From: an uncultured Myxococcales bacterium | Lineage (GTDB): Bacteria > Myxococcota > B64-G9 | Assembly: GCA_964513625.1 (NCBI GenBank) | Contig: CAZENH010000032.1 | Coordinates: 1-64,000, forward strand | Direction of reading: 5' to 3' | Length of the DNA stretch: 64,000 nucleotides | In this document: in pieces, positions 1-64,000 of the stretch | How positions within the stretch are numbered: position 1 is the first letter of the stretch | How the letters are laid out: the number at the start of each line of letters is the position of its first letter | Program-made: the position numbers and the translations under genes | The notes under the pieces: generated by a model | Seen by the model: the letters and a program-made list of their open reading frames with translations, nothing else | What the model was told of the DNA's origin: nothing | Databases searched by the model: none

Positions 1-38
1 GCTCCTCCCTGCGGTCGTCGCTGCGAACCATCTAGAAA

Positions 39-112
39 CACGCCCGGAGGGGCTCGAACCCCCGGCCTGTGGATTCGAAGTCCACCGCTCTATCCAGCTG
101 AGCTACGGGCGT
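39..112 (-). tRNA. tRNA-Arg (anticodon TCG)
   Basis: The reverse complement folds as a canonical cloverleaf: ACGCCCG acceptor stem, GCTC D-stem, anticodon loop CTTCGAA (anticodon TCG), TTCGAGC T-loop. The first acceptor pair A1:T72 is atypical. Confidence 0.75.
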
Positions 113-247
113 ACAATTGTTACTCAGTCCAGCTGCACCAGACCGACAGCATGCGGGTCCTGCTTCGCAGGCCCTCGCAGCTGTTGCGGTCTGGCACCGT
201 TCCTCCCTCGCTCCGCTCGGTCGTCACGGAGCTACGGGCGTATGCTA

Positions 248-320
248 TGGGTCGTAAAGGATTCGAACCTTTGGCCCGCGGATTAAGAGTCCGCTGCTCT
301 ACCAACTGAGCTAACGACCC
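248..320 (-). tRNA. tRNA-Lys (anticodon CTT)
   Basis: The reverse complement reads GGGTCGTTAGCTCAGTTGGTAGAGCAGCGGACTCTTAATCCGC...GGTTCGAATCC...ACGACCCA. The anticodon loop is CTCTTAA and the T-loop is canonical. Confidence 0.85.
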
Positions 321-326
321 GACAAG

Positions 327-400
327 GGTGAGTGATGGGGCTTGAACCCACAACATCTGGAACCACAATCCAGCGCTCTACCAATTGAGCTACACCCACC
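327..400 (-). tRNA. tRNA-His (anticodon GTG), with encoded G-1
   Basis: The reverse complement reads GGTGGGTGTAGCTCAATTGGTAGAGCGCTGGATTGTGGTTCCAG...GGGTTCAAGCCCC...CACTCACC. The anticodon loop is TTGTGGT, and an extra 5' G is typical of tRNA-His. Confidence 0.85.
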
Positions 401-560
401 GCGCCATTACAAGCTGAATTGCCTACCAGACGGGAACTTGTTTGTCAACACTCGCTGCCGGCGTTGCGGACCGGTATTTTTGTGCCAGATAAAAGAGTTT
501 TTGACATCGGTGGCAGTGATCATAAGATATTCTTAGTTCCCAGAGAACTGGAGGATAGCG

Positions 561-2645
561 ATGAGAAGACATGCGATGACGATGATGCTTGCCTTGCTGG
601 TATGCCTGCCGGCCTCGGCCGAGGATCCCGAAAAGAAACCCGCCTCCATGGAAGAGGCCGACGCAGCCATCGAGAAGGCCATGGCCGCGACCGACGAGAC
701 CGGAACGGAAAGCAAAGAAAAGAAAGCACCCGAAGCAGTAAGCGAGACCGGGGCGAAAGAAGCCGAATCAAAATTGCGATTCAACTCGGCCGCTCCCGGC
801 GGTGAGAGCGGTTTATTCAGGGTCATGCGGGCCGCCTCCGCCAAGGTCTGGACCGTGCGTCTGGCGATTCACGGCGGGTTTTTTACCTCGTCCGGCTCCG
901 GGGGTTTTCTCAACTACAACGACTGGGCCGACTACTCGGAGTCACGGGTTGCAGGCCGCTTTTCGATCGCCTGGACGCCACTGCCTTTTCTCGAGGCATT
1001 CGCCTCGCTGCGCTCCAGCTCTAACAAGAATTCTGTCACTCGCCCGGAACTGCTGCAAACCCAGGGAGATTTCGAACTGGGTGCCAAGGGCTTCTATCAG
1101 GTTTTGCCCTGCCTGGGACTGGGAGCCGACCTGGCGGTTGACTTCGTCAACGGCATCGGCGGTGTGACCCCGGATTTCGGCGGCACCAGCCTGCGCACCA
1201 ACGCGCTGGTCTCGTTCGACGCCCGCGGTCTTTCGCCCGATGTTCCGCTGCGAGCCAGCCTGAACGCCGGTTTCATCATGGAAAATACCTCCACGCTCGA
1301 GGGTAACCGCGATCTCAACTACATCGAGATGTACGCCTTGCGGCTCAACAAGTATCACAGGGTCAACCTGGGTTTCGGCCTGGATGCGCCGTTGCCGTAT
1401 GCCGATCCAGTGGCCATCACGCCCTTCATAGAGTACAACGTGCAGTTGCCCATCGGCGTCTCCGATGCCGATCTGGCAAGCGGCTCGCTCGACGAACAGA
1501 CCGAATACTCCAACGTGATACCGATGTACCTGACCCCGGGTGTTCGGGTGACCTACCTCGACGTCATCACTCTCGACTTCGCGGTCGATATCGGCATCGG
1601 CGGCACCAAGGCTTACCTGGAAGGTGTGCCCTCGACGCCGCCCTACATGGTATGGCTGGGACTGACGTACTCTTTCGATCCGTCCAAGCGTGGTGAAGAG
1701 AAGATCGTTGAGAAAATCGTAGAGAAGGAGAAGGTCGTCGAGAAACAGGTTGTCGCCCCGGTCACCACCGGCAGGGTAAAGGGCCGGGTCATAAACGTCG
1801 TGAACCAGCAGCCGATTCCGGCTGCGATCGTCTCCTTCGATGGAAGCGATATCACGCCCGTGGCCTCTGACGCGCTGGAGGGCAAGTACGAGACCTATGA
1901 TCTTACGGCAGGCAAGGTCAAGCTGACGGCCTCGCGCGACGGCTACAAACCGATGACCCAGGAGGCCGAAGTCAAGGCGGGCGAGGTTACTCTACTGGAC
2001 TTCGCGCTCGAGCCCGAGGTGAAAAAGGGCACTCTCTCGGGTAGCGTGCGAAACGAGAAGGACAAGCCACTGGCCGCGAGCATAGACATCATCGGGCCGG
2101 CCGAGCTTCATATTCAGACCAGCGCGGACAGCGGGGAATTCTCGAGCCAGGTACCCGAGGGGACTTACGAGGTCAAGGTTTCGGCGGAGGGGTACCTGTC
2201 CAAGGGTCGCCGATTCAAGATAGAGAAAGACAAGACCGTGGCGGCCGAGTTCAAGTTGACCCCGGCCCCCAAGATACGTGTCGTTATCGTCCAGAAGGAC
2301 AAGATCGTGGTCAAGAAGAAGATTCACTTCGAATCCGGCCGGGCGACGATCCGGGTGGACAGCCTGTCGATCCTGGACGGAGTGGTGGACGTTTTAGTAA
2401 ACAATATGCAGATCAAAAAGGTGCGCATCGAGGGGCACACCGACAGCATGGGTTCCAACAGCAGCAACATGATCTTGAGCCAGAAGAGGGCCGATGCGGT
2501 TCGTAGCTATCTCCTGGAGCAGGGCATTTCCCCGGAGCGGCTCGAGTCCAAGGGTTACGGCGAGGAGAAGCCGATTGCACCCAATAACACCCGCCGCGGC
2601 CGCGCCCAGAACCGGCGCGTCGAGTTCATCATTGTCCAGCAATGA
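561..2645 (+). CDS. OmpA-family outer-membrane protein with N-terminal beta-barrel-like region and carboxypeptidase-regulatory-like repeats
   Basis: Signal peptide MRRHAMTMMLALLVCLPASA. The C-terminal 110 aa is a classic OmpA_C peptidoglycan-binding domain (HTDSMGSNSSNMILSQKRADAVRSYL...NRRVEFIIV). The middle holds three CarbopepD_reg-like modules and a KIVEKIVEKEK low-complexity linker. The start codon is preceded by GGAGGA. Confidence 0.85.
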   Translation: MRRHAMTMMLALLVCLPASAEDPEKKPASMEEADAAIEKAMAATDETGTESKEKKAPEAVSETGAKEAESKLRFNSAAPGGESGLFRVMRAASAKVWTVRLAIHGGFFTSSGSGGFLNYNDWADYSESRVAGRFSIAWTPLPFLEAFASLRSSSNKNSVTRPELLQTQGDFELGAKGFYQVLPCLGLGADLAVDFVNGIGGVTPDFGGTSLRTNALVSFDARGLSPDVPLRASLNAGFIMENTSTLEGNRDLNYIEMYALRLNKYHRVNLGFGLDAPLPYADPVAITPFIEYNVQLPIGVSDADLASGSLDEQTEYSNVIPMYLTPGVRVTYLDVITLDFAVDIGIGGTKAYLEGVPSTPPYMVWLGLTYSFDPSKRGEEKIVEKIVEKEKVVEKQVVAPVTTGRVKGRVINVVNQQPIPAAIVSFDGSDITPVASDALEGKYETYDLTAGKVKLTASRDGYKPMTQEAEVKAGEVTLLDFALEPEVKKGTLSGSVRNEKDKPLAASIDIIGPAELHIQTSADSGEFSSQVPEGTYEVKVSAEGYLSKGRRFKIEKDKTVAAEFKLTPAPKIRVVIVQKDKIVVKKKIHFESGRATIRVDSLSILDGVVDVLVNNMQIKKVRIEGHTDSMGSNSSNMILSQKRADAVRSYLLEQGISPERLESKGYGEEKPIAPNNTRRGRAQNRRVEFIIVQQ

Positions 2646-2661
2646 CAGATAGTGCCGGTTG

Positions 2662-5600
2662 CTATTTGGCCTGCTGAACCGACATGCCGTTTACCTGCTG
2701 CTGGAAGAAGTTCTTGGCCTCGGCCTTGCCCGCCGGTTTGCGGTTCATCTGATACTGCGCCTCGGGCTGCATAAGCTCGCCGTTGATCGTATCGTCCTCG
2801 AAATCGTAGGTGGTTTTCTTGCGATATCTGACGCTCTTGTCCGGCGTAGGCCGCGGCTCCGGAGGCTGACCCTCGAGGTTCTCGGTGCCGCGATAAAGTC
2901 CGAATGCTCCGGCCTGCCTGGCAATCACCGTTACGGCCCCGTTTATTCCTGAGGCAATGAAAATGCCCCTGAGATCCGTCTGGCCGACGATGAAGCGCTC
3001 ATCCTGCGACCCTTTCAGTTGGACACGGGCTCCCGGCAGGGGCCTGCCGCGGGCGGTGCGCACTGTCACCCGCACCCGTCCCTGATCGGCTATCTCGGTC
3101 ACATCCAAAGACAGCCCTCCTAGCAGCACCAGACTGTGGACGGAGTGCGAACCCGCGTGAAGCAGCAGCAGATAGGCGCCCTTGCCCGGCAGGCGCAGAG
3201 GCTCCTTTTCTTCATGCGTGATCCCAACTCTTTTCCGCAGGCGCAAGGTAGTGGCCAAGACCGGCTTGATGCCTGCCAGATTGACTGCGGACAGATCGCT
3301 GAGAGATCCCTTGACCAGGTATAGGTTCATCGGATCGACCCGGTAGGCTCGCAAGTTGATGCGCTCCAGGTTTCTGACCGTCATGGTCAATGTCGGCCGT
3401 TCCCCTGGTGAGACCGTGATTACTTCGGGCACCGCAAGCAACGTCTTTTGTGATTCCTGGACGGTCTCCTCGGCGTCGCGAAAGCTGTCTTGCACCATTT
3501 TGTAAAGAGGCAGGGCGCGTTCCAGCTCACCACGAGCATGGTAAATCTGGGCCATGATGTAGCGCGCCATGTCCTGGTTTTCCTGGTTGGGAGATTCGTC
3601 GACCACCTGTCGGCAGAGCTTCAACGATGAGCCGTACTGTCCAAGCTTGAAGTGCGCGAACGCCTCCAGGTAGGCGATTGCCGGTGAGAGGTCTGTCTCG
3701 GGAAAGCGGTGTAGTCCAGCCTGGCACCAGTCGATCGCTTGTCCCGGGCGCCCGCGCTCGAGCAGTGCGGAGGCCAGTGAGTAAACCGCGGCCGGCGCCT
3801 GGGGATCGGCGGGGAACAGGCCCAGGTAGCGCGACATCAATTCGACGACCTGGTCGATCAGCCCGGGCCTGTCGAAGCCGGATAGAGGCTCTCCCGAGCG
3901 CAGGCGATCCGCCCGATCGAACAAGACCTGACTGAAGGCATAGGTCGCCCTGGCAGCCGGTTCGGAGTCGGGATAAGAGTCGAGTTGATCGCGCAGCAAG
4001 TCTATGGCCTCCGCTATCTCGTCCTGCGTCTCGAGTATGCCGACGCCGTGCACCTCGGACATGAAACGCGCATCACAGACTCCTCGGTCCAGGTGCAGGC
4101 CCGCCTCGTGGGATCCGACCTCTCGATAGGCCGCCTGCAACGGCCCGATCTTGTCGAAGGGAATGACCAGATCGGGATTCTTCTCTTTGGCCAGCTCGAA
4201 GTATTTTACGATGCGTTGCGAGTCTTTGAGCTCGATCGAGGCGAAAAGTAACCTGGCCTGCACATCGCGGGCGACATTTTCCCGCAGCTTGAATTTCTCA
4301 TAGAGTTGCTCGAGTTTTTCGATCACCATATCCGGCAGCTTTTCATCGGCAGCCGCCAGGCCCAGATGATATAGCTCGTCGGGAGTCGTGCGCTTGTCCG
4401 GCTCTTTAGCGCCCGGAGGATCGATTGAGAACTCGCGCCCTGGAGAAAGAACACTAGTTCCCGGGTTAATCACCGAGATCAGTCGAGCCGGTGCGAAACT
4501 ATAACTGCCGGGGTTTGTAGCCTGCAGAATATAGCTTATGGTCTGGATGTAACCCGGGCTGGACAGGTAAAAGGCCAGCCGGCGTCCGGCTCGTGCCATG
4601 TGAGCCAGGCTGCCGCCCTGCGAACCCTCCACCATTTCGAAGCCTGGCGGGATGCGCTCGCTAAGGACGCAGTGATCCAGTCGCGAGGCGAAGTTGCGTT
4701 TTATTTTCAGCGTGACCCGTACTCTCCTGCCGGCCGGTATGCGTTCGATCTCGTTGGTCCAGACTGAGCCGCTGGAGACCACGCTGAAACCACCTGCGAT
4801 CTCGTGTCCACGGAATGATTGCGGCAGCGCCTCCACGTGGCGCTCGAGTGTGACCGCAGTCTGCTCGGCAGGAGGTTTGGCCTCGGCCCGATAGCCCGAT
4901 AGAGTTGCCAAAAAGAAGCAACTGCCGGATCCCTCGAGGTGCAGTTCGAGCTTGTTGTCTCCAGTCCGCAGCAGGTGCGGATCGATCGCCAGCGATTTGC
5001 CGTAACCGCCGTCGGCCGACGGGAAAGAGAGCGTTGTGGCCTTGCTGCCGTTGAGAGAGACAGTGACTCTAAAGCGCTCGTTTTGCTTGGGAGCCGCAAG
5101 TAGTTTTCCGACTGCCGCCGTTACGGCCTCGGCCTGGTCCGGAAACAACCAGCCGAAAGCCGTGCCGCCGTCTAAAAGCCATCTCGTACCCCGTTCGACC
5201 AGAGGATCTGAGGGTGTAACCTGCGCAAGCAGTTCGAGCGCGCGGGCACGCTCGCAGGTCGGGTCGCTCCAGCGCCGTTGCCACGAGAAAATGATTTTTC
5301 CGGATGCCGCCTGGTTGAGAGCGCTGCGCACCTGCTTGCCTAACTCAGCGGCCTTTTCGGGCCGCTCGAGCAGGTTCCAGGTCAAACCCAGCATTGCCTT
5401 GGCGCCCAATGGAAGATTGTCGCGCAGGCGGTGCATCCGTTGTAAGTGTACCTGTGGAATCTGGGCCTGGCCCTCGTGCGCTAAAGCGTAGATCACCTCT
5501 ACCCGCCGCACGAAATCGTCGGGCGGCAGAGAGACCAGATAGCCCTTCAGCACTTCCAGTGCTTTCTGGTAGCCGGCCTGGGGAAAGTTCCAGCCCAGGG

Positions 5601-8600
5601 CGCCTTCGATCTTCCGTGCCCTGGCCAGCGCCCGCATGGCCCGGGCCGTCATAACCGGGTCACTCTCGCTCATTTGCCGGTTCAGTGCCCAGCCACCGTC
5701 GGATCTCTGGGTGATTACCAGATGTCTAAGCGCGCGTCTGAGGCGGGCCATTACCATGTCGCGCATAGTGGCATCGGAACTGGGCCCGATCTGATCGAGG
5801 ATATTCAAGGCAACCAGGGCTTCCTCCGGCCGATCGCCGAACAGGAGCGGATCGAGTTCACCCGCCAGGATGATGCGGCTCAGGCGAGCGTCCAGGCGCA
5901 GATCGAGGCGGGCCGAAGACAGGCCCTCGTCAAGCTTCATGGTGCGGCCGGCGCTCTTGGTGAGAAGTCCAGAGGCCAGCACCTGCTCGCGCACGCCGCG
6001 AGGCACGACAGGCAATTCGCGAACTAAATGGTCCGACAGATCGGCGGCGGCGGCCGAAAGCTCAAAGCGCATTTTTCCAGACGAGTTTTTTGGAACGGAC
6101 ACAGACTTGAAAAACACCTCGGCGTTCCCGAGCGAATTGACGGTTAGCACCTTTGAAAATGTTTTTCCGGCGACGGCGAGTTTGACGGTCGCTTCGAGTT
6201 TAACGCGGCTGTCGTTGTACACTCTTGCCGCGGGTTGCAAGCTATCACCTTCTTCCAGCGCTGGAGGCGCGATCAACTCAACCCAGAACGGCCGGCTGGC
6301 CACCAACTGGGTGCGATCCTCACCGAGCTGAGTGTCGCGAGTGACTCCGCGAGTGGTAATTCGCCAGCTGGTCAGGGTGTCGGGCAACCTGAAGGTCACG
6401 TTGGCCACGCCGTCCGGGCCTGTGCGCAGATCGGGAAAGAAAGCCGCTGTTTGGCTGAAATACTTTCGTAGAGCCCCTGCGCCCAGTGCAATGGCTTTGC
6501 CCATGCGCATGTAGGCCTTGCCGCCTGCGCCCCGGCCGTATCCCGCGGCTCCCAGTCCGCCAGCGCCCATACCGTAGCCAACCAAGCCCCCCTGAAGGCT
6601 TTCCGTCTTGGCCATCTTGGAAAAATCGGCGGTGGCTTTTTCGGTCATCTTGCGCCTGCGCGCTCCCAGGGCGGCCATGGCGGCCGAGCCCTCGGTTTCT
6701 TCGACCTCGGCTTTCTCGACCTCGGATGCTTCGACTTCCGGAAATCGGTACCTGTTCGACGAGACGGTCTCAATATCTCCTTCGGGGCGCAATTGCTGGA
6801 AGGTCTCCACCAGGTCTGGCAGGCCCTCCGGGAACACTTTATAAAGGGATTCATCGACGACGGCCACTATCAGGCGCGCATCGATCGGGTGCCCATCGGC
6901 GTCGCGGGCTATCAATGTAAGATTGACTTTGTCTCCCGGACTATAACGCTTGCGATCCGGTCGTACCGTCAAGACCAGCTTGCGCGTCACGCGTACGGAT
7001 CGCGAGACGCTGTAGAGACGATCCTTGTGCATAGCCGAGGCCGAAAGCTGGAAGTTGGGCACCAGCTTCAAAGACAGCGGGATCTCAATCTTGTTCTCAC
7101 CGCGCTTTAGCCTGACGGTGCGGTAGTCGATTATCTGATCAGTTTCGCAAGTCAACAGGACCAGTGCCCGGTCCATGTGGCTGCGGATTGACAGCTTGGC
7201 CGGTGTGCCCATGGTCAGTTCAGTTCGCTCCAGGTCGAGGAAGAATCCCGGCTCGTCCTCCCCGACGGTGTTTACGCCCAGTTCGGCCGTAATTGGATGG
7301 CCGGCCCTGTCATTACCGAAGACCCTTACTATGTGGACTCCCTTGCCGGGAAGGCTGACGGGCAGACGCAGCTTTCCAGACGGCGGCACTTCTATCTTGC
7401 GCTCGAGCACACGCACCTCGGCGTTGGTGCCGGGAAGTCTCTTGACGGCCCGCAAGTTGAGGCTGGCAGTGCTCGGCGAACCGTCCGGGGCGCTTACCGA
7501 GATTCGCAGGTCGAAGGGCTGACCGGCGAAAATCGTCTTCTGCTCGGTCTCGATCGAAATTTTGTAGCCCTCCGCCGCCACCAGGGCGGTTGCCTCTTGC
7601 TGCAGATTGAGGCGCCGCAACTTGATCTGCAGGACGGCCTTGTGGGTCTGTTCCATGGTTCGGGTGGGGAAGGAGAAGCGCACCTGTCCGTTCTCGTCGC
7701 AGGTCGCCTGGAGCCAGACCTGCGCATCATCCAGGCGATAGGTGATTTTCTCGAACGCCGCCGGAGCACCGCTGCGGTGGCGCACGCGAATGACCCCCGC
7801 AAGCGGTTCGCCACGAAAGACCACCGGCCGATCGAAGGAAACCGACAGATCGTAGGCGGGCAGACGGTAGTGCTGTACCCGGAAACTGCCGCCGAAACTG
7901 ACACCTCCGTGAGCGCGCACGCTGATGCCGTAGCGCCCTGGTGCGATGGCCGGATCGAGAGTGATCTTCTTGTGAAACACACCGAATTCATCCAGCTTGG
8001 CCGTCTCCGTGAGCCTGACTTGCGATAGTTGGACCTCGATATGGACACTGTCACCCGGCTGGTATGCGGGCTTTCCCTGTTGGTTCGGGCGATCACGCAC
8101 GATGCCTGCTATCGAGATCTCATCTCCCGGTCGGTAGGCGGGCCTGTCAGTGAAGACGAAGGCGCGCGGGGAGGCGGCCGTTTGAGGTTGCCCGCCCTGG
8201 TAGTCGATGCCTGTCCATGCCAAATGGCCGCCGCGGATCGCAAGCGCACTCAGGCCTTCGTCGGATTCACTCTCGGGCAGGTTGTGTTGCCAGACGCCGT
8301 CTTTGCCGGTCTTGCCCTCGGCGACGATCCTTTTTCCATCGGCGACGATGATGCGCACGTCTCCCAAGGGACGTGTTTTCTTCATGTCCTGGCTGAAAAC
8401 GAAAATCTTGCCCGGGCCGCTTTTTATGATCATACCCAGGTCGGAGACCACAACGGCGGTAGTGGCTTCTAACTTGCCGGCTGTCAGATGTGCCAGGTAG
8501 AGACCGGGTGAAGTGATCTTCAGAGGTACTTTCTGAGTGATGCGTATGTGCTTGCGATAATCGGTCACCGGCACATCGAAGGTTGTGTCGGGAGCGCACA

Positions 8601-10245
8601 GGGCGATGTCCATGTCCACGACGGACTCCATCTGCATCCGGTCTCTGAAAAAATCCTCGGCCTCGATGTGATAGATGTTTACCTTGACCGACTCGATGTT
8701 GCGCGCGTGCCAGGTTAAGGTCGGTCTGTCGCCGGTTTGAAACACCGGCGGGGATTCGACAACCAGTCCCGGTTCGTCCAGAGCGGCCAGCCTGGACGAA
8801 GCCTGAGCGCTGCCGCCGGGACTCTGCGTGGCCTTCTTGTAGGCCTCGCGCGCCTTGAGAATGTCGGCGCGCTTTTCCTCGAGCAACAGTCCGGTTCGGT
8901 ACCAACCTTCTGCGGCGCTTCTGTCGCCGGGAAACTTGGTGGTCAACGTCGTAAGCAAGGCCAATGCGCCTGCTACGTCGTCCAACTCGGCCTTGGCCAT
9001 GGCCTGGTTGAGTAATGCCAGCGGAGTGCGCGTGGCAGCCGGGTAGGCTGCGGCGAAGGCGCCGAAGCCTTCGACGGCCTGCTTCCACTTCTTTTGTTTG
9101 AAGGCCTCGTCTGCCCGGCTGAAAGCCATGTTCTCGATTCCCTGGCGAGCCTGCAACCAGAAGCCGTGCGCGGGGTGCTTTTGCAGGTAGTCACGAAAGG
9201 CGCCGGCGGCCTCCCGGTAGCGTTTCTGGGCGGCCAGGGCTTCACCAAGATGGTATCGAGCACTGGCAAGGTTATCGGCCGGGCCGCCTTTGGCGATGTA
9301 ACTTTTTAGTGCTTGTTCGGCCTCCGCTTGCCGGTGTGCGTTGAGAGGCGCCAACGCCTCTTCCAGGCGTGCTTGTTGATAATGCTCGTCCTTGGGCCAA
9401 CTGAGGATGTAGTTCCCGAGCGTGTACAGGCCCCAACTGAGGTCGTGGGCGTCTTTCGGTTTCGGCATGCCAAAGGTGCGCGAAAGCAGGAAGGCGGCTT
9501 TAGGCGCATAGGCTGCTTTGGGATGCAGAACCAGAAGATCGGTGAATGCCCGCCGAGCCTCATCGGGTCTGCCTCCGTCCAAAAAAGCCTTGCCTGACAG
9601 ATAGCGCGCCTCGGCCAGCCGGGGGGATTTATCGTGTTCCGAGCAGAAGGATTCCAGGTAGCGAGCCGCTTCGAGATGCCGTTTCTGGGCAGCCAGGCTG
9701 CGGCCTATCTTGATCTTTATTTGCTCCGCTAGTTCGCCCGTGGCACCGACCTCGATAGCGGCGCGAAAGAACTGCTCGGCTCGGGCAGGATCGGCGGCAC
9801 GGCCTTCGGGTGGTTCGAGGTTCTCATCCCCCAGTTGCGCGAAGCGCCCGGCTATGGCGCGGCGGCGAGCCTCTGATGTCAGCCCGGTCAGTCCCTCGGC
9901 AAACAGTCGCTCGGCCTGCTCGAATTGCTTCGCGGCGGCCAGACATTCTGCCATGCCGAACTTGGCCTTGTGCGCGTATGGCGAGCCCTTTCGCGCTTTT
10001 TCGAGTACCGCCTCGTAGGCTTTTCGGGCCTGTGCGTAGTGCCCGGCCAGGAAAAGAGCCCGTCCCCTGGCGAGCCCGGCAAGATATACATCCGGCCTGG
10101 AAACCGGTATTCCCGCGAGTCGCGAGGCCGCGCTGAGATAGTCGCCCCGTGCCATGGACCGAAGAGCGTCCTGAAAGGAGCTTCCCCATGCGAGGGGCGC
10201 GAAAAACAACGTGGCGGACACGATTGCACTTGCGATTCTTGGCAT
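2662..10245 (-). CDS. Giant alpha-2-macroglobulin-family protein (2527 aa) with N- and C-terminal TPR modules; no thioester motif seen
   Basis: N-terminal signal peptide and about 450 aa of TPR-like repeats. Multiple MG-type beta-sandwich segments follow, then a TED-like alpha/alpha-toroid region (ILDQIGPSSDATMRDMVMARLRRALRHLVITQRSDGGWALNR...). No CxEQ thioester motif was found. The C-terminus adds a TPR stretch and a CarbopepD_reg-like domain. Confidence 0.8.
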   Translation of the reverse strand: MPRIASAIVSATLFFAPLAWGSSFQDALRSMARGDYLSAASRLAGIPVSRPDVYLAGLARGRALFLAGHYAQARKAYEAVLEKARKGSPYAHKAKFGMAECLAAAKQFEQAERLFAEGLTGLTSEARRRAIAGRFAQLGDENLEPPEGRAADPARAEQFFRAAIEVGATGELAEQIKIKIGRSLAAQKRHLEAARYLESFCSEHDKSPRLAEARYLSGKAFLDGGRPDEARRAFTDLLVLHPKAAYAPKAAFLLSRTFGMPKPKDAHDLSWGLYTLGNYILSWPKDEHYQQARLEEALAPLNAHRQAEAEQALKSYIAKGGPADNLASARYHLGEALAAQKRYREAAGAFRDYLQKHPAHGFWLQARQGIENMAFSRADEAFKQKKWKQAVEGFGAFAAAYPAATRTPLALLNQAMAKAELDDVAGALALLTTLTTKFPGDRSAAEGWYRTGLLLEEKRADILKAREAYKKATQSPGGSAQASSRLAALDEPGLVVESPPVFQTGDRPTLTWHARNIESVKVNIYHIEAEDFFRDRMQMESVVDMDIALCAPDTTFDVPVTDYRKHIRITQKVPLKITSPGLYLAHLTAGKLEATTAVVVSDLGMIIKSGPGKIFVFSQDMKKTRPLGDVRIIVADGKRIVAEGKTGKDGVWQHNLPESESDEGLSALAIRGGHLAWTGIDYQGGQPQTAASPRAFVFTDRPAYRPGDEISIAGIVRDRPNQQGKPAYQPGDSVHIEVQLSQVRLTETAKLDEFGVFHKKITLDPAIAPGRYGISVRAHGGVSFGGSFRVQHYRLPAYDLSVSFDRPVVFRGEPLAGVIRVRHRSGAPAAFEKITYRLDDAQVWLQATCDENGQVRFSFPTRTMEQTHKAVLQIKLRRLNLQQEATALVAAEGYKISIETEQKTIFAGQPFDLRISVSAPDGSPSTASLNLRAVKRLPGTNAEVRVLERKIEVPPSGKLRLPVSLPGKGVHIVRVFGNDRAGHPITAELGVNTVGEDEPGFFLDLERTELTMGTPAKLSIRSHMDRALVLLTCETDQIIDYRTVRLKRGENKIEIPLSLKLVPNFQLSASAMHKDRLYSVSRSVRVTRKLVLTVRPDRKRYSPGDKVNLTLIARDADGHPIDARLIVAVVDESLYKVFPEGLPDLVETFQQLRPEGDIETVSSNRYRFPEVEASEVEKAEVEETEGSAAMAALGARRRKMTEKATADFSKMAKTESLQGGLVGYGMGAGGLGAAGYGRGAGGKAYMRMGKAIALGAGALRKYFSQTAAFFPDLRTGPDGVANVTFRLPDTLTSWRITTRGVTRDTQLGEDRTQLVASRPFWVELIAPPALEEGDSLQPAARVYNDSRVKLEATVKLAVAGKTFSKVLTVNSLGNAEVFFKSVSVPKNSSGKMRFELSAAAADLSDHLVRELPVVPRGVREQVLASGLLTKSAGRTMKLDEGLSSARLDLRLDARLSRIILAGELDPLLFGDRPEEALVALNILDQIGPSSDATMRDMVMARLRRALRHLVITQRSDGGWALNRQMSESDPVMTARAMRALARARKIEGALGWNFPQAGYQKALEVLKGYLVSLPPDDFVRRVEVIYALAHEGQAQIPQVHLQRMHRLRDNLPLGAKAMLGLTWNLLERPEKAAELGKQVRSALNQAASGKIIFSWQRRWSDPTCERARALELLAQVTPSDPLVERGTRWLLDGGTAFGWLFPDQAEAVTAAVGKLLAAPKQNERFRVTVSLNGSKATTLSFPSADGGYGKSLAIDPHLLRTGDNKLELHLEGSGSCFFLATLSGYRAEAKPPAEQTAVTLERHVEALPQSFRGHEIAGGFSVVSSGSVWTNEIERIPAGRRVRVTLKIKRNFASRLDHCVLSERIPPGFEMVEGSQGGSLAHMARAGRRLAFYLSSPGYIQTISYILQATNPGSYSFAPARLISVINPGTSVLSPGREFSIDPPGAKEPDKRTTPDELYHLGLAAADEKLPDMVIEKLEQLYEKFKLRENVARDVQARLLFASIELKDSQRIVKYFELAKEKNPDLVIPFDKIGPLQAAYREVGSHEAGLHLDRGVCDARFMSEVHGVGILETQDEIAEAIDLLRDQLDSYPDSEPAARATYAFSQVLFDRADRLRSGEPLSGFDRPGLIDQVVELMSRYLGLFPADPQAPAAVYSLASALLERGRPGQAIDWCQAGLHRFPETDLSPAIAYLEAFAHFKLGQYGSSLKLCRQVVDESPNQENQDMARYIMAQIYHARGELERALPLYKMVQDSFRDAEETVQESQKTLLAVPEVITVSPGERPTLTMTVRNLERINLRAYRVDPMNLYLVKGSLSDLSAVNLAGIKPVLATTLRLRKRVGITHEEKEPLRLPGKGAYLLLLHAGSHSVHSLVLLGGLSLDVTEIADQGRVRVTVRTARGRPLPGARVQLKGSQDERFIVGQTDLRGIFIASGINGAVTVIARQAGAFGLYRGTENLEGQPPEPRPTPDKSVRYRKKTTYDFEDDTINGELMQPEAQYQMNRKPAGKAEAKNFFQQQVNGMSVQQAK

Positions 10246-10422
10246 CTCGACTCTCCTTATGGTCGCGGTATGGCTATTATACGGACCAAACCGCGGACAT
10301 CACGAGTTGTTTCTTGTTTTACGCATGGTGCTTGTGACAACACCCGGCAAGCTCGGTTCTCGCGACAGCCTGCAGTCTTGAAAAAATATATGCTATTGTT
10401 GCAGACGCCGTGGGTGATATAG

Positions 10423-12225
10423 TTGAAATTGATGGAACTTAGAATCATTTGCGGAAAGTGCTCGTCAGAATACAAGGTCTCCGACCAGAAACTGGCTAGC
10501 CGCAGTGTGCGCTTCAAGTGCAAGAAATGTGGCCAGGAAATCACGCTTTCACCCGGCGCAGACGGCGTCGAGGCCCAGGGTGGCAGCATCAAGTCGCCTT
10601 TCGAGAAGAGCTTTCCGAGCAAGTTCGGTAAATTTCACGATCTGCGCCGCATGGCCGGCGGCGGCATGGGCGACATTTATGTCGCCAAGTTGGGCGGGGC
10701 CGAGGGGTTCGAGCGTGAGGTGGTGTTGAAAGTTCTGCATCCCCACCTTGTCAAGGACGAGAGTTTTTCCAGGGCGCTCGTGGACGAGGCCAAGATCACG
10801 GTGCTGATGCACCATCCCAACATCGTCCAGATGTACAACCTGGAGAAGACCGGCGACCTGCTCTACTGTGTAATGGAGCACGTCCCAGGCAAGTCGCTGG
10901 CCGAAATTCAGCGCACTTACCGCAAGAAGGGCGCCAAGATTCCGGCCGACATGGCGATCTACATCGTCATGCAGACCCTCGACGGCCTGGCCTATGCCCA
11001 TGAACTGAAGACGGCGGACGGCAAGATGCACAACATCGTCCATCGCGACATATCGCCGCAGAACATTCTGGTCACCGGCGAAGGCTGGGTGAAGATCATA
11101 GATTTCGGAATCGCCAAGGCCGCTTCGCGCATCACCCAGACCATGCCGGGCTTCATCAAGGGCAAGTTCGCCTACATGGCTCCCGAGCAACTCAAGGGGG
11201 TGACCGATCATCGGGCCGACATCTTCGCCGTGGGAGTGGTGTTATGGGAGACGCTGTCAGGGGTCAGGCTCTTCCACTCGACCACCGACGTTGACACGTT
11301 GCACAAGGTGCTCCACCTCGATCCCCCGCCGATAAGCCTGAGCCGCTCCGAGATCCCCGGGAATCTGGACATGGTCCTGGCCCGGGCGCTTCACAAAGAC
11401 CCCGAGCAGCGCTTTCAGAGCGCCCGGGAGTTCAAGGCGGCCCTGGCCGGGTTCATCGCGCCCAAGTCCGTGGAAGATCTCAGATCGAGAGTCGACATCG
11501 ATGCCAGCCGGGTCGAGGTCAAAGAGCAGGCCGGGGCAACCGGCGGCGATGCGTCCTATACCGATATGACACCGGTGATCGACTCGAGTTCGTTGCACTC
11601 GGTGTCTCAGAAAAGGAATCTCGGGCGTTCAGGCAAGGTGGCCTGGATGATTGGCGCCGTTTTCATGGTCGTTGCGGTCGTCGCGGCCGGGTTGATCTGG
11701 GGTCTGCCTCGCCTGAGGAACAATCACTCGGCCGATGCCGGCCTGGCTGTCGCAGCCCTCGATGCGGGGACGTCCAAGGGGCTGGATGCTGGCCCTGCCC
11801 AGGCCGACGTGATCGACCAAGACGGAGGGGGCCGGCAGGCAGACGATTCACCAGCGACTATTGCCGACGGCAAGCAGGTGGCCGAGATCAAGAAGCCGCG
11901 GAACAACCACCAGCCCAGGATCCTGCCGAAGCTGACCCGCAAGATGATAGAGCGGGTGTTACGCAAGCGGGGAGGCCGGCTTCAGAGCTGCGCCGACCAG
12001 CACCTGCTGGCCGAAAAGCTGGGCCAGAGCGTAGGGCTCAAACTGAAATTCAGCATCGACAGCGACGGTCGGGTAACGAGCGTGAACCTGGAACCCGTGA
12101 AACTAGAGCAAACCATGTTCGGGAGGTGCCTGATGAAGCAGGTGCGCGCTTTAAGATTCTTGCGCAATCGCGACAAAGGCGTCTCTATTTCTTTTCCTCT
12201 GACGTTCCAGGCGGTCAAGCAGTAA
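10423..12225 (+). CDS. Ser/Thr protein kinase with N-terminal zinc-ribbon, transmembrane segment and AgmX/PglI-type C-terminal domain
   Basis: N-terminal CxxC...CxxC zinc ribbon (CGKCSSEY...CKKCGQEI). Kinase motifs HRDISPQNILV, DFGIAK and APEQ are present. One TM helix (VAWMIGAVFMVVAVVAAGLIWG). The C-terminal region resembles the AgmX/PglI gliding-associated domain. Confidence 0.85.
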   Translation: MKLMELRIICGKCSSEYKVSDQKLASRSVRFKCKKCGQEITLSPGADGVEAQGGSIKSPFEKSFPSKFGKFHDLRRMAGGGMGDIYVAKLGGAEGFEREVVLKVLHPHLVKDESFSRALVDEAKITVLMHHPNIVQMYNLEKTGDLLYCVMEHVPGKSLAEIQRTYRKKGAKIPADMAIYIVMQTLDGLAYAHELKTADGKMHNIVHRDISPQNILVTGEGWVKIIDFGIAKAASRITQTMPGFIKGKFAYMAPEQLKGVTDHRADIFAVGVVLWETLSGVRLFHSTTDVDTLHKVLHLDPPPISLSRSEIPGNLDMVLARALHKDPEQRFQSAREFKAALAGFIAPKSVEDLRSRVDIDASRVEVKEQAGATGGDASYTDMTPVIDSSSLHSVSQKRNLGRSGKVAWMIGAVFMVVAVVAAGLIWGLPRLRNNHSADAGLAVAALDAGTSKGLDAGPAQADVIDQDGGGRQADDSPATIADGKQVAEIKKPRNNHQPRILPKLTRKMIERVLRKRGGRLQSCADQHLLAEKLGQSVGLKLKFSIDSDGRVTSVNLEPVKLEQTMFGRCLMKQVRALRFLRNRDKGVSISFPLTFQAVKQ

Positions 12226-12232
12226 CGCGGCT

Positions 12233-14455
12233 TCAGTTACCCAGCCGGCGGACGAAGTACGTCTCGCCCAGACCCGGTTTCTTAAGCTGGAAAACGACGA
12301 ATCCGCGCTTCGGTACACCGGACAAGATCTCCTCGAAGCGCCCGTCGGAGTCGAGACTTACAGCGCGATCATTGGCAGACAGAGACGCTCCGGTGGCGGC
12401 GACTCCCCTCAACTCGATCTCACCAGCACGTGGACGTTGGCCGGGAGCGGGAGAGTCTATACGCAGAAGATATGCGGCATTATCGAACAGCAATGAAAGC
12501 TTGTTCATTCCGGACTGGGCAATTTCCTTGCCGGTCGTATCCAGGGCGGCCTGATACCAGTAGAAGGTGCCCTCACGCAGTTTGCCCGCCGCCAGCTTGA
12601 GCCTGTTTTTTTTACTGTCCTTGGTAACGACCGGTTTCTCGAGGTTGTCTTCCGAATAGACACGTACGCGGTAGCTATTGGCCCGCTCGACCGGCGACCA
12701 GGAAAAAGTCAAGGCCGGTGCGCGCCCCTGGAAGAAGATACGCGTCTCCTCGCCTGTGTCCGGCACAACGTTGGTCACGGAACTCGATCTGCGCGATTGA
12801 AGCAGGAAAGGGTCACGGGTGAAGATCACTACCCCCGCCTTGCCCGCCGGACTACCGTCTGCATCGCCGCGGCGTACACGGAAGAAGTACTTTCCGGGCG
12901 AGAGGCCTGCGTAGCGAAAAACGGGCCGGGCCAACGGCTCGCCGAGCAACAGCGATTTGAAGCTCGACGACCTGGACAGCTCCAGCCTGGGTGTGGCCGA
13001 GCCCTCACCGGACTTCAGCGCGAAGGCAACCGGGGGCAGCGAACGATCGTAGTACACCTGCGTGCGCATGCCCTCTTTTGCGCGTACGCGGGGCAGCGGC
13101 AGATCGCGGGGGCCCGTCAGCTTGCCGTTCTTGTCGATGCCGAGCGACTGACCGGCCTTCACCCGTATCCGCTTGTCTCCGATATCCACCTGCGCTTCTC
13201 CCGCGTGGACAACCAGGTGTGAGGCCGACTTGGACGCCGTCAGGTCGCTCTCCGCTGTCAGCCCGAGCGCGCGGGCGGTTACTTTCATCTGCGGTGCACG
13301 CACTACCTGGCTCGCCGCGGCGCCCCCTTCACGCCGCAGACGGATTCGCACCTGGCCGCTTTGCAACTCGATCTCCCCGTCGCGCTCTTGCCCGGTGCGA
13401 AACACGCCGTTGAAGACGGCCCGGCTTGCGGAAGCGATCTCTACCCGGTTCGCGCTCGAGTCTGCCAGGATTGCCGTCCCACCGTTTCTAACCCGCAGCG
13501 CGGTGCCTGGATCGATCGCCGAGACACGCCTGCGCGGCAGCTTGAAACTCCGCGAACCGGGCGGGCGGATACGGCAGGCTCTGCGCGGATCTTTCAGAGT
13601 GGCGGGCAATGCTTCACGCCTGGTGATCTCGAACTTGCCGATGTTCATGTCATATGAGGTGCCCGCCTCGATCATTTTTTTGTGGCCGGCCTGTTCCACC
13701 GAGGCCTGACCCATGATCATGTTGATGCGAACACCGGAGGAGGTGCGGCTGAATGAACCCTTGCCGATAGTCATCGAAACCTGTGACGACTCGCCGAAAA
13801 CGAGTTTGAAGCCGTGCTTGCCCTTCTTCTTCGACTCCACTTCGATGTCGCCCTGCTCGAGCAGCATCTCGAATTCTTCCTCCAGGCCGCCCATGTCGAC
13901 GCTGGTGTTCTTGGCCAGATGCACCTTGCTGCCGTCGGCAAAGGCCAGGGTTGCGCCCTTGTCTGATTCGGCGCGCACGCCTTTCTCTGTTTTCGAGAAT
14001 TTCGCTCGACCCTTGCTCAGCAAGATGGGCTTCTTGCCGCCTCCGACATCCACCCGCAGGCCGCCGGCCTTTCCGGAGGCGGCAGCGTCGAGTTCGCCCT
14101 GCGAAAGCACCAGCGTTATCTCGTCTTCCTCGATCTTGAAAGACAGCAACGATCCCGGCTTCAGGTAAAGCTCGCCTCCGTCGGCGAAGACCACCTTGGC
14201 GTTGCCGTCGGACCCCGTACGCACAGCGTCGTCTATGCCGAGCACGGTTGCCGCCGGGGCCGGATTCCACTCGGCTGTCTTTCCCTGTCTCCATTCGACC
14301 TTGCCGGAAGGTTGCTCGATATGGGCTATTTCATTGCCTGACTCCGGCTCGCCGCACATCGAGCAGCCGTATGGCCCGGCCAGCGCCAGGACCGTCAGCA
14401 AACAGCAAGAGCACAGGCGGTGCATGAATCTATTTCTTGGGATAGAGTTCGACAT
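12233..14455 (-). CDS. FecR-domain repeat lipoprotein (740 aa)
   Basis: Cys-containing signal peptide (LALAGPYGCS). There are several FecR-like beta-rich repeats (KVVFADGGELYLKPGSLLSF type) and a C-terminal fibronectin-III-like region. The start may instead be the internal Met at 14425, since the annotated start overlaps the upstream gene by 26 nt. Confidence 0.65.
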   Translation of the reverse strand: MSNSIPRNRFMHRLCSCCLLTVLALAGPYGCSMCGEPESGNEIAHIEQPSGKVEWRQGKTAEWNPAPAATVLGIDDAVRTGSDGNAKVVFADGGELYLKPGSLLSFKIEEDEITLVLSQGELDAAASGKAGGLRVDVGGGKKPILLSKGRAKFSKTEKGVRAESDKGATLAFADGSKVHLAKNTSVDMGGLEEEFEMLLEQGDIEVESKKKGKHGFKLVFGESSQVSMTIGKGSFSRTSSGVRINMIMGQASVEQAGHKKMIEAGTSYDMNIGKFEITRREALPATLKDPRRACRIRPPGSRSFKLPRRRVSAIDPGTALRVRNGGTAILADSSANRVEIASASRAVFNGVFRTGQERDGEIELQSGQVRIRLRREGGAAASQVVRAPQMKVTARALGLTAESDLTASKSASHLVVHAGEAQVDIGDKRIRVKAGQSLGIDKNGKLTGPRDLPLPRVRAKEGMRTQVYYDRSLPPVAFALKSGEGSATPRLELSRSSSFKSLLLGEPLARPVFRYAGLSPGKYFFRVRRGDADGSPAGKAGVVIFTRDPFLLQSRRSSSVTNVVPDTGEETRIFFQGRAPALTFSWSPVERANSYRVRVYSEDNLEKPVVTKDSKKNRLKLAAGKLREGTFYWYQAALDTTGKEIAQSGMNKLSLLFDNAAYLLRIDSPAPGQRPRAGEIELRGVAATGASLSANDRAVSLDSDGRFEEILSGVPKRGFVVFQLKKPGLGETYFVRRLGN

Positions 14456-16619
14456 TCAGTATTACCACTTCGCCTGCGGCGAGTTTGACCTTGCGGCGCT
14501 GAGTCATGTAGCCGGGCATCGAGATCAAGACGTCAATCGCGCCGGTGGCCAGCTTCTTTTGGAACTTGCCGTTGGCCCTGTTGGCCCGCAGCTTCACCTT
14601 GCGCGCCGGAATTGCGATCAGCGCCGGCAGGGGAAGACCGGTAACCGATCTGACAGTGCCCTTGATCGTGCCGTAAGTTGCCCCGGTCGTGGCGTGCAGC
14701 TTGATGGTCACCGGCGTGCGCGGCCTTCCGCTGACCAGAACCACCTGGCTCTCTTCGCGGTAACCCTCTCGGTTGACGGTGATCTTGACCGGGCCCGGCA
14801 CGGTCGGGCAGGTGTAGAAGCGGCCCTGCTCTGGGTCGGAAAGGAAGGTGGCCGGCTCTTCGCCGCCCATCACCACCCGCGCGTCGCCGATAGGCTCTTG
14901 CGTCTCGGCGTCCAGCACCTTGCCCACGATGCGGCTGCCCTGGACCGCAAGCTTGGCGCCGGCTTCCGCGCCTGGCAGGCGAACCTTCTCGACCCGCACA
15001 ACTTCGCGCTCAATCACCGCGGGCGGCGGCTCCGCGCCGAAGTCGTAGGCCACCGACAAAATGACGTTGTAGGGCGGAATACGCGCGGCACCTGCCGGCG
15101 GATCCATGCCGGTCAGGCCGACATCGACCGCGGCCATGACATGCAAGGTGTGGAAGTTGAGCGGCCAGATACGCAGGCCGAGGGTCAGCCAGCTGGGACT
15201 GTCGGTAAAGCCCAGCTCTTCTGCGCCCATGGCTAAAGCGCTGCCGTATTCAATGAACGGAGCAAGCAGCCCAAACTGCCAGGCGAAGCCCAACGATATG
15301 AGCAGCTGGTCGTGCGGGTTCACACCCGCGGCGAAGGCCTGGGCCGCAGTCAGGCTATAGTCGAAGATACGGCTGGTATTGTCGAAGTTGTAACCAAGAT
15401 TGAGGGTGATCAGCGCCTCTGGAAGCGGCATGAAGTCAAAGTTGAACATGATCCTGGTGCTGATGCCCTCGGTTGCCATCTGGGAGAACTTCTGTCCGGT
15501 CGGGAAGAGGGCCTGGACGCCGCCGCCAAGCGCGAACCAATCAGTAAGCCTGTAGCCATAGCGCGCGCCCAGGAATGGATCGCCGATGGTAATAATCTCC
15601 TGCGGTTCAAAGGACGCGTTCTGGTTGCTGACCAGAGTGAAACCGGTGTTCAGTTCTAGGCCTAAAATAGGCACCCCGGCAAGAGTCAGGCGGGTGAGCA
15701 TGCGCTGGTTGTCGTCGCCGTTTGCCAGAAAATCGCCGATCTTGAAATACTGCAAGGCGACGCCGGCTGTGATGCTGTGCTCTGCGAACGGCATCGCCGC
15801 CCAGGATCGGAATATGCCGCGCTGTCCGAATTCGCCGACACCGGCCGGGTCCGGCTTGGGTTCGGGTGGTATCTTGCGCTCCGAGACCACTCGCCTCTCG
15901 ACAGCCGCTGGGGGCTCAGTCTCCCCGACTGTGGTTGCGCTCGGTATTGGACCTGGTACCGTATCTTCTGGTGCAGGCTTTTCCGGCTCGGGAGCCGGAG
16001 CGGTTTCCGGCGCTGTGGGCGGCGGGAGTACGGGGGTCTCCGCCTCCGGCGGCGGCAGGGACGGTGCCTCTTCTCTTGGCGGGGGTTGGTGCTCAGGCTC
16101 CTTGGGTGGCTTCTCCGGCGTGGGAATGGGCTCTGGAACCGCGTCCTTCCATGACACGGTTTGTTCGCCTTTTACCGGTCCACGCTTCACCCTGACCGGC
16201 CTGAACAGCACCGTGTCCGACGCCTTCAGGCTGATCTCGTGAGTGCCGGCCGGCAGCTTCAGGTAGATTGACCTGGAGATCTTGATCGGCACGTCCAGTT
16301 TGAGGTCGGCCTTTTTTTTTGCATCCAGATCGAAAGCGAAATAAATCTGTTGATGTTTAAATCCGCGGGCGAGCAACACGACCGAGATCGGTCCTCCCGC
16401 CCTGAGGCGGAAAGTGTTTCCCTTCTCGACCAGGTAGTATGCTTTTGCCTTGCCTCCCTCCTTGCGCAGTTTTTTCTTGTAACGTCCGAGCACCTGTATT
16501 TTCCCGGCTTTTATACTCCTGGATGCCGCCCCTGCTGGTTGTTTGGAAAATCCGAGGCAAAGCAAGAAAGAAACAAAGCAAATTCCGGCAAAGTGATTCC
16601 TAGGGCGTTTCATTTTCAC
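14430..16619 (-). CDS. Secreted envelope protein: PEGA-like domain, Pro-rich linker, outer-membrane beta-barrel-like core, C-terminal CarbopepD_reg-like domains
   Basis: Signal peptide, then a PEGA-like segment. A roughly 90-aa Pro/Glu-rich linker (PEPIPTPEKPPKEPEHQPPP...) follows. Next are about 300 aa of alternating hydrophobic strands with aromatic girdle residues, then two CarbopepD_reg-like modules. An A9 homopolymer lies inside the CDS. Confidence 0.6.
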   Translation of the reverse strand: MKMKRPRNHFAGICFVSFLLCLGFSKQPAGAASRSIKAGKIQVLGRYKKKLRKEGGKAKAYYLVEKGNTFRLRAGGPISVVLLARGFKHQQIYFAFDLDAKKKADLKLDVPIKISRSIYLKLPAGTHEISLKASDTVLFRPVRVKRGPVKGEQTVSWKDAVPEPIPTPEKPPKEPEHQPPPREEAPSLPPPEAETPVLPPPTAPETAPAPEPEKPAPEDTVPGPIPSATTVGETEPPAAVERRVVSERKIPPEPKPDPAGVGEFGQRGIFRSWAAMPFAEHSITAGVALQYFKIGDFLANGDDNQRMLTRLTLAGVPILGLELNTGFTLVSNQNASFEPQEIITIGDPFLGARYGYRLTDWFALGGGVQALFPTGQKFSQMATEGISTRIMFNFDFMPLPEALITLNLGYNFDNTSRIFDYSLTAAQAFAAGVNPHDQLLISLGFAWQFGLLAPFIEYGSALAMGAEELGFTDSPSWLTLGLRIWPLNFHTLHVMAAVDVGLTGMDPPAGAARIPPYNVILSVAYDFGAEPPPAVIEREVVRVEKVRLPGAEAGAKLAVQGSRIVGKVLDAETQEPIGDARVVMGGEEPATFLSDPEQGRFYTCPTVPGPVKITVNREGYREESQVVLVSGRPRTPVTIKLHATTGATYGTIKGTVRSVTGLPLPALIAIPARKVKLRANRANGKFQKKLATGAIDVLISMPGYMTQRRKVKLAAGEVVILNVELYPKK

Positions 16620-16728
16620 CTTCCCGGCCGCAGGCTGACTCGCAGCGACAATACCGGCGTTAACTATTTATTAATAGTACAGAAAAGCGGTCAAGAGATC
16701 AAGTTCGGCGTAGTCTCTGCTGGAAGTT

Positions 16729-17502
16729 CTACTGAACAACCGCACTCGCCACGTTGGAAAGCGGCGAGATATTGCCGTCGTCGTCGAGCACCTTGAGTGC
16801 GAAATAGTATGTCGCTCCCGCGGGCAGATCCTTCACGAGCATCTGCTCGGCCTGCCCGGCCGGCGAGGGCGAGATGGCGAGGACCTGGGAAGCCCCGTCA
16901 AAATTGGCGTCGGTTATGTCAGATGTCGACCAGCGCAAGTCATATGAATCGGCCTGTCCCGCTCTGTCATCATCGCCGACGGCCGTCCAAGTAAGCGAGA
17001 CGTCTTTGTTGCCGTCGACGGTCGCTGAAAGGTCATCCACCGCCGCGGGCGGGTAGATGTCCTCGGCGTAGGCAGGTGTCATGGTGACGGGCACCGACAC
17101 GGTCTGGTCCTTGATGATCTTTACATTCGAGGCCGTGCCGCGATAGAGCAGGACTTCAGCCGCGAAGGCTTCTGCAGTCAGGCTGCGTCCGGAACCGGCC
17201 GGGATGTCGCTGACGGTGCAGATATAGTCTTCATAGTCACAGCTCGCAGAGCCGAGGATCTCGCTGCTTCTAAGCACCGTTATCGTGACGCTGTCGAGCA
17301 TGCCCGAAAGCTCGCCCCTGAGACCGGCAGGCGGAGGAGAAGGAATCCATTCGAGAACCGCCGTGGCGCTTCCGGTATCCGTCTGGGCGGGATAGCACGA
17401 GCAAGCCGTGGCAGCGGCCGCTAGTAGAGCCACTCGCCACACGCCCCGAGTGTGACTGTGTATCGAAGGCTTCCGTTTTCGTGAAGCAACCGACATTTTC
17501 AT
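16729..17502 (-). CDS. Lipoprotein with fibronectin type III-like domain
   Basis: Internal start MKMSV followed by a lipobox (LLAAAATACS). The C-terminal Fn3-like signature is SYDLRWS...YYFALKVLDDDGNISPLSN. ATGA start/stop overlap with the upstream gene. Confidence 0.55.
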   Translation of the reverse strand: MKMSVASRKRKPSIHSHTRGVWRVALLAAAATACSCYPAQTDTGSATAVLEWIPSPPPAGLRGELSGMLDSVTITVLRSSEILGSASCDYEDYICTVSDIPAGSGRSLTAEAFAAEVLLYRGTASNVKIIKDQTVSVPVTMTPAYAEDIYPPAAVDDLSATVDGNKDVSLTWTAVGDDDRAGQADSYDLRWSTSDITDANFDGASQVLAISPSPAGQAEQMLVKDLPAGATYYFALKVLDDDGNISPLSNVASAVVQ

Positions 17503-18467
17503 CTCCAGCTGGCTTCGACCACGCCGGCGCCCGAAGGCTCGCTGCTTCTCAGCAGAAAGTAGGCCGCGGTGCCGCCGGCACCGGCCACGGCCACTCCGAC
17601 CAGCGTCCAGAACCACCAGGTCTTGTAGAATTTCGTGCTCTCACCCTGCTCGGGGCCGCCTGGTTTTTTACCTCCCGGCAAGAAAGGCTTTTTCTGATTC
17701 AGGCTGCCGGTCTGAACGGGCTTTTTTACTATCGTGCCCGGCAGGGGTACCAAGTCAGCGGCGACTAGTTTTTTTTCGCCTGATTTGACAACGATGACGT
17801 CGTGAAAAGGTGCGTAGCCTTTCTTCTGCACTACCAGGTCAAAAGCTCCGGCCGAGACCTTGAAGCTCTTGCCTGTGGTTTTACCGAAGCGCTTGCCGTT
17901 GATGAAGACTTCAGCTTCCGGCTGGCCGCAGCGAATGCGCAACTCGCCCTTTTGGGAAGCCAGTGAAGTAATCAACGGCGACGAGACCGTCCGGGTAAGC
18001 CAGCGCACGGCGCGCTCGAGATCCACAGGATCCTTTCCTGCGAAGTCTGAGGCCTTGCGAATTTCCTTGCCCGTGTTTCCATCGAGTACGCGCATAGTCA
18101 GCGTGATGCCGTCGAGCGTCTTGGCCGCATGCAGGTGGTAGAAAGCGGATACGGCAAGCTTTTTTCCGGTGAGACGGATACAAGTCGTTTCATACAGGCA
18201 ATTCTTTCCAAACAGCTTGCTCTTCTCCAACTCGCTAATCTTGGATTTCGTCTCGGTTACGGGCTCGAGAGCGAACAAGTTCATGGCGCGGATCTCGCCG
18301 GCCATGATCTCTATCGGTTTTTCTCCCCAGTTGGAACTCAGCCCCTCTGTCTCGACCGGTAGCAGTGCTACCTTGATTGCCCCCGGCTCTCTGGTCGCGG
18401 CATGTGCAGCCCATGGCATTGCCAGGAAAATAACCATAAAAGAATATGATATGTGCATCCTGTTCAT
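17499..18467 (-). CDS. PEGA-domain envelope protein with C-terminal TM anchor
   Basis: Signal peptide MNRMHISYSFMVIFLAMPWAAHA. PEGA-like beta-sandwich (GELRIRCGQPEAEVFINGKRFGKT...KKGYAPFHDVIVV). The C-terminus is a hydrophobic helix followed by RSSEPSG. Confidence 0.55.
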   Translation of the reverse strand: MNRMHISYSFMVIFLAMPWAAHAATREPGAIKVALLPVETEGLSSNWGEKPIEIMAGEIRAMNLFALEPVTETKSKISELEKSKLFGKNCLYETTCIRLTGKKLAVSAFYHLHAAKTLDGITLTMRVLDGNTGKEIRKASDFAGKDPVDLERAVRWLTRTVSSPLITSLASQKGELRIRCGQPEAEVFINGKRFGKTTGKSFKVSAGAFDLVVQKKGYAPFHDVIVVKSGEKKLVAADLVPLPGTIVKKPVQTGSLNQKKPFLPGGKKPGGPEQGESTKFYKTWWFWTLVGVAVAGAGGTAAYFLLRSSEPSGAGVVEASWR

Positions 18468-18786
18468 CGATCCCACACCTTCCAAGAAGTCAGGCGCCTG
18501 CGATCATCAATATGATCCTGCCAGAGCCTGCCGGGTCGGTCAAATATTGTGATGGCCGGACCTTGACGATAAGCGCATGATCATTCTATCATAATATGAG
18601 ACTGAGAGATTGTTGGGCCATCCGAAAAGGCAATCCAGAGTTTGCCTGGAGCGCAAAGCCGTGATCCCCTGTCGGGAGAGAGAGGCTACCGAAGATGGCG
18701 ATTTAGAGAAAATTCTTCAGGGGTTGTCCGCTAGCGGGCGATCCCTTTCTTAATCAGGGGAGAAATCCCCGTGAGGAGAAGCAGTC

Positions 18787-21700
18787 ATGGAATTCGCTAT
18801 TGACGCTGCCAGGCTCTGGAGATCATCGGGTGCCGTGCTGGTGTTGATTGCCGGCTTGTTGGCCTGTGGTCGGCAGGGTTACCAACCGCAAGTGACTTCC
18901 TGCGACGGTGTCGACTGCTCGGGGCACGGAGATTGCGTCGAGGCTGACGGGAAGGCGGTTTGCATCTGCGACAATGGCTACCGGGCCGAGGGGCCCGAGT
19001 GCATCAAGGAGTCCACCGATAATCCCTGCCTGGGAGTCACCTGCTCGGGTTACGGCACCTGCGCCGTGCGTGACGAGGAAGCCTGGTGCGTGTGCGCCGA
19101 GGGCTATCATAACGAGGGCCAGACCAACTGCGTAGCCGACGTGCGGCCCTGCCAGGGGGCGGACGGGACCGAGTGCGACGACGGGCAATTCTGCACGGTT
19201 GACGATCGTTGCATGGGCGGGGTGTGCGCGGGCGTGGCCAACGACTGCGACGACGGCAATTCATGCTCGGTGGATACTTGTAACGAGGTTGACGATGTTT
19301 GCATAAACACCCTGGCGCCGGATGGCGTGCCCTGCGATGACGGGGCTTACTGCACGCTGGGCGAGACCTGCTCGGGCGGCACCTGCACCGGCGGTCTTGC
19401 ACGTAACTGCTCGGACGGCAATCCCTGTTCGGCGGATAGCTGTGACGACGAGACGGATTCGTGTATCAATGCCGCCGTCGGCGACGGGACGGCTTGCAAC
19501 GACGGGGCATACTGCACGACCGGCGAGAGTTGTACCGCCGGGGTGTGCGCCGGCGGCTCGCCGATCGATTGCACGGACGGCAACGTGTGCACAAGCGATG
19601 TCTGCGACGAGAGCATCGACGCCTGTGTCAACCCGCCGCTTGTGGACGGGACGCCCTGCGACGACGGAGCCTATTGCACCGTGGGAGACGTCTGCGCCGG
19701 CGGAAGTTGCGTCGGGGCCAGTGCCCGCGATTGCTCCGACGGCGACCAGTGCTCGTCGGACGCCTGCGACGACAACCTCGACCAGTGCGTACACAACGCG
19801 GTGCCCAACGGAACGATTTGTAACGACGGGCAGTTCTGTACCATAGCCGAAATCTGCACGGGAGGCGCTTGCACGGGCGGGCAGGCCCGTGATTGCTCGG
19901 ACGGTAATCCATGCACGATCGATACATGCAACGATTTGGGCGATACCTGTGATCACGCCAACGAGGCCAACGGAACTTCGTGCGACGACGGCCTCTATTG
20001 TACGCTGGGAGACAGTTGTACCAACGGAGTTTGCGGAGGCACGGCCAGGAACTGCGACGACGGAGACGTCTGCACGCTCGACTCGTGCGACGAGGACGGC
20101 GACGCCTGCATCGGCGACACGGCCGCGATGAACGGAGCCGGCTGCGACGACGGGCAATATTGCACGGTGGCAGACACCTGCTCCGGGGGAACCTGCACGG
20201 GCAGCCCCAACCAGTGCGACGACGGCAACGCCTGCACCGCCGACTCCTGCAACGAGGGAAGCAAGCAGTGCGTCAACACGGCGGTCGCCAACGGAGCCGC
20301 TTGCGACGACGGGCAGTACTGCACCGTGGGGGATGTCTGTACCGGTGGAGTTTGCGGCGGCTCTGCGCGTGACTGCACCGACGCCAGCGTCTGCACGGCC
20401 GACAGCTGCAACGAGGTGACCGACAGCTGCAACAACCTGCCGGTGGCCAACGGCACGGCCTGCGACGACGGCCAGTACTGCACAGTGGCCGAGACCTGCA
20501 ACGGGGGAGTGTGCGGGGGCGGGGCAGCCCGGAACTGCTCCGACGGCAACCAGTGTACGGCCGACAGCTGCGACGACGGCATTGACCAGTGCGTCAACCA
20601 GAACGAACCTGCGGGGACGGCCTGTGACGACAATGCTTACTGCACGGTTGGGGAGACCTGCTCGAACGGTTCCTGCTCCGGTGGCTCGTCCCGCAACTGT
20701 GCCGACACCAACGATTGCACGCTGGACGTATGCAACGAGGGCACGGATGCCTGCGACCACCCGGCCGTGGTGGACGGGACACCCTGCGACGACGGGCAGT
20801 ACTGTACCCTGGGAGACAATTGCGCCGGAGGAGTGTGCGGCGGCGCTCCGAACCCGTGCGACGACGGCAACGCCTGTACGGCCGATAACTGCGACGATGT
20901 CAACGACATCTGTGTGGGAACACCGGTAGTGGACGGGACGCCCTGCGACGACGGGCAGTTCTGCACGCTGGGTGAGACGTGCAACTCGGGCGCTTGTTCG
21001 GGCGGCAGTCCGCGCAATTGCTCGGACGGAAACCCCTGCACGGCGGACAGCTGCGACGACGGAGCCAACCAGTGCGTCAACAATCCGGTGGGAAACGGGA
21101 CGCCCTGCGACGACGGGGCCTACTGCACGGAGGGGGAAGCCTGCAACGGCGGAGTGTGCGGGGGCGGCAGCATGCGAGACTGCACCGACGGCGACGTCTG
21201 CACTCAGGACGTGTGCGACGAAGCGGTCGATGCCTGTCTGCACCTGGCGTCAGGTGCGAACGGCACGCCCTGCGACGACGGACAATACTGCACCATGGGA
21301 GACGTGTGTTCCGGTGGCGTTTGCACGGGCAGTGGCGTGCGCGATTGTTCGGACGGGAACGTCTGCACACTTGATAGTTGCAACGACGGGACGAACCAGT
21401 GCGATCATGATGCGGCGGCGGCCAACGGCAATGCCTGCGACGACGGGCAGTTTTGCACGACCGCTGACTCTTGTAGTTCGGGATCTTGCGTGGGTGGACC
21501 AGCGCGCAACTGCTCGGACGGCAACGCCTGTACAACCGATTCATGTAATGAAGGCAGCGACGTATGTGTCAACGACGCCGCTGCGGCCGACGGCAGCGCC
21601 TGCGATGACGGGTCTTACTGCACCCAGGCGACGACCTGTAGCGGCGGGTTTTGCAGCGGGGGCAATCCCAGAAATTGCGCCGATGCGCTGCCCTGCACGG

Positions 21701-24264
21701 CCGACTCGTGCAACGATGTCACCGACCAGTGCGAGCACAATCCGGTGACTGACGGGACGGGCTGCGACGACGGACAGTTCTGCACGGTGGCCGAGAGTTG
21801 CACAGGCGGTGTGTGCGGGGGCGGCAGCCCGCGCAACTGCTCGGACGGCAACCAGTGCACCGCCGACAGTTGTAACGACGGCCTGGATATTTGTGAACAC
21901 GACTCGGTGACGATGAATGGTGCCGGCTGCGATGATGGACAGTACTGCGTTGACGGCGAGACTTGTAATGCGGGCATATGCGGGGGCGGCGGCCCGCGGG
22001 ACTGCTCGGACGGCAACCTGTGCACAGCCGATAGCTGCAACGAAGGGACAAGTTCCTGTGACCACGATGCCGCAGCGATGGACAGCGCGCCATGTGGCAC
22101 CGGCAACTTCTGTTTGATTGGTGAGACCTGCAACTCCGGCGTCTGCGGCGGCGGTTCGGTCAGGCCCTGTGACGACGGCAACCCCTGCACCCAGAACAAC
22201 TGCAACGTCGATCACTGCGACAACCCGGATGTCGCGGACGGAACCGGCTGTCAGGACGGCCTGTTCTGCACCGCCGGCGACAGCTGTTCAGCCGGTGTCT
22301 GCCAGCCCGGGGGCGGAGACCCCTGTAGCGGCAACCCGTGTGCCAATAACTGCGTGGAGGCGACAGACACCTGCGGCGGCTGCGCTCCTGCCGGCACGGT
22401 GTGCTATAGCCCTGTACAGGAAGCGACCTGTGACGGGGCCTGCAATATTACGGAGCTTCTTACCTGCGGTTACGGATGCAACGTCGCCCGCCAGGAGTGC
22501 AACCAGTGTTCACCGAGCACAACCGAGTGCAAGGGAGACGCCGAGTACCTGTGCAACGCCGAGTTCGTCTGCGATGCAGACGGGCTGCTGCAATCCAAGA
22601 CCTGCTGTTTCACCAACCGCTGCGCTTGCGACGGCAGCATGTGTCTCGAGGACCTGTGCGCCGCGGCGCCGGACATGAGCGCCGGAGGCAACCTGTCGGG
22701 CACGACTTGCGACAACGACGATCACATTCCCGGCGACTGTTACCCGGGCGGGGCGGCTTGCAAGTCGGTGGCCGGGGGCGGGGCGCCGGAGGAAATGTTC
22801 CAGTTCACGCTGGACGACGGGACGGGCGATTCGAAGTTCTACACGGTGACGCTGGACAGCGGAACATCGGCGCTGGACACGACGCTCAGGGTGTCGACGA
22901 TCTGTGGTAGCGAGACAGCGCAGGTTCCAACGGCGGACGTGTGTGGAGCGCCCGGAGTGGAGCCCGACTGGGGCTGTTCCGAACAATCCGGGCCGGAGAC
23001 GATGACGCTGTGCGGGCTGCCGGAGGGCTCGTATTACGGAGCGGTGGACAGCCCGGCGGGCGCCTGCGGTAACTACTCGATGGACGTAAGCACAGCGCAG
23101 GTGAACCTCGATACAGGACCGCAGGCCGGGAACATCTCGATGGGCGGGACTTTTGGCGGCAACACCTGCGCGCTTTCGGACAACTTTTCGTACCCCGACA
23201 ACATACTGTGGGGCAAGGGCGGCTGCGGCGACTGTGTCAACCTGGGAGGCGGCAGCTATGACTGTCCCGCCTGCGGGGTGGCGGCGGCGACCGACTGCAC
23301 GCTGTCACCGAACTCGGACCAGGATCGCTGCACCTACAGCGGGGAAGGAAGCAAGGACGCGGTATTCTACCTGGCGCTCGAGTACCAGACGGGCATCGAC
23401 ATCTCGACCGATGGGTCCGACTTCGACACTGTGCTTTATATCATGGAGACCGGGCCGTCCGGGGCCAGCCCTCCCGGGGCGCGCAGGATCTGCAACGACG
23501 ATTGCAAGGTTATCGACGGGCCTTCACACATCCAGACCTCGCTGGCGCCCGGGTTGTACTACGTCTACCTGGACGGAGCCGGGGGGGCCTGCGGCAACTA
23601 CACGCTAAGCGTGATCGTATCACCGGCGGCCCACTGCGAGAACCACGTTTGCGAGGTTCCCTACGAGAGTTGCGCCAAGTGCCCGATAGACTGCACATGT
23701 CCGAACTGCGGGGACGGGACGATCGATCCGGCCGAAGAGTGCGACGACAACAACACCGGCAACGGCGACGGGTGCTCGGACGTATGCGGCATAGAGAATG
23801 GTTACAACTGTGTGGGTGAGCCCAGCCAGTGCGGGGTGCTGGTGTATCAGACATCGAACTGCGCCTGCGCGATACCGGATTGCAGTGCAGGCGGGCCGGT
23901 CGGCTCGGCCTGCGACACCAGCGACTACGGGACGAAGACGGACACTATCAGCGTGCCGGGCTCGTGCACCGTCCTGGACGTGAACGTCGACATGAACATC
24001 AGCCACACCTGGCGAGGGGACCTGTCGATAGATTTGCAGTCGCCGAGTGGCACGACGGTGACGTTAAAGGCGCAGGACGTGGGAGACAGCGGCACCGACG
24101 TGATCGGCAACTTCGACATCAGCCTGCCGGTGGACGGGCCGGGTGCGCTTTCTGACTTCAACGGCGACACCGGCAACGGCAACTGGACGCTGACCATCCA
24201 CGACTGGTGGAAAGGCGACTCGGGCACCCTCAACTCCTGGGGCCTGCACCTGACCTGCCAGTAA
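18787..24264 (+). CDS. Giant secreted cysteine-rich repeat protein (1825 aa) with about 21 tandem ~53-aa repeats, two pre-peptidase-C-terminal-like domains, a Myxococcus cysteine-rich repeat and a C-terminal proprotein convertase P-domain
   Basis: Signal/TM segment near the N-terminus. The composite repeat is CDDGxYCTxGExCxxGxCxGGxxRxC + SDGNxCTxDSCxExxDxCxHxxxxxGTx, where the second half resembles the Dictyostelium CTDC repeat. Two PPC-like modules end in GNYSMDVS and GNYTLSVIV. CPNCGDGTIDPAEECDDNNTGNGDGCSDVC matches a myxo-type disulfide repeat. The final 110 aa is a P-domain (GDLSIDLQSPSGTTVTL...WTLTIHD). Confidence 0.8.
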   Translation: MEFAIDAARLWRSSGAVLVLIAGLLACGRQGYQPQVTSCDGVDCSGHGDCVEADGKAVCICDNGYRAEGPECIKESTDNPCLGVTCSGYGTCAVRDEEAWCVCAEGYHNEGQTNCVADVRPCQGADGTECDDGQFCTVDDRCMGGVCAGVANDCDDGNSCSVDTCNEVDDVCINTLAPDGVPCDDGAYCTLGETCSGGTCTGGLARNCSDGNPCSADSCDDETDSCINAAVGDGTACNDGAYCTTGESCTAGVCAGGSPIDCTDGNVCTSDVCDESIDACVNPPLVDGTPCDDGAYCTVGDVCAGGSCVGASARDCSDGDQCSSDACDDNLDQCVHNAVPNGTICNDGQFCTIAEICTGGACTGGQARDCSDGNPCTIDTCNDLGDTCDHANEANGTSCDDGLYCTLGDSCTNGVCGGTARNCDDGDVCTLDSCDEDGDACIGDTAAMNGAGCDDGQYCTVADTCSGGTCTGSPNQCDDGNACTADSCNEGSKQCVNTAVANGAACDDGQYCTVGDVCTGGVCGGSARDCTDASVCTADSCNEVTDSCNNLPVANGTACDDGQYCTVAETCNGGVCGGGAARNCSDGNQCTADSCDDGIDQCVNQNEPAGTACDDNAYCTVGETCSNGSCSGGSSRNCADTNDCTLDVCNEGTDACDHPAVVDGTPCDDGQYCTLGDNCAGGVCGGAPNPCDDGNACTADNCDDVNDICVGTPVVDGTPCDDGQFCTLGETCNSGACSGGSPRNCSDGNPCTADSCDDGANQCVNNPVGNGTPCDDGAYCTEGEACNGGVCGGGSMRDCTDGDVCTQDVCDEAVDACLHLASGANGTPCDDGQYCTMGDVCSGGVCTGSGVRDCSDGNVCTLDSCNDGTNQCDHDAAAANGNACDDGQFCTTADSCSSGSCVGGPARNCSDGNACTTDSCNEGSDVCVNDAAAADGSACDDGSYCTQATTCSGGFCSGGNPRNCADALPCTADSCNDVTDQCEHNPVTDGTGCDDGQFCTVAESCTGGVCGGGSPRNCSDGNQCTADSCNDGLDICEHDSVTMNGAGCDDGQYCVDGETCNAGICGGGGPRDCSDGNLCTADSCNEGTSSCDHDAAAMDSAPCGTGNFCLIGETCNSGVCGGGSVRPCDDGNPCTQNNCNVDHCDNPDVADGTGCQDGLFCTAGDSCSAGVCQPGGGDPCSGNPCANNCVEATDTCGGCAPAGTVCYSPVQEATCDGACNITELLTCGYGCNVARQECNQCSPSTTECKGDAEYLCNAEFVCDADGLLQSKTCCFTNRCACDGSMCLEDLCAAAPDMSAGGNLSGTTCDNDDHIPGDCYPGGAACKSVAGGGAPEEMFQFTLDDGTGDSKFYTVTLDSGTSALDTTLRVSTICGSETAQVPTADVCGAPGVEPDWGCSEQSGPETMTLCGLPEGSYYGAVDSPAGACGNYSMDVSTAQVNLDTGPQAGNISMGGTFGGNTCALSDNFSYPDNILWGKGGCGDCVNLGGGSYDCPACGVAAATDCTLSPNSDQDRCTYSGEGSKDAVFYLALEYQTGIDISTDGSDFDTVLYIMETGPSGASPPGARRICNDDCKVIDGPSHIQTSLAPGLYYVYLDGAGGACGNYTLSVIVSPAAHCENHVCEVPYESCAKCPIDCTCPNCGDGTIDPAEECDDNNTGNGDGCSDVCGIENGYNCVGEPSQCGVLVYQTSNCACAIPDCSAGGPVGSACDTSDYGTKTDTISVPGSCTVLDVNVDMNISHTWRGDLSIDLQSPSGTTVTLKAQDVGDSGTDVIGNFDISLPVDGPGALSDFNGDTGNGNWTLTIHDWWKGDSGTLNSWGLHLTCQ
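19160..22330 (+). repeat. Tandem array of ~159-165-nt coding repeats (about 21 units) inside the giant Cys-rich gene
   Basis: The motif tgcgacgacgggcagtactgcac recurs at about 20131, 20296, 20458, 20620, 20776, 20941, 21103, 21268, 21433, 21763 and 21922, at roughly 162-nt spacing. Confidence 0.8.
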
Positions 24265-25033
24265 GGGAATCGCCGAACCCGGCCACGACGATCTGCGTCA
24301 GGCCCGAGCCGTCGAATGTCTCGCCCGAGAATGTACCCAGACGCTCGACAATCTCGAAGCCGGAAAGGGAAAGCAGGCGCTCGATCTCGGCCGGCGGGTA
24401 CATGCGCAACCGCAACCGGCATCTGAACCTGGGCGAGTCGGCATCCTGCGGTTCATAGGAAAAGACGGTTTCGCTGATGCGGCTTGGCGGATCGTAACGG
24501 TGCCGCTCGCTCTGCAGGTAGGTCACCCCGCGCAGTCGGAACTCCCGAATCGGCATTCCATCGGCAGCGCCGTAAGCTTCGAGTAACTCCCCGCGCGGGT
24601 TGCTGACGTCGAAAAACAGGCGGCCACCCTCGGCCAGGTGCTCGCGGACGCAAAAAAGGCAGGCCAGCATCTCGTCGTCTGTGACCAGGTGCATCAGGCC
24701 GTTCAGCGGAATGCTTACCGAGCGATAGCGGAAGGGCAAAGAAAAAGCCCGCATGTCTCCCTGATAGAAGGCACTGCGCTCGGTCATCTCTTTCCTCATC
24801 AGGACGGCGCGAGAGCGCGCGGCATCCAGCATCACAGGTGAGCTGTCCAGACCGTCCACTTTCAGGCCCCGGGCGGCCAGCTGAAACAGCACCCGCCCGC
24901 TGCCGCAGCCGAGCACCAGCGCCGGGTCACCGAGCTCGCTCGCGCGTCGCGCGTACCAGTCACAGTCTGCGGCCAAGAAAGCGTACTCGGCATCGTAGCG
25001 CTCGGGATCGTCGTAATAGCCGACCTCTTGCAT
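24230..25033 (-). CDS. Class I SAM-dependent methyltransferase
   Basis: Motif I VLGCGSGRVLFQLAARGLKVDGLDSSPVMLDAA. The start is taken at internal MQEVGYYDD because the longer ORF runs into the neighbouring gene. The 3' end overlaps the convergent giant gene by 35 nt. Confidence 0.65.
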   Translation of the reverse strand: MQEVGYYDDPERYDAEYAFLAADCDWYARRASELGDPALVLGCGSGRVLFQLAARGLKVDGLDSSPVMLDAARSRAVLMRKEMTERSAFYQGDMRAFSLPFRYRSVSIPLNGLMHLVTDDEMLACLFCVREHLAEGGRLFFDVSNPRGELLEAYGAADGMPIREFRLRGVTYLQSERHRYDPPSRISETVFSYEPQDADSPRFRCRLRLRMYPPAEIERLLSLSGFEIVERLGTFSGETFDGSGLTQIVVAGFGDSLTGRSGAGPRS

Positions 25034-25127
25034 GAGACGATTCTTGCCCGAAACAGCTCCACTTGCAAGACACCCGGACTGAGTGTTATCTTGCCGCCCG
25101 GACAGAAAGAGACGGAGGATACTTATC

Positions 25128-25931
25128 ATGCGATCGACTACCAGAGTTATAACGGCGCTTATCATCGTCCTGGGGTTGTCCCTGGGCGGCATGGCCGGCT
25201 GCGCCAAAGTGGACGCCGGTTACGGGGGCGTATTGTGGACGGCCTTTTCGGGAACCCAGCCGGACAAGTACACAGAGGGCTGGTACTTCGTGGCCCCCTG
25301 GAACAAGATGTTCTCTTATTCGCTGCGCACCCAGGACAGCATGGAGGTGCTGCACGTACTGGCCAACAACGGGCTCTCGATCACTCTCGAGACGTCGATT
25401 CGTTTCCGGCCAAATCCAGCCAAGCTGTCCGTGCTGCACGAGACGCTGGGGCCCGACTACTACAAAGTGATCATCTCGCCGACCCTGCGTTCGGAGGCCC
25501 GCAAGGTGGGCGGGCGCTACAACCCGGAGGAGATCTATTCCACCAAGCGCGACGTGGTAGAGTCGGAGATCTTCGGCGAGGTCAAGAAATCTCTGGCCGA
25601 CCGGCCGCTGATCCTCGAGGCAATTTTAGTGCGCAACGTCGACCTGCCCGACAAGCTCAAGACGGCCATCAACGACAAGCTCGAGGAAGAGCAACGCTCG
25701 TTGAAGATGAGGTTCACACTCAGCCGCGAGCGCCAGGAGGCCGAGCGCAAGAGCATCGAGGCCAAGGGCATCGCCGATCGCAACCGGATCATCACCGAAA
25801 GCATCAGCGACAAGCTGCTGCGCTACGAGGGCATCCAGGCCACCGAACGCCTGGCCAAGTCGAAAAACGCCAAGGTTGTGGTGATCGGCGGCGGAAAGGA
25901 CGGGATGCCGCTGATCCTCGGAGGCCAGTGA
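25128..25931 (+). CDS. SPFH/band-7 (prohibitin/HflC-like) membrane protein
   Basis: N-terminal TM anchor, then an SPFH-domain pattern (GWYFVAPWNKMFSYSLRTQD...). GGAGG lies 9 nt upstream of the ATG. The C-terminal region is coiled-coil-like. Confidence 0.8.
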   Translation: MRSTTRVITALIIVLGLSLGGMAGCAKVDAGYGGVLWTAFSGTQPDKYTEGWYFVAPWNKMFSYSLRTQDSMEVLHVLANNGLSITLETSIRFRPNPAKLSVLHETLGPDYYKVIISPTLRSEARKVGGRYNPEEIYSTKRDVVESEIFGEVKKSLADRPLILEAILVRNVDLPDKLKTAINDKLEEEQRSLKMRFTLSRERQEAERKSIEAKGIADRNRIITESISDKLLRYEGIQATERLAKSKNAKVVVIGGGKDGMPLILGGQ

Positions 25932-25933
25932 GC

Positions 25934-26332
25934 ATGTTCCGGGCGGTTGACTTTTTGGCCTGCCTGTCGCTGCTTGCGCCGCTGGCCGCCTGCGGAGACC
26001 AGGGGCCGGACGAGACCCCTCCGGGGATCGAGTCGACCGTCCCGGCCGACAGCGCAGGCGGAGTAGCCTCCGACACCGACCTGGTCATTCAGTTCGACGA
26101 GGCCATCGACCGCAACTCGATCAATGACACTATCTTTCACGCCGCCCAGGGCCAGCAGTCGCTCTTCGGCCAGGTCAGCTACGATCTAAACCGTCATCTG
26201 GCGACCCTGTCGCTTTCGATCGATCTGCAGGCCGGGGTCACCTACCAGGGCGTGCTCGAACCGGGCGTTAAGGATCTTCTCGGCAACCGCCGCGCCGAGG
26301 TATTCCGCTGGTCGTTCACGGTCGCCGAGTGA
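25934..26332 (+). CDS. Small lipoprotein with Ig-like (Big_5/SbsA-like) domain
   Basis: Start MFRAV with a GGAGG RBS. Lipobox LAPLAACG. Pattern VPADSAGGVASDTDLVIQFDEAIDRNSIND. Confidence 0.5.
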   Translation: MFRAVDFLACLSLLAPLAACGDQGPDETPPGIESTVPADSAGGVASDTDLVIQFDEAIDRNSINDTIFHAAQGQQSLFGQVSYDLNRHLATLSLSIDLQAGVTYQGVLEPGVKDLLGNRRAEVFRWSFTVAE

Positions 26333-26345
26333 CCAAGGAGACTTA

Positions 26346-27374
26346 ATGGCCAAACGATCGAACGGCTACCGGGTAGCAGTCTGCGGCGCCACGGGAGTCG
26401 TGGGCGTCGAGATGGTGCGAGTCCTGGCCGAGCGCTCCTTCCCGGTGGCCGATCTGCGGCTGCTGGCATCGGAACGCTCGGTTGGCGAAGAGCAGACTTT
26501 TCAAGGAAGCGAGGTACGCGTCGAGGCGCTTGAAGAGAACTCGTTTTCGGGCATGGACATCGCCCTTTTCTCCGCGGGCTCGGATGTGTCGCGGACATAT
26601 GCTCCGCTTGCGGCCCGGGCCGGATGTGTGGTGATAGACAACACCAGCGCTTTTCGAATGGAGCCAGACGTGCCGCTGGTAGTGCCCGAGGTGAACCCCG
26701 AGGCTCTTTGTGACTATGCCCGGCGCAGCATCATCGCCAATCCGAATTGTTCGACCATTCAGATGGTGCTAGTGCTGAAGCCGATCGACGATGCGGTGGG
26801 CATCCGGCGCGTGGTGGTCTCGACCTACCAGTCGGTCAGCGGGGCCGGGCGGCGGGGTATCGCCGAGCTCGAATCACAGACTCTTTCGCTGTTCAACCTG
26901 AAGCCCATGGAGTGCGAGCGCTTCCCCCGCCAGATCGCCTTCAACTGCCTGCCGCACATAGACGTGTTCGGTCCGGACGGCTACACTTTTGAAGAACGCA
27001 AGATGATCCAGGAAACCCACAAGATCATGGGCCGGGATGATCTGCGCCTGACCGCGACCACGGTCAGGGTGCCGGTGTTCTACGGCCACTCCGAGGCGCT
27101 CAATATCGAGACCGAGAAAAAGCTCTCGGCTGACGAGGCCAGGAAGCTGCTGGACCGGGCGCCCGGCCTGCGGGTGGTCGACTCTCCGAGCGAGGCGCTC
27201 TATCCCACCGTGCTCGACGCGGTCGGCGGCGACGACACCCTGGTGGGCCGCATCCGCGAAGACCCGTCCGTAGAGTGCGGTCTCGACATGTGGGTGGTGT
27301 CCGACAACATCCGCAAGGGAGCGGCCTTGAATGCCGTCCAGATCGCCGAGTTGCTGATTCGCGACTACATGTGA
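26346..27374 (+). CDS. asd: Aspartate-semialdehyde dehydrogenase
   Basis: N-terminal VAVCGATGVVG Rossmann motif and active-site region NPNCSTIQMV. AAGGAG RBS. The length is typical for Asd. Confidence 0.9.
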   Translation: MAKRSNGYRVAVCGATGVVGVEMVRVLAERSFPVADLRLLASERSVGEEQTFQGSEVRVEALEENSFSGMDIALFSAGSDVSRTYAPLAARAGCVVIDNTSAFRMEPDVPLVVPEVNPEALCDYARRSIIANPNCSTIQMVLVLKPIDDAVGIRRVVVSTYQSVSGAGRRGIAELESQTLSLFNLKPMECERFPRQIAFNCLPHIDVFGPDGYTFEERKMIQETHKIMGRDDLRLTATTVRVPVFYGHSEALNIETEKKLSADEARKLLDRAPGLRVVDSPSEALYPTVLDAVGGDDTLVGRIREDPSVECGLDMWVVSDNIRKGAALNAVQIAELLIRDYM

Positions 27375-27515
27375 TCCTGCTTGACAAAATGGCACGCGGC
27401 GAGCGCCGCGTACAGGGCTTGTGACAAAAGGTCACCGCATTCACCAAGGCCGCCCCTGCGTGCTGGTATCTTCTTGTTATAACAATAGAAAATATTGAAC
27501 AGATGTGTATACTGA

Positions 27516-27530
27516 TGGCACGTTCCTTGC
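27516..27530 (+). promoter_or_regulatory. Candidate sigma-54 (-24/-12) promoter TGGCACG-N4-TTGCG
   Basis: aTGGCACGttccTTGCG has exactly 10 nt between the GG and GC dinucleotides. It lies 51 nt upstream of the 27581 start codon. Confidence 0.5.
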
Positions 27531-27580
27531 GTAGTATTCGAATAACGTGTAAGAGAAGTTGCTAACGAAAGGCAGTCATC

Positions 27581-29527
27581 ATGAAGAGATGGATTCTAAT
27601 TGGCGTGCTTGCGGTAGGTTGGGCATTTCCGGCCCGGGCGGTGTCCGACTATCCGGTGGATCTGAACGTCAGTCTGGTCAAGCCCTCGAACCGGGATTAT
27701 CTCAATATCGAAAGCTGCGCAGCAGCCGCCGAGACCGAGCTGGAGATCTCGTGGACGTTTGATAGCAGTAGCAACACCGCCTGGGTCGGGGAGCAGGAGG
27801 GCGACGTATTTCTGGCCATAGACGATACTTGCGGCTCGGCCCTGGTCGAGATCGGCAAGGTGTCGGGCCAAGGGGTCGATGTCAGCATCAGCGAGGGACA
27901 GACCAGCGGCACGTTTCCAGTGAGCGGCGACGAGCTTTACCTGAGCGACGTTACCGGCCTCGACTGCGCCACCGAAGACGAGCAAGACTACTATTTCTGC
28001 ATCAAGTGGCAGTATGATGAGCCTACAGGCTTCTACAACTACATCTACAGCGGCGGGACGCCGATTCGTTTCGACACTAAGCCGCCCGGCGCGCCCGCAA
28101 TTACTTCGGTCGATCCGGGCGAGACCAACCTGAAGGTCAGGTGGGAAAAACCGTCGGACGACGACCTCGATAGCTACATCCTCCACTACCGAGAGGAAGG
28201 CACAACTGAAGATCACCAGGCGACCGAGACCAACGGCGAGGCGACCAGCTTTCAGATCACCGGTCTGACCAACGACGTTACCTACGAGGTCTGGATGACG
28301 GCCGTCGACGTCGCCATGAACGAGAGCGAAGACTCGAACACCATGACCGGCACGCCGGAACCGGTGGAAGATTTCTTTGAATACTACCGCGGGCAAGGCG
28401 GGGGCGAAGACGGCGGTTTCTGCTTCGTGGCCACCGCCGCTTACGGTTCTTACCAGGATGCAATGGTAGTGCCCTTGCGCGCCTTCAGGGATAGTGTTTT
28501 GATGCCGACTGCTACGGGACGCGGCCTGGTCGCGGCCTACTATCGTTTCGGCCCTCGTTGGGCGCGGGCTATTCGCGGCTCGGACCTGCACCGCGCCGCA
28601 GCGCGATTATCGCTGGCCCCGCTGGTTGTGGCTGCCCGGGCCGATCTTAGTTTGGGAACCTTTGAGCTATTGGTACTGCTTGCAGCACTATTGATACTCG
28701 GGCTGCTTGGAAAGAAATATTTTCAGAAGATGCGGCGCTCGGCACGCGCTTCGGCGCCTCCGGCTCTTATGGCTTTGATTGCCGCGTTGCTGGTCATGGG
28801 AGTCGGCAGCCGGACCCGGGCGCAGGACAAGTCGCATCCGGGCACCGATTCGGATTCCGGCGAGGCCGTCTCTGGCGGCGTACCGAACATGCAGTTCCAG
28901 GTCCGCTTCGGGCCTTATACGCCGCAGGTCGACAGCGAAAAAGACCTCTCTGGCAAGCCTTTCAAGGAGATCTTCGGCGGCGGTAGCGAGATGCTCTTCG
29001 AGTTGGGTCTCGACTACGAGATCTGGCGCGGCTTCGGAGTGGTGAGCGTCGGCGGCTCATTCGGCTTCGTGCAGTACTTGGGCAAGGGTCGCACACAGAG
29101 CGGCGACAAGAGCAGCGACACCACGGTGTTCAACCTGGTGCCTTTCCGGTTGAATGTCGGATATACCTTCGACAAGCTGATGGACTGGTGGCGTATTCCG
29201 TTCGAGCCGTATGTGGTGGGCGGGCTGGACTACTACGTCTGGTGGGTGCTCGACGGCGTGGGTGACATAGCGTCTTACGAGGACGAGTCCGGGAAATCGT
29301 ACACGGCCCGCGGCGGCATATTCGGGGGACACTTCTCGGTCGGGCTGAAACTGCTGCTGGACGTCCTCGACCAGGAGGCGGCCAGTCACCTCGAAAACCA
29401 GGTCGGAGTAATGAATAGCTTTTTCTTTGCCGAGTACAGCATGTCATGGATCGACCAGTTCGGGGCCTCGGGCCATATGAACGTCGGCGACCAGACCTTC
29501 ATGTTCGGCCTGATGATGGAGTTCTGA
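27581..29527 (+). CDS. Secreted protein: Fn3-like domain, CFxATAAYGS...LRxFRD motif, hydrophobic linker and C-terminal beta-barrel-like domain ending in Phe (autotransporter-like architecture)
   Basis: Signal peptide MKRWILIGVLAVGWAFPARA. Fn3-like segment (LKVRWEKPSDDDLDSYILHY). The motif is CFVATAAYGSYQDAMVVPLRAFRDSVL. Two hydrophobic helices follow. The last ~240 aa have alternating hydrophobic strands with a C-terminal ...FGLMMEF. Confidence 0.6.
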   Translation: MKRWILIGVLAVGWAFPARAVSDYPVDLNVSLVKPSNRDYLNIESCAAAAETELEISWTFDSSSNTAWVGEQEGDVFLAIDDTCGSALVEIGKVSGQGVDVSISEGQTSGTFPVSGDELYLSDVTGLDCATEDEQDYYFCIKWQYDEPTGFYNYIYSGGTPIRFDTKPPGAPAITSVDPGETNLKVRWEKPSDDDLDSYILHYREEGTTEDHQATETNGEATSFQITGLTNDVTYEVWMTAVDVAMNESEDSNTMTGTPEPVEDFFEYYRGQGGGEDGGFCFVATAAYGSYQDAMVVPLRAFRDSVLMPTATGRGLVAAYYRFGPRWARAIRGSDLHRAAARLSLAPLVVAARADLSLGTFELLVLLAALLILGLLGKKYFQKMRRSARASAPPALMALIAALLVMGVGSRTRAQDKSHPGTDSDSGEAVSGGVPNMQFQVRFGPYTPQVDSEKDLSGKPFKEIFGGGSEMLFELGLDYEIWRGFGVVSVGGSFGFVQYLGKGRTQSGDKSSDTTVFNLVPFRLNVGYTFDKLMDWWRIPFEPYVVGGLDYYVWWVLDGVGDIASYEDESGKSYTARGGIFGGHFSVGLKLLLDVLDQEAASHLENQVGVMNSFFFAEYSMSWIDQFGASGHMNVGDQTFMFGLMMEF

Positions 29528-29531
29528 GCGC

Positions 29532-30302
29532 TTGTCAGGGAAAGTCCGCCTCACAATTGCATACGATGGAACCCGTTACCACGGCTGGCAGATCCAACCG
29601 GGGCAATCTACCATACAAGGCGAGTTGGAAGAGGCCTTCCTGAAAATGACCGGTCTTACGACCCGGGTTGTTGGCGCCGGGCGCACCGATGCCGGCGTTC
29701 ACGCCCGGGGCCAGGTTGCGGCTCTGGTCAACGAATCGCGGCACTCGCCCGAGGTCATCCGCGAGGGGTTGAACAGCCTGCTGCCAGAGGACATCGCCGT
29801 GCTGGCGGCCGACCAGGCACCCGAAGGTTTCGACCCGCGCCGCGACGCGGTCGGCAAGCACTATCGTTACACGATCCACAATCAGCGGGTGCGCCCGGTG
29901 CTCGAACGCCGCTTTCGCTGGCATATCAAGGCGCCGCTGGACGTTGAGGCCATGCAAGAAGCAAGCGCCTGCCTGGTCGGTGAACACGACTTCTCGGCCT
30001 TTCGGGCGGCCGACTGCGAGGCGAGCCACGCCGTGCGCACGCTAGACAGCATAGTCTGGCGCAGCCGGCCGCCGGCGCTCATTTTGGACATCTTCGGGCG
30101 CGGTTTTCTCAAGCAGATGGTGCGTAACATCGTCGGCAGTTGCGTAGAGATTGGCCGGGGACGCTGGCCGACGGACAAGATGCGCGAGATCCTGGAAAGC
30201 CGCGATCGCACCCGCGCAGGCAAAACGGCCCTGGCACACGGTTTGTGCCAGATGATGGTATACTACCGTCAGGAGGACTACCGGAATGCGATTGCCGACT
30301 AA
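29532..30302 (+). CDS. truA: tRNA pseudouridine(38-40) synthase
   Basis: IAYDGTRYHGWQIQ and the catalytic-Asp region RTDAGVHARGQVA are present. It appears to start with TTG, 4 nt after the upstream stop. Confidence 0.88.
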   Translation: MSGKVRLTIAYDGTRYHGWQIQPGQSTIQGELEEAFLKMTGLTTRVVGAGRTDAGVHARGQVAALVNESRHSPEVIREGLNSLLPEDIAVLAADQAPEGFDPRRDAVGKHYRYTIHNQRVRPVLERRFRWHIKAPLDVEAMQEASACLVGEHDFSAFRAADCEASHAVRTLDSIVWRSRPPALILDIFGRGFLKQMVRNIVGSCVEIGRGRWPTDKMREILESRDRTRAGKTALAHGLCQMMVYYRQEDYRNAIAD

Positions 30303-32253
30303 GGTATGGTTGCCGGGCTGTGTATTTATACTGGTCGCTTTTCTTTGCGGCTGCGGTTCTGAGGAAAGTGACCTCAGTCCCTACAAGGTGCCCGAAGGCT
30401 GCAATCCACTCGCACCGTACGCCGACTGCCTGCTGCCCTATCCCACGGATTATTTCCTGGTCGCCGACGATTCCATGCCCTCAGGGTCGCGTATCCGCCT
30501 GACCGAGCAAGCGACCGTCTACACGCCGGCCGATCACCTGCCCGCCGATCCGACCAGCGTGCACCCGGCGGACGGTTTTTCCCCCGCCGGACCGATTTTA
30601 GCGGTTTTCCCGGCCGGCGTGGATGCGGGCAATCTGGTTTTTCACACCGGCGACGTTTTCGCTTCTCTTTTGCCTTCTAGTCCGACGGTGTTGCTGGATG
30701 CCGAGACGGGCGAGCCCGTTCTGCACTTTGCCGAACTGGATCCAATGGCCGAGAGCGACGATCGCCGGGCCTTGTTTATCAGGCCGCTTGTTCGTCTGGA
30801 AAACCAGAGACGCTATGTGGTGGCCATCCATGATCTGGAAGGCCCGGGTGGCGGCCCGCTGTCCGCCCCCGAGGGCTTCCGGCGCATCCGCGACGGTTTG
30901 ACCGGCGGAGATCCCATCCTGGGGCCGCTGGCCGTGCGTTACGAGAGCGGAATATTTCCGCTGATCGAAGACTTTGGTATTTCGCGCGACAGCCTGCAGT
31001 TGGCCTGGGATTTCAGCACCGAGAGCGAGGAGAATGTCACCGGCGACATGCTCGCGGTACGCGAGATGGTCATGGACTATTTCTCATCGCACGTTCCCGA
31101 GATCTCGATAACACAGGTCACAGACGACGTCGATCAGAAGATCTTTCGCAGGCTGGACGGCACGGTCGAAGTTCCCTTGTACCTGGAAGACGCCGACCCC
31201 GGGGCGCGTCTTTTTCGCGATGCCCAGGGCCGGGTGGCCCAGAACGGGTTGACGCAAGTGCCCTTCACGATGCTGATCCCGCGCAGCCTGGCCGCCCGGG
31301 CGCCCGGAGACCCGCCGGCCAGGGTGCTGCAATACGGCCACGGTTTTTTCGGCGAGCGCGACAGCGAGTCGGAATTGGGTCATCTAGAGGATACCCTGGA
31401 AGACGACGGATTCGTCTTTGTTGCGGCCGACTGGTGGGGGATGTCCAGGCCGGACGTGTTCCTGGTGATCGACGCCATCGCCTCGCGACCCTCGGAGATC
31501 GCGGACTTCACCGATCGCCTGCACCAGGCCATGGCCAACTTCATCGCGCTGGCCTACGCGGTGCAAGGTCCGCTGCTGGAACGGCCGGAGATCCAGGTTG
31601 ACGATCATCCGCTGTATGATCCGGACCAGTTGTATTACTACGGCAACTCCCAGGGCCACATCCTGGGAGGCACCTACCTGGCCCTGTCTCCGCAAATCGA
31701 CCGGGCCGTGCTGGGAGTTGGCGGGGCGTCCTTGACGCTGATGATGCCCCGCGCGCTGCCCTTCGCCTCGTTTATGGAATTCATCAACATGTATATTCCA
31801 GACCCCCTGGACACGCAGAAGTTCATGGTTTTAACACAGACGACCTTCGACAGGATAGATCCGATAACTTATGCCCCGCACCTGCTCTCGAACACCTATT
31901 CCAAAGGACCGTCCGCGCGCAGGTTGTTGATGCACATGGGACTCAACGATACCCAGGTGCCGAACATGGCCACCCAGTACCATGCGCGGGCATTGGGTTT
32001 GAAGCTGATGCAGCCAAGCCCGACGCAAGTTCCAGCCCTTACCGAAGCGGCCTATCCCCTGGACGGCTCGGGCCTGGTGGAGTTCGATCTGGGAGCCGCC
32101 CCCCCGCCCGCCGAGGCCCGCCCGGCCGACGAGGACAGCGGCGTGCACTCACACGTCCGGGAGTTGCCGGCGGTCATCCAGCAGATAGATCTCTTCTTGC
32201 GTCCAGAAGGCCAAATAGAGCAGACATGCGAAGGCGTCTGCGATCCTGAGTGA
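30286..32253 (+). CDS. Secreted lipoprotein, putative alpha/beta-hydrolase (GNSQG nucleophile elbow)
   Basis: Lipobox LVAFLCGCGS with an AGGAGG RBS. GxSxG-like YYYGNSQGHILGG. No confident family assignment. Confidence 0.5.
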   Translation: MRLPTKVWLPGCVFILVAFLCGCGSEESDLSPYKVPEGCNPLAPYADCLLPYPTDYFLVADDSMPSGSRIRLTEQATVYTPADHLPADPTSVHPADGFSPAGPILAVFPAGVDAGNLVFHTGDVFASLLPSSPTVLLDAETGEPVLHFAELDPMAESDDRRALFIRPLVRLENQRRYVVAIHDLEGPGGGPLSAPEGFRRIRDGLTGGDPILGPLAVRYESGIFPLIEDFGISRDSLQLAWDFSTESEENVTGDMLAVREMVMDYFSSHVPEISITQVTDDVDQKIFRRLDGTVEVPLYLEDADPGARLFRDAQGRVAQNGLTQVPFTMLIPRSLAARAPGDPPARVLQYGHGFFGERDSESELGHLEDTLEDDGFVFVAADWWGMSRPDVFLVIDAIASRPSEIADFTDRLHQAMANFIALAYAVQGPLLERPEIQVDDHPLYDPDQLYYYGNSQGHILGGTYLALSPQIDRAVLGVGGASLTLMMPRALPFASFMEFINMYIPDPLDTQKFMVLTQTTFDRIDPITYAPHLLSNTYSKGPSARRLLMHMGLNDTQVPNMATQYHARALGLKLMQPSPTQVPALTEAAYPLDGSGLVEFDLGAAPPPAEARPADEDSGVHSHVRELPAVIQQIDLFLRPEGQIEQTCEGVCDPE

Positions 32254-32319
32254 TACCTTGACAATACCCGCCTAGACAGGCGACAGTTCTGAATCAGGAG
32301 TTCTCCAAGGAGGGGGAAA

Positions 32320-32457
32320 ATGAAGACATTTCTTTGGGTAATGGTGGGATTGAGTGTTGTTTTACTTTTTTTGCAAATCTCCTTGACATTCCTGGTGGCT
32401 TCGCCTAATAAGAGCGTTCCCGGGCACTTGCCGGGATCACAGGAAGGAATCGGGTGA
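32320..32457 (+). other. Possible 45-codon upstream ORF (hydrophobic micro-protein [45 protein letters not shown]) overlapping the rplM start
   Basis: AAGGAGGGGG lies 4 nt upstream of the ATG. The stop TGA overlaps the rplM ATG (ATGA). Both the ORF and rplM begin with ATGAAGAC. It was absent from the ORF track because it is under 60 aa. Confidence 0.25.
32383..32411 (+). promoter_or_regulatory. Near-consensus sigma-70 promoter TTGACA-N17-TAATAA upstream of rplM
   Basis: ccTTGACAttcctggtggcttcgccTAATAAg sits about 45 nt upstream of the rplM start. Confidence 0.45.
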
Positions 32458-32900
32458 TGAAGACTTTGCATGTAAAGAAGAGCGACGTTGAGCGACACTG
32501 GCTGCTGGTGGATGCCGCTGACGGTGTCCTGGGCAGGATCGCCAGCCAGGTTGCCGCCATCCTGCGCGGCAAACATACCCCCAGTTTCACAGCACATGTC
32601 GACACCGGCGATTTCGTCGTCGTCATCAATGCCGAGAAAGTGCGGCTTACCGGGAAAAAAATGGAGAAGAAGAGGTACTACGACTACTCCGGTTACCCCG
32701 GTGGCCTCCGCGAGCGCAACGCGCAGACCATGCAGATGCGGCATCCAACCGAGCTGATCAGGCGCGCCGTAAAGGGAATGTTACCCAAGGGTGCCCTGGG
32801 TTATTCCATGATCCGAAAACTCAAGATCTACGCCGGACCCGAGCATCCGCATGAGGCGCAGAAGCCGGAGAAGATCGTGCTTGAAGGGATTGGACAATGA
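32457..32900 (+). CDS. rplM: 50S ribosomal protein L13
   Basis: [62 protein letters not shown] is unmistakably L13. Confidence 0.92.
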
Positions 32901-33292
32901 GCGAAGTTCAACAGTGGTATGCCACAGGCAGGAGAAAGTCGGCCGTCGCCAGGGTGTGGATGAAACCCGGCAATGGGGTGATCACGGTCAATAAACGCCC
33001 GATCGACCAGTATTTCGGCCGCGAAACGCTGAAGATGATTCTTCATGAGCCTTTCGACCTGACCGAGACCCGCGGCAAGTACGACATCACTGTCAATGTC
33101 ACCGGCGGCGGCCTGGCCGGTCAATCTGGCGCCATCCGCCACGGTATCACGCGGGCCCTGATGAAAATGAACCCGCAGTTCAGACCGATCCTGAAAAAGG
33201 TTGGAATGGTTACCCGCGATTCACGCGTCAAGGAGCGCAAGAAATACGGTCAGCCCGGCGCGCGCAAGCGCTTCCAGTATTCGAAACGCTAA
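32897..33292 (+). CDS. rpsI: 30S ribosomal protein S9
   Basis: [19 protein letters not shown] and the C-terminal [17 protein letters not shown] are present. The start overlaps rplM by 4 nt. Confidence 0.92.
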
Positions 33293-33296
33293 ACGA

Positions 33297-35081
33297 TCAG
33301 TAAGTCGGATCGGTATACTCGTCTTCCCACTCGCTCGGCTTGAGTTCGCCGTCGGCGAGGCGCTCTTCGATTATGGCGATCAAGATGTCGCATATGTGCG
33401 GGTCGATCTGCCGCTCGCGCAGGCGACTCAGGATCTCGATTGCCTCACGGTTGTCGACGGCCTCCTGGTAAGGCCTCTCCGAGGTGACTGCGTCATAGGT
33501 ATCGGCAGCGTTTATGATCCTGGCTCCCAGAGGAATCTTTTCTCCCTTGAGGCCGCTCGGATAACCGCTGCCGTCAAACCACTCATGGTGGTGCAAGACC
33601 AGTTCTTTAACGGGCGCCAGAAAATCGATCGGCTCGATTATCTTTTCGCCCAGCACCGGATGATTGCGGACTATTTTCATTTCTTCTTCAGACAGGCGGC
33701 CTTTCTTGGCCAATATTTCCTCGGAGATACCGATCTTTCCGATATCGTGCAGGATACCGCCGAAGCGCAGGTAGCGCATTTGCACCTCGTCGAGGCCGAG
33801 CTTGCGGCCGAGCGCCAGTGCCACACTGGTCACCCGCACGGAATGTCCTCGGGTGTAAGGATCCTTGGCGTCGATGGAGTTGGCCAGAGCACGGATGGTC
33901 TCCAGGTAGCCGTGTTCGAGGGTGGCAACCAGGTCTTTGTTTTCACGGTCATAGTAGAGCAGTTGCCGCGACATGTAGTTGAAGGTGTGCGCCAGTTCTC
34001 CTATTTCGTTTCTGGTCTTGACGTCTAATGTCGTGCCGAAATTGCCTCGTGCAATCTGCAAGGCGCCGGAGACGCATTTGCCGACCGGGCGCGTGATGCC
34101 GAATGCAAACAATACGCCCAGGCCGAGCGCCAGAGCCAGACTGACCAGCACGACGCTGACTACCTGCCAGGTCATCTTGCGCGTGGCGACATACGCTTCA
34201 TCCAGGGGCTCTATGGAAACCATCAGCCAGGCAGGGCGCGCCAACGGCGAATAGGCCGCCAGCACTCCCCGGTCGCCTCCCATTCGAACGGGGCGCGCGC
34301 CGGAAACACGCGGAGCCGGTGCGTTGCTGTCGCCGCGAGGAGCCAGGATACCGGCCAGGAATGCCGAAAGTCGTCTCGACTTCTCTGTCCGATCGTCGGC
34401 AGCCCCGCGTGCCGTACCGGCTTTGTCGGCCACCAGGAAACCGTTTGCATCGATCAGCAGCACATTGCCCCGGGCTCCCACGCGCAGCTTGCCGATGATC
34501 TCCTGTAACGAGGTCAAAGAGATCTCCATGCCCAGGTAAGCCGCGTCGCCGGCGTTGAGCTTGACCGTCATGGCTACAGCCGTCTCACTGCGGGTCTCGA
34601 TTGAAACCTCTGGACGCGCCCGGCGTTGGATATCGTAGGGTGCCGAGAATTCGATCGTGTCCGGCTTGCCCTTGGACAGGATCGAGGCGATCCTGGCCTG
34701 GTGATCGGCGAGTTCGGAGGGCAGTATACGCCGAGAGTCGAATGCCAGCAGGTTGTGCAAGGCCCGGCCGTGTTCGTCGTAGAAGGCGATGATGTTGACT
34801 TCGGGCCGTTTCTGGAGAATGAAGGACAACAATTCCTGTCGCTGGGGCAGGTTCATGTTGGCGACCGAGAAATTGGACAGCAGCAGGTCGAGATCGGAGA
34901 TTACGTTGTCGAAAAATGCTTCGGCAGCACGGCCGGCGTGGTCTGCGCGTTCTTGTTGCAGTTCCCACGTCAGTGTCTTCAGCGTGTCAACACTGGAATC
35001 AATCAGGATGAACCCGACTACCGTAATCGGAACGGCGGTCAGAAACAACAACATCAAGGTTATACTGCGAAAGAGCTTCAT
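33297..35081 (-). CDS. Membrane-bound HD-GYP phosphodiesterase with periplasmic sensor and HAMP domains
   Basis: N-terminal TM helix, a sensor domain, a second TM helix and a HAMP domain. HD-GYP signature HDIGKIGISEEIL...NHPVLG...HHHEWFDGSGYP. Confidence 0.8.
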   Translation of the reverse strand: MKLFRSITLMLLFLTAVPITVVGFILIDSSVDTLKTLTWELQQERADHAGRAAEAFFDNVISDLDLLLSNFSVANMNLPQRQELLSFILQKRPEVNIIAFYDEHGRALHNLLAFDSRRILPSELADHQARIASILSKGKPDTIEFSAPYDIQRRARPEVSIETRSETAVAMTVKLNAGDAAYLGMEISLTSLQEIIGKLRVGARGNVLLIDANGFLVADKAGTARGAADDRTEKSRRLSAFLAGILAPRGDSNAPAPRVSGARPVRMGGDRGVLAAYSPLARPAWLMVSIEPLDEAYVATRKMTWQVVSVVLVSLALALGLGVLFAFGITRPVGKCVSGALQIARGNFGTTLDVKTRNEIGELAHTFNYMSRQLLYYDRENKDLVATLEHGYLETIRALANSIDAKDPYTRGHSVRVTSVALALGRKLGLDEVQMRYLRFGGILHDIGKIGISEEILAKKGRLSEEEMKIVRNHPVLGEKIIEPIDFLAPVKELVLHHHEWFDGSGYPSGLKGEKIPLGARIINAADTYDAVTSERPYQEAVDNREAIEILSRLRERQIDPHICDILIAIIEERLADGELKPSEWEDEYTDPTY

Positions 35082-35461
35082 CGCCGCTTGTTCAGATCGC
35101 TCACAGCACGTTCAAGGAGTTTGGCCATCTTCTTTGGCTTGAAAGGCTTGTTGATGTAGTAATCAGGGCCCCACTCGGGGGAATCCTCCAACATGTGCGC
35201 TCTCGAGATAGCCGACATCAAGACAACCGGGACGGATCCCTGCTTGCCGGTCATGCGAATGCTGCGGATCATCTGCAGGCCGTCCAGCTTGGGCATCAAG
35301 AAGTCGGTGACCACCAGGTCGATCTTCTCTTTCATGAAGATGGATAGTGCTTCCTGTCCGTCCCTGGCCTCGATTACTCTGTTACCCTGGGCCTCCAGCA
35401 GGTCACGCACAACCGCACGGTAGGAAGAGTCGTCGTCGCAGACAAGGGCAGTCAAATTCAA
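35078..35461 (-). CDS. Single-domain response regulator (CheY-like receiver)
   Basis: LVCDDD...DLVVTDFLMPKLDG has the phospho-acceptor Asp and a conserved Lys. It overlaps the HD-GYP gene by 4 nt. Confidence 0.8.
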   Translation of the reverse strand: MNLTALVCDDDSSYRAVVRDLLEAQGNRVIEARDGQEALSIFMKEKIDLVVTDFLMPKLDGLQMIRSIRMTGKQGSVPVVLMSAISRAHMLEDSPEWGPDYYINKPFKPKKMAKLLERAVSDLNKRR

Positions 35462-35464
35462 TTG

Positions 35465-36472
35465 TCAGTCTCCATGGCCCGCATCTTCATGCGCGGGTTG
35501 TTTGATGTTTGAGCCATTGCCCCGGGAAGCCCGCAAGATGAACTTCCTCGCGGGTGATGCCCGGCCGACCAATCCGCGCGGGTCGACCGTCCTAATAAAC
35601 CAGTAGTATTGCCCATCGGGCAGGCTGGACTTGAAAAGCAAGGAAGTATTCTCGGTTGTCATCTGGCGAATTGCCTGTTGCCCGTGGGGATCGCCGGCGA
35701 TCAGGATCACGTATCTGGTAGCTCCGGCTACGGGTTTCCAGTTGAAGTAGATTGCGGCCGTGACCAGTATGGAACCTTTGGCCGGTAAGAGTCGAGTAGG
35801 CGGGTCAAGCAACGGGTACGAGTCCGAAGGAGCCTGACCGGCTTCCACACGGACTGCATGTCCTTGTTTGACGGTCTTGCTCTTCTTGCCGGCGCTGACT
35901 TTGACGCCGTCTCCCGATAGCACCGCCACACGGGTATCGCCTTTGCGATCTACCGATACTTCGAAGCGATTCTTCTTGGGACGCTTGGCAAGGCTTGCCT
36001 TGCGGGCCTGGCGGGCCAAGGCCCATGTCTCGTCTGCCAGCCGGCGGCACTCGGCGTAGGCAGCGCGTGAAAGCGCTTTCTTGGCCCGGTCCAGGCTGTC
36101 CGCGGCCGACTTATAATCCTTGGGGGCGAACTCCGACGCGCCATCGGCATTTGCCTGGGCCAATGCCTGAGTGGCCACCCTCAAGGCGGTCAAGACTCTG
36201 TCACGCTCCTGGCCCGGTAGGCGGATCTCGGCCCCGGAATCGGGTTGCTCCCCGTCAGCAATCGAGTTCAATGCCCGGATTTCCACGGCAGCGGATGGAT
36301 CGCCGAAGAATTTCTCAGCGATCTCTTCAAGCGTTTGATCCTTCGAGATTTTGATCTTGGCGGGTAGTTTGGAAACAGCTGAAGCAGCCGGTGGCTCTCT
36401 GACCTGACCCCAGGCCGGGACGACAAGAGTAGCCAGAGCCGCCAGACTTATTGTCGTAACAAAGCCTTTCAC
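35465..36472 (-). CDS. Secreted LysM-domain protein with C-terminal Ig/Fn3-like domain
   Basis: Signal peptide, then a LysM-like segment (KDQTLEEIAEKFFGDPSAAVEIRALNSI...EIRLPG). C-terminal beta-sandwich (DGQYYWFIRTVD). Confidence 0.5.
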   Translation of the reverse strand: MKGFVTTISLAALATLVVPAWGQVREPPAASAVSKLPAKIKISKDQTLEEIAEKFFGDPSAAVEIRALNSIADGEQPDSGAEIRLPGQERDRVLTALRVATQALAQANADGASEFAPKDYKSAADSLDRAKKALSRAAYAECRRLADETWALARQARKASLAKRPKKNRFEVSVDRKGDTRVAVLSGDGVKVSAGKKSKTVKQGHAVRVEAGQAPSDSYPLLDPPTRLLPAKGSILVTAAIYFNWKPVAGATRYVILIAGDPHGQQAIRQMTTENTSLLFKSSLPDGQYYWFIRTVDPRGLVGRASPARKFILRASRGNGSNIKQPAHEDAGHGD

Positions 36473-36948
36473 TGGAAAGCCACCTCACGGTGCAGCAGGC
36501 TGGTCTCGGCTGACGACGTCCTGATCTTGAACTCCGAGGCTCCCTTCTCTAAAGCGCTTAATTCGGCTTCCACCTTTCCTTCCATCAATGTGAAGGTGTA
36601 GCGACGTGCCTGGTCGACGGGTTCGAGGCGCAGATCAGTCACAACCACCAGGCTCTCGGGGCCTACCCGCAACAGGCCGCCGCTCTCGAATTCGATATTG
36701 GCAAAGCTGTCACGCAGTGTGCGCACTTTGTCGTCGATGGATAGCTCCATGTCGCGCCTGGCCGGTAACCACTCCATCGAGCCCGATTTCTTGACCCGCA
36801 CGTTTCCGCTGCTGAAAACGATTCTGGCGGTGCGTAAAATCCCCTGGCCCGGGCCGGCATCTTGCTTTTGCTCCTTGCCTGCGTCCCGGTTGCAGTCGCA
36901 ACTGACAGCTAGAAAACACAGGCACACTAATAGGAGCATGTTTCTCAT
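36469..36948 (-). CDS. Small FecR-domain lipoprotein
   Basis: Internal start MRNMLLLVCLCFLAVSCDC (lipobox). FecR-like segment (VRVKKSGSMEWLPARRDMELSIDDKVRTLRDSFANIEFESGGLLRVGPESLVVV). Confidence 0.5.
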   Translation of the reverse strand: MRNMLLLVCLCFLAVSCDCNRDAGKEQKQDAGPGQGILRTARIVFSSGNVRVKKSGSMEWLPARRDMELSIDDKVRTLRDSFANIEFESGGLLRVGPESLVVVTDLRLEPVDQARRYTFTLMEGKVEAELSALEKGASEFKIRTSSAETSLLHREVAFQ

Positions 36949-37161
36949 TCTATATAAGATCTTAGGCCATCGGACTAAACATGGCAAGATAGTTCGACAA
37001 ACGCCCCCGGGAAAAAACGATTGACAAGGGGAGGGTGCTGTTGTTTTCCTCAGGGGTGCACCCTTATAAGATTCCATTCACCCGTTTTCGGGTCCAAACA
37101 CATTTTTTCAAAGATGGAAAATTTGCCGGATTGCCTGGTTCGGCGGAGGAGGTCTGACGGC

Positions 37162-38781
37162 GTGACCCAGAAGCAAACAAAGTTCATTTTCGTGACAGGG
37201 GGAGTTGTCTCAGGGTTGGGCAAGGGTGTTGCTTCCGCTTCCATCGCGGCCTTGATGGAGAACCGCGGGCTGAAGATCTCGATGATGAAAATGGATCCTT
37301 ACATCAACGTGGATCCGGGAACGATGAACCCCTATCAACACGGAGAGGTCTTCGTCACCGACGATGGGGCCGAAACTGATCTCGATCTTGGTCACTATGA
37401 GCGTTTCACCAATGAACCGGTTTCCGCCAACAATAACGTAACGACCGGACAGGTATACGACACGGTAATCAACAAGGAACGTCACGGAGAGTACCTCGGA
37501 AAAACGGTTCAGGTTATTCCTCATGTGACGGACGTCATCAAAGAGCGCATTCATCGCGCAGCCAAGGGCGTTGACGTGTGCATCGTTGAGGTGGGCGGCA
37601 CGATCGGAGACATCGAAGGGCTGCCGCATATCGAGGCAATTCGTCAGATGCGCACGGATGTCGGGAGGGAGCACACTGTTTACATTCACCTGACGCTCGT
37701 GCCTTATATCAAGGCGGTTGGCGAGATGAAGACCAAGCCCACCCAGCACAGCGTCAAGGCACTCAGGGAGATCGGCATCCAGCCTGACATTATTGTTTGT
37801 CGCTGCGAGCAACCTCTGGGTCAGGATCTCAAGGACAAGATTGCCCTGTTTTGCTCTACCAGCCGGTCTACCGTTTTCGATTGTCCGGATGTGGACACCG
37901 TCTATGCCGTACCTCTGTTGCTCAAGGAGCAGGGTCTGGACGACAAGATCGCCGAGATGCTCAACATCTGGTCACGGGCCGCCTCTCTCGACAACTGGCG
38001 GCGAGTGGTCGCAACCCTGCGCAATGGAAAACAGGTGGCCCGCATCGGGGTGGTCGGAAAGTACGTGCACCTGATCGACTCATACAAGAGCCTTCACGAA
38101 GCGCTCTTGCATGGTGGCCTGGCTAGCGGAGGCCGCGTCGAGTTGGTCTATGTCGACTCTGAACAACTGTCAGATGACGTTTCCGGAGCCTTTGCTGATG
38201 TTGACGGAATTCTTGTCCCAGGCGGTTTCGGCGAGAGAGGCATCGAGGGCAAGATAAACGCCGTGCGCTACGCGCGCGAAAACAAGATTCCAATCTTCGG
38301 TATCTGCCTGGGTTTGCAGATGATGGTGATCGAGTTTGCCCGCAACGTGACCGGACTAGAGCGGGCCAATTCCACCGAGTTCGACGCGAAAACCCCGCAC
38401 CCGGTGATTCACCTAATGGAAAGCCAGCAAGACATCAAGGACAAGGGTGCCACCATGCGCCTGGGTGCTTACCCCTGCAAGCTGACGGCGGGCACGCGCG
38501 CTATGGAGATTTATCGTCAGACAGAAATTTCCGAGCGCCACCGGCACCGCTTTGAAGTCAACAATGACTATCGAGAGAAACTCGCGGTCGGGGGCTTGGT
38601 CTTCAGCGGGTTGTCGCCGGATGGAAAACTGGTTGAGATGTGCGAGATCTCCGATCATCCATGGTTTGTCGGCTGTCAGTTCCACCCGGAATTCAAGTCG
38701 AAACCCTTCAAGCCTCATCCGCTTTTCGCGGCCTTCGTGGCGGCTGCCGTGAAATACAAGGAGTCCAGGTCAGCGGGCTGA
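37162..38781 (+). CDS. pyrG: CTP synthase
   Basis: [17 protein letters not shown] is the N-terminal synthase signature. GATase region GICLGLQ...[11 protein letters not shown] start with a GGAGGAGG RBS, giving a typical 540-aa length. Confidence 0.9.
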
Positions 38782-38796
38782 CGGATTTCACTGCCT

Positions 38797-39744
38797 ATGG
38801 GCAAGAAAATCAAGAACGCCGTGATTTATTTACTGGCGCGGATGTTGATGGTTTTCGTCCGCATGATGAGTTTCAAGCGCTCGCAAAGGTTCGGCGCCTG
38901 GCTCGGACGGCGCGTTTTTCTGCACGCCCGGCACGAACGAGAGAAAACAATACGCCATCTTGGCCGGGCTTTTCCTGAAAAAGACGCGAACGAAATCGAG
39001 AACATTGCTCGCTCGGTCTTCGAGCATTTCGGACGTGCGGCGGCCGAGTTAGTCAACGTTCGCAAGATTGGCGAGATTACTTCTTTCGTTGAAGTAGGTC
39101 TTGTATCCCGCAAAGCGCTCGACGATGCCTTGGCCAGAGGGCGCGGTGTCGTGTTCGTAAGCTCCCATTGCGGTAGCTGGGAGCTCATGGCTCGTACGCT
39201 CGCCCGGCTGGGCTACCCGATAAATACAATCGGCAAGAAATCTTATGATCCGCGGTTTACCCGACTGATTCACCGTTTCCGAGAGGCTGGCTCGGTGCAC
39301 ACTATCTGGCGCGGCGATCCGGGGATCATTGATCAGATGGTAGCCGTTGTGCGGCGCGGCGAGGTCATGGGTTTTCTCATTGACCAGGATACGAAAGTAC
39401 CCGGAGTTTTCGTACCTTTCTTCGGGCGCGAAGCCTATACTCCCTCGGCTGCGGCCGTGTTGTTTAGGAAGACAAACGCCGCGGTTGTGACCGGCTTTAA
39501 CCACCGTAGCTCCCGGGGAGGGTACGAAATTATCCTGGAGGAATACACTCCTTGCGACCTTCCCGACTTCGACGCAGCCGTGTGTGAGGATACCCGCAGA
39601 CTGACGGCAAGAATCGAAGATTTCATTAGTCGACACCCCGCTGAGTGGGTCTGGATGCATCAGAGATGGAAAACCCGTCCCCAAGATGTTACTAAGGCAA
39701 AGGAGCCTCGATTACCTGAGATGGAGAGACGAAATGGGACTTAG
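38797..39744 (+). CDS. LpxL/HtrB-family lipid A (Kdo2-lipid IVA) acyltransferase
   Basis: An N-terminal membrane anchor is followed by the HX4E motif (SSHCGSWE) and PF03279-like conservation. Confidence 0.72.
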   Translation: MGKKIKNAVIYLLARMLMVFVRMMSFKRSQRFGAWLGRRVFLHARHEREKTIRHLGRAFPEKDANEIENIARSVFEHFGRAAAELVNVRKIGEITSFVEVGLVSRKALDDALARGRGVVFVSSHCGSWELMARTLARLGYPINTIGKKSYDPRFTRLIHRFREAGSVHTIWRGDPGIIDQMVAVVRRGEVMGFLIDQDTKVPGVFVPFFGREAYTPSAAAVLFRKTNAAVVTGFNHRSSRGGYEIILEEYTPCDLPDFDAAVCEDTRRLTARIEDFISRHPAEWVWMHQRWKTRPQDVTKAKEPRLPEMERRNGT

Positions 39745-40585
39745 AAACGTACAGGTAAAGCCGCTGCGCCGCACGCCGCCTTTTCGCAAGGTGGCCTTGG
39801 GAACCTGGCATGGACCGGGAGATCCGCAGATATACGGCACGCTGGAAATCGATCTGACCAAGGCCTACGCCTGGCGCGACCGGCAGCCCGAGGGTGGCCC
39901 GCGAGTCACAGTGACGCACATGGTGGCCAGGGCCATGGCGTTGGCACTCTCCCACCATCCCGACCTGAATGCTTTCATTCGCTGGCGACGCATCTACCTG
40001 CGCAAGCTGGTGGATGTCTTCGTTCTGGCCGCGGTCAAACATGAATCGGGCCGCGATGATTTGACCAGTGTCAAGGTCAACCGTGCTGACGAAAAGGGCG
40101 TGGCCGGCATCGCAGACGAGGTGGCTGCCAAGCTCAAGCGAGTGCGGGAGAAAAAGGATACGGACTTGCAGAAGTCTTCAAAGCTGATGAGTATCATCCC
40201 GGGCTTTCTAATGAGGTTCGTGCTCAAATTAGTGGCATTTATTTCCTACACACTCAACCTGCGCTGTCCGGGTATACCACGCGATCCCTTCGGCGCCTGC
40301 CTGATCACTAACGTGGGCATGTTTGGCCTGGACGTGGCCTATGCGCCGATTGTTCCCTATACCCGTGCTCCCGTGGTGTTGCTGGTTGGAGAGGCCAAGA
40401 AGCGACCGGTGGTAATGGACGACAAGATAGAGATAAGGCCGATCGTGACGCTTAATGCCACCATCGACCACCGTTTGTGCGACGGGGCGCTTCTGGCCAA
40501 GATGGTACGCACAATCCGAGATGCTTTTGACGATCCCGAAACCCACTTCAGCGAGCCCCCTGCTGACGAGCAGCCGGAAGACTAA
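39734..40585 (+). CDS. Stand-alone acyltransferase with 2-oxoacid-dehydrogenase E2 catalytic (CAT-like) domain
   Basis: It carries the catalytic DHRxxDG motif (NATIDHRLCDGALLAKMV) and lacks lipoyl and E3-binding domains. GGAGAG RBS. It overlaps the LpxL-like gene by 11 nt. Confidence 0.55.
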   Translation: MGLRNVQVKPLRRTPPFRKVALGTWHGPGDPQIYGTLEIDLTKAYAWRDRQPEGGPRVTVTHMVARAMALALSHHPDLNAFIRWRRIYLRKLVDVFVLAAVKHESGRDDLTSVKVNRADEKGVAGIADEVAAKLKRVREKKDTDLQKSSKLMSIIPGFLMRFVLKLVAFISYTLNLRCPGIPRDPFGACLITNVGMFGLDVAYAPIVPYTRAPVVLLVGEAKKRPVVMDDKIEIRPIVTLNATIDHRLCDGALLAKMVRTIRDAFDDPETHFSEPPADEQPED

Positions 40586-40698
40586 GGCCGTATAATTCAT
40601 CTCCCGGTCGCGATTCGCCGGATGATCCATACGCGGATTTACATGACCGCAGGCCGGTGGTACCATCTTCTGGACATGTATTCTCGGAGCAGAAAAAC

Positions 40699-40956
40699 AT
40701 GATGCGGCTTGTTTTTTTACTGGTCGTGTCTGCTTGCCTTCCCGCCTGCGGCGGTAGACCGGCGCTGCCTGAGACGCCCGGGCGCTCGGTACGCGTCGAA
40801 CTCGAAAATGTCGTCGTCAGGCAGTACAATCAGGGGCGGCTGCGATTCGAGATGCGGGCCGGATCGCTCGAACTCGACGAAAGGGGCCGGAAGCTGGTGG
40901 CTTCCGGCGGTATTAGAGGGCATTTGCAGCCCGCTATGTGGGAGGAGAAAAGGTGA
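40699..40956 (+). CDS. Short LptC-like lipoprotein (85 aa) preceding lptA
   Basis: Lipobox LLVVSACLPACGG. The position upstream of lptA/lptB is conserved for lptC. The call is weak because the protein is short. Confidence 0.4.
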   Translation: MMRLVFLLVVSACLPACGGRPALPETPGRSVRVELENVVVRQYNQGRLRFEMRAGSLELDERGRKLVASGGIRGHLQPAMWEEKR

Positions 40957-41468
40957 GATCGGTCCCGGCGATATTTGGCTGCCTGCTCTTTTTTCTGGCC
41001 TGTTCGGTCGCGCAGGCGGCACCCGCAGGCGCAAAGTCGCCCGAGGGGCCGGCGGGGCCGGTTGACATACGCTCCGATCGGCTGGTGGTTGAAAAGAAGG
41101 CGCACCGGGCCGTTTTTTCGGGCAAGGTGCGGTTGGTTCAGAAAGATCTCATCATCCTCTGCGACAAACTGGTAGTCAGCTACTCAGACGATAAAAGCGA
41201 GCCCGGCCGGATTACGCGCATGGTATTCAGCGGGGAGGTTTCCATCGAGCAGCAGGACAGGAAGGGGCATTGCGGGCGCGCCGACTACGACCGTACTGTG
41301 GGGTTGATCATCTGCACCGGCAAACCCTGGGTCGTCGAGGGCAAAAGTCGTGTCGAGGGGGAGCGTATCGAATACCATTTGTCCCGTGACGAGGTCAGGG
41401 TCATTCGCCCGCGGGCCGTCATCCAGTTACCCGCGGACGACAATCCCAAGAGTGGTCGTACAAAGTGA
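40953..41468 (+). CDS. lptA: LPS transport periplasmic protein LptA (OstA N-terminal fold)
   Basis: Signal peptide, then an OstA-like pattern (IRSDRLVVEKKAHRAVFSGKVRLVQKDLIILCDKLVV...). GTG start after GGAGGAG. Confidence 0.75.
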   Translation: MRSVPAIFGCLLFFLACSVAQAAPAGAKSPEGPAGPVDIRSDRLVVEKKAHRAVFSGKVRLVQKDLIILCDKLVVSYSDDKSEPGRITRMVFSGEVSIEQQDRKGHCGRADYDRTVGLIICTGKPWVVEGKSRVEGERIEYHLSRDEVRVIRPRAVIQLPADDNPKSGRTK

Positions 41469-42232
41469 ATGCGGCAATCGATAAGACCCCGGCCATGGCC
41501 GACGCGCTTTCGGCCGCTGGCCTTGTGAAGTCGTTCAAGGGTCGCCGAGTGGTGGATGGGGTGAGCTTCGCGGTTGCCCCTGGAGAGATCGTCGGTCTGC
41601 TGGGGCCGAACGGAGCTGGTAAGACGACCAGTTTTAATATCGTCATGGGCTTACTCAGGGCAGACGCCGGGAAAGTAGCTCTCGGTGAACTGGAAGTCAC
41701 CTCGTGGCCGATGTACAAGAGGGCCCGGGCCGGCATCGGCTACCTTTCGCAGGAACCATCGATTTTCAGACGCCTGTCGGTGTCCGAAAACCTGCTTGTT
41801 TACCTCCAGTCGGCCGGAGTTTTCGGCGCCCAGGCCGACAAGCGTGTGCAGCGTGCGATTGAGGAGTTCGATCTGACACAGGTAGCCCATGCCGGCGCCG
41901 CAACCTGTTCGGGCGGTGAGCGACGCAGGGTGGAAATCGCACGGGCCATGATCCGGGGGCCGAGGTTTCTATTGCTGGACGAACCCTTTTCTGGTATCGA
42001 CCCGCTGGCCGTCGGGGAGATCCGGCGTCAAATAGAACGCTTGTCCAGGGAAGGGATCGGCATGCTGGTCACAGACCACAATGTCAGGGAAACCTTGTCA
42101 ACCTGCGACAGAGCATATATTCTTAAGGGCGGCCGGATAATCGAAACCGGCACACCGGCGGAGATTGCCGCAAGTGATAAGGCACGAACGTTGTACCTGG
42201 GCAAAAATTTCCGCCTGGAAGAGACGAGCTGA
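41465..42232 (+). CDS. lptB: LPS export ABC transporter ATP-binding protein LptB
   Basis: Walker A GPNGAGKTT, ABC signature SGGERRRVEIARA, Walker B LLLDEP. Confidence 0.9.
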   Translation: MNAAIDKTPAMADALSAAGLVKSFKGRRVVDGVSFAVAPGEIVGLLGPNGAGKTTSFNIVMGLLRADAGKVALGELEVTSWPMYKRARAGIGYLSQEPSIFRRLSVSENLLVYLQSAGVFGAQADKRVQRAIEEFDLTQVAHAGAATCSGGERRRVEIARAMIRGPRFLLLDEPFSGIDPLAVGEIRRQIERLSREGIGMLVTDHNVRETLSTCDRAYILKGGRIIETGTPAEIAASDKARTLYLGKNFRLEETS

Positions 42233-42234
42233 AG

Positions 42235-43737
42235 ATGGTGGAGCTGAGACAAGTCCTGTCGCTGAAGCAGACCCTGCAACTGGTGATGACTCCCCAGTTG
42301 CAACAAGCCATCAAGCTTCTGCAGCTGTCACGGCTCGAACTCAATGACCTGGTCAACACCGAGATGCTCGAGAACCCCGTGCTCGAGGATGTGCCCGAGG
42401 TCCCGCCAGCCGAGGATACGGCCTCAACCTCCGATGAACGCCAAAATGCTGTAGATGAGAAGATCCAGGATCGTCTCGAACGCACCGAAAGAACGGAAGA
42501 AGTAAAGGGCGGCGAAGGCGCCAACGAGATCGACTGGGAGAAGTACCTGGAGAATTATTCTTCTTATTATCCAGGCGGCGGCCCGCGCGAACGACCCAAT
42601 GAAGATTTACCATCCTACGAGGCGGTATATTCCAAGAAGCCTTCGCTGACCGACCATTTATTGTGGCAGCTACGTCTATCGTCACTCGATGAATACGAGC
42701 AGGATATCGGTGCGCAGATCATCCTCAACCTCAACTCGGACGGTTATCTGGTGGCGGACGACGAAGACCGGCTGGCCGGCAAGACTGCCACGCAATGCAT
42801 CGCAGATTCGTTGGAGATTGAGCAGCAAGAAGTCGAGCGGGTTCTGAAGACCGTGCAGAACTTCGATCCGGTTGGCATCGGTGCACGAGATTTGAAGGAA
42901 TCGTTGCTCATACAGGCAAGACATCTGCAAGTGGAGAATGGCCTGGTATACGCCATAATCGAATCTCATCTTCCGTTTGTTGAGCGTAAGAACTTCCAAG
43001 CCATCGCCCGCGCACTGAAGGTCTCCAAGGACGAGGTCATAGACGCGGTGCGAATTATCTCGCAATTAGAGCCGCGCCCCGGACGGGTTTATTCAGAAGA
43101 GAAACCGCAATACATCACACCGGATATTTTTGTCTACCGCCTGGTTGACGAGTACGTCATCGTTCTCAACGAAGACGGACTGCCAAAACTCAGGATCAGC
43201 CCTTACTATAGACGGACTCTGAGCCAGGCTTCTAGAGGCGGCGAAACTCACAACTACATTCAGGATAAGCTGCGTTCGGCGGTTTGGCTTATTCGCAGCA
43301 TTCACCAGCGCCAGCGAACCATCTACCGAGTAACCGAAAGCATCGTGAAATTCCAACGGGAATTCTTCGACAAGGGTATCTCCTTCCTGAAACCTCTGGT
43401 GCTCAGGGATGTCGCTGAAGACCTGGGATTGCATGAATCGACGGTCAGCCGTGTGACGACGAACAAGTACGTGCATACGCCCCAGGGAATATTCGAGCTG
43501 AAATATTTCTTCAACTCCGGCATCAGCCGGGTGAACGGAGACGACGTTGCCTCGGAGTCGGTCAAGGATCGTATCAGACACATCGTGTCCGAGGAAGATC
43601 CGCAGAAACCGCTCAGCGATCGTGAGATTGTGGCCATGCTCAAGGAGCAAAACATCGACATAGCCAGGAGAACCGTTGCAAAGTACAGAGAAATGCTAGG
43701 CATTCTGCCTTCAGGTAAACGCAAAAAAATGTTCTGA
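42235..43737 (+). CDS. rpoN: RNA polymerase sigma-54 factor
   Basis: N-terminal region I (LQLVMTPQLQQAIKLLQLSRLEL) and the C-terminal RpoN box (ARRTVAKYREMLGI). Confidence 0.92.
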   Translation: MVELRQVLSLKQTLQLVMTPQLQQAIKLLQLSRLELNDLVNTEMLENPVLEDVPEVPPAEDTASTSDERQNAVDEKIQDRLERTERTEEVKGGEGANEIDWEKYLENYSSYYPGGGPRERPNEDLPSYEAVYSKKPSLTDHLLWQLRLSSLDEYEQDIGAQIILNLNSDGYLVADDEDRLAGKTATQCIADSLEIEQQEVERVLKTVQNFDPVGIGARDLKESLLIQARHLQVENGLVYAIIESHLPFVERKNFQAIARALKVSKDEVIDAVRIISQLEPRPGRVYSEEKPQYITPDIFVYRLVDEYVIVLNEDGLPKLRISPYYRRTLSQASRGGETHNYIQDKLRSAVWLIRSIHQRQRTIYRVTESIVKFQREFFDKGISFLKPLVLRDVAEDLGLHESTVSRVTTNKYVHTPQGIFELKYFFNSGISRVNGDDVASESVKDRIRHIVSEEDPQKPLSDREIVAMLKEQNIDIARRTVAKYREMLGILPSGKRKKMF

Positions 43738-43822
43738 ACTATTGCTCGCACCCAGGCACTTGAGATGGCAACATCTTTACAGTTGAGTCAAGTAGTGGTT
43801 ATGGCGTCAACGACAACAACTA

Positions 43823-43856
43823 TCGGCCTTGTCCCGCGCATTTTGCAGGGCTAGCC
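43823..43856 (+). promoter_or_regulatory. Copy 1 of a conserved 34-nt motif tcggccttgtcccgcgcattYtgcRgggYtagcc
   Basis: 31/34 identical to 57848-57881. It sits immediately upstream of the hpf RBS. Confidence 0.3.
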
Positions 43857-43871
43857 CAATTGGGAGGAGTC

Positions 43872-44423
43872 ATGCAAGTATCGGTAACCTTCCGTAACAT
43901 GGATCCCAGTGAATCACTCAAGGCCTACACGTCCGAAAAGTGCTTGCGGCTGAAGAAGTATGTAAGCAAACCGGCGGACATTCACGTCATTCTGGCCAAG
44001 CAGAAGTATCGCAGTCGAGCCGAGATCAAGATTACCCATCACGGTGTGGTGATGAAGGGCGAAGAGAACGGCGAAGACATGTACTCCAGTATAGATCTGG
44101 CGCTCGACAAGGTGGAACGTCAGTTGAGAAAACTCAAGGACAAGAGACGCGAGCACAGGCTGTCGCAGTCCGCTGCGGGGGTCACGGTTCGCCACGGGAT
44201 CGTCTCTCACGAGCCTGCCGGAAACGAGGAAAACGCTCGTATCGTCAACTCTGAAGAGTTTTCGGCCAAACCGATGTCGGTTGACGAGGCCGTTTTGCAA
44301 ATGGAATTGGCCAACAACGATTTTCTGGTTTTTATAAACTCCAGCACCCAGGAAGTGAACGTAATCTACAAGCGGCGCGACGGTGATGTCGGCCTTATCG
44401 AGGCTCAAACGCCACCCGAATGA
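43872..44423 (+). CDS. hpf: Ribosome hibernation promoting factor (long HPF)
   Basis: MQVSVTFRNMDPSESLKAYTSEKCLRLKKY. GGGAGGAG RBS. Long-form C-terminal dimerisation region. Confidence 0.85.
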   Translation: MQVSVTFRNMDPSESLKAYTSEKCLRLKKYVSKPADIHVILAKQKYRSRAEIKITHHGVVMKGEENGEDMYSSIDLALDKVERQLRKLKDKRREHRLSQSAAGVTVRHGIVSHEPAGNEENARIVNSEEFSAKPMSVDEAVLQMELANNDFLVFINSSTQEVNVIYKRRDGDVGLIEAQTPPE

Positions 44424-44541
44424 CAGAGCGGTAGTCTAGTAAGGTACATGCGAGGGTGAAGGAATCTGACTTCTCGGAAGTTCAAGGTAGGTCATAATCC
44501 ACCCTGGATTGTCGAGAAGTTTCAAAGGGAGTTTACAGCCA

Positions 44542-45003
44542 ATGAAAATAGCAACTTTCCTCGATCGCAGCGATGTTTCGATCGATGTGCCATGCCGCAC
44601 AAAAAAAGAGATCCTCAAGATGCTGGTTGATCTCTTGGCGGAAAACCATGCCGAGCTTGACTCCGAACAACTCCTTTCGATTCTCTTGAAGCGCGAAGAA
44701 CTGCGCTCGACAGGCATCGAAGAAGGAGTGGCTTTTCCTCACGGCAGAGTTCCGGGTCTCGATCGGTTGATGGCTTGCTTCGGCAGGTGCCAGGCCGGCG
44801 TGGATTTCGACTCGTTTGATGGCAAGAAGACAAATTTCTTTTTTGTTTTGCTCATTCCCGAACATGCACAGGGAAATCACCTCAAAGCACTGGCCCGCCT
44901 GAATCGCTTGTTCCAAAACGCAGATTTTCGCAAGCGTATCATGAATGCCGGCAGCGCGGACGAAGTTTTCGACGCAATTATCGAGGAAGACAATAGGTGC
45001 TGA
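44542..45003 (+). CDS. ptsN: PTS-Ntr EIIA (nitrogen regulatory protein)
   Basis: EIIA-2 fold with the phosphorylatable His region GVAFPHGRV. AAGGGAG RBS. Confidence 0.85.
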   Translation: MKIATFLDRSDVSIDVPCRTKKEILKMLVDLLAENHAELDSEQLLSILLKREELRSTGIEEGVAFPHGRVPGLDRLMACFGRCQAGVDFDSFDGKKTNFFFVLLIPEHAQGNHLKALARLNRLFQNADFRKRIMNAGSADEVFDAIIEEDNRC

Positions 45004-45887
45004 ACTCAAGTCTACAGCGCGTTCCCTCACCGGTGCGGTTGCTGATCATCAGCGGACTTTCCGGCTCCGGAAAGAGCACGGCCATAAGGGCGCTGGAGGA
45101 TACCGGTTTTTTTTGCATCGACAATTTGCCGATTGTGTTGTTACCCAAGTTAATAGATTTGTTTCCGCGCAGTGGGGAAAATATTGAGCGTATCGCACTC
45201 GTAATCGATGCGCGCGAAGAGCGTTTTCTAAATGAGTTCGACCGCAACATCGAGAGAATCCGCGAAGAGGGTGGCCGGGTAGACGTGGTGTTTCTGGACT
45301 GCGCTGACGAAGTTCTTGTCAGGCGCTACAACGAAACCCGACGCCGGCATCCTGTTGCGCCCGAGGGCTCGGTCGAGGAAGGCATTGCCCGCGAGCGGAT
45401 CATTCTGAAACCGCTACGAGAGGCGGCCGGCCAGGTATTTGACACCACGGCGCTGACTCCACACGAACTGCGGCGTATTATCAGCGATCGTTTCAGCAGG
45501 GTCGAGCCCGGTCAAGAGATGACGATGGCGTTAGTCTCGTTCGGGTTCAAGTTCGGTATTCCCGCCCAGGTACATCTCGTTTTCGATGTCCGTTTTATGG
45601 CCAACCCGTATTTCGACGACAAGCTGCGGGATGAAAACGGTTTGAACCCCGAAGTAGCGGGTTTCGTAATGCGAGATCCGGATGCCGAAAAATTTCTGGA
45701 GCACGTAATCGCCTACCTGGATGCTTTTCGTTCACGCTACAACAACGAGGGAAAGAGTTACTTGACGCTTGGCATCGGGTGCACCGGTGGTAAACATCGT
45801 TCAGTTGTCATGGTGGAGGAACTTGCCCGGCGCTTGAAGTCGGGCGGGTTGGCCGTAGCGGTCAGACATCGCGACCTCAGCGGATAG
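44997..45887 (+). CDS. rapZ: RNase adapter protein RapZ (P-loop NTPase)
   Basis: LLIISGLSGSGKSTAIRALEDTGFFCIDNLP. The GTG start is uncertain. Confidence 0.82.
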   Translation: MLNSSLQRVPSPVRLLIISGLSGSGKSTAIRALEDTGFFCIDNLPIVLLPKLIDLFPRSGENIERIALVIDAREERFLNEFDRNIERIREEGGRVDVVFLDCADEVLVRRYNETRRRHPVAPEGSVEEGIARERIILKPLREAAGQVFDTTALTPHELRRIISDRFSRVEPGQEMTMALVSFGFKFGIPAQVHLVFDVRFMANPYFDDKLRDENGLNPEVAGFVMRDPDAEKFLEHVIAYLDAFRSRYNNEGKSYLTLGIGCTGGKHRSVVMVEELARRLKSGGLAVAVRHRDLSG

Positions 45888-45943
45888 GTGACGAGAAAGA
45901 GCAATTTCTATACGGGGCAGAGTTGTGACAGAAAGGGCGCACG

Positions 45944-46390
45944 ATGGTGGGACTTGTAATTTTCGGGCATGAAGGCCTTGCGGATACGTTTTTCAGAGTA
46001 CTCCACCAAATAGTTGGAGCCCTGGAGCAGGTATTGGCGGTTGACGTGGGATCGGACGCTTCCAGCGAGGAAGTCGAGCGCGAGTTGGACCGGGCCATTC
46101 TCGAGGTCGATAGCGGAAAAGGAGTGGTCATCCTGGCCGATCTGTTCGGCGGATCACCGGCAAATTTTTCGTTGGCGCGCCTGGTTCCGGGTCGGGTGGA
46201 GGTCGTCTCGGGTCTGAACCTGGCTATGCTGCTGAAGATGGTGGACCTGCGTAATCACGGTCTGGCAGACCCGGCGGTCATGGCTCGAGCCATCGCCCGA
46301 GAGGGCCGAGACAACATCGTGGCGGCGGCCGATATGTTGATAAGGCGCAGTGGAAAGTCGGGCGACAATCAAAAACAACTTGAAGGATGA
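45944..46390 (+). CDS. PTS EIIA component, mannose family
   Basis: MVGLVIFGHEGLADTF has the His-containing N-terminus typical of EIIA-Man. No EIIB/C/D gene is nearby. Confidence 0.78.
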   Translation: MVGLVIFGHEGLADTFFRVLHQIVGALEQVLAVDVGSDASSEEVERELDRAILEVDSGKGVVILADLFGGSPANFSLARLVPGRVEVVSGLNLAMLLKMVDLRNHGLADPAVMARAIAREGRDNIVAAADMLIRRSGKSGDNQKQLEG

Positions 46391-46668
46391 CGATGCCCGA
46401 AGCGAAAGACAGCTTTGAAATCAAGAACAGGCTGGGTATGCATGCGCGGGCAGCCGCCGTCTTCGTGCAGTTGACCACAAAATTCGGCAGTGAAATCTCG
46501 GTCGCCAAGGAAGATCTGGTTGTCAATGGTAAGAGCATCATGAGTGTTCTCCAACTCGCAGCCGTCCAAGGCGACGTGATCACCGTCTTGGCTCGGGGCG
46601 ACGATTCGGACCAGGCCATTGTGGCCATTGGGAAATTGATCAACAACCTGTTTGGTGAGGGCGAGTAG
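46387..46668 (+). CDS. ptsH: Phosphocarrier protein HPr
   Basis: GMHARAAA carries the active-site His; 93 aa. Confidence 0.88.
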   Translation: MTMPEAKDSFEIKNRLGMHARAAAVFVQLTTKFGSEISVAKEDLVVNGKSIMSVLQLAAVQGDVITVLARGDDSDQAIVAIGKLINNLFGEGE

Positions 46669-46674
46669 CAGTCA

Positions 46675-48462
46675 ATGTCCAGGCAACGCACCAAGGTATT
46701 CAAGGGAATCGACGCCTCGCCCGGCATTTGTGTCGGACTGGTCCATCTGGTTGATCGGCGCAAGTTTCGTGTTCCCAAGACTCATGTTGGCCGGGAAGAA
46801 ATTGACCGGGAGAAGGAGAGATTTCATCGGGCAGTGGCCGTTAGTGTCTCTCAGCTTACGGCCATCAAGGACAAAATGGCGCGACGCGACCGCCAGGATC
46901 CGACCGCGATTATCGAGGCGCATCTTCTGATGATGCAGGACGAGATGCTAATCGGCGGTACCGAGAAGCTGATCGCCACGCGGGGCATCAACGCCGAGTG
47001 GGCGCTTAAAGACAAGGTGTCCGAGATCCGCCAGGTGTTCGATCGCCTGGAAGACGACTATTTCAGGGAGCGTCGCAGCGACGTCGAATTCGTCGGCCAA
47101 CGCATCCTGCGCAACCTGATGGGCCATGAGGCGGAGGTGCGCCCCCCGGGGCACGAGCGTGCTGTCATCTTGGCCCATGATTTGTCGCCGGTGGATACGG
47201 CCGGTTTGAGCCGCCAGAAAGTAATGGGCTTCGTCACCGAGGTGGGGGGCAAGACGTCTCATACGGCGATCATCGCCCGTTCTCTCGAATTGCCGGCCAT
47301 TGTCGGAGTCGAAGGCATACTTGATAAAGCCGGTATGGGTGACAGGATCATCGTCGACGGTTATCGCGGCGAGGTCATTCTGCATCCTTCCGAGCGCGCC
47401 GTGCAGGAGGCGCTCGTAAGATCACAGGGATTGCGCAGCCGGACCGCCGAGTTGGCCATGGAAAAAGCATTGCCGGCAACTACCCTGGATGATCACGAGG
47501 TCAGGTTGTCTTCAAACCTGGAGATGGTCGAGGAAGTGGAAACGGCGCTGCGTTACGGCGCCGACGGTATCGGCTTGTTCAGAACCGAGTTCCTGTTCCT
47601 CGATCGACGTCCCCCGTCCGAAGGATTCCAGCGACGTTGTTACCAGAGGATTTTAAGGCAGATGAACGGTAGGCCGGTCACAATCCGCACTCTCGATCTG
47701 GGTGGCGACAAAAGACTTCCTTTCCTGCGCTCGGAGCCGGAGGCCAACCCGGCCATGGGGCTGCGCTCGATCCGCATCTGCCTGAGAAACAGGCCACTCT
47801 TCTTGACCCAACTGCGCGCTTTGCTTAGAGCCTCGGTCGACGGCAGGCTGAAGATACTATTTCCCATGATCTCGGTTTTACATGAAATCAGGGAGGCCAA
47901 GGCCCTGCTGCAGGAGGCTCAGGAGCAGCTGCGGGCCAAGGGTCAGGCCTTCAGCGACGACATTCAGGTGGGCATGATGATCGAAGTGCCCTCTGCGGCT
48001 TTCATGAGCGACGTGTTCGCCGAAGAGGTCGATTTCTTCAGCATTGGCACAAACGACCTGATCCAGTACACGCTGGCCGTCGATCGGCAGAATGAGCAGG
48101 TTGCCTACCTGTTCAATCCATTGCACGTATCGATTTTGAGGATGCTCAGGCAGGTGGTCAAGAACGCCCACCAGGCCGGGATAGAAGTGGCCATGTGTGG
48201 AGAGATGGCCGGTAACCCGCTCTACCTGCACATCTTACTGGGGTTGGGGCTGGACGAGATCTCGATGAATCCCCTGGCGCTACCTTATGCGCGTCACTTG
48301 ATTCGCAGCTCGCGCATGAAAGAAGCACGCAAACTCTACCGGAGTGTAATCGAACTACGCGATTCCGGCCACATCCGCAGCAAGGTTCAGGGCTGGATGG
48401 CCAAGCGCTTCCCCGAGTTCTTCACCAAAGAGGGCAACGCCGATATTCTGGGCGGATTGTAG
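46675..48462 (+). CDS. ptsI: PEP-protein phosphotransferase (Enzyme I)
   Basis: GGKTSHTAIIARSLELPAIVG (phospho-His region) and a PEP-utilising C-terminal domain. Confidence 0.9.
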   Translation: MSRQRTKVFKGIDASPGICVGLVHLVDRRKFRVPKTHVGREEIDREKERFHRAVAVSVSQLTAIKDKMARRDRQDPTAIIEAHLLMMQDEMLIGGTEKLIATRGINAEWALKDKVSEIRQVFDRLEDDYFRERRSDVEFVGQRILRNLMGHEAEVRPPGHERAVILAHDLSPVDTAGLSRQKVMGFVTEVGGKTSHTAIIARSLELPAIVGVEGILDKAGMGDRIIVDGYRGEVILHPSERAVQEALVRSQGLRSRTAELAMEKALPATTLDDHEVRLSSNLEMVEEVETALRYGADGIGLFRTEFLFLDRRPPSEGFQRRCYQRILRQMNGRPVTIRTLDLGGDKRLPFLRSEPEANPAMGLRSIRICLRNRPLFLTQLRALLRASVDGRLKILFPMISVLHEIREAKALLQEAQEQLRAKGQAFSDDIQVGMMIEVPSAAFMSDVFAEEVDFFSIGTNDLIQYTLAVDRQNEQVAYLFNPLHVSILRMLRQVVKNAHQAGIEVAMCGEMAGNPLYLHILLGLGLDEISMNPLALPYARHLIRSSRMKEARKLYRSVIELRDSGHIRSKVQGWMAKRFPEFFTKEGNADILGGL

Positions 48463-48475
48463 CGCCCGATCGTTG

Positions 48476-48504
48476 TTGACAGAACCGCCCGTTTATCCGA
48501 TAGT
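48476..48504 (+). promoter_or_regulatory. Sigma-70-like promoter TTGACA-N17-GATAGT upstream of metK
   Basis: gtTTGACAgaaccgcccgtttatccGATAGTc lies 44 nt upstream of the metK ATG. The leader is too short for a SAM riboswitch. Confidence 0.4.
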
Positions 48505-48547
48505 CGCCACGGTTGTAGTAAAAATATGAAAACCTGGAGGAATAACA

Positions 48548-49717
48548 ATGAATGGAAAAGACTTTGAATTTACGTCCGAGTCGGTTAGCGAGGGTCATCC
48601 TGACAAGATGGCCGACCAGATTTCGGATGCGGTTCTTGACACTCTGCTCGATCAGGATAAACACAGCCGTGTCGCCTGTGAGACGCTGCTTAAGACCGGC
48701 ATGGTGCTGATCGCCGGAGAGATAACCACCGAGGGCTATGCCGACCTGCCAGAGGTGGCCCGCTCGGTGGTGCGCGACATCGGTTACGACGATTCATCCA
48801 AGGGTTTCGACTGGGAAACCTGCGCAATTCTGTCGGCCATCTATCAGCAGTCACCGGACATTTCGCAGGGAGTGACGACCGGCCAGGGTCTCAACAAGGA
48901 CCAGGGAGCCGGTGACCAGGGCATGATGTTCGGCTACGCGACGAACGAGACCGAGGTGCTGATGCCCACACCGATCTACCTTGCGCATCGTCTGGTGCGC
49001 AAGCTGACTAGTGAGAGAAAGAACGGTAAGATTGATTTCTTGCGGCCCGACGGCAAGAGCCAGGTGAGTGTACGTTACAAGAATGGCAAGCCGGTTGGCG
49101 TCACCAACGTGGTCATCTCAACCCAGCACGCGGCCTACGTGGACTATGAGACCATGCGCGAAGCAGTCATCGAGCAGGTGATCAAGCCCATCATTCCGAC
49201 AGACTTGCTGTTGCCGGATACCGTGTTTCACGTCAATCCAACCGGACGTTTCGTGATCGGCGGACCGGCCGGAGACGCCGGGCTGACCGGCCGCAAGATC
49301 ATCGTCGACACTTACGGCGGCTGGGCGCGGCACGGGGGCGGGTGCTTCTCAGGCAAGGATCCCTCAAAGGTCGACCGCAGCGCCGCCTATGCGGCCCGCT
49401 ACGCGGCAAAGAACATAGTAGCCGCCGGCCTGGCCGACCAGGCGGAGATCCAGGTGGCCTATGCCATCGGCGTGCCCGACCCGGTTTCTCTGATGGTTAC
49501 CACTTTCGGAAGCGGCAAGATCCCCGACGAAAAGATTACTCAACTCGTGCGCAAGCTCTTCCCCTTCAGGCCCTCTGATATTATCGAGCAGCTCGACCTG
49601 CTGCGCCCCATCTACCGCGAGACATCGGTAGGCGGCCACTTCGGGCGCAGCGGCAAAGGCTTCAGCTGGGAGAAGACCGACCGGGCAGAGTTGCTGAAGT
49701 CAGAGGCCGGTCTATAG
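48548..49717 (+). CDS. metK: S-adenosylmethionine synthetase
   Basis: [24 protein letters not shown] and GGGAFSGKD-type motifs. GGAGG RBS. Confidence 0.95.
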
Positions 49718-49738
49718 CAACCGCCCCTGACCTGCGAC

Positions 49739-50554
49739 ATGAGCATTTTTCAGGGAATTGTCCTCGGGCTGGTGCAAGGTCTGAGTGAGTTCCTGCCCAT
49801 TTCCTCGACGGCTCACCTGCGGATAGTGCCGGCCTTGGCCGGCTGGCCGGATCCCGGAGCGGCTTTCTCGGCCGTCGTTCAACTAGGTACGCTGGCAGCG
49901 GTCCTGGTCTACTTTGCCAAAGATCTCTGGGAGATGGCTCGTGCCTGGGTCACGGGGATAGCCCGCGGTCGGCCCTTCGAGGAACAGCGGGCGCGCATGG
50001 GGTGGATCTTGATCATCGGCACGCTGCCGATCGGCGTTTTGGGATTGCTGTGTGAGCATGCCATAGAGACCAGCCTGCGCTCGCTTGCGGTTGTAGGCGC
50101 GGCTTTGATCGGCCTGGCCCTGCTGTTGGCTCTGGCCGAGGCGCTCGGCAGCCGCACGCGCACACAAGCACAGATCGGCTGGAAAGACGGCTTGCTGATC
50201 GGTCTGGCACAGGCCCTGGCCTTGATACCGGGAGCCTCGCGGTCCGGCGTCACCATTACGGCCGGCCTGTTTGCAGGACTCAAGCGCTCGGATGCGGCTC
50301 GCTTCAGCTTTCTGCTGAGCGTGCCTGCGGTCGCCGCCTCGGGGCTCTACGAGATGTTGAAGCTTTTTAGGGGATCGGTCGGGAGTGTGTCATGGGTGCC
50401 GTTACTTGTCGCAACAGCGGTGGCTGCGATAAGCGGCTATTTCGCGATCGCCGGCCTGATTCGTTTTCTACAGAAGAGATCGACGGCAGTCTTTATCGTC
50501 TACCGCATAGTTTTAGGCGCGGCAATCCTTGGATGGGTGTTGGAATTGTATTGA
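49739..50554 (+). CDS. uppP: Undecaprenyl-diphosphatase
   Basis: GLVQGLSEFLPISSTAHL and 8 TM helices. Confidence 0.9.
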   Translation: MSIFQGIVLGLVQGLSEFLPISSTAHLRIVPALAGWPDPGAAFSAVVQLGTLAAVLVYFAKDLWEMARAWVTGIARGRPFEEQRARMGWILIIGTLPIGVLGLLCEHAIETSLRSLAVVGAALIGLALLLALAEALGSRTRTQAQIGWKDGLLIGLAQALALIPGASRSGVTITAGLFAGLKRSDAARFSFLLSVPAVAASGLYEMLKLFRGSVGSVSWVPLLVATAVAAISGYFAIAGLIRFLQKRSTAVFIVYRIVLGAAILGWVLELY

Positions 50555-50754
50555 AGGCTCATGTTCCTGGTGCACGCAAGATACACGGGTGTATACCTTT
50601 ATAATTCAAACTATTACAAAGACAGACCAGCCGGAATAGCCGATTTTTGAAGCCTCCGGGTTGCAGTCAGGCATGCTTGCCGTGATCCTGGTTGTCCGAC
50701 CGCCGTGTAACGGGCTGGACAAGAAAGGGATTTTACGGTAGTAAGTAAACTTCC

Positions 50755-50770
50755 TGGCACATTATGTGCA
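50755..50770 (+). promoter_or_regulatory. Candidate sigma-54 (-24/-12) promoter TGGCAC-N5-GTGCA
   Basis: cTGGCACattatGTGCAg has exactly 10 nt between GG and GC. It lies 53 nt upstream of the 50823 ATG. Confidence 0.5.
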
Positions 50771-50822
50771 GTGTGTTTGCGACAACCTTATACAAACAAG
50801 TTGTTTTTCAAGGAGGGTTGAG

Positions 50823-52850
50823 ATGAGAAAGCTGGTTACTTTTTTCGTGGTCGGGCTTGTAGCTGCGGCTTTTTACGGTTGCGGTGCCGGCGAGAACGAG
50901 GGGCCCGTGGCGTGTGACAGCCTGCCTGACGGAAAGATCAAGCAGGCCTGCATCGACAAAAGCGCGCCCAAGGCCGATCGCTGGGATTCGCAGAATGACC
51001 CGCAACTTTTCGGGGTCAACCTCGATTACCAGCTTGCCAATTTGCCACGCCAGGGCCGGGTACAGCAGGTAGCCTGGCCGTCCACCTACTGGCCTACCTA
51101 CGAAGATTCGGTCAACGTGCGCTGGCAGGGTCAGAGCAGCCGCTCGCCTCTCGAAAAGTACGACATGGCCTTCAATAACTGGACGCCGCCAGCCGATTTC
51201 GACACTCTCGTGCCATTCAAAGACTGCGCCAACGAATTCGACCAGAAGTACTACGACGAGCTCGGTCCGGCGGCCAAGTACTGGAGTGAAAACCACGGCA
51301 ACAAGGCCATGCGCGACATTTGGAACGACCCCGACGGCAAGTGCGAAGAAGCAATCGAAAGCTGGTGGGGTCTGTGCCACGCCTGGGTACCGGCAGCGAT
51401 TCTCGAACCCGAGCCGCAAAAGGCGGTCACCTACAACGGCGTGACCTTCGAAGTCTCGGACATGAAGGCCCTTTTGATCATGGCCTACAATAACTCGTCT
51501 TCCCGCTTCGTCGGGCGGCGCTGTAATGTGCGCACCGACGAGATTGAGCGCGACGAGTACGGTCGCATCAAGCAGGTCGAGTGCCGCGATTCCAACCCGG
51601 GCACGATGCACCTGATTTTGACAAACCTGATCGGGCGCGACAAGCGCGCCTTCGCCGAAGATCGCACCATGAACTACGAGGTCTGGAACCAGCCGGTGAT
51701 CGGTTACGAGGTCAACTCGATGGACGAAAAGACCGAGGATGAGGCAGCCAAGCTGATCGATCCCAATTGTACAAGCCCCTGCGAGTACACCTGGAACACG
51801 GATGCCAAGGGCTTCTACCAGGTTGCGACCGATGTCCACTACGTCACCGAGTCGTCACCGGACACGGTGCCCAAGATCCCGCAGATCGACAGCTACACTC
51901 GAACTGATCACTACGGCTACATCCTCGAACTCGACGGCGACGGCGCGATTATCGGCGGCGAGTGGCTCACGACCAGTGGCGGCTCGTATCCCTCGCGCTT
52001 CAGCAGCCAAATGGCGCACCCCGACTTCTTCTGGCTTCCGCTGCGGGCAGGCTACGCCACCAACCGCAACGCCAGCCTGCAAAAGATCGAGATGCTGGTC
52101 AGGATGAGCCAGGAGGCTCAGCCGAGCCCCGACGGCGACGCCAAGGTATACAAGTCCGACGCGCAGGTCAGCATCCCGGACAACGACAAGGCAGGGGCAA
52201 CCGCCTCGATCGACGTCGGCGACGATCTGACCATCGGCTCGATCAAGGTCACCGTCAACATCACCCACACTTATATCGGTGACTTGACCTTGACGCTCAG
52301 GCACGATGGAAAGGACGTCGAGTTGCAGAAGAACGCCGGGGGCAGCACGGCAAACATCAACAAGACCTTTGAGGTTACTGACTTCAGCGGTTCGGCCAGC
52401 GGCACCTGGGATCTGATTGTGGTCGACAATGCATCCAGGGACACCGGCACCATCGATTCATTCGAACTGGCCGTGATCGAGTCCGGCGGCTCCAGCGGCA
52501 CGGGAGAGTCTTTTGTGAGCAGCGACGCTCTCAGCGTACCCGACAACGACGCCAACGGCGTGCTGAGCACGCTCGACGTTCCGGGCTCCGGCGCGATAAA
52601 GTCCGTAAAGGTGGAGCTGAACGTCAGCCACACCTGGATAAGCGATCTGAAGATCGAGCTTCGGCACGGAACCGGCACCTCGATGCTGCACAATCGCGAG
52701 GGTGACGACTCGGACAACATTGAAAAGACCTACGACGTGGACGAGTTCAACGGAGCGGACAGCGGCGGCGAATGGGAGCTGTGGATCTCCGACAACGCCG
52801 GCCAGGACGTCGGAACGCTCAACTCCTGGAAACTGACCATCGAACGCTGA
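50823..52850 (+). CDS. Secreted lipoprotein with unknown N-terminal ~420-aa domain and two C-terminal proprotein-convertase P-domains
   Basis: AAGGAGGG RBS; lipobox AAFYGCGAG. The N-terminal domain contains WWGLCHAW and downstream His residues, a possible Cys/His catalytic pair. Two P-domain modules end in GDLTLTLRHDGKDVEL...GTWDLIVVDN and SDLKIELRHGTGTSML...GEWELWISDN. Confidence 0.7.
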   Translation: MRKLVTFFVVGLVAAAFYGCGAGENEGPVACDSLPDGKIKQACIDKSAPKADRWDSQNDPQLFGVNLDYQLANLPRQGRVQQVAWPSTYWPTYEDSVNVRWQGQSSRSPLEKYDMAFNNWTPPADFDTLVPFKDCANEFDQKYYDELGPAAKYWSENHGNKAMRDIWNDPDGKCEEAIESWWGLCHAWVPAAILEPEPQKAVTYNGVTFEVSDMKALLIMAYNNSSSRFVGRRCNVRTDEIERDEYGRIKQVECRDSNPGTMHLILTNLIGRDKRAFAEDRTMNYEVWNQPVIGYEVNSMDEKTEDEAAKLIDPNCTSPCEYTWNTDAKGFYQVATDVHYVTESSPDTVPKIPQIDSYTRTDHYGYILELDGDGAIIGGEWLTTSGGSYPSRFSSQMAHPDFFWLPLRAGYATNRNASLQKIEMLVRMSQEAQPSPDGDAKVYKSDAQVSIPDNDKAGATASIDVGDDLTIGSIKVTVNITHTYIGDLTLTLRHDGKDVELQKNAGGSTANINKTFEVTDFSGSASGTWDLIVVDNASRDTGTIDSFELAVIESGGSSGTGESFVSSDALSVPDNDANGVLSTLDVPGSGAIKSVKVELNVSHTWISDLKIELRHGTGTSMLHNREGDDSDNIEKTYDVDEFNGADSGGEWELWISDNAGQDVGTLNSWKLTIER

Positions 52851-52860
52851 CGACCCGACC

Positions 52861-54531
52861 TCAGTAGCGGAAAGTCGATCCGCCGATAAACTCCCGCAAG
52901 ATCGAGTTTTGCGGGACCGCGTCGGGGAAGATCCCCACGAACAACGACAAGAACTTCATCATCCGGTGGATGTCCGGGTAGGCCGGGTCATCCTGGGGGA
53001 CCTCCAGCAGGAAGCGCTCGGCGTAGATCTTGAGCACCGCGGTTTCGTAGGGCAGGGCGCTGTTGAACATGTCGTCGGCCGACTCCTGGAATGGATAGAT
53101 GTCGCGGATCTCGCCACGCCGGACGGAAGACCAGATACGCAGGGTGTCGGAAGCCTTGTAGCCGCGGTAGAGACGATCGCGCACGATGCGCCGCAGCAAG
53201 CGGGCGTCGGTGGTATGGATGCGGTTTGAGTCGTCGAGGCACAACTGGGTCAGGGCCGAGACGTATACCTTGTACTTGGCATCGGGCGGGATCTGGCTGG
53301 TGAGCCTGTCGTTCAGGCCGTGAATGCCTTCGATGATCAACACGTCCTGAGGGGCCAGACGCATCGGCACCCACTTTTGCTCAGGTTGTCTCATGCCGGT
53401 GCCGAAATTGAAGCGCGGCATGTGCACCTCTCGTCCGGCCAGCAGGGACACCAGTTGCTCGTTGAACAGTTCGACATCGATGGCGTCGATTGACTCGAAA
53501 TCGTATTCGCCTCTCTCGTCAAGCGGAGTGTCCTCCCGGTTGACATAGTAGTTGTCAATCGACAAACCTATCGGCGCCAAACCGTTGACCTCCAGTTGTA
53601 CCGACAGGCGCTTGAGGAAAGTCGTCTTGCCCGAGCCCGACGGTCCGGCAATCAAGACCATGCGGGTGTGATCTCTCTTTTTTGCTATGGCGTCCGCGAT
53701 CTCGGTGATTCTCTTCTCGTGCATGCCTTCCGAGACGCGAATCAGCTGGTTGATGCCGCCGTGGGTGCAAAGTTTATTCAGTTCTCCCACGTCGCCGACT
53801 CCCAGGGTGCGGTTACGCTCCTTGCTCTGGCGATGAATGGTGAACAGCTTGGTCTGGTTCTTTGGCGGCTTGTCCAGTGCCTTGTGGTTTGCCGGCGAAG
53901 GAAAGCGCAGCACCAGCCCTGGCGGGTAGTGAGCAACACCGAAATGCGTAACGAAGCCCGTCGAAGGAGGCACCGGTCCGTGCAAGATGTCCAGTGTCTG
54001 GCCGAGACGAACCAGGCGGATATTCTCATGCCAGAACGTCTCGAGCAGAGCCACGCGATCGTTCAGACCGAGTTGGGTAAAGCGCCTGATTGCCTCCTGC
54101 ACCCCGCAGCGCTCGCGATCGAAAGGCGTGTCGGCAGCGGTGAGCTTTTGCATCTCGTCGCGGATGGCGTCTAGGTGTTTGGTGTTAATACCGGGCAGGC
54201 CGTTGAGATCGAAAAAGTAGCCGTCACCCAGCGACTGTCCGACGACCAGGCGCACTTCGGGAAAAAGAATCCGAGTCGCTTCGCGCAGCATTAAAATACA
54301 GCCACGCCGGTAAATCTCCAGGCCGGCATCGGTGTCTAGCGAAACCAGGCGCACCCTGGCTCCTTCGTGTAGGGCGTTGTCGAGCGAAACCAGGCGATTA
54401 TTGACTAAAGCGCCAATCGGGCGGGACAGTCCGAAGTCGGGCGCGATCTGCTGGGCGACCAGGGCCAGGGTAGTAGTGGACTCGGGAACCTTTAGCTGCT
54501 TGCCCTCGAGTTCGATCTGGATCGTTTTCAT
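52861..54531 (-). CDS. ThrRS-like TGS domain fused to a uridine-kinase/phosphoribulokinase-family P-loop kinase
   Basis: The N-terminal TGS beta-grasp (MKTIQIELEGKQLKV...VRLVSLDTD) is followed by Walker A VLIAGPSGSGKTTFLKRL and PRK/UDK-like conservation. Confidence 0.65.
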   Translation of the reverse strand: MKTIQIELEGKQLKVPESTTTLALVAQQIAPDFGLSRPIGALVNNRLVSLDNALHEGARVRLVSLDTDAGLEIYRRGCILMLREATRILFPEVRLVVGQSLGDGYFFDLNGLPGINTKHLDAIRDEMQKLTAADTPFDRERCGVQEAIRRFTQLGLNDRVALLETFWHENIRLVRLGQTLDILHGPVPPSTGFVTHFGVAHYPPGLVLRFPSPANHKALDKPPKNQTKLFTIHRQSKERNRTLGVGDVGELNKLCTHGGINQLIRVSEGMHEKRITEIADAIAKKRDHTRMVLIAGPSGSGKTTFLKRLSVQLEVNGLAPIGLSIDNYYVNREDTPLDERGEYDFESIDAIDVELFNEQLVSLLAGREVHMPRFNFGTGMRQPEQKWVPMRLAPQDVLIIEGIHGLNDRLTSQIPPDAKYKVYVSALTQLCLDDSNRIHTTDARLLRRIVRDRLYRGYKASDTLRIWSSVRRGEIRDIYPFQESADDMFNSALPYETAVLKIYAERFLLEVPQDDPAYPDIHRMMKFLSLFVGIFPDAVPQNSILREFIGGSTFRY

Positions 54532-54622
54532 TCGCAGAAACTATCATGCCTGCAGACAGCTGGCAATTATCGTACCGGGCTTGAATCAAACACATGTCGC
54601 GTGATATGCATTGAGCTGACGC

Positions 54623-55207
54623 ATGTTTGAACCAATCATCAAGGCACTGCAGGAATCGCGACCCGAGAAAATCTCCCGGGAGGGATTGACTCCGGCGGCC
54701 GTTCTTGTGCCGCTCTTTGTCAAGGACAGCCAGTTGTACCTGCTCATGAACCGCCGCAGCGAGAAAGTCGAAAAACACAAGCGGCAGATCTCTTTTCCGG
54801 GCGGAGCCTGCGATCCCGACGACGCCGGCTCCGTGGACACCGCCCTGCGCGAGGCGAGGGAGGAGATCGGTTTGCAACCGCAAGATGTTGAAGTGCTCGG
54901 TATCCTGGACGACACCTGGACGATCACCGGTTTCCTGGTGACTCCCGTTGTGGCCCGCATACCACACCCGTATCCTTTCGAGCTTTCTACTGATGAGGTG
55001 GACGAGATACTGGAAGTGCCCTGGAACGTGTTTTCGCAAAGGCTGGGGTATCATGCCGAGCACATGAAATACGACGGCCAGGAACACCAGGTGGATTTTT
55101 ATGAGTACGAAAACAATACAATCTGGGGTGCCACGGCTCGCATTGCCCGGCGGCTGATCGAGCTGGTCGAGTCATGCGGCAACCTTCCAGTGAAGGAGCG
55201 ACGATGA
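54623..55207 (+). CDS. NUDIX hydrolase (CoA pyrophosphatase-like)
   Basis: Nudix box GGACDPDDAGSVDTALREAREEIGL and an upstream NudL-like motif. Confidence 0.8.
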   Translation: MFEPIIKALQESRPEKISREGLTPAAVLVPLFVKDSQLYLLMNRRSEKVEKHKRQISFPGGACDPDDAGSVDTALREAREEIGLQPQDVEVLGILDDTWTITGFLVTPVVARIPHPYPFELSTDEVDEILEVPWNVFSQRLGYHAEHMKYDGQEHQVDFYEYENNTIWGATARIARRLIELVESCGNLPVKERR

Positions 55208-56271
55208 TTCACGCACTGATCATGGCCGGTGGTTCAGGTACCAGGTTCTGGCCGCTTTCCAGGCAATCACATCCCAAGCAGTTCTTGCCAATCGGCGGTA
55301 AGAAACCCCTTCTGCGTGCAACCGCAGAGAGGGTGCTGCCCCTCTGCGGATGGGAAGGGATAATGGTGGTAGCCTCTGAGAGACACACACACAATATCCA
55401 CAAGATCCTGCCGGAACTTCCAAAGAAAAACATGGTCGTCGAACCTCGGCCGCGCAACACGGCTCCTGCCATCGGTCTGGGAGCCGCCCACGTGGCTGCG
55501 CGGGATCCCGAGGGAACCATAATAGTGTTACCCTCCGACCACATCATCCACCCAGCCGGCAAGTTCCGCAAGCTACTGCGCGCAGCCTGCCTGGAGGCGA
55601 AATCAGATGCCATGGTGACGCTGGGAGTTGTCCCCACTCATCCAGAGACAGGCTTCGGCTATATTCACGCCGGAAAGAAGTTGCACGAGGTTAGTGGTTA
55701 CGATGCTTTCGAAGTTCTCGGTTTTACGGAGAAACCGGACTTGCCGAGCGCCGTCGAATACCTGCAGAGTGGTTCGTACTACTGGAACTCTGGCATGTTC
55801 ATCTTCACGGCAGCGTCCATCTTACACGAGCTGGCGGTTCATATGCCGCAACTTCACCGGGGGCTCGAACGCGCCATGGCCGCGAAGAAAGCGGATCAAC
55901 AGGGGATTCTCGAACGACTCTTTGGACGCATCGAAGGCGTCTCGATCGACTACGGTGTCATGGAGAAGTCATCGAGCATTCACGTTATCCCACTAGACAG
56001 TGCCTGGTCTGACGTCGGAAGCTGGGCGGCCCTGCCCGAGGTCGAATCGCGAGACGAGTCGGGAAGCATCATCCATGGAGACGTACTGGACATCGACTGC
56101 CGGAACTGTATTGTCCATTCGGAGGGCCGCCTGGTAGCTTGTGTGGGTCTGCAGAACATGGTTGTCGTGGAAACTCCGGACGCAGTGCTGGTTTGCCCCG
56201 TCGGAGAGGCGCAGCAAGTCAAGCGTATTGTCGGGGAACTGAAGCGCAGGAAAAGAAAAAAGGTACTCTGA
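55204..56271 (+). CDS. Mannose-1-phosphate guanylyltransferase
   Basis: MIHALIMAGGSGTRFWPLSRQSHPKQF nucleotidyltransferase N-terminus. GAAGGAG RBS. It overlaps the NUDIX gene by 4 nt. Confidence 0.85.
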   Translation: MIHALIMAGGSGTRFWPLSRQSHPKQFLPIGGKKPLLRATAERVLPLCGWEGIMVVASERHTHNIHKILPELPKKNMVVEPRPRNTAPAIGLGAAHVAARDPEGTIIVLPSDHIIHPAGKFRKLLRAACLEAKSDAMVTLGVVPTHPETGFGYIHAGKKLHEVSGYDAFEVLGFTEKPDLPSAVEYLQSGSYYWNSGMFIFTAASILHELAVHMPQLHRGLERAMAAKKADQQGILERLFGRIEGVSIDYGVMEKSSSIHVIPLDSAWSDVGSWAALPEVESRDESGSIIHGDVLDIDCRNCIVHSEGRLVACVGLQNMVVVETPDAVLVCPVGEAQQVKRIVGELKRRKRKKVL

Positions 56272-56278
56272 GTAGCAG

Positions 56279-57760
56279 TCAGTATCCAGACGAAGAAGAC
56301 GCGCCGGACGATGCAGACGATGAAGTCGTCGATCCGCTGACCGTCGTTGACGCAGCCGAGGCGCCGCTAGATAGAGAGCCTGCCGGGTTGAACATGGTAG
56401 TGGCCTTGCGAAGCCGCAAGATGGCCAGTTGAAGGTTCAACTCCTGTTGTGCTTCAGTCATTTCGGTAATGAAAAGCGAGGAGTTGGCCTCGAGCACTTC
56501 CAGATGCGTACTGGCGCCGGCGTTGAACGATGCCTTGGCGAGTTCGACTTGTTCCTTGGCCAGTTCGACCGCCCGATGGGCCTTGTGAAGATTTGCATCG
56601 GCCATCTCCGTCTTTAGCCATAACTGGCGGATCTCGCTAATTATCGACTGTTTGGTTTGTTCGATTTCGGCTCTTGCCTCGCGGATCTTGGACTTGGCCT
56701 CGTCAAGATAGGCATAACGCAGCCCGCCGTCATAAAGTGGGATGCTCAGCGTCAGTCCCACGTTCCAGGTCAGGTACTCGTTGGTGAAGCCCTTGACATC
56801 CGCCACTCTGAGCGTCCCGGTGGCCACCAGGGAAGGCAGAAAACGATACCAGGCATCCGCTTTGGCCTCTTCCGCCAGTTCAAGATTGAGATGGGCGGCG
56901 CTCAGATCACGGCGTTTGTCGATGGCCTGGGCGACGTACTGTTGCAGGTTTGTAGCCGGACGACTGGGTGGCTCGGGAGTCACAAGACTGAACTCCCGCC
57001 GCTCACCTATTAGCAGTTGGATGCTTTCCTTGGATAAATCCAGCGAGTTCTGCGCGCTTTTCAGGTCCTGTTCGGCCTGGTTGAGGGCAATCTCGGCACT
57101 GAGAGCGGTTATTTTGGGTGTATCACCGACTTCAAACTTGGCCCGCGCGACTTTCAGATGTTCAGCACGCACATCCACGGCATTTTTGGCGATGGCCACG
57201 AACTTCTTGGCGGTCAAGGCGCCGTAGTAGGCTACCTCCAACGTATATAGCAAGTAATCCGCTGTGTTCTCCGTATTGAGACTGGCGATGTCATAGCTTG
57301 TATATGCGCTCTTGATACTGGAGATTGCCCTTGCAAAAAACAAAGGCTGCGAAATCTGGCTATAGAAATTGAAAGAATCCTGTTTTTGAAGAGTTTGTGT
57401 CTCATATCTCGTAAAACAAAACCCTATGTCCGGATTCCATGCCGGTCCGCAAACTTCGGGGCTGGTACCGACTGACGAGAAGTCGGGAAAGGTCAGATCC
57501 ATGCCCGTGTTGTAGTGGGTGTAGGTACCTGTAGCAGTCCACTGGGGCTTGACCATCGTCCAGGCCTTGTCTATTAGCAGGTTTACCTGGTGAAGCTTCT
57601 CGCGTGTGGCAATAAGAGTCGGATTCGACTTCGCGGCAAGCGCCTTGGCTTCGGAAAGCGTCAAGGGTGGGGGAGCGGAGGCGGCTTCCGGCTGCTCGTC
57701 AGCGAATACTCCCAACGGGATATATGATATGATTATGATAAAAATCATGATTTTTCGCAT
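56279..57760 (-). CDS. TolC-family outer-membrane efflux protein
   Basis: Signal peptide, two OEP repeat halves with coiled-coil heptads, and a Ser/Gly/Thr-rich C-terminal tail. Confidence 0.78.
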   Translation of the reverse strand: MRKIMIFIIIISYIPLGVFADEQPEAASAPPPLTLSEAKALAAKSNPTLIATREKLHQVNLLIDKAWTMVKPQWTATGTYTHYNTGMDLTFPDFSSVGTSPEVCGPAWNPDIGFCFTRYETQTLQKQDSFNFYSQISQPLFFARAISSIKSAYTSYDIASLNTENTADYLLYTLEVAYYGALTAKKFVAIAKNAVDVRAEHLKVARAKFEVGDTPKITALSAEIALNQAEQDLKSAQNSLDLSKESIQLLIGERREFSLVTPEPPSRPATNLQQYVAQAIDKRRDLSAAHLNLELAEEAKADAWYRFLPSLVATGTLRVADVKGFTNEYLTWNVGLTLSIPLYDGGLRYAYLDEAKSKIREARAEIEQTKQSIISEIRQLWLKTEMADANLHKAHRAVELAKEQVELAKASFNAGASTHLEVLEANSSLFITEMTEAQQELNLQLAILRLRKATTMFNPAGSLSSGASAASTTVSGSTTSSSASSGASSSSGY

Positions 57761-57847
57761 GGATATTCTCCCGTTAGACAGTTGCGGCTAGGCATTTGAG
57801 AAGCCGTGATCTTTGCGATCGAGTCAAGTTTCATCGAGGGCTCTCAT

Positions 57848-57881
57848 GCAGCGGTTGTCGGCCTTGTCCCGCGCATTCTGC
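57848..57881 (+). promoter_or_regulatory. Copy 2 of the conserved 34-nt motif, upstream of cdnL
   Basis: tcggccttgtcccgcgcattctgcggggttagcc contains a 5-bp hairpin cccgc/gcggg. Confidence 0.3.
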
Positions 57882-58010
57882 GGGGTTAGCCATTCTAGAC
57901 CACTTGGGGCCGCTGTCAACAGTACTTTTTCATTTGACTTCAGATACCTTGATATGTTAAGGTCTCCAATCTCGAAGGTGTGCAAAGAAAACAAAAAAGA
58001 GGGAAAGTCG

Positions 58011-58499
58011 ATGCAGATAAGCTTCAGGGTGGGCGACAAGGCTGTCTATCCCGCCCACGGTGTGGGAGAGGTTGAAGGGATCGAGAAGCGTGAGATTCTC
58101 GGTTACAAGCAAGACGTCTATGTGCTCAGAATTCTTGATAACGGCATGCGCATCATGATTCCGACCGACAAGGTCGATTCTGTCGGGCTGCGGGGTGTCA
58201 TTTCCCGCAAGACGGTCAAGGATGTCTATAAGGTCTTGAGAGAGAAGGGTGTTACAGTAAAGAGCCAGACCTGGAATCGCCGCTATCGCGAGTACATGGA
58301 GAAGATCAAGACAGGTTCCATTTTTGACATTGCCGAGGTACTTAGAGATTTGTATTTACTCAAATTCGACAAGGATTTGAGCTTCGGCGAGCGTAAAATG
58401 CTCGATACGGCTCGCAATTTGCTTATCAAGGAAATCAGCATCGCCAAGAACTGCCGTGAAAAATTGGTGGAGCGGGAACTCGAAAAGATTTTCCACTGA
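58011..58499 (+). CDS. cdnL: CarD/CdnL-family RNA-polymerase-binding transcription factor
   Basis: FRVGDKAVYPAHGVGEVEGIE is the RNAP-interacting Tudor-like N-terminus, and the C-terminal helical domain is present. GAGGGAAAG RBS. Confidence 0.85.
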   Translation: MQISFRVGDKAVYPAHGVGEVEGIEKREILGYKQDVYVLRILDNGMRIMIPTDKVDSVGLRGVISRKTVKDVYKVLREKGVTVKSQTWNRRYREYMEKIKTGSIFDIAEVLRDLYLLKFDKDLSFGERKMLDTARNLLIKEISIAKNCREKLVERELEKIFH

Positions 58500-58641
58500 T
58501 TCATCACTTTTTACTTCCTGGTAGAAACAATCAAACTCGTCCGTCGGATATCCCATCTTGGGCAATATCCTGAAGCTCTTGCAATGCGAGGCAAGTTGGA
58601 GATACCGTTATTCAATCTAACCCGGATCAAAGGAGGATGTC

Positions 58642-58965
58642 ATGCGCAAGATGGTGATAGTATTATTGGCTCTTTCGCTGTCGCTGCTGTCAGGAGCGGC
58701 CCTGGCAGGCAAGGTCGGATCGGATTGCAGCTTCAAGGGCAAGAAACTCTACGGCAAGATACAGTTCGTCAACTCGTTTCCCGACATCAAGGTGCAGATC
58801 GTCAACTCCTTTCCAGATCTGAAAGTGCAGCAGGTGAGTTCTTTCCCGGATAAGTGCGGCAAGTGGCAGATCGTCAGCTCTTTCCCTGATATCAAGATCC
58901 AGATTGTCAACTCGTTCCCGGACATCAAGATCCAGTACGTCAACTCGTTTCCTGGACTTCCCTGA
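58642..58965 (+). CDS. Small secreted protein made of tandem VNSFPDIKxQ decapeptide repeats
   Basis: AAAGGAGG RBS and a signal peptide MRKMVIVLLALSLSLLSGAALA. There are 6-7 copies of (Q/I)(V/F)(V/S)(N/S)SFPD(I/L/K)K(V/I)Q, and the nucleotide repeats are near-identical. Confidence 0.6.
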   Translation: MRKMVIVLLALSLSLLSGAALAGKVGSDCSFKGKKLYGKIQFVNSFPDIKVQIVNSFPDLKVQQVSSFPDKCGKWQIVSSFPDIKIQIVNSFPDIKIQYVNSFPGLP

Positions 58966-58985
58966 TAGTAGTCTGGTAGCTGGTC

Positions 58986-59555
58986 TTATTTTACCCGCTC
59001 CGAGAACTTTCCATCCTTGGTCGAAATTCGGATGACGTCGCCCGCTTCGATATATAGCGGGACTTGTACACGCAGGCCGTTCGCCAGCGTGGCCGGTTTG
59101 GTGGCCGAGCCCTGAACGGTGTCTCCCTTGGTTCCCGGCTCCACCTCGGTCACCTCGAATTCAACAGTCACCGGTAACTCGAGATCGAGAACCTTGCCAT
59201 CGAAGAAGAGAGCCTTGCACTCCAGTCCGTCGGTGACGTAGCAGGCCTTGTCCTGTATTTCGTCCTTGCGGATGGTAAACTGCTCGAATGTCACCATATC
59301 CATGAAAACCAGGCCGTCGCCCTCGTCATAGAGGAACTGAATGTTCTTCTTGTCCAGGTCGGGCTCGTCGAACTTCTCGCCTGACTTGAAGCTCTTATCG
59401 AACACCTGGTCGGTTCGCAGATTGCGCACTTTGATCTTGACCAGGGTGGCGGCACCGCGGGCCGAGGGTGTCTGGGTCTGAGTTTCCATGATGACATAGG
59501 GGTCACCATCCATAAGAATTCGAACACCCTTCTTGAAATCCGACGTGGTTATCAC
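58986..59555 (-). CDS. efp: Elongation factor P
   Basis: MITTSDFKKGVRILMDGDPYVIMETQTQTPSARGAATLVKIKVRNL is typical EF-P, including the conserved loop. Confidence 0.9.
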   Translation of the reverse strand: MITTSDFKKGVRILMDGDPYVIMETQTQTPSARGAATLVKIKVRNLRTDQVFDKSFKSGEKFDEPDLDKKNIQFLYDEGDGLVFMDMVTFEQFTIRKDEIQDKACYVTDGLECKALFFDGKVLDLELPVTVEFEVTEVEPGTKGDTVQGSATKPATLANGLRVQVPLYIEAGDVIRISTKDGKFSERVK

Positions 59556-59658
59556 AGCCAGCCTCCCTGTACATCGTGACTTGCCAAACGGTCGAAAAGA
59601 TACATTGACTGATGCCTTGCGTCAATTACAAATAGCGCGGTAGCCTAACTTTCAAAGC

Positions 59659-60375
59659 ATGAGCAACAAGATACAAAAGCAGCCTGCCTCCCGCCGGGAT
59701 TTTCTCGGCCACCTGATTCTGACCGCGCCCTTGTTTCTGACATACCACTTGGGTCTGCTGGTAAGTCCCAGGGCCGCCAACGGCGCTGATCCGTTCACAC
59801 GAACCATGGGCAGCCTGGCGGGACTCAGCCGTCTGGGCTATTTAGCGATTATGTTGATCTTGATCTTTGCCTACTCTACATGGGTCAAGCGCTTGGCACG
59901 TCACAAGAAGTTTGACGCCCGGAGATTCCCGCTGGTGCTTCTGGAGAGCGCAGCCTACGCCCTGGTCATGGGGCCGCTGGCCGGGCTGCTGCTGTCCAAA
60001 CTGCATCTCCTTGGTGGAGCGTTGGTTGCCATGGGTCCTGTGGACAGGGTGATCGCATCGGCCGGGGCTGGATTCTACGAAGAGCTGATCTTCAGAGTGG
60101 CCGGGATCGCCCTGATTGTCTGGCTGCTCGGCCTGCGCAAGAAGAAGTTGAGTACTCGCCCGACGATGATCATCGCGGTCGTATTAAGCTCGCTCGTTTT
60201 CTCAGTGGCTCACTACCTGGGACCCGGGGCTGATTCCTTTGGGCTGGCAAGCTTTTCTTTCAGGTTCGTGCTGGGGTGCATGCTTGCGGCCATATATCTA
60301 CTGCGTGGGTTTGCTACTGCCGCATACGCTCATTTCTTCTACGATATATACGTCCTGTTGTTCTTGTTGCCATGA
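59659..60375 (+). CDS. CPBP-family (CAAX) intramembrane metalloprotease
   Basis: Multiple TM helices with EELIFR and SxxxH (FSVAHYL) motifs. Confidence 0.7.
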   Translation: MSNKIQKQPASRRDFLGHLILTAPLFLTYHLGLLVSPRAANGADPFTRTMGSLAGLSRLGYLAIMLILIFAYSTWVKRLARHKKFDARRFPLVLLESAAYALVMGPLAGLLLSKLHLLGGALVAMGPVDRVIASAGAGFYEELIFRVAGIALIVWLLGLRKKKLSTRPTMIIAVVLSSLVFSVAHYLGPGADSFGLASFSFRFVLGCMLAAIYLLRGFATAAYAHFFYDIYVLLFLLP

Positions 60376-60424
60376 GGACCAATTTTTGACAGGTTGGTAG
60401 TGCCGGGAGTAAATAGTATCTTAT

Positions 60425-62926
60425 ATGCTGAAAAAGACTCTCATCGCTATCGCGTTGCTCTTGTTTGCCTTGGGAGTGATGGCCACAATTGATCTCCCCA
60501 ATCAACAACCACGTTTGCCGGTCGCGCTGGGCGGTCAATCTGGGCTGGAAGTAGTAGGTCCTAGTTCCGATTTTCCATCGCATGACCACGATCTGCGGGT
60601 GGGCGATAAGATCGTCTCGATCGGAGACAAAAGTGTATCCGGTGCTGACTTTTTGAACTTTATCCTCGACGGTATGCGGGTCGGTCAGCGGGTGACGCTG
60701 CAAATCGATCGGGAAGGTGTCATCGAAAAGGCGCAGGCTACCTTGGTACCCTTCCTGACCGATCGCTTGCTGCTGATCAATGCGATTGTCGCACTGTGGA
60801 TCTGGTTTTTTGGTATGATAATTCTCTCAAAAGGAGCAGGCGACAAAAGCGTTCTTCTGTTTTTCGGCATGGCCATGACACTCTCGACCGTCATGGCAGT
60901 CTACTGGCCCGAAAACAAGCTGTGCCTGCCATGGGGTGACCGCCTGTGCTGGTTTTTATCAAACGGTTTTTACCCTTTCACTGTAGCGCTGGTGCTGCAC
61001 TTCGCCATCTACTTCCCTGAAAAGAGCGGGGGCCTGGCGCGACGCTTGGTTCCCTATCTGTATATTCCGACAGTCGCCATCGCCGCCTGGTTGATCGTGT
61101 CGGTGGCCCGGGCGCGTTCGTCCTTGGCGATAGCCGATTTTACAAACTACCAGACGGCCTTTTCGGTGTTTCGGGTCTACCTGGCTGTCTACTTCATTGC
61201 CGGTCCGATAATCTGGATTTTCAAGTACAAGCGCACGCGCCAGTATGTAACGCGCCAGAGATTGAAATGGCTGATCTGGGGATTCACGGTGGGTATAGCG
61301 CCGCACGTGCTCCTGAATGAGTTGCCCAAGGGCTTGGGTTTCAGGCCAATCCTGCCGGAAGAGATAACCTATATCTGTGCGCTGTTCTCTGCGACGGCCG
61401 TACTGATCGGGGTGGCGCGCTACCGCCTGCTGGACGTCGATCTGGTGATCAACAAGTCGCTGGTGTATTCCTCTTTGACGTTGTTCGTAGTGGGGGCCTA
61501 CCTGTTGCTGGTTGGATTGGGCGACTACCTGATGGCCGGATGGCTGCACGGCGAAACGGGCTGGGTGCGAGTGGGTGCAATCTTGCTGCTGGCCGCGATA
61601 TTTGCCCCGGCCCAGAACTTGGCCCAGACCTTTGTTGACAAGGTCTTCTTCCGTAGTCGCTACGATCAGCGCCTGGCTTTGATGGACTACAGCCGGGATC
61701 TGGCGCATACCATAGACATAGGCGAGCTGGCCGAAAAGCTCTCGGGGCTTTTTGACAGGGTTATCCCAAACGAGAGCCTGGTTGTATTCGCCGGTGCCGA
61801 TGACGGGAAGACCATGGTGGAGATCTTTGCCAGTGTGAACGCGCCGTCAAGCGGCACTGCTCGGCTGGATGACGCGCTGCTCGAGACGCTGGGCGTAGTG
61901 GGCAGAAATAGCTCGTTCTTGGCGCCGCCGGGTGCTTCCGGCCTGAATGCCGAGGTACTGGTGCCGCTCAGGGCGGAAGAACGCCTGGTTGGATTGATTG
62001 CATTTGGAACGAAACGGTCGGGCCTGGTGTACGGCGAGGAAGACCTTCATTTCATAGACGCTGTGGCAGATCAGACGGCGGTGGCTTTCGAAAGGGCCCG
62101 GGCCTTCAAGATAATAAAAGATCTCAATGTTTCACTGGAACAAAGAGTCTATGAGCGAACGGCGCAGTTGGCCGAAGTCAACGATCGCCTTGTTGAACAG
62201 TATCACAAGCTCAAGGAACTCGATGAGATGAAGGAGGCCATGACCAGGATGATCGTGCACGATCTGCGCAATCCGGTCTCCACCATAATGCTGGGACTAG
62301 ATTTTCTCGATCGTGACGATGTCGGCGGCATGGACCAGGAAGTGCGTCACGCCCTCGAGGTCATCAGGAACACAGCCGGCGAGATGAAGGATCTGATCTC
62401 CGACCTGCTCGATATCGCAAGGCTGGAGTCCGGAAAACTGTCTTTGGAGAAACAGGTCGTGCCTGTCGGCACCCTGGTCGAGGATAGTGCCAAGCGGTTG
62501 AAGGTCATGGCCCACGCTCGTGAGGTCGAGATCCTGGCAGAAGTCGGGGACGACGTTAATGTCGATGTCGACGTGGTTCTAATGACCCGGGTGCTGGTCA
62601 ACCTGCTGGCCAATGCGATCAAGTTTTCGAGTCGCAAGAGCGTGATAGAGTTGTCAACACGCGTTCTCGGAGAAGATGGCGACAGGCAAGTCTGCCTGGA
62701 CGTGACCAACACTGGGCCGATCATTCCGGACGAGTTGCACGAGAAGATTTTCGAGAAGTTTTTTCAGGCCAAGAGCGGTAGCGCTGGTTTCAAGGGCATC
62801 GGTCTGGGGCTGGCTTTCTGCAAGATGGTGGTGCAGGCTCACGAAGGCCGCATTGAACTTCGCTCTCCCGCCCCCGGCCGGAAAGATGGCGCCAGGTTCA
62901 GCGCCATACTCGCCTGCATAACCTGA
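60425..62926 (+). CDS. Sensor histidine kinase: periplasmic PDZ domain, multi-pass membrane domain, GAF, HisKA, HATPase
   Basis: PDZ-like (LRVGDKIVSIGDK...VTLQIDREG) and about 6 TM helices. GAF region. H-box MIVHDLRNPVSTI. N/G boxes LLANAIKFS and GIGLGLAFC. Confidence 0.8.
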   Translation: MLKKTLIAIALLLFALGVMATIDLPNQQPRLPVALGGQSGLEVVGPSSDFPSHDHDLRVGDKIVSIGDKSVSGADFLNFILDGMRVGQRVTLQIDREGVIEKAQATLVPFLTDRLLLINAIVALWIWFFGMIILSKGAGDKSVLLFFGMAMTLSTVMAVYWPENKLCLPWGDRLCWFLSNGFYPFTVALVLHFAIYFPEKSGGLARRLVPYLYIPTVAIAAWLIVSVARARSSLAIADFTNYQTAFSVFRVYLAVYFIAGPIIWIFKYKRTRQYVTRQRLKWLIWGFTVGIAPHVLLNELPKGLGFRPILPEEITYICALFSATAVLIGVARYRLLDVDLVINKSLVYSSLTLFVVGAYLLLVGLGDYLMAGWLHGETGWVRVGAILLLAAIFAPAQNLAQTFVDKVFFRSRYDQRLALMDYSRDLAHTIDIGELAEKLSGLFDRVIPNESLVVFAGADDGKTMVEIFASVNAPSSGTARLDDALLETLGVVGRNSSFLAPPGASGLNAEVLVPLRAEERLVGLIAFGTKRSGLVYGEEDLHFIDAVADQTAVAFERARAFKIIKDLNVSLEQRVYERTAQLAEVNDRLVEQYHKLKELDEMKEAMTRMIVHDLRNPVSTIMLGLDFLDRDDVGGMDQEVRHALEVIRNTAGEMKDLISDLLDIARLESGKLSLEKQVVPVGTLVEDSAKRLKVMAHAREVEILAEVGDDVNVDVDVVLMTRVLVNLLANAIKFSSRKSVIELSTRVLGEDGDRQVCLDVTNTGPIIPDELHEKIFEKFFQAKSGSAGFKGIGLGLAFCKMVVQAHEGRIELRSPAPGRKDGARFSAILACIT

Positions 62927-62952
62927 TGTCCGGGATCCTACAAGGAGCACAG

Positions 62953-64000
62953 GTGGTGAAAAAACTGACCAGTGTCGATCCAGAAGTTCTAGCCGAGATC
63001 AAAAAACTGCGAGAGGATTTTCATAGTCACCCCGAATTGGCCTTTAAAGAGGTTCGGACATCGCGTATTATCTGCGACTTCCTCGAACGTGTGGGAGTCG
63101 AAGTCATCACTCGCGGGGCGGCAGGGACTGGCGTTGTGGGCCTGTTGCGCGGCAACCATCCCGGACCCTGCCTGGCTCTGCGAGCCGACATGGATGCGCT
63201 GCCGCTCGAAGAACAGAGCGGGCTTGGCTACAGTTCACAGAACCCAGGCGTGATGCATGCCTGCGGTCATGACGGACACATGGCCGTTTTGCTGGGGGCG
63301 GCGCATCTGTTGGCCGGAATGCGAGGGCAACTTTCCGGATGCGTCAAGTTCATTTTCCAGCCGGGAGAGGAACACGGCAACGGCGCCAAGCGCATGATCG
63401 AGGCGGGAGTGCTTACCGAAGAGCCGGCGATCGAAGCCATCTTCGCCTTGCATGCGCGTCACCAGATTGGCGTCGGCCAGATCGAACTCGATCCCGTGCC
63501 CGGAGCAGCAACGGATCCTTTCGTGTTGCGAGTGATCGGGCGTGGCACTCATGCCGCTTACCCGCACCTGGGGATCGATCCTATTGTAATTGGCTCACAG
63601 ATTGTTTGCGCACTACAGCAAGTTGTGGCCCGGCGGGTAGCTCCGGGCACCGCGGCTATTGTGAGCGTGGGCTCATTCCAGGCGGGTCAGAGCGGAAATA
63701 TTATTCCAGGGCAGGCGATTCTGAAGGGAACCATTCGCACCCGTGAGCCCGATGTCCGCAAGAACGTTGTCGAGGCGGTACGCGTACTGGCCGATGAAAT
63801 TGCGCGGGCGCTCGGGGGAGAATGCCGGGTGGAGATCGAAGAAGGGACTCCACGCCTGCGTAACGATCCCGAGTTGATGGATCTTGTTGCCGGCGTGGGT
63901 ATGGAAACCCTGGGCGAGCATAACGTGTTCAGACGCTCGCAGCTCACGATGGGAGCTGAAGATTTTTCGTTCTACCTCGAAGAACAGGGCGGTGTTCCCG
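62953..64000 (+). CDS. M20D-family amidohydrolase (hippurate hydrolase/aminoacylase-like), 3' truncated by window end
   Basis: GTG start after AAGGAG. Metal-binding motifs MHACGHDGH and FQPGEE are present. It continues past position 64000. Confidence 0.8.
   Translation, partial: MVKKLTSVDPEVLAEIKKLREDFHSHPELAFKEVRTSRIICDFLERVGVEVITRGAAGTGVVGLLRGNHPGPCLALRADMDALPLEEQSGLGYSSQNPGVMHACGHDGHMAVLLGAAHLLAGMRGQLSGCVKFIFQPGEEHGNGAKRMIEAGVLTEEPAIEAIFALHARHQIGVGQIELDPVPGAATDPFVLRVIGRGTHAAYPHLGIDPIVIGSQIVCALQQVVARRVAPGTAAIVSVGSFQAGQSGNIIPGQAILKGTIRTREPDVRKNVVEAVRVLADEIARALGGECRVEIEEGTPRLRNDPELMDLVAGVGMETLGEHNVFRRSQLTMGAEDFSFYLEEQGGVP

Follow-up and report, generated by a model that had tools for sequence, protein, structure and literature searches.

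The question raised by this locus is what kind of surface protein is encoded behind a sigma-54-like promoter element, and whether that protein exports itself through its own C-terminal domain. In the stretch of DNA analysed here (64,000 nucleotides, hereafter the window), the ORF at 27581-29527 (+ strand) specifies a precursor of 648 aa. A preliminary description had listed an upstream promoter, a signal peptide, an Fn3 domain, a conserved-looking motif, two hydrophobic helices and a C-terminal beta domain, and all of these features were found where it had placed them. It had also stated that the protein does not resemble known ones, which has to be revised since all three protein parts match curated NCBIfam models, in the order NF045522 (below its cutoff), NF041770 and NF040596.

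The precursor begins with a predicted Sec signal peptide (aa 1-20, ARA|V; 27581-27640, + strand), read from the sequence and seen as a helix at residues 2-14 in the AF2 model, with the predicted cut at MKRWILIGVLAVGWAFPARA|VSD. The acidic exported part that follows (27644-28351, + strand) resembles SgmI/MXAN_2561 and was delimited by Pfam, NF045522, the AF2 model, PDB matches and composition. It consists in the model of an Ig-like domain with four Cys (aa 22-165) and an Fn3 domain (aa 173-257); Pfam places Fn3 at aa 174-252 (E=3.9e-10). The MXAN_2561/SgmI equivalog model NF045522 gave 126.5 bits, under the cutoff of 150, and orthology with SgmI is therefore not established: the two proteins are related, not equivalogs. 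When the full-length model was compared with the PDB by Foldseek, tandem FnIII matches were the only ones obtained and the barrel drew none.

Next in the protein comes a CFI-box domain (aa 281-357; 28421-28651, + strand), supported by NF041770, motif conservation, the predicted helices and the hydrophobic moment. The NF041770 (CFI-box-CTERM) model scored 75.3 bits over aa 281-349, well above its cutoff of 40, and the motif CFVATAAYGSYQDAMVVPLRAFRD at aa 281-304 (CFVATAAYGS...LRxFRD) is kept in essentially every homologue. The domain opens with the invariant Cys281 and is predicted to form basic amphipathic helices, as judged from the model, charge and hydrophobic moment. The MYXO-CTERM model gave no match to the ORF protein; its tag is CFI-box-CTERM. 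The split relatives described below and unrelated CFI-box proteins have the CFI-box at their C-terminus; in this protein 299 further residues come after it. Directly after the domain lie a predicted transmembrane anchor (aa 360-377) and a basic cytoplasmic loop, KKYFQKMRRSAR (aa 378-389; together 28658-28747, + strand); the first gene of split relatives ends with the equivalent of these two segments. Some CFI-box proteins of a short form have no transmembrane helix at all, so it is possible that the CFI-box is not a sorting tag of the classical kind. A literature search on CFI-box-CTERM found no paper, a PDB sequence search with the region gave zero matches, and other CFI-box proteins encoded in the 64-kb window were not found. 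To our knowledge, no processing enzyme or cognate protease has been assigned to the CFI-box.

The C-terminal domain (aa 437-648; 28889-29527, + strand, stop codon included) belongs to the MXAN_2562 family of 8-stranded outer-membrane beta-barrels, with 192.9 bits against a cutoff of 100 for NF040596 (aa 437-648, model positions 2-208 of 208). Modelled alone, it folded into a closed beta-barrel of 8 strands. Its end, ...FGLMMEF, can be read as a beta-signal G-L-M-M-E-F terminating in Phe; the consensus of the C-terminal signal recognised by BAM is GxxΦxF with an aromatic end. Other 8-stranded barrels, of the NspA, OmpA N-domain, OprF N-domain, OmpW and OmpX class, share only 10-18% identity with it, and it differs from them in having longer loops that include short helices and in having a CFI-box protein as its obligate partner. 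When homologues of the barrel by itself were searched for, only 13 close metagenomic proteins came back, with no named Myxococcus protein among them. The earlier proposal that the C-terminal ~240 aa form an outer-membrane beta-barrel is thus upheld by the predicted fold and by NF040596, and its likening of the order passenger, helix, barrel to a type Va autotransporter is not. In a self-exporter of that type, the barrel pore would thread the N-terminal Fn3 passenger and a helix would serve as plug. The sole feature that speaks for such a route is that one polypeptide carries signal peptide, passenger, helix and barrel in this order, and the linear arrangement of passenger and barrel in one precursor is all that is shared with type Va proteins. 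We consider this route extremely improbable, because the barrel has 8 strands and not the 12 of the translocator, the Pfam autotransporter beta-domain (PF03797) was unmatched at E<=1, and the two helices are apolar membrane segments with a basic loop between them and an AxA at the end of the second, neither of them being placed to thread a pore. Moreover, a disordered linker follows the AxA site in place of a polar helix within the pore, and the barrel of split relatives is a secreted protein in its own right. We concluded that the ORF protein is not an autotransporter and that this tempting annotation should be corrected.

What the protein is instead becomes apparent from its relatives. In split relatives the two halves are encoded by separate overlapping genes, each product with a signal peptide of its own: gene 1 stops 106-129 aa past the CFI Cys, after a transmembrane helix and an Arg-rich tail, and the barrel gene starts within an ATGA that it shares with gene 1. 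Full-length homologues of the fused protein number about 50, with identity down to 31%. In a profile search of 1.8 billion representatives, the fused full-length form was found in at least 48 clusters at 50% identity, a count taken from single-stretch full-length matches alone, as giant multi-Fn3 proteins dominate that search and the other matches are not informative. The fusion is also present in MAGs outside Myxococcota, in a rumen/UBP6 group. An assembly artefact or a pseudogene was considered as the origin of the fusion and ruled out by its wide conservation and its presence in an independent assembly, Logan SRR9700626, which holds an identical 648-aa protein. The ORF thus appears to be a natural fusion of two partner envelope proteins whose genes are separate and translationally coupled in other Myxococcota. 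Being translationally coupled or fused across at least 48 divergent lineages, SgmI and the MXAN_2562 barrel look like an obligate unit, which argues for joint action in 1:1 stoichiometry. Within the fused clade, locus L012 is apparently split, probably by a frameshift; the near-identical P0005 is fused.

Between the anchor and the barrel we found what looks like an internal signal peptide, with its h- and c-region at aa 390-414 (28748-28822, + strand) and TRA414|Q as the predicted signal peptidase I site. For the hydrophobic helix at aa 360-377 <H> is 0.81 and for that at aa 390-408 it is 0.70, and both are apolar. Among 47 homologues, the internal segment has Ala at -1 in 43 and at -3 in 40, with 1-7 K/R ahead of the h-region; this protein carries Thr instead of Ala at -3 (T-R-A|Q). 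The segment shares homology with the signal peptide at the N-terminus of barrels encoded by standalone genes, and we read the second hydrophobic helix as the relic signal peptide of the barrel and the first as the CFI-box membrane anchor. It is followed by a linker predicted to be disordered (aa 415-436; 28823-28888, + strand; pLDDT below 50). Across homologues only 4-23 aa separate the cut site from the first strand, which is too short for an uncut chain to cross the periplasm. Signal peptidase I would accordingly cleave the precursor into a 1:1 pair. If the precursor stayed uncleaved, it would be a single inner-membrane protein held by a hairpin of the two helices, and its Fn3 part and its barrel, then an 8-stranded one of the soluble type, would both be periplasmic. 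This arrangement is unlikely: the best structural matches are integral outer-membrane barrels with much higher Z, NF040596 is curated as an outer-membrane barrel family, the last residues form a BAM-type signal with Phe at its end, the AxA site is kept in 40-43 of the 47 sequences, and standalone barrels have predicted cleavable signal peptides.

Cleavage of a continuous precursor must also be weighed against mainly separate synthesis of the halves. In that case ribosomes would initiate the barrel at Met384 (nt 28730), and the loss of a stop codon would have produced the long ORF as a side effect. In split relatives the ATG of the barrel gene falls at precisely the position of M384, which appears to be a relic of that start codon; a purine-rich stretch, GGAAAGAAA, lies upstream of it. 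Separate synthesis is nevertheless decidedly improbable. There is no stop codon, so all ribosomes on the first half read on, and the fusion is stable in at least 48 divergent clusters. Met is missing at this position in nearly all other fused homologues, in which the barrel half nonetheless stays under strong purifying selection; the barrel is therefore not generally made from an internal start.

From the above observations, export of the continuous precursor could proceed as follows. The N-terminal signal peptide would start Sec export, the transmembrane helix of the CFI-box would stop transfer and leave the basic loop in the cytoplasm, and the internal signal peptide would let translocation resume. 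Signal peptidase I would then cut after the conserved AxA (TRA414|Q), and BAM would insert the freed barrel in the outer membrane via the C-terminal GxxΦxF signal. The outcome would be a strictly 1:1 pair: the barrel and, as its partner, an Fn3 protein that is anchored in the membrane and may be sorted further. Overall, we think that a sigma-54-dependent unit probably encodes an SgmI-like Fn3/CFI-box plus barrel fusion. The identities of the domains, the fold, the existence of split relatives and the conservation of the fusion, the promoter and the boxes are observations of this analysis; the cleavage, localisation, activator and function we infer. A tentative extension, which we regard as possible and somewhat doubtful, is that the fused ORF is an envelope polyprotein from which signal peptidase I releases the barrel and a CFI-box-anchored Fn3 protein, with the barrel as a dedicated receptor or anchor. 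The pair might then constitute a two-component surface display system apart from type V, and the CFI-box might be a new sorting or anchoring signal interchangeable with MYXO-CTERM.

The closest known system is that of Myxococcus xanthus. MXAN_2561 (SgmI) is an Fn3 protein with a C-terminal sorting tag that has been implicated in type-IV-pilus-dependent motility; MXAN_2562, apparently co-transcribed with sgmI, is a predicted outer-membrane barrel, and insertions in both genes gave similar fitness profiles (bioRxiv 10.64898/2026.08.28.747804). In both systems an exported Fn3 protein carries a C-terminal membrane tag that contains a Cys, and a barrel of the MXAN_2562 family comes directly after it. 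They differ in that M. xanthus has two genes and a MYXO-CTERM tag, whereas here one ORF with an internal barrel signal peptide carries a CFI-box-CTERM, and the N-terminal half here falls below the equivalog cutoff. Going by this homology, a role in cell-surface adhesion or type-IV-pilus-dependent social behaviour is likely. Proteins with MYXO-CTERM tags are displayed at the surface after myxosortase has cleaved the tag (PMC11980579). The CFI-box shares with these tags an invariant Cys, a transmembrane helix and a basic cytoplasmic tail and sits where the MXAN_2561 family has its own tag, but its Cys and transmembrane helix are set apart by conserved, basic amphipathic helices spanning ~75 residues. 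Its replacement of MYXO-CTERM at the same position may provide a first contextual clue to this unpublished domain. A similar gene arrangement is seen in traA, whose product bears a MYXO-CTERM tag, and traB, which overlap by four bases and act together (PMC3325183). There, too, a surface protein with a Cys-TM-Arg tag lies directly upstream of an envelope partner, as in the ATGA overlap of the split relatives here. The likeness does not extend to sequence homology with TraA (PA14/Cys repeats), and the OmpA peptidoglycan-binding domain of TraB is absent here. In the literature searched, no traA-traB fusion was found.

The cytochrome b/c1 precursor FbcH of Bradyrhizobium is a polyprotein cut at an internal signal peptide. 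Its proposed counterpart here shares the succession of a stop-transfer helix and an internal signal peptide, with cleavage giving two mature membrane or exported proteins at 1:1, as do viral glycoprotein polyproteins (PMC7926653). These proteins are unrelated to the ORF here, and a literature search on bacterial internal-signal-peptide polyproteins yielded nothing usable. The ORF may serve as a testable example in which an internal signal peptide delivers an outer-membrane barrel from a polyprotein. We know of no described case of such a polyprotein releasing an outer-membrane beta-barrel.

As to expression of the unit, the putative sigma-54 promoter (27516-27531, + strand; -24 TGGCACG / -12 TTGCG) reads TGGCACGTTCCTTGCG, with its -12 GC placed 51 nt ahead of the ATG at 27581. 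It was read from the sequence and is conserved in orthologues. It agrees with the consensus TGGCAC-N5-TTGCW (GG-N10-GC) at 11 of 12 positions. The motif could in principle be a chance match, in which case asd read-through or a sigma-70 promoter would drive transcription: TGGCACGNNNNTTGCW with one mismatch is expected 0.56 times per window by chance, matches of at least 10/12 occur 10 times in the window (two strands), a weak sigma-70-like match overlaps at 27486-27513, and the + strand has no terminator after asd. Taken alone, the promoter match would be compatible with chance, and its significance comes from conservation. Retention of the element at orthologous loci had been set beforehand as the test of this promoter, and a match of at least 10/12 was present upstream of the gene in 12 of the 12 closest orthologous loci and in several distant orthologues, against a background of 37 in 936 kb (0.04 hits/kb). 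Because the element is kept in these 12 and in many distant orthologues while the flanking intergenic DNA diverges, two upstream boxes lie at fixed distance from it, and rpoN is present in the window (42235-43737; Sigma54 AID, CBD and DBD domains), chance is a very improbable explanation and the promoter looks like a real, functional sigma-54 promoter. The same scan (>=10/12) did not find the motif upstream of the rumen/UBP6 fused homologues, and the link between regulation and architecture is thus not a strict one.

The two boxes were recognised when the orthologous upstream regions were aligned by eye. The distal box, TGACAAAATGGCA (27382-27394, + strand), is a candidate site for an enhancer-binding protein, and the proximal box, TGACAAAAGGTCA (27422-27434, + strand), is 40 bp from it. 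Among loci with the promoter, 17 of 18 contain the distal box as TGACANNNTGKCA (<=1 mismatch), at a rate of 5.8/kb versus a background of 0.03/kb, i.e. about 180-fold enriched. In loci L001-L012 the distance from the distal box to the -24 element is always 128-135 nt, and the proximal box is kept as TGACAAAAGGTCA or TGACAAAAAGTGCA. These TGACA-N3-TGKCA-type boxes, in the range of ~80-150 bp upstream where activator sites are expected, are candidate activator sites, and an activator may bind there. The second sigma-54 promoter of the preliminary description, at 50755, is conserved too. That description took the two promoters as a sign of a small regulon of surface proteins, which is possible, both being of the sigma-54 type. 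A shared activator for both promoters, considered as a further possibility, is unsupported and not indicated, as boxes of this type are absent upstream of the 50755 promoter. An activator gene for the sigma-54 promoter was not found in the 64-kb window. An Rfam search of 27300-29700 gave zero matches to a known riboswitch or leader, and literature searches for a PilR site consensus and for fimV, truA and asd together gave nothing usable and no paper, respectively. Downstream, truA begins 4 nt past the ORF stop with no terminator found between them, so the transcription unit may be larger and partly driven from elsewhere. The conserved promoter and its two-box enhancer could provide a handle for finding the cognate activator. 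Between the boxes and the promoter lies an AT-rich spacer (27470-27514, + strand) that includes the palindrome TTGTTATAACAA; most orthologues have an AT-rich stretch as well, and the spacer is possibly a DNA-bending region.

The 648-aa ORF that starts at ATG 27581 and stops at 29527, 3' of the promoter-like element TGGCACGTTCCTTGCG (27516-27531), has all the features listed in the preliminary description: the promoter element, an Fn3 domain (aa 174-252), the motif CFVATAAYGSYQDAMVVPLRAFRD (aa 281-304), a pair of apolar helices and a C-terminal domain rich in strands, with Phe as the last residue. Three NCBIfam models match the protein: the MXAN_2561 family (NF045522) at aa 51-285 with 126.5 bits, which is below the cutoff of 150, CFI-box-CTERM (NF041770) at aa 281-349 with 75.3 bits (cutoff 40), and the MXAN_2562-family outer-membrane barrel (NF040596) at aa 437-648 with 192.9 bits (cutoff 100). 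MXAN_2561 of M. xanthus is SgmI, an Fn3 protein that is implicated in type-IV-pilus-dependent motility and bears a C-terminal sorting tag; MXAN_2562, a predicted outer-membrane barrel encoded directly 3' of sgmI, appears to be co-transcribed with it, and insertions in the two genes show similar fitness profiles (bioRxiv 10.64898/2026.08.28.747804). The three matches and the M. xanthus pair indicate that the window ORF is a known gene pair fused into one, with the sorting tag exchanged for another.

In the full-length AF2 model (pLDDT 85), aa 22-165 and aa 173-257 each fold as a beta-sandwich, the CFI region comprises four helices (aa 283-357), and aa 360-388 form a long transmembrane helix. 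A short helix at aa 395-405 is followed by a disordered stretch and eight long strands. These strands and the NF040596 match bear out the outer-membrane beta-barrel first proposed for the C-terminal domain. The proposed likeness to type Va autotransporters was rejected. The figures for structural matches to the barrel were 16.7 for NspA, 15.6 for Legionella porin III and the OprF N-domain, and 15.0 for OmpW and OmpA, vs only 7.8 and 7.4 for the autotransporter beta-domains of BrkA and AIDA-I. Since an 8-stranded barrel has no passenger pore, the analogy fails by mechanism as well as by membership, and the locus is not an autotransporter. The exported part contains four Cys and is strongly acidic (50 D/E vs 11 K/R). 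The CFI domain, which is basic and includes a helix of strong amphipathicity (muH 0.56), carries the invariant, unpaired fifth Cys of the protein, Cys281. In other proteins the CFI-box is found at true C-termini as a short form lacking the transmembrane helix, and also as a long form that has this helix and a basic tail. A literature search on CFI-box-CTERM found no publication, and a PDB sequence search with the CFI-box region found no relative.

Homologues show that the fusion of the Fn3/CFI-box half with the barrel half is real. The architecture is common to approximately 50 full-length homologues (600-700 aa) with identity down to 31%, at least 48 of the best 150 cluster representatives (50% identity) match over the full length in a single stretch, and an identical protein is present in an independent Logan assembly. 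We recovered 75 genomic loci, mostly from uncultured Myxococcota or "Deltaproteobacteria" MAGs. The fused form also occurs in the rumen/UBP6 group (L023-L044, L049, L054), with a different N-terminal domain, in which long Asp/Glu/Asn-rich inserts are found, and with the motif CFVATAGFGSYFHP. In at least 16 split loci the CFI-box protein has a transmembrane helix and an Arg-rich tail at its end, 106-129 aa past its Cys, and the barrel gene starts at an ATGA overlap and has its own signal peptide. At locus L037 (Anaeromyxobacteraceae) two separate products match NF041770 and NF040596, respectively. Fused and split forms fall into separate large clades in a neighbour-joining tree of barrel domains, and both states are thus evolutionarily stable. 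The sole "split" locus within the fused clade, L012 (1184-2243), shows a frameshift in the basic loop relative to the near-identical fused protein P0005, and its split probably stems from misassembly or from a very recent fission.

When 47 fused sequences were aligned, the junction showed a fixed order: the CFI box, the YYRYGPRWARAIRGS helix, a transmembrane helix, a basic loop with 1-7 K/R, and another hydrophobic segment, in which Pro or Gly is frequent, that ends with Ala at -3 (40/47) and -1 (43/47). A linker of 4-23 aa then leads to the first barrel strand (FQLQxRFGPYxP). In the window protein the junction reads KKYFQKMRRSAR-ASAPPALMALIAALLVMGVGSRTRA|QD. From the basic loop to the Ala site, the segment is built like a Sec signal peptide that has a predicted signal peptidase I site. 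Met384 of the window protein corresponds to the start codon of the barrel gene in split relatives; other fused forms do not conserve this Met, and the whole precursor must therefore normally be translated to make the barrel. Linkers can be as short as 4 residues, too few to span the periplasm, and the barrel would therefore have to be cleaved from the precursor to reach the outer membrane.

The promoter match at 27516 is not significant by itself, with 0.56 expected by chance per window at one mismatch. Ten sigma-54 matches of at least 10/12 were found on both strands of the window, and only the two at 27516 and 50755 lie between genes in the correct orientation. Conservation of the element, the check proposed for it, was found 5' of the gene in 12/12 closest orthologous loci (45-81% protein identity; at least 10/12 match, GG/GC fixed) and also in L032, L037, L046, L048, L056 and L057, vs a background of 37 in 936 kb. 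Upstream regions aligned on the promoter revealed two more conserved boxes (window 27382-27394 and 27422-27434; consensus TGACA-AWW-TG(G/T)CA); in three loci the box is perfectly palindromic (TGACAAATTGTCA). The box pattern is present in 17 of 18 promoter-bearing loci (5.8/kb vs 0.03/kb). In L001-L012 the distal box and the -24 element are always 128-135 nt apart, and in L004 and L007 the promoter-to-ATG distance is altered, yet the box-to-promoter distance is kept. Boxes and promoter together are arranged as in an enhancer-dependent sigma-54 promoter. The organism encodes sigma-54, as a classical lptB-rpoN-(hpf/ptsN-sized ORFs)-rapZ cluster lies within the window (41465-45887), with a gene for PTS enzyme I after it (46675-48462). 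No activator gene was seen within the window, no sigma-54 motif was found 5' of the rumen/UBP6 homologues, and an Rfam search of 27300-29700 returned no element. A GC-rich hairpin with a 9-bp stem (GCACGCGGCGAGCGCCGCGTAC; 27392-27413) lies between the two boxes and extends into the distal one, whose right half it covers; it is terminator-like on the minus strand only, and its conservation in L001 is not obvious.

The second proposed sigma-54 element, TGGCACATTATGTGCA (50755-50770), is located 54 nt 5' of the ATG (50823) of a gene for a secreted transglutaminase-elicitor/P-domain protein (50823-52850). It is probably real too, since GG-N10-GC is kept in 7/7 orthologous metagenomic loci (L076-L081, L083; 66-93% identity in the best segment), with 9-11 of 12 consensus positions and 38-58 nt 5' of the start. 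TGACA-N3-TGKCA boxes are absent upstream of 50755, and the two genes have sigma-54 in common, though probably not the activator. Another short element, GCTGGACAAGAAAGGGATTTT, 5' of the same gene is common to close relatives only.

The closest known system is sgmI-MXAN_2562 and the closest studied analogue is traA-traB, in which the gene of a MYXO-CTERM surface receptor overlaps that of an envelope partner by four bases and both act together (PMC3325183); myxosortase cuts off the MYXO-CTERM tag for display at the surface (PMC11980579). The window locus is of this kind, in a form that is fused, has an internal signal peptide, bears a different, uncharacterised Cys-containing tag and is preceded by a well-defined sigma-54 enhancer-promoter.

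Most of the approximately 70 loci examined (L001-L071; window 26346-30302), the non-myxobacterial rumen/UBP6 group included, preserve the order asd, fused/homologous gene, truA; both flanks are present in many loci and at least one in nearly all, even at 30% identity. In Gammaproteobacteria the place between asd and truA is taken by fimV/hubP, a positional parallel with SgmI: FimV belongs to the type-IV-pilus proteins, and the same has been reported of SgmI. A literature search on this arrangement returned no paper. There is no terminator-like site between the barrel stop and truA (29525-29535), which starts 4 nt past the stop; truA, a housekeeping gene, may be transcribed together with the sigma-54-dependent gene or from a promoter within the barrel coding region. 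Overlapping the truA end, a 655-aa predicted lipoprotein (30286-32253; N-terminus ...FLCGCGSEE) lacks a Pfam match, and no counterpart was found outside L001, the closest relative. A dense envelope/surface gene cluster (561-24264) encodes OmpA/CarboxypepD_reg/PEGA proteins, a FecR-domain protein, a Ser/Thr kinase, a 2527-aa ORF, an Fn3 protein and an 1825-aa protein that ends in a proprotein-convertase P-domain resembling that of the 50823 gene.

Follow-up and report, generated by a model that had tools for sequence, protein, structure and literature searches.

One gene of the window, by which the whole analysed stretch of 64 kb of DNA is meant, probably encodes a Sec-exported, lipid-anchored transglutaminase of the GP42 family with two P-domains, transcribed from a sigma-54 promoter (Table 1). 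The catalytic domain has a solved structure in the GP42 transglutaminase of Phytophthora sojae, and the −24/−12 element recurs in front of homologous genes whose neighbourhoods are otherwise unrelated.

Table 1 Features of the lipoprotein locus and the sigma-54 gene in the window (aa amino acids, nt nucleotides)
Feature	Position	Strand	Basis or remark
rpoN (sigma-54)	42235..43737	+	Sigma54_AID, Sigma54_CBD and Sigma54_DBD domains
Conserved upstream block GCTGGACAAGAAAGGGATTTT	50714..50734	+	20 nt upstream of −24
Sigma-54 (−24/−12) element TGGCAC-ATTAT-GTGCA, TGGCACATTATGTGCA	50755..50770	+	one mismatch to TGGCAC-N5-TTGCW
Shine-Dalgarno sequence AAGGAGGG	50810..50817	+	read from the sequence; kept in three homologous loci (L002, L003, L083)
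Lipoprotein coding sequence, GP42-type transglutaminase domain and two P-domains	50823..52850	+	675 aa
Signal peptide (residues 1–19) and lipobox Cys20 (50880–50882)	50823..50882	+	hydrophobic N-terminus, ending in FYG before the cysteine
Tether of low confidence, probably flexible (residues 21–60)	50883..51002	+	AlphaFold pLDDT <50 for residues 1–51
TGase_elicitor (GP42-type transglutaminase) domain (residues 61–429)	51003..52109	+	PF16683, 3TW5, Foldseek
Predicted catalytic Cys185-His186 ('CH' motif in WWGLCHAW)	51375..51380	+	aligned to S-H of the 3TW5 chain, WFGISHAW
Asp256, probable third catalytic residue (helix-cap Asp in RDSNP)	51588..51590	+	aligned to RDLNP of GP42
VWNQPVIGYEVNS, counterpart of the Pep-13 segment of GP42	51681..51719	+	aligned to EVWNQPVRGFKVYE of GP42
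Asn289, on a beta-strand in the Pep-13 counterpart	51687..51689	+	conserved in 145/149 representatives
P-domain 1 (residues ~445–553)	52155..52481	+	first PF01483 stretch; beta-sandwich in the model
P-domain 2 (residues ~564–675)	52512..52847	+	best PF01483 stretch, residues 593–673

The lipoprotein and its GP42-type domain

The start codon is backed by the N-termini of orthologous proteins (MKKLVTFF, MGKLATFF) as well as by the Shine-Dalgarno sequence. The product begins with MRKLVTFFVVGLVAAAFYG, directly followed by Cys20, which is invariant in an alignment of 48 homologues. With a signal peptide and this cysteine both present the protein is a lipoprotein, although F and Y are unusual for positions −3 and −2. 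The homologues have a canonical LAGC, VAGC or LSGC; a lipobox of the type L/A-x-G/A-C is found in nearly all of them. The mature protein contains nine cysteines, corresponding to four possible disulfide pairs and C185, and it may be located in the outer membrane or at the cell surface.

The N-terminal part had been regarded as a novel domain in a preceding sequence-only reading, but it belongs to a known Pfam family. A Pfam profile search assigns it to PF16683 (TGase_elicitor) with E=8e-75 and 252 bits against a curated cut-off of 25, and the matching residues cover positions 7–358 of the 361 profile positions. Furthermore, a sequence search detects PDB entry 3TW5, the GP42 transglutaminase of P. 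sojae (E=2e-52), which is 35% identical to the query across 372 aa (BLASTP). The AlphaFold model of the product (pLDDT 82) leads to the same protein: its top PDB match in Foldseek is 3TW5_A with E=6e-24 and a target-normalised TM of 0.76, a predicted model being compared here with a crystal structure. An NCBIfam scan of the product yielded no family match.

GP42 is placed in the papain-like superfamily, with an active site formed by a 'CH' motif (Reference PMC10318531). The WWGLCHAW segment (residues 181–188) had been noticed before, its cysteine being proposed as a papain-type nucleophile with histidines further downstream as partners. The nucleophile is borne out, as C185 aligns with the position of GP42 that is mutated (C290S) in 3TW5. 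The partners have to be replaced: in the GP42 family the catalytic histidine is the residue next to the cysteine, here His186. In the AlphaFold model the 'CH' motif stands at the start of a helix (185–194). Further active-site partners described for GP42 are an aspartate on a non-core helix and an asparagine on a beta-strand (PMC10318531). D256, at the N-terminal end of helix 259–272 of the model, and N289 are conserved candidates for these two partners, their positions agreeing with this secondary description; following it, Asp256 is probably the catalytic aspartate. C185, H186, D256 and N289 are all invariant in the alignment of 48 homologues and conserved in 88–97% of 144 family representatives, with Cys185 kept in 141/145, His186 in 128/145 and Asp256 in 139/149; the neighbouring Trp288 is retained in 143/149.

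The bacterial protein and GP42 have a homologous domain of the same fold in common, together with the adjacent Cys-His, the RD-NP and VWNQP segments and an extracellular location, which is a predicted one for the bacterial protein. They differ in their anchoring, GP42 being a cell-wall glycoprotein and the bacterial protein a lipoprotein, in the two C-terminal P-domains, which are missing in GP42, and in the sigma-54 promoter. GP42, which is Ca2+-dependent, is the source of the Pep-13 elicitor, and only 8 of the 13 residues of the Pep-13 segment match in the bacterial counterpart.

GP42 is reported to be a transglutaminase (PMC4915311), and by analogy the same chemistry, rather than that of a hydrolase, is assumed here. 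With sequence as the sole evidence the two chemistries are indistinguishable, and a hydrolase (protease, deamidase or amidase) with the same build and promoter, acting on surface, matrix or prey proteins instead of cross-linking them, is an unlikely but serious alternative. The papain-like superfamily, to which GP42 itself belongs, consists mostly of hydrolases (PMC10318531), P-domains are typically attached to proteases, and one of the homologous loci (L085) encodes a Peptidase_C1 protein with the same tandem P-domain tail at 40% identity. Against this stand the conservation of the unusual CH active site with its partner residues and the reported activity of GP42, the only member of the family for which the sources found describe a characterisation (PMC4915311). 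A transglutaminase is hence the preferred reading.

P-domains and the giant protein at 18787

The lipoprotein was correctly described as ending in tandem P-domains. PF01483 is matched with 118 bits over two stretches in the last ~230 aa (Pfam), and Foldseek gives matches to the P-domains of furin and of the Aeromonas protease ASP. PF16683 and PF01483 are the only Pfam families detected, and a Peptidase_S8 domain is absent from the Pfam result, so that the automatic name 'subtilisin-like proprotein convertase family protein' is misleading and an identity as subtilisin/kexin proprotein convertase was rejected. The P-domains (PF01483) of furin/kexin and of the Aeromonas sobria serine protease ASP have the same beta-sandwich and are likewise C-terminal to a catalytic domain; in contrast to these enzymes, the present protein has no subtilisin (S8) domain but tandem P-domains on a Cys enzyme. 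The probable role of the two P-domains is stabilisation of the catalytic domain or target binding.

A P-domain also terminates the giant Cys-rich protein encoded at 18787–24264, as had been stated: the ORF of 1825 aa has one at its C-terminus. From this it had been suggested that the two proteins are functionally linked, the lipoprotein being a novel papain-fold processing enzyme and the giant protein its substrate or scaffold. Both proteins are lipoproteins ending in P-domains, and the guess about the nucleophile has been borne out. Nevertheless such a pair is very improbable. The N-terminal domain is a member of a known family, and 26 kb lie between the two genes. Upstream of the giant gene no good sigma-54 element is present, and a conserved co-location was not observed in the homologous loci examined. 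The sole shared feature is the P-domain, at just 32% identity, and this promiscuous module is carried by a wide range of unrelated enzymes and other proteins across many phyla. The proposed link was consequently rejected.

The −24/−12 element and its conservation

The −24/−12 element which had been recognised upstream of the lipoprotein gene was found as described. It comprises a GG at 50,756–57 and a GC at 50,768–69 in the exact 10-nt spacing and ends 52 nt before the ATG. The single mismatch is a G that replaces the first T of the TTGCW block (about −15, taking C50769 as −12). The element reaches 14.9 of 18.3 bits with a position weight matrix (PWM) whose frequencies follow the published consensus and are approximate. 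Transcription would start near 50,781, leaving a 5′UTR of ~42 nt. Across the window four matches with at most one mismatch occur where 2.28 are expected, and 19 of 100 shuffles give at least as many, so the motif alone is not significant window-wide. It gains significance by its position, intergenic and on the coding strand, and above all by its conservation in homologous loci.

This conservation was followed in 67 non-redundant homologous loci of other uncultured bacteria (35–89% identity) with unrelated neighbourhoods, a motif being called at a score of ≥12 bits on the coding strand within 150 nt upstream. A motif of the TGGCACG-N4-nTGCT type is present in 46 of them (~67%), at a median distance to the start codon of 44 nt (47 motif-bearing sequences), and in all seven loci (7/7) at ≥55% identity. 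The controls remain low, with 3% on the reverse strand, 1.1% in random windows, 0.7% in shuffles and 1.7% upstream of 181 neighbouring genes. Both dinucleotides, GG and GC, persist between diverging flanks, in contrast to the local palindrome, which is not retained; the motif logo is partly circular because the core positions of the PWM define the hits. One-third of the homologous loci do not have the motif, including L085, where a gene for an enhancer-binding protein (EBP) adjoins.

It is improbable that the element is a mere look-alike, having arisen by chance or serving as a palindromic repressor operator (GCACAT-T-ATGTGC) or as a weak terminator hairpin of the upstream gene uppP, in which case the gene would be transcribed by polymerases continuing from uppP or from a sigma-70 promoter that escaped recognition. 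This would agree with the number of motifs across the window, with the perfect 6-1-6 palindrome of the element, with the location of uppP on the same strand and no strong terminator between the two genes, and with the sigma-70-like sites of some homologues that have no motif (L090). The palindromic core was also flagged by a terminator scan (50,757–69), but it is not kept as a hairpin, palindrome and hairpin both being absent from the orthologues L001, L002 and L003. The main observation against it is that the GG-N10-GC frame and the TGGCA/TGC bases keep their distance to the start codon in 46 of the 67 loci, behind unrelated upstream genes, compared with 1–3% in the controls. In addition, a promoter scan of the gene region found no sigma-70-like promoter. 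An Rfam scan of 50,400–53,000 at E≤1 recognised no riboswitch or leader RNA. The comparative evidence argues strongly for the sigma-54 promoter that had been proposed, and the gene is probably sigma-54-dependent.

Just upstream of the element lies a second conserved sequence, GCTGGACAAGAAAGGGATTTT, which is nearly invariant (one variable position) between diverging flanks when the window is compared with three orthologous loci (protein identity 89% for two contigs and 83% for one). An A/T-rich stretch resembling GGATTTT/CGGTTTTCTGT exists also in a locus at 60% identity (L006). The block is a candidate site for an activator or an architectural protein. The intergenic region of the window contains an extra 153 nt (50,557–50,709), a stretch rejected as a repeat or mobile element because it lacks a second copy, both elsewhere in the window and in the homologous loci, and has no notable internal repeats. 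When k-mers were used to look for an upstream activator site common to the whole family, only the repeated pair GCCGGCAA/ATCGGCWA emerged, in a soil subclade; the pair is absent in the clade of the window.

Activation, neighbourhood and family

The closed complex of sigma-54 RNA polymerase needs an ATP-hydrolysing EBP to open. A search of the 64-kb window for the cognate protein (tblastn with an NtrC-type EBP, E≤1e-5) gave no EBP gene, and just three of ~87 homologous loci have one adjoining (L061, L063, L085); the EBP gene may lie in another part of the genome. No upstream activator site was clearly recognised at the present locus. In the closest orthologues only ~40 nt separate the uppP stop codon from the −24 element, so that an activator site there would have to be very close to the promoter or inside uppP. 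The sequence-only reading had also pointed to rpoN upstream in the same window. The gene is indeed present and codes for the trans-acting factor that such a promoter requires, but a meaning of its proximity is not supported: rpoN is part of an ordinary lptB-rpoN-hpf-ptsN-rapZ cluster in the standard gene order, and its adjacency to the lipoprotein gene is confined to the closest orthologues, being absent from more distant relatives, and reflects local gene order. Likewise, an upstream uppP and a downstream gene for a PRK-like kinase are restricted to the closest clade, and the neighbourhoods of distant relatives share nothing. Because of these differing neighbourhoods and the convergent downstream gene, 10 nt away, the lipoprotein gene is regarded as a stand-alone unit.

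Compared with sigma-54 promoters of the glnAp2/nifH type, the locus shows the TGGCAC-N5-xTGCx sequence, the GG/GC spacing, a 5′UTR of ~40–50 nt and an rpoN gene in the genome. It differs in that neither a cognate EBP nor an upstream activator sequence was found for this gene, and in the very little upstream space of the nearest orthologues. A target gene for the cell envelope corresponds to the survey of Francke et al. (PMC3162934), according to which sigma-54 regulons are tied to the cell exterior, lipoproteins included.

In the preferred explanation, a sigma-54 polymerase would wait as a closed complex at the element until an EBP encoded elsewhere opens it upon a signal, resulting in on/off control. 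The product would be exported by Sec, lipidated at Cys20 and held by a flexible tether of ~40 residues, followed by the papain-related catalytic domain, whose Cys185-His186 pair would be supported by Asp256 and Asn289, and by the two P-domain beta-sandwiches that complete the protein. By analogy to GP42 the cysteine would form a thioester with glutamine side chains of proteins, which could then be passed on to amines of lysines, with isopeptide cross-links as the result, or to water. Surface or matrix proteins, the presumed substrates, may in this way be covalently hardened or remodelled.

According to reviews, homologues of GP42 are limited to oomycetes and some marine Vibrio (PMC4915311). 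The PF16683-type family comprises at least 1,726 clusters (50% identity, E≤1e-10) in environmental bacteria, and a major branch has the same build of lipid anchor, tether, transglutaminase domain and one or two P-domains. A study of any bacterial member was not found in the searchable literature. It may be suggested, quite tentatively, that the GP42-type family is a large one in bacteria, concentrated in uncultured Myxococcota-like bacteria (the labels of the homologous metagenome-assembled genomes read Myxococcales or 'Deltaproteobacteria'), and that its P-domain lipoprotein form is a conserved, activator-gated sigma-54 target, switched on by a signal to cross-link the surface or matrix, for instance in development, biofilm hardening or predation.

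The locus does not represent a new kind of system, as enzyme family and promoter class are both well known; what appears to be newly noticed is the sigma-54 dependence, which the comparison of upstream regions suggests for the family as a whole. If the wider proposal is true, the bacterial donors from which oomycetes obtained GP42 and Pep-13 would have to be considered anew. The promoter type implies a tight, signal-dependent on/off control and would thereby provide a testable handle on the occasions and reasons for which bacteria would use an extracellular protein cross-linker. Furthermore, the gene adds a comparatively supported member to the picture in which sigma-54 controls the cell exterior.

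Family membership and active site of the lipoprotein

The true start codon of the lipoprotein gene is ATG 50823 and not GTG 50766, at which the transglutaminase frame opens in the mechanical ORF list, because a Shine-Dalgarno sequence precedes it and the N-termini of the orthologues agree (MKKLVTFF, MGKLATFF). The product of 675 amino acids begins with MRKLVTFFVVGLVAAAFYG/C; Cys20 is unchanged in an alignment of 48 homologues and a canonical lipobox is present in nearly all relatives. The nine cysteines of the mature protein would fit four disulfides and a free catalytic cysteine in an exported protein. Since the downstream PRK-like gene is convergent at a distance of 10 nt, the transglutaminase gene is the last and probably the sole cistron of its unit.

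Features of the window around the transglutaminase gene and at the compared sites
Feature	Position	Remark
Giant protein gene	18787-24264	lipoprotein (LLAC/G), Cys-rich EGF-like repeats, one terminal P-domain
TTGACAAAATGGCAC	27381-95 (+)	upstream of TGGCACGTTCCTTGCG
GTGACAAAAGGTCAC	27421-35 (+)	upstream of TGGCACGTTCCTTGCG
TGGCACGTTCCTTGCG	27516-31 (+)	sigma-54-like element, 16.0 bits
Secreted fibronectin-III protein gene	27581-29527	
rpoN	42235-43737	
uppP	49739-50554	upstream neighbour of the transglutaminase gene
Extra segment	50557-50709	153 nt
Block GCTGGACAAGAAAsGGATTTT	50714-34	21 nt
Sigma-54-like element TGGCAC-ATTAT-GTGCA	50755-50770	between uppP and the lipoprotein ORF
Shine-Dalgarno sequence AAGGAGGG	50810-17	precedes ATG 50823
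Transglutaminase gene	50823-52850 (+)	lipoprotein
Pep-13 counterpart VWNQPVIGYEVNS	51681-51719	residues 287-299
PRK/uridine-kinase-like protein gene	52861-54531	convergent to the transglutaminase gene

The N-terminal domain, regarded as novel in the sequence-only reading, belongs to a known family: residues 61-429 match PF16683 (TGase_elicitor, E=8e-75) and are accompanied by two PF01483 P-domains (Pfam). Among PDB sequences only 3TW5 matches, the Phytophthora sojae transglutaminase GP42 (E=2e-52), with 35% identity to the GP42 segment over 372 amino acids (BLASTP). An AlphaFold model built with 48 homologues (pLDDT 82, pTM 0.79, residues 1-51 disordered) also has 3TW5 as its top structural match (E=6e-24, target-normalised TM 0.76), and its C-terminal domains resemble the P-domains of furin and of the Aeromonas ASP protease. 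The label "subtilisin-like proprotein convertase family protein" carried by some homologues is misleading, as there is no S8 domain.

In a 2023 classification of papain-like enzymes the active site of GP42 is unusual, with a histidine directly after the cysteine ("CH" motif) that contacts an asparagine on a beta-strand or an aspartate on a non-core helix (PMC10318531). The WWGLCHAW motif pairs with WFGISHAW of the crystallised 3TW5 chain. C185, H186, D256 and N289 are all invariant among the 48 close homologues; in the 144 representatives of the wider family they are found in 141/145, 128/145, 139/149 and 145/149, respectively. Both the proposed nucleophile, the Cys of GLCHAW, which aligns with the GP42 active site, and the placement in the papain superfamily, to which GP42 is assigned (PMC10318531), are borne out, but the catalytic His is the neighbour of the Cys (H186) and not a downstream residue as had been supposed. 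Another stretch of the domain corresponds to Pep-13, the segment of GP42 (VWNQPVRGFKVYE) that acts as a plant immune elicitor, with 8 of 13 residues identical including the W-N-Q-P core.

The sigma-54-like element in the window and in homologous loci

The element upstream of the gene has the exact GG-N10-GC spacing (GG 50756-57, GC 50768-69) and is one position off TGGCAC-N5-TTGCW. With at most one mismatch the motif occurs four times in the window (expected 2.28), a count attained by 19 of 100 shuffles; from the window alone the match is not above chance. The intergenic position, the correct strand, the distance of 52 nt to the ATG and the absence of a sigma-70-like site in a scan of the region are suggestive of a promoter.

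Homologous loci were taken from genome and metagenome collections and the 150 nt before each start codon were scored with an approximate matrix (PWM), its frequencies set after the published consensus. At least 12 bits were reached upstream of 67% of 67 non-redundant homologues (35-89% identity) and at least 13.5 bits upstream of 55%, versus, at the 12-bit threshold, 3% on the reverse strand of these regions, 1.1% in random windows within the loci, 0.7% in shuffled upstream regions and 1.7% upstream of 181 neighbouring genes. Because the PWM chose the matches, there is some circularity in the core positions of the logo, but none in the excess over the controls. The matches have the consensus TGGCACG-N4-nTGCT at a median of 44 nt from the start codon (interquartile range 38-52), and all seven loci with at least 55% identity possess the element. 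Upstream genes are unrelated in most loci, hence the element travels with the transglutaminase gene. As judged from sequence, this comparison with relatives is decisive for an element exceeding chance and argues for the sigma-54 promoter suggested earlier.

In three orthologous loci (L001, L002, L003) the GG and GC positions are conserved while the flanking bases have diverged; the 6-1-6 palindrome GCACAT-T-ATGTGC is not retained there, and its reading as operator or hairpin is very unlikely. One homologue without the element (L090, around 7880-8000) has a sigma-70-like TTGACT-N17-TACAAT instead, which suggests promoter replacement inside the family. The top-scoring sigma-54-like element of the window, TGGCACGTTCCTTGCG, is found 49 nt ahead of the fibronectin-III protein gene's ATG; two similar sites further upstream, TTGACAAAATGGCAC and GTGACAAAAGGTCAC, are spaced by 40 nt, lie at 81-135 nt from the element and look like an activator-binding pair.

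Candidate activator sites and neighbouring genes

No gene for an enhancer-binding protein (EBP), the kind of activator that the sequence-only reading proposed to look for, was found by tblastn with an NtrC-type query in the whole 64 kb. An EBP gene adjoins the homologue in only three of about 87 loci (L061, L063, L085), and L085 is without a canonical sigma-54 element upstream of the homologue. In L085 (5940-14085) a 45%-identical homologue is located between a PRK-like gene and the NtrC-type EBP gene, which abuts a che-like cluster (CheA/W/R/D/B).

The 21-nt block, a candidate site for protein binding, hardly varies between the window and three orthologous loci. The nearest orthologues have just some 40 nt between the stop codon of uppP and the −24 element; compared with L002, L003 and L083 (83-89% identity) the window has the extra segment, which is unique, without repeat or Rfam match. 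Around 50683-50712 there is a faint resemblance to the 3' end of the orthologues' uppP. In a soil subclade whose members mostly have a single P-domain, GCCGGCAA and ATCGGCWA form a pair of direct sites with a spacing of 31 nt, frequently inside GATCGATCAGCCGGCAAG; the pair lies 60-100 nt ahead of the −24 element (L048, L055, L062, L070, L075 and L080 among others). Their 7-mers are seen in as many as 20 of 47 upstream regions versus at most 13 in shuffles. The pair, absent in the clade of the window, resembles a classical activator site and is likely the one of that subclade.

The nearness of rpoN, about 7 kb upstream, carries no special meaning: it is part of an ordinary lptB-rpoN-hpf-ptsN-rapZ-HPr-ptsI cluster, after which metK and uppP follow, an order common to the 89% orthologue and missing in more distant relatives. 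Nor did a functional link to the giant protein find support. Its P-domain is only 32% identical to those of the transglutaminase, no good sigma-54 element was found upstream of its gene, and the nearest tandem P-domain relatives are joined to many different enzymes (Acidobacteria, Nitrospiria, actinomycetes, Alteromonas, Myxococcota), among them a papain-like Peptidase_C1 protein near the homologue in L085; a module on so many unlike enzymes is therefore no evidence of a link. Beyond the P-domain the giant protein has only a weak, below-cut-off Pfam match to Dicty_CTDC. Two 89%-identical orthologous loci (L083 12353-21476, L084 12398-20945) contain large secreted-protein genes between the transglutaminase and PRK-like genes, encoding PKD/Laminin_G proteins (2015-2061 aa) and an FG-GAP or FGE-sulfatase protein; these two genes abut directly in the window, thus the spot is one of variable insertion.

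Proposed function and place in the family

Sigma-54 holoenzyme would wait at the element for an activator encoded elsewhere, and the transcript would start near 50781. The protein would be exported and lipidated at Cys20, with a tether of about 40 residues holding the enzyme probably at the outer membrane or cell surface. By analogy with GP42, described as an enzyme that makes cross-links in the oomycete cell wall (PMC4915311), the Cys185-His186 site would most likely form an acyl-enzyme with protein glutamine residues, resolved by lysine amines to a cross-link or by water to deamidation. That the same protein, behind the same promoter, is instead a hydrolase appears unlikely. In the transglutaminase the P-domains would probably stabilise the enzyme or bind the target. 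A lipoprotein enzyme under sigma-54 fits a survey in which sigma-54 regulons concern the cell exterior, lipoproteins included (PMC3162934).

GP42 homologues were said in reviews to be confined to oomycetes and some marine Vibrio (PMC4915311). A scan with residues 21-440 retrieved 2,557 cluster representatives (50% identity) at E<=1e-3, of which 1,726 reach E<=1e-10; these 1,726 vary in architecture and in length (260-1230 amino acids), and they make the statement outdated. The combination of PF16683 with P-domains occurs in more than 977 proteins, and the few with an organism name belong to Myxococcales or "Deltaproteobacteria" MAGs. Other representatives, at 45-78% identity, are closer to GP42 than the clade of the window. 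Full-text literature searches found no paper on bacterial family members or their sigma-54 control. The gene represents a variant, in architecture and in regulation, of a known enzyme family; uncharacterised so far, it is driven by a promoter of a known class and is not categorically new.
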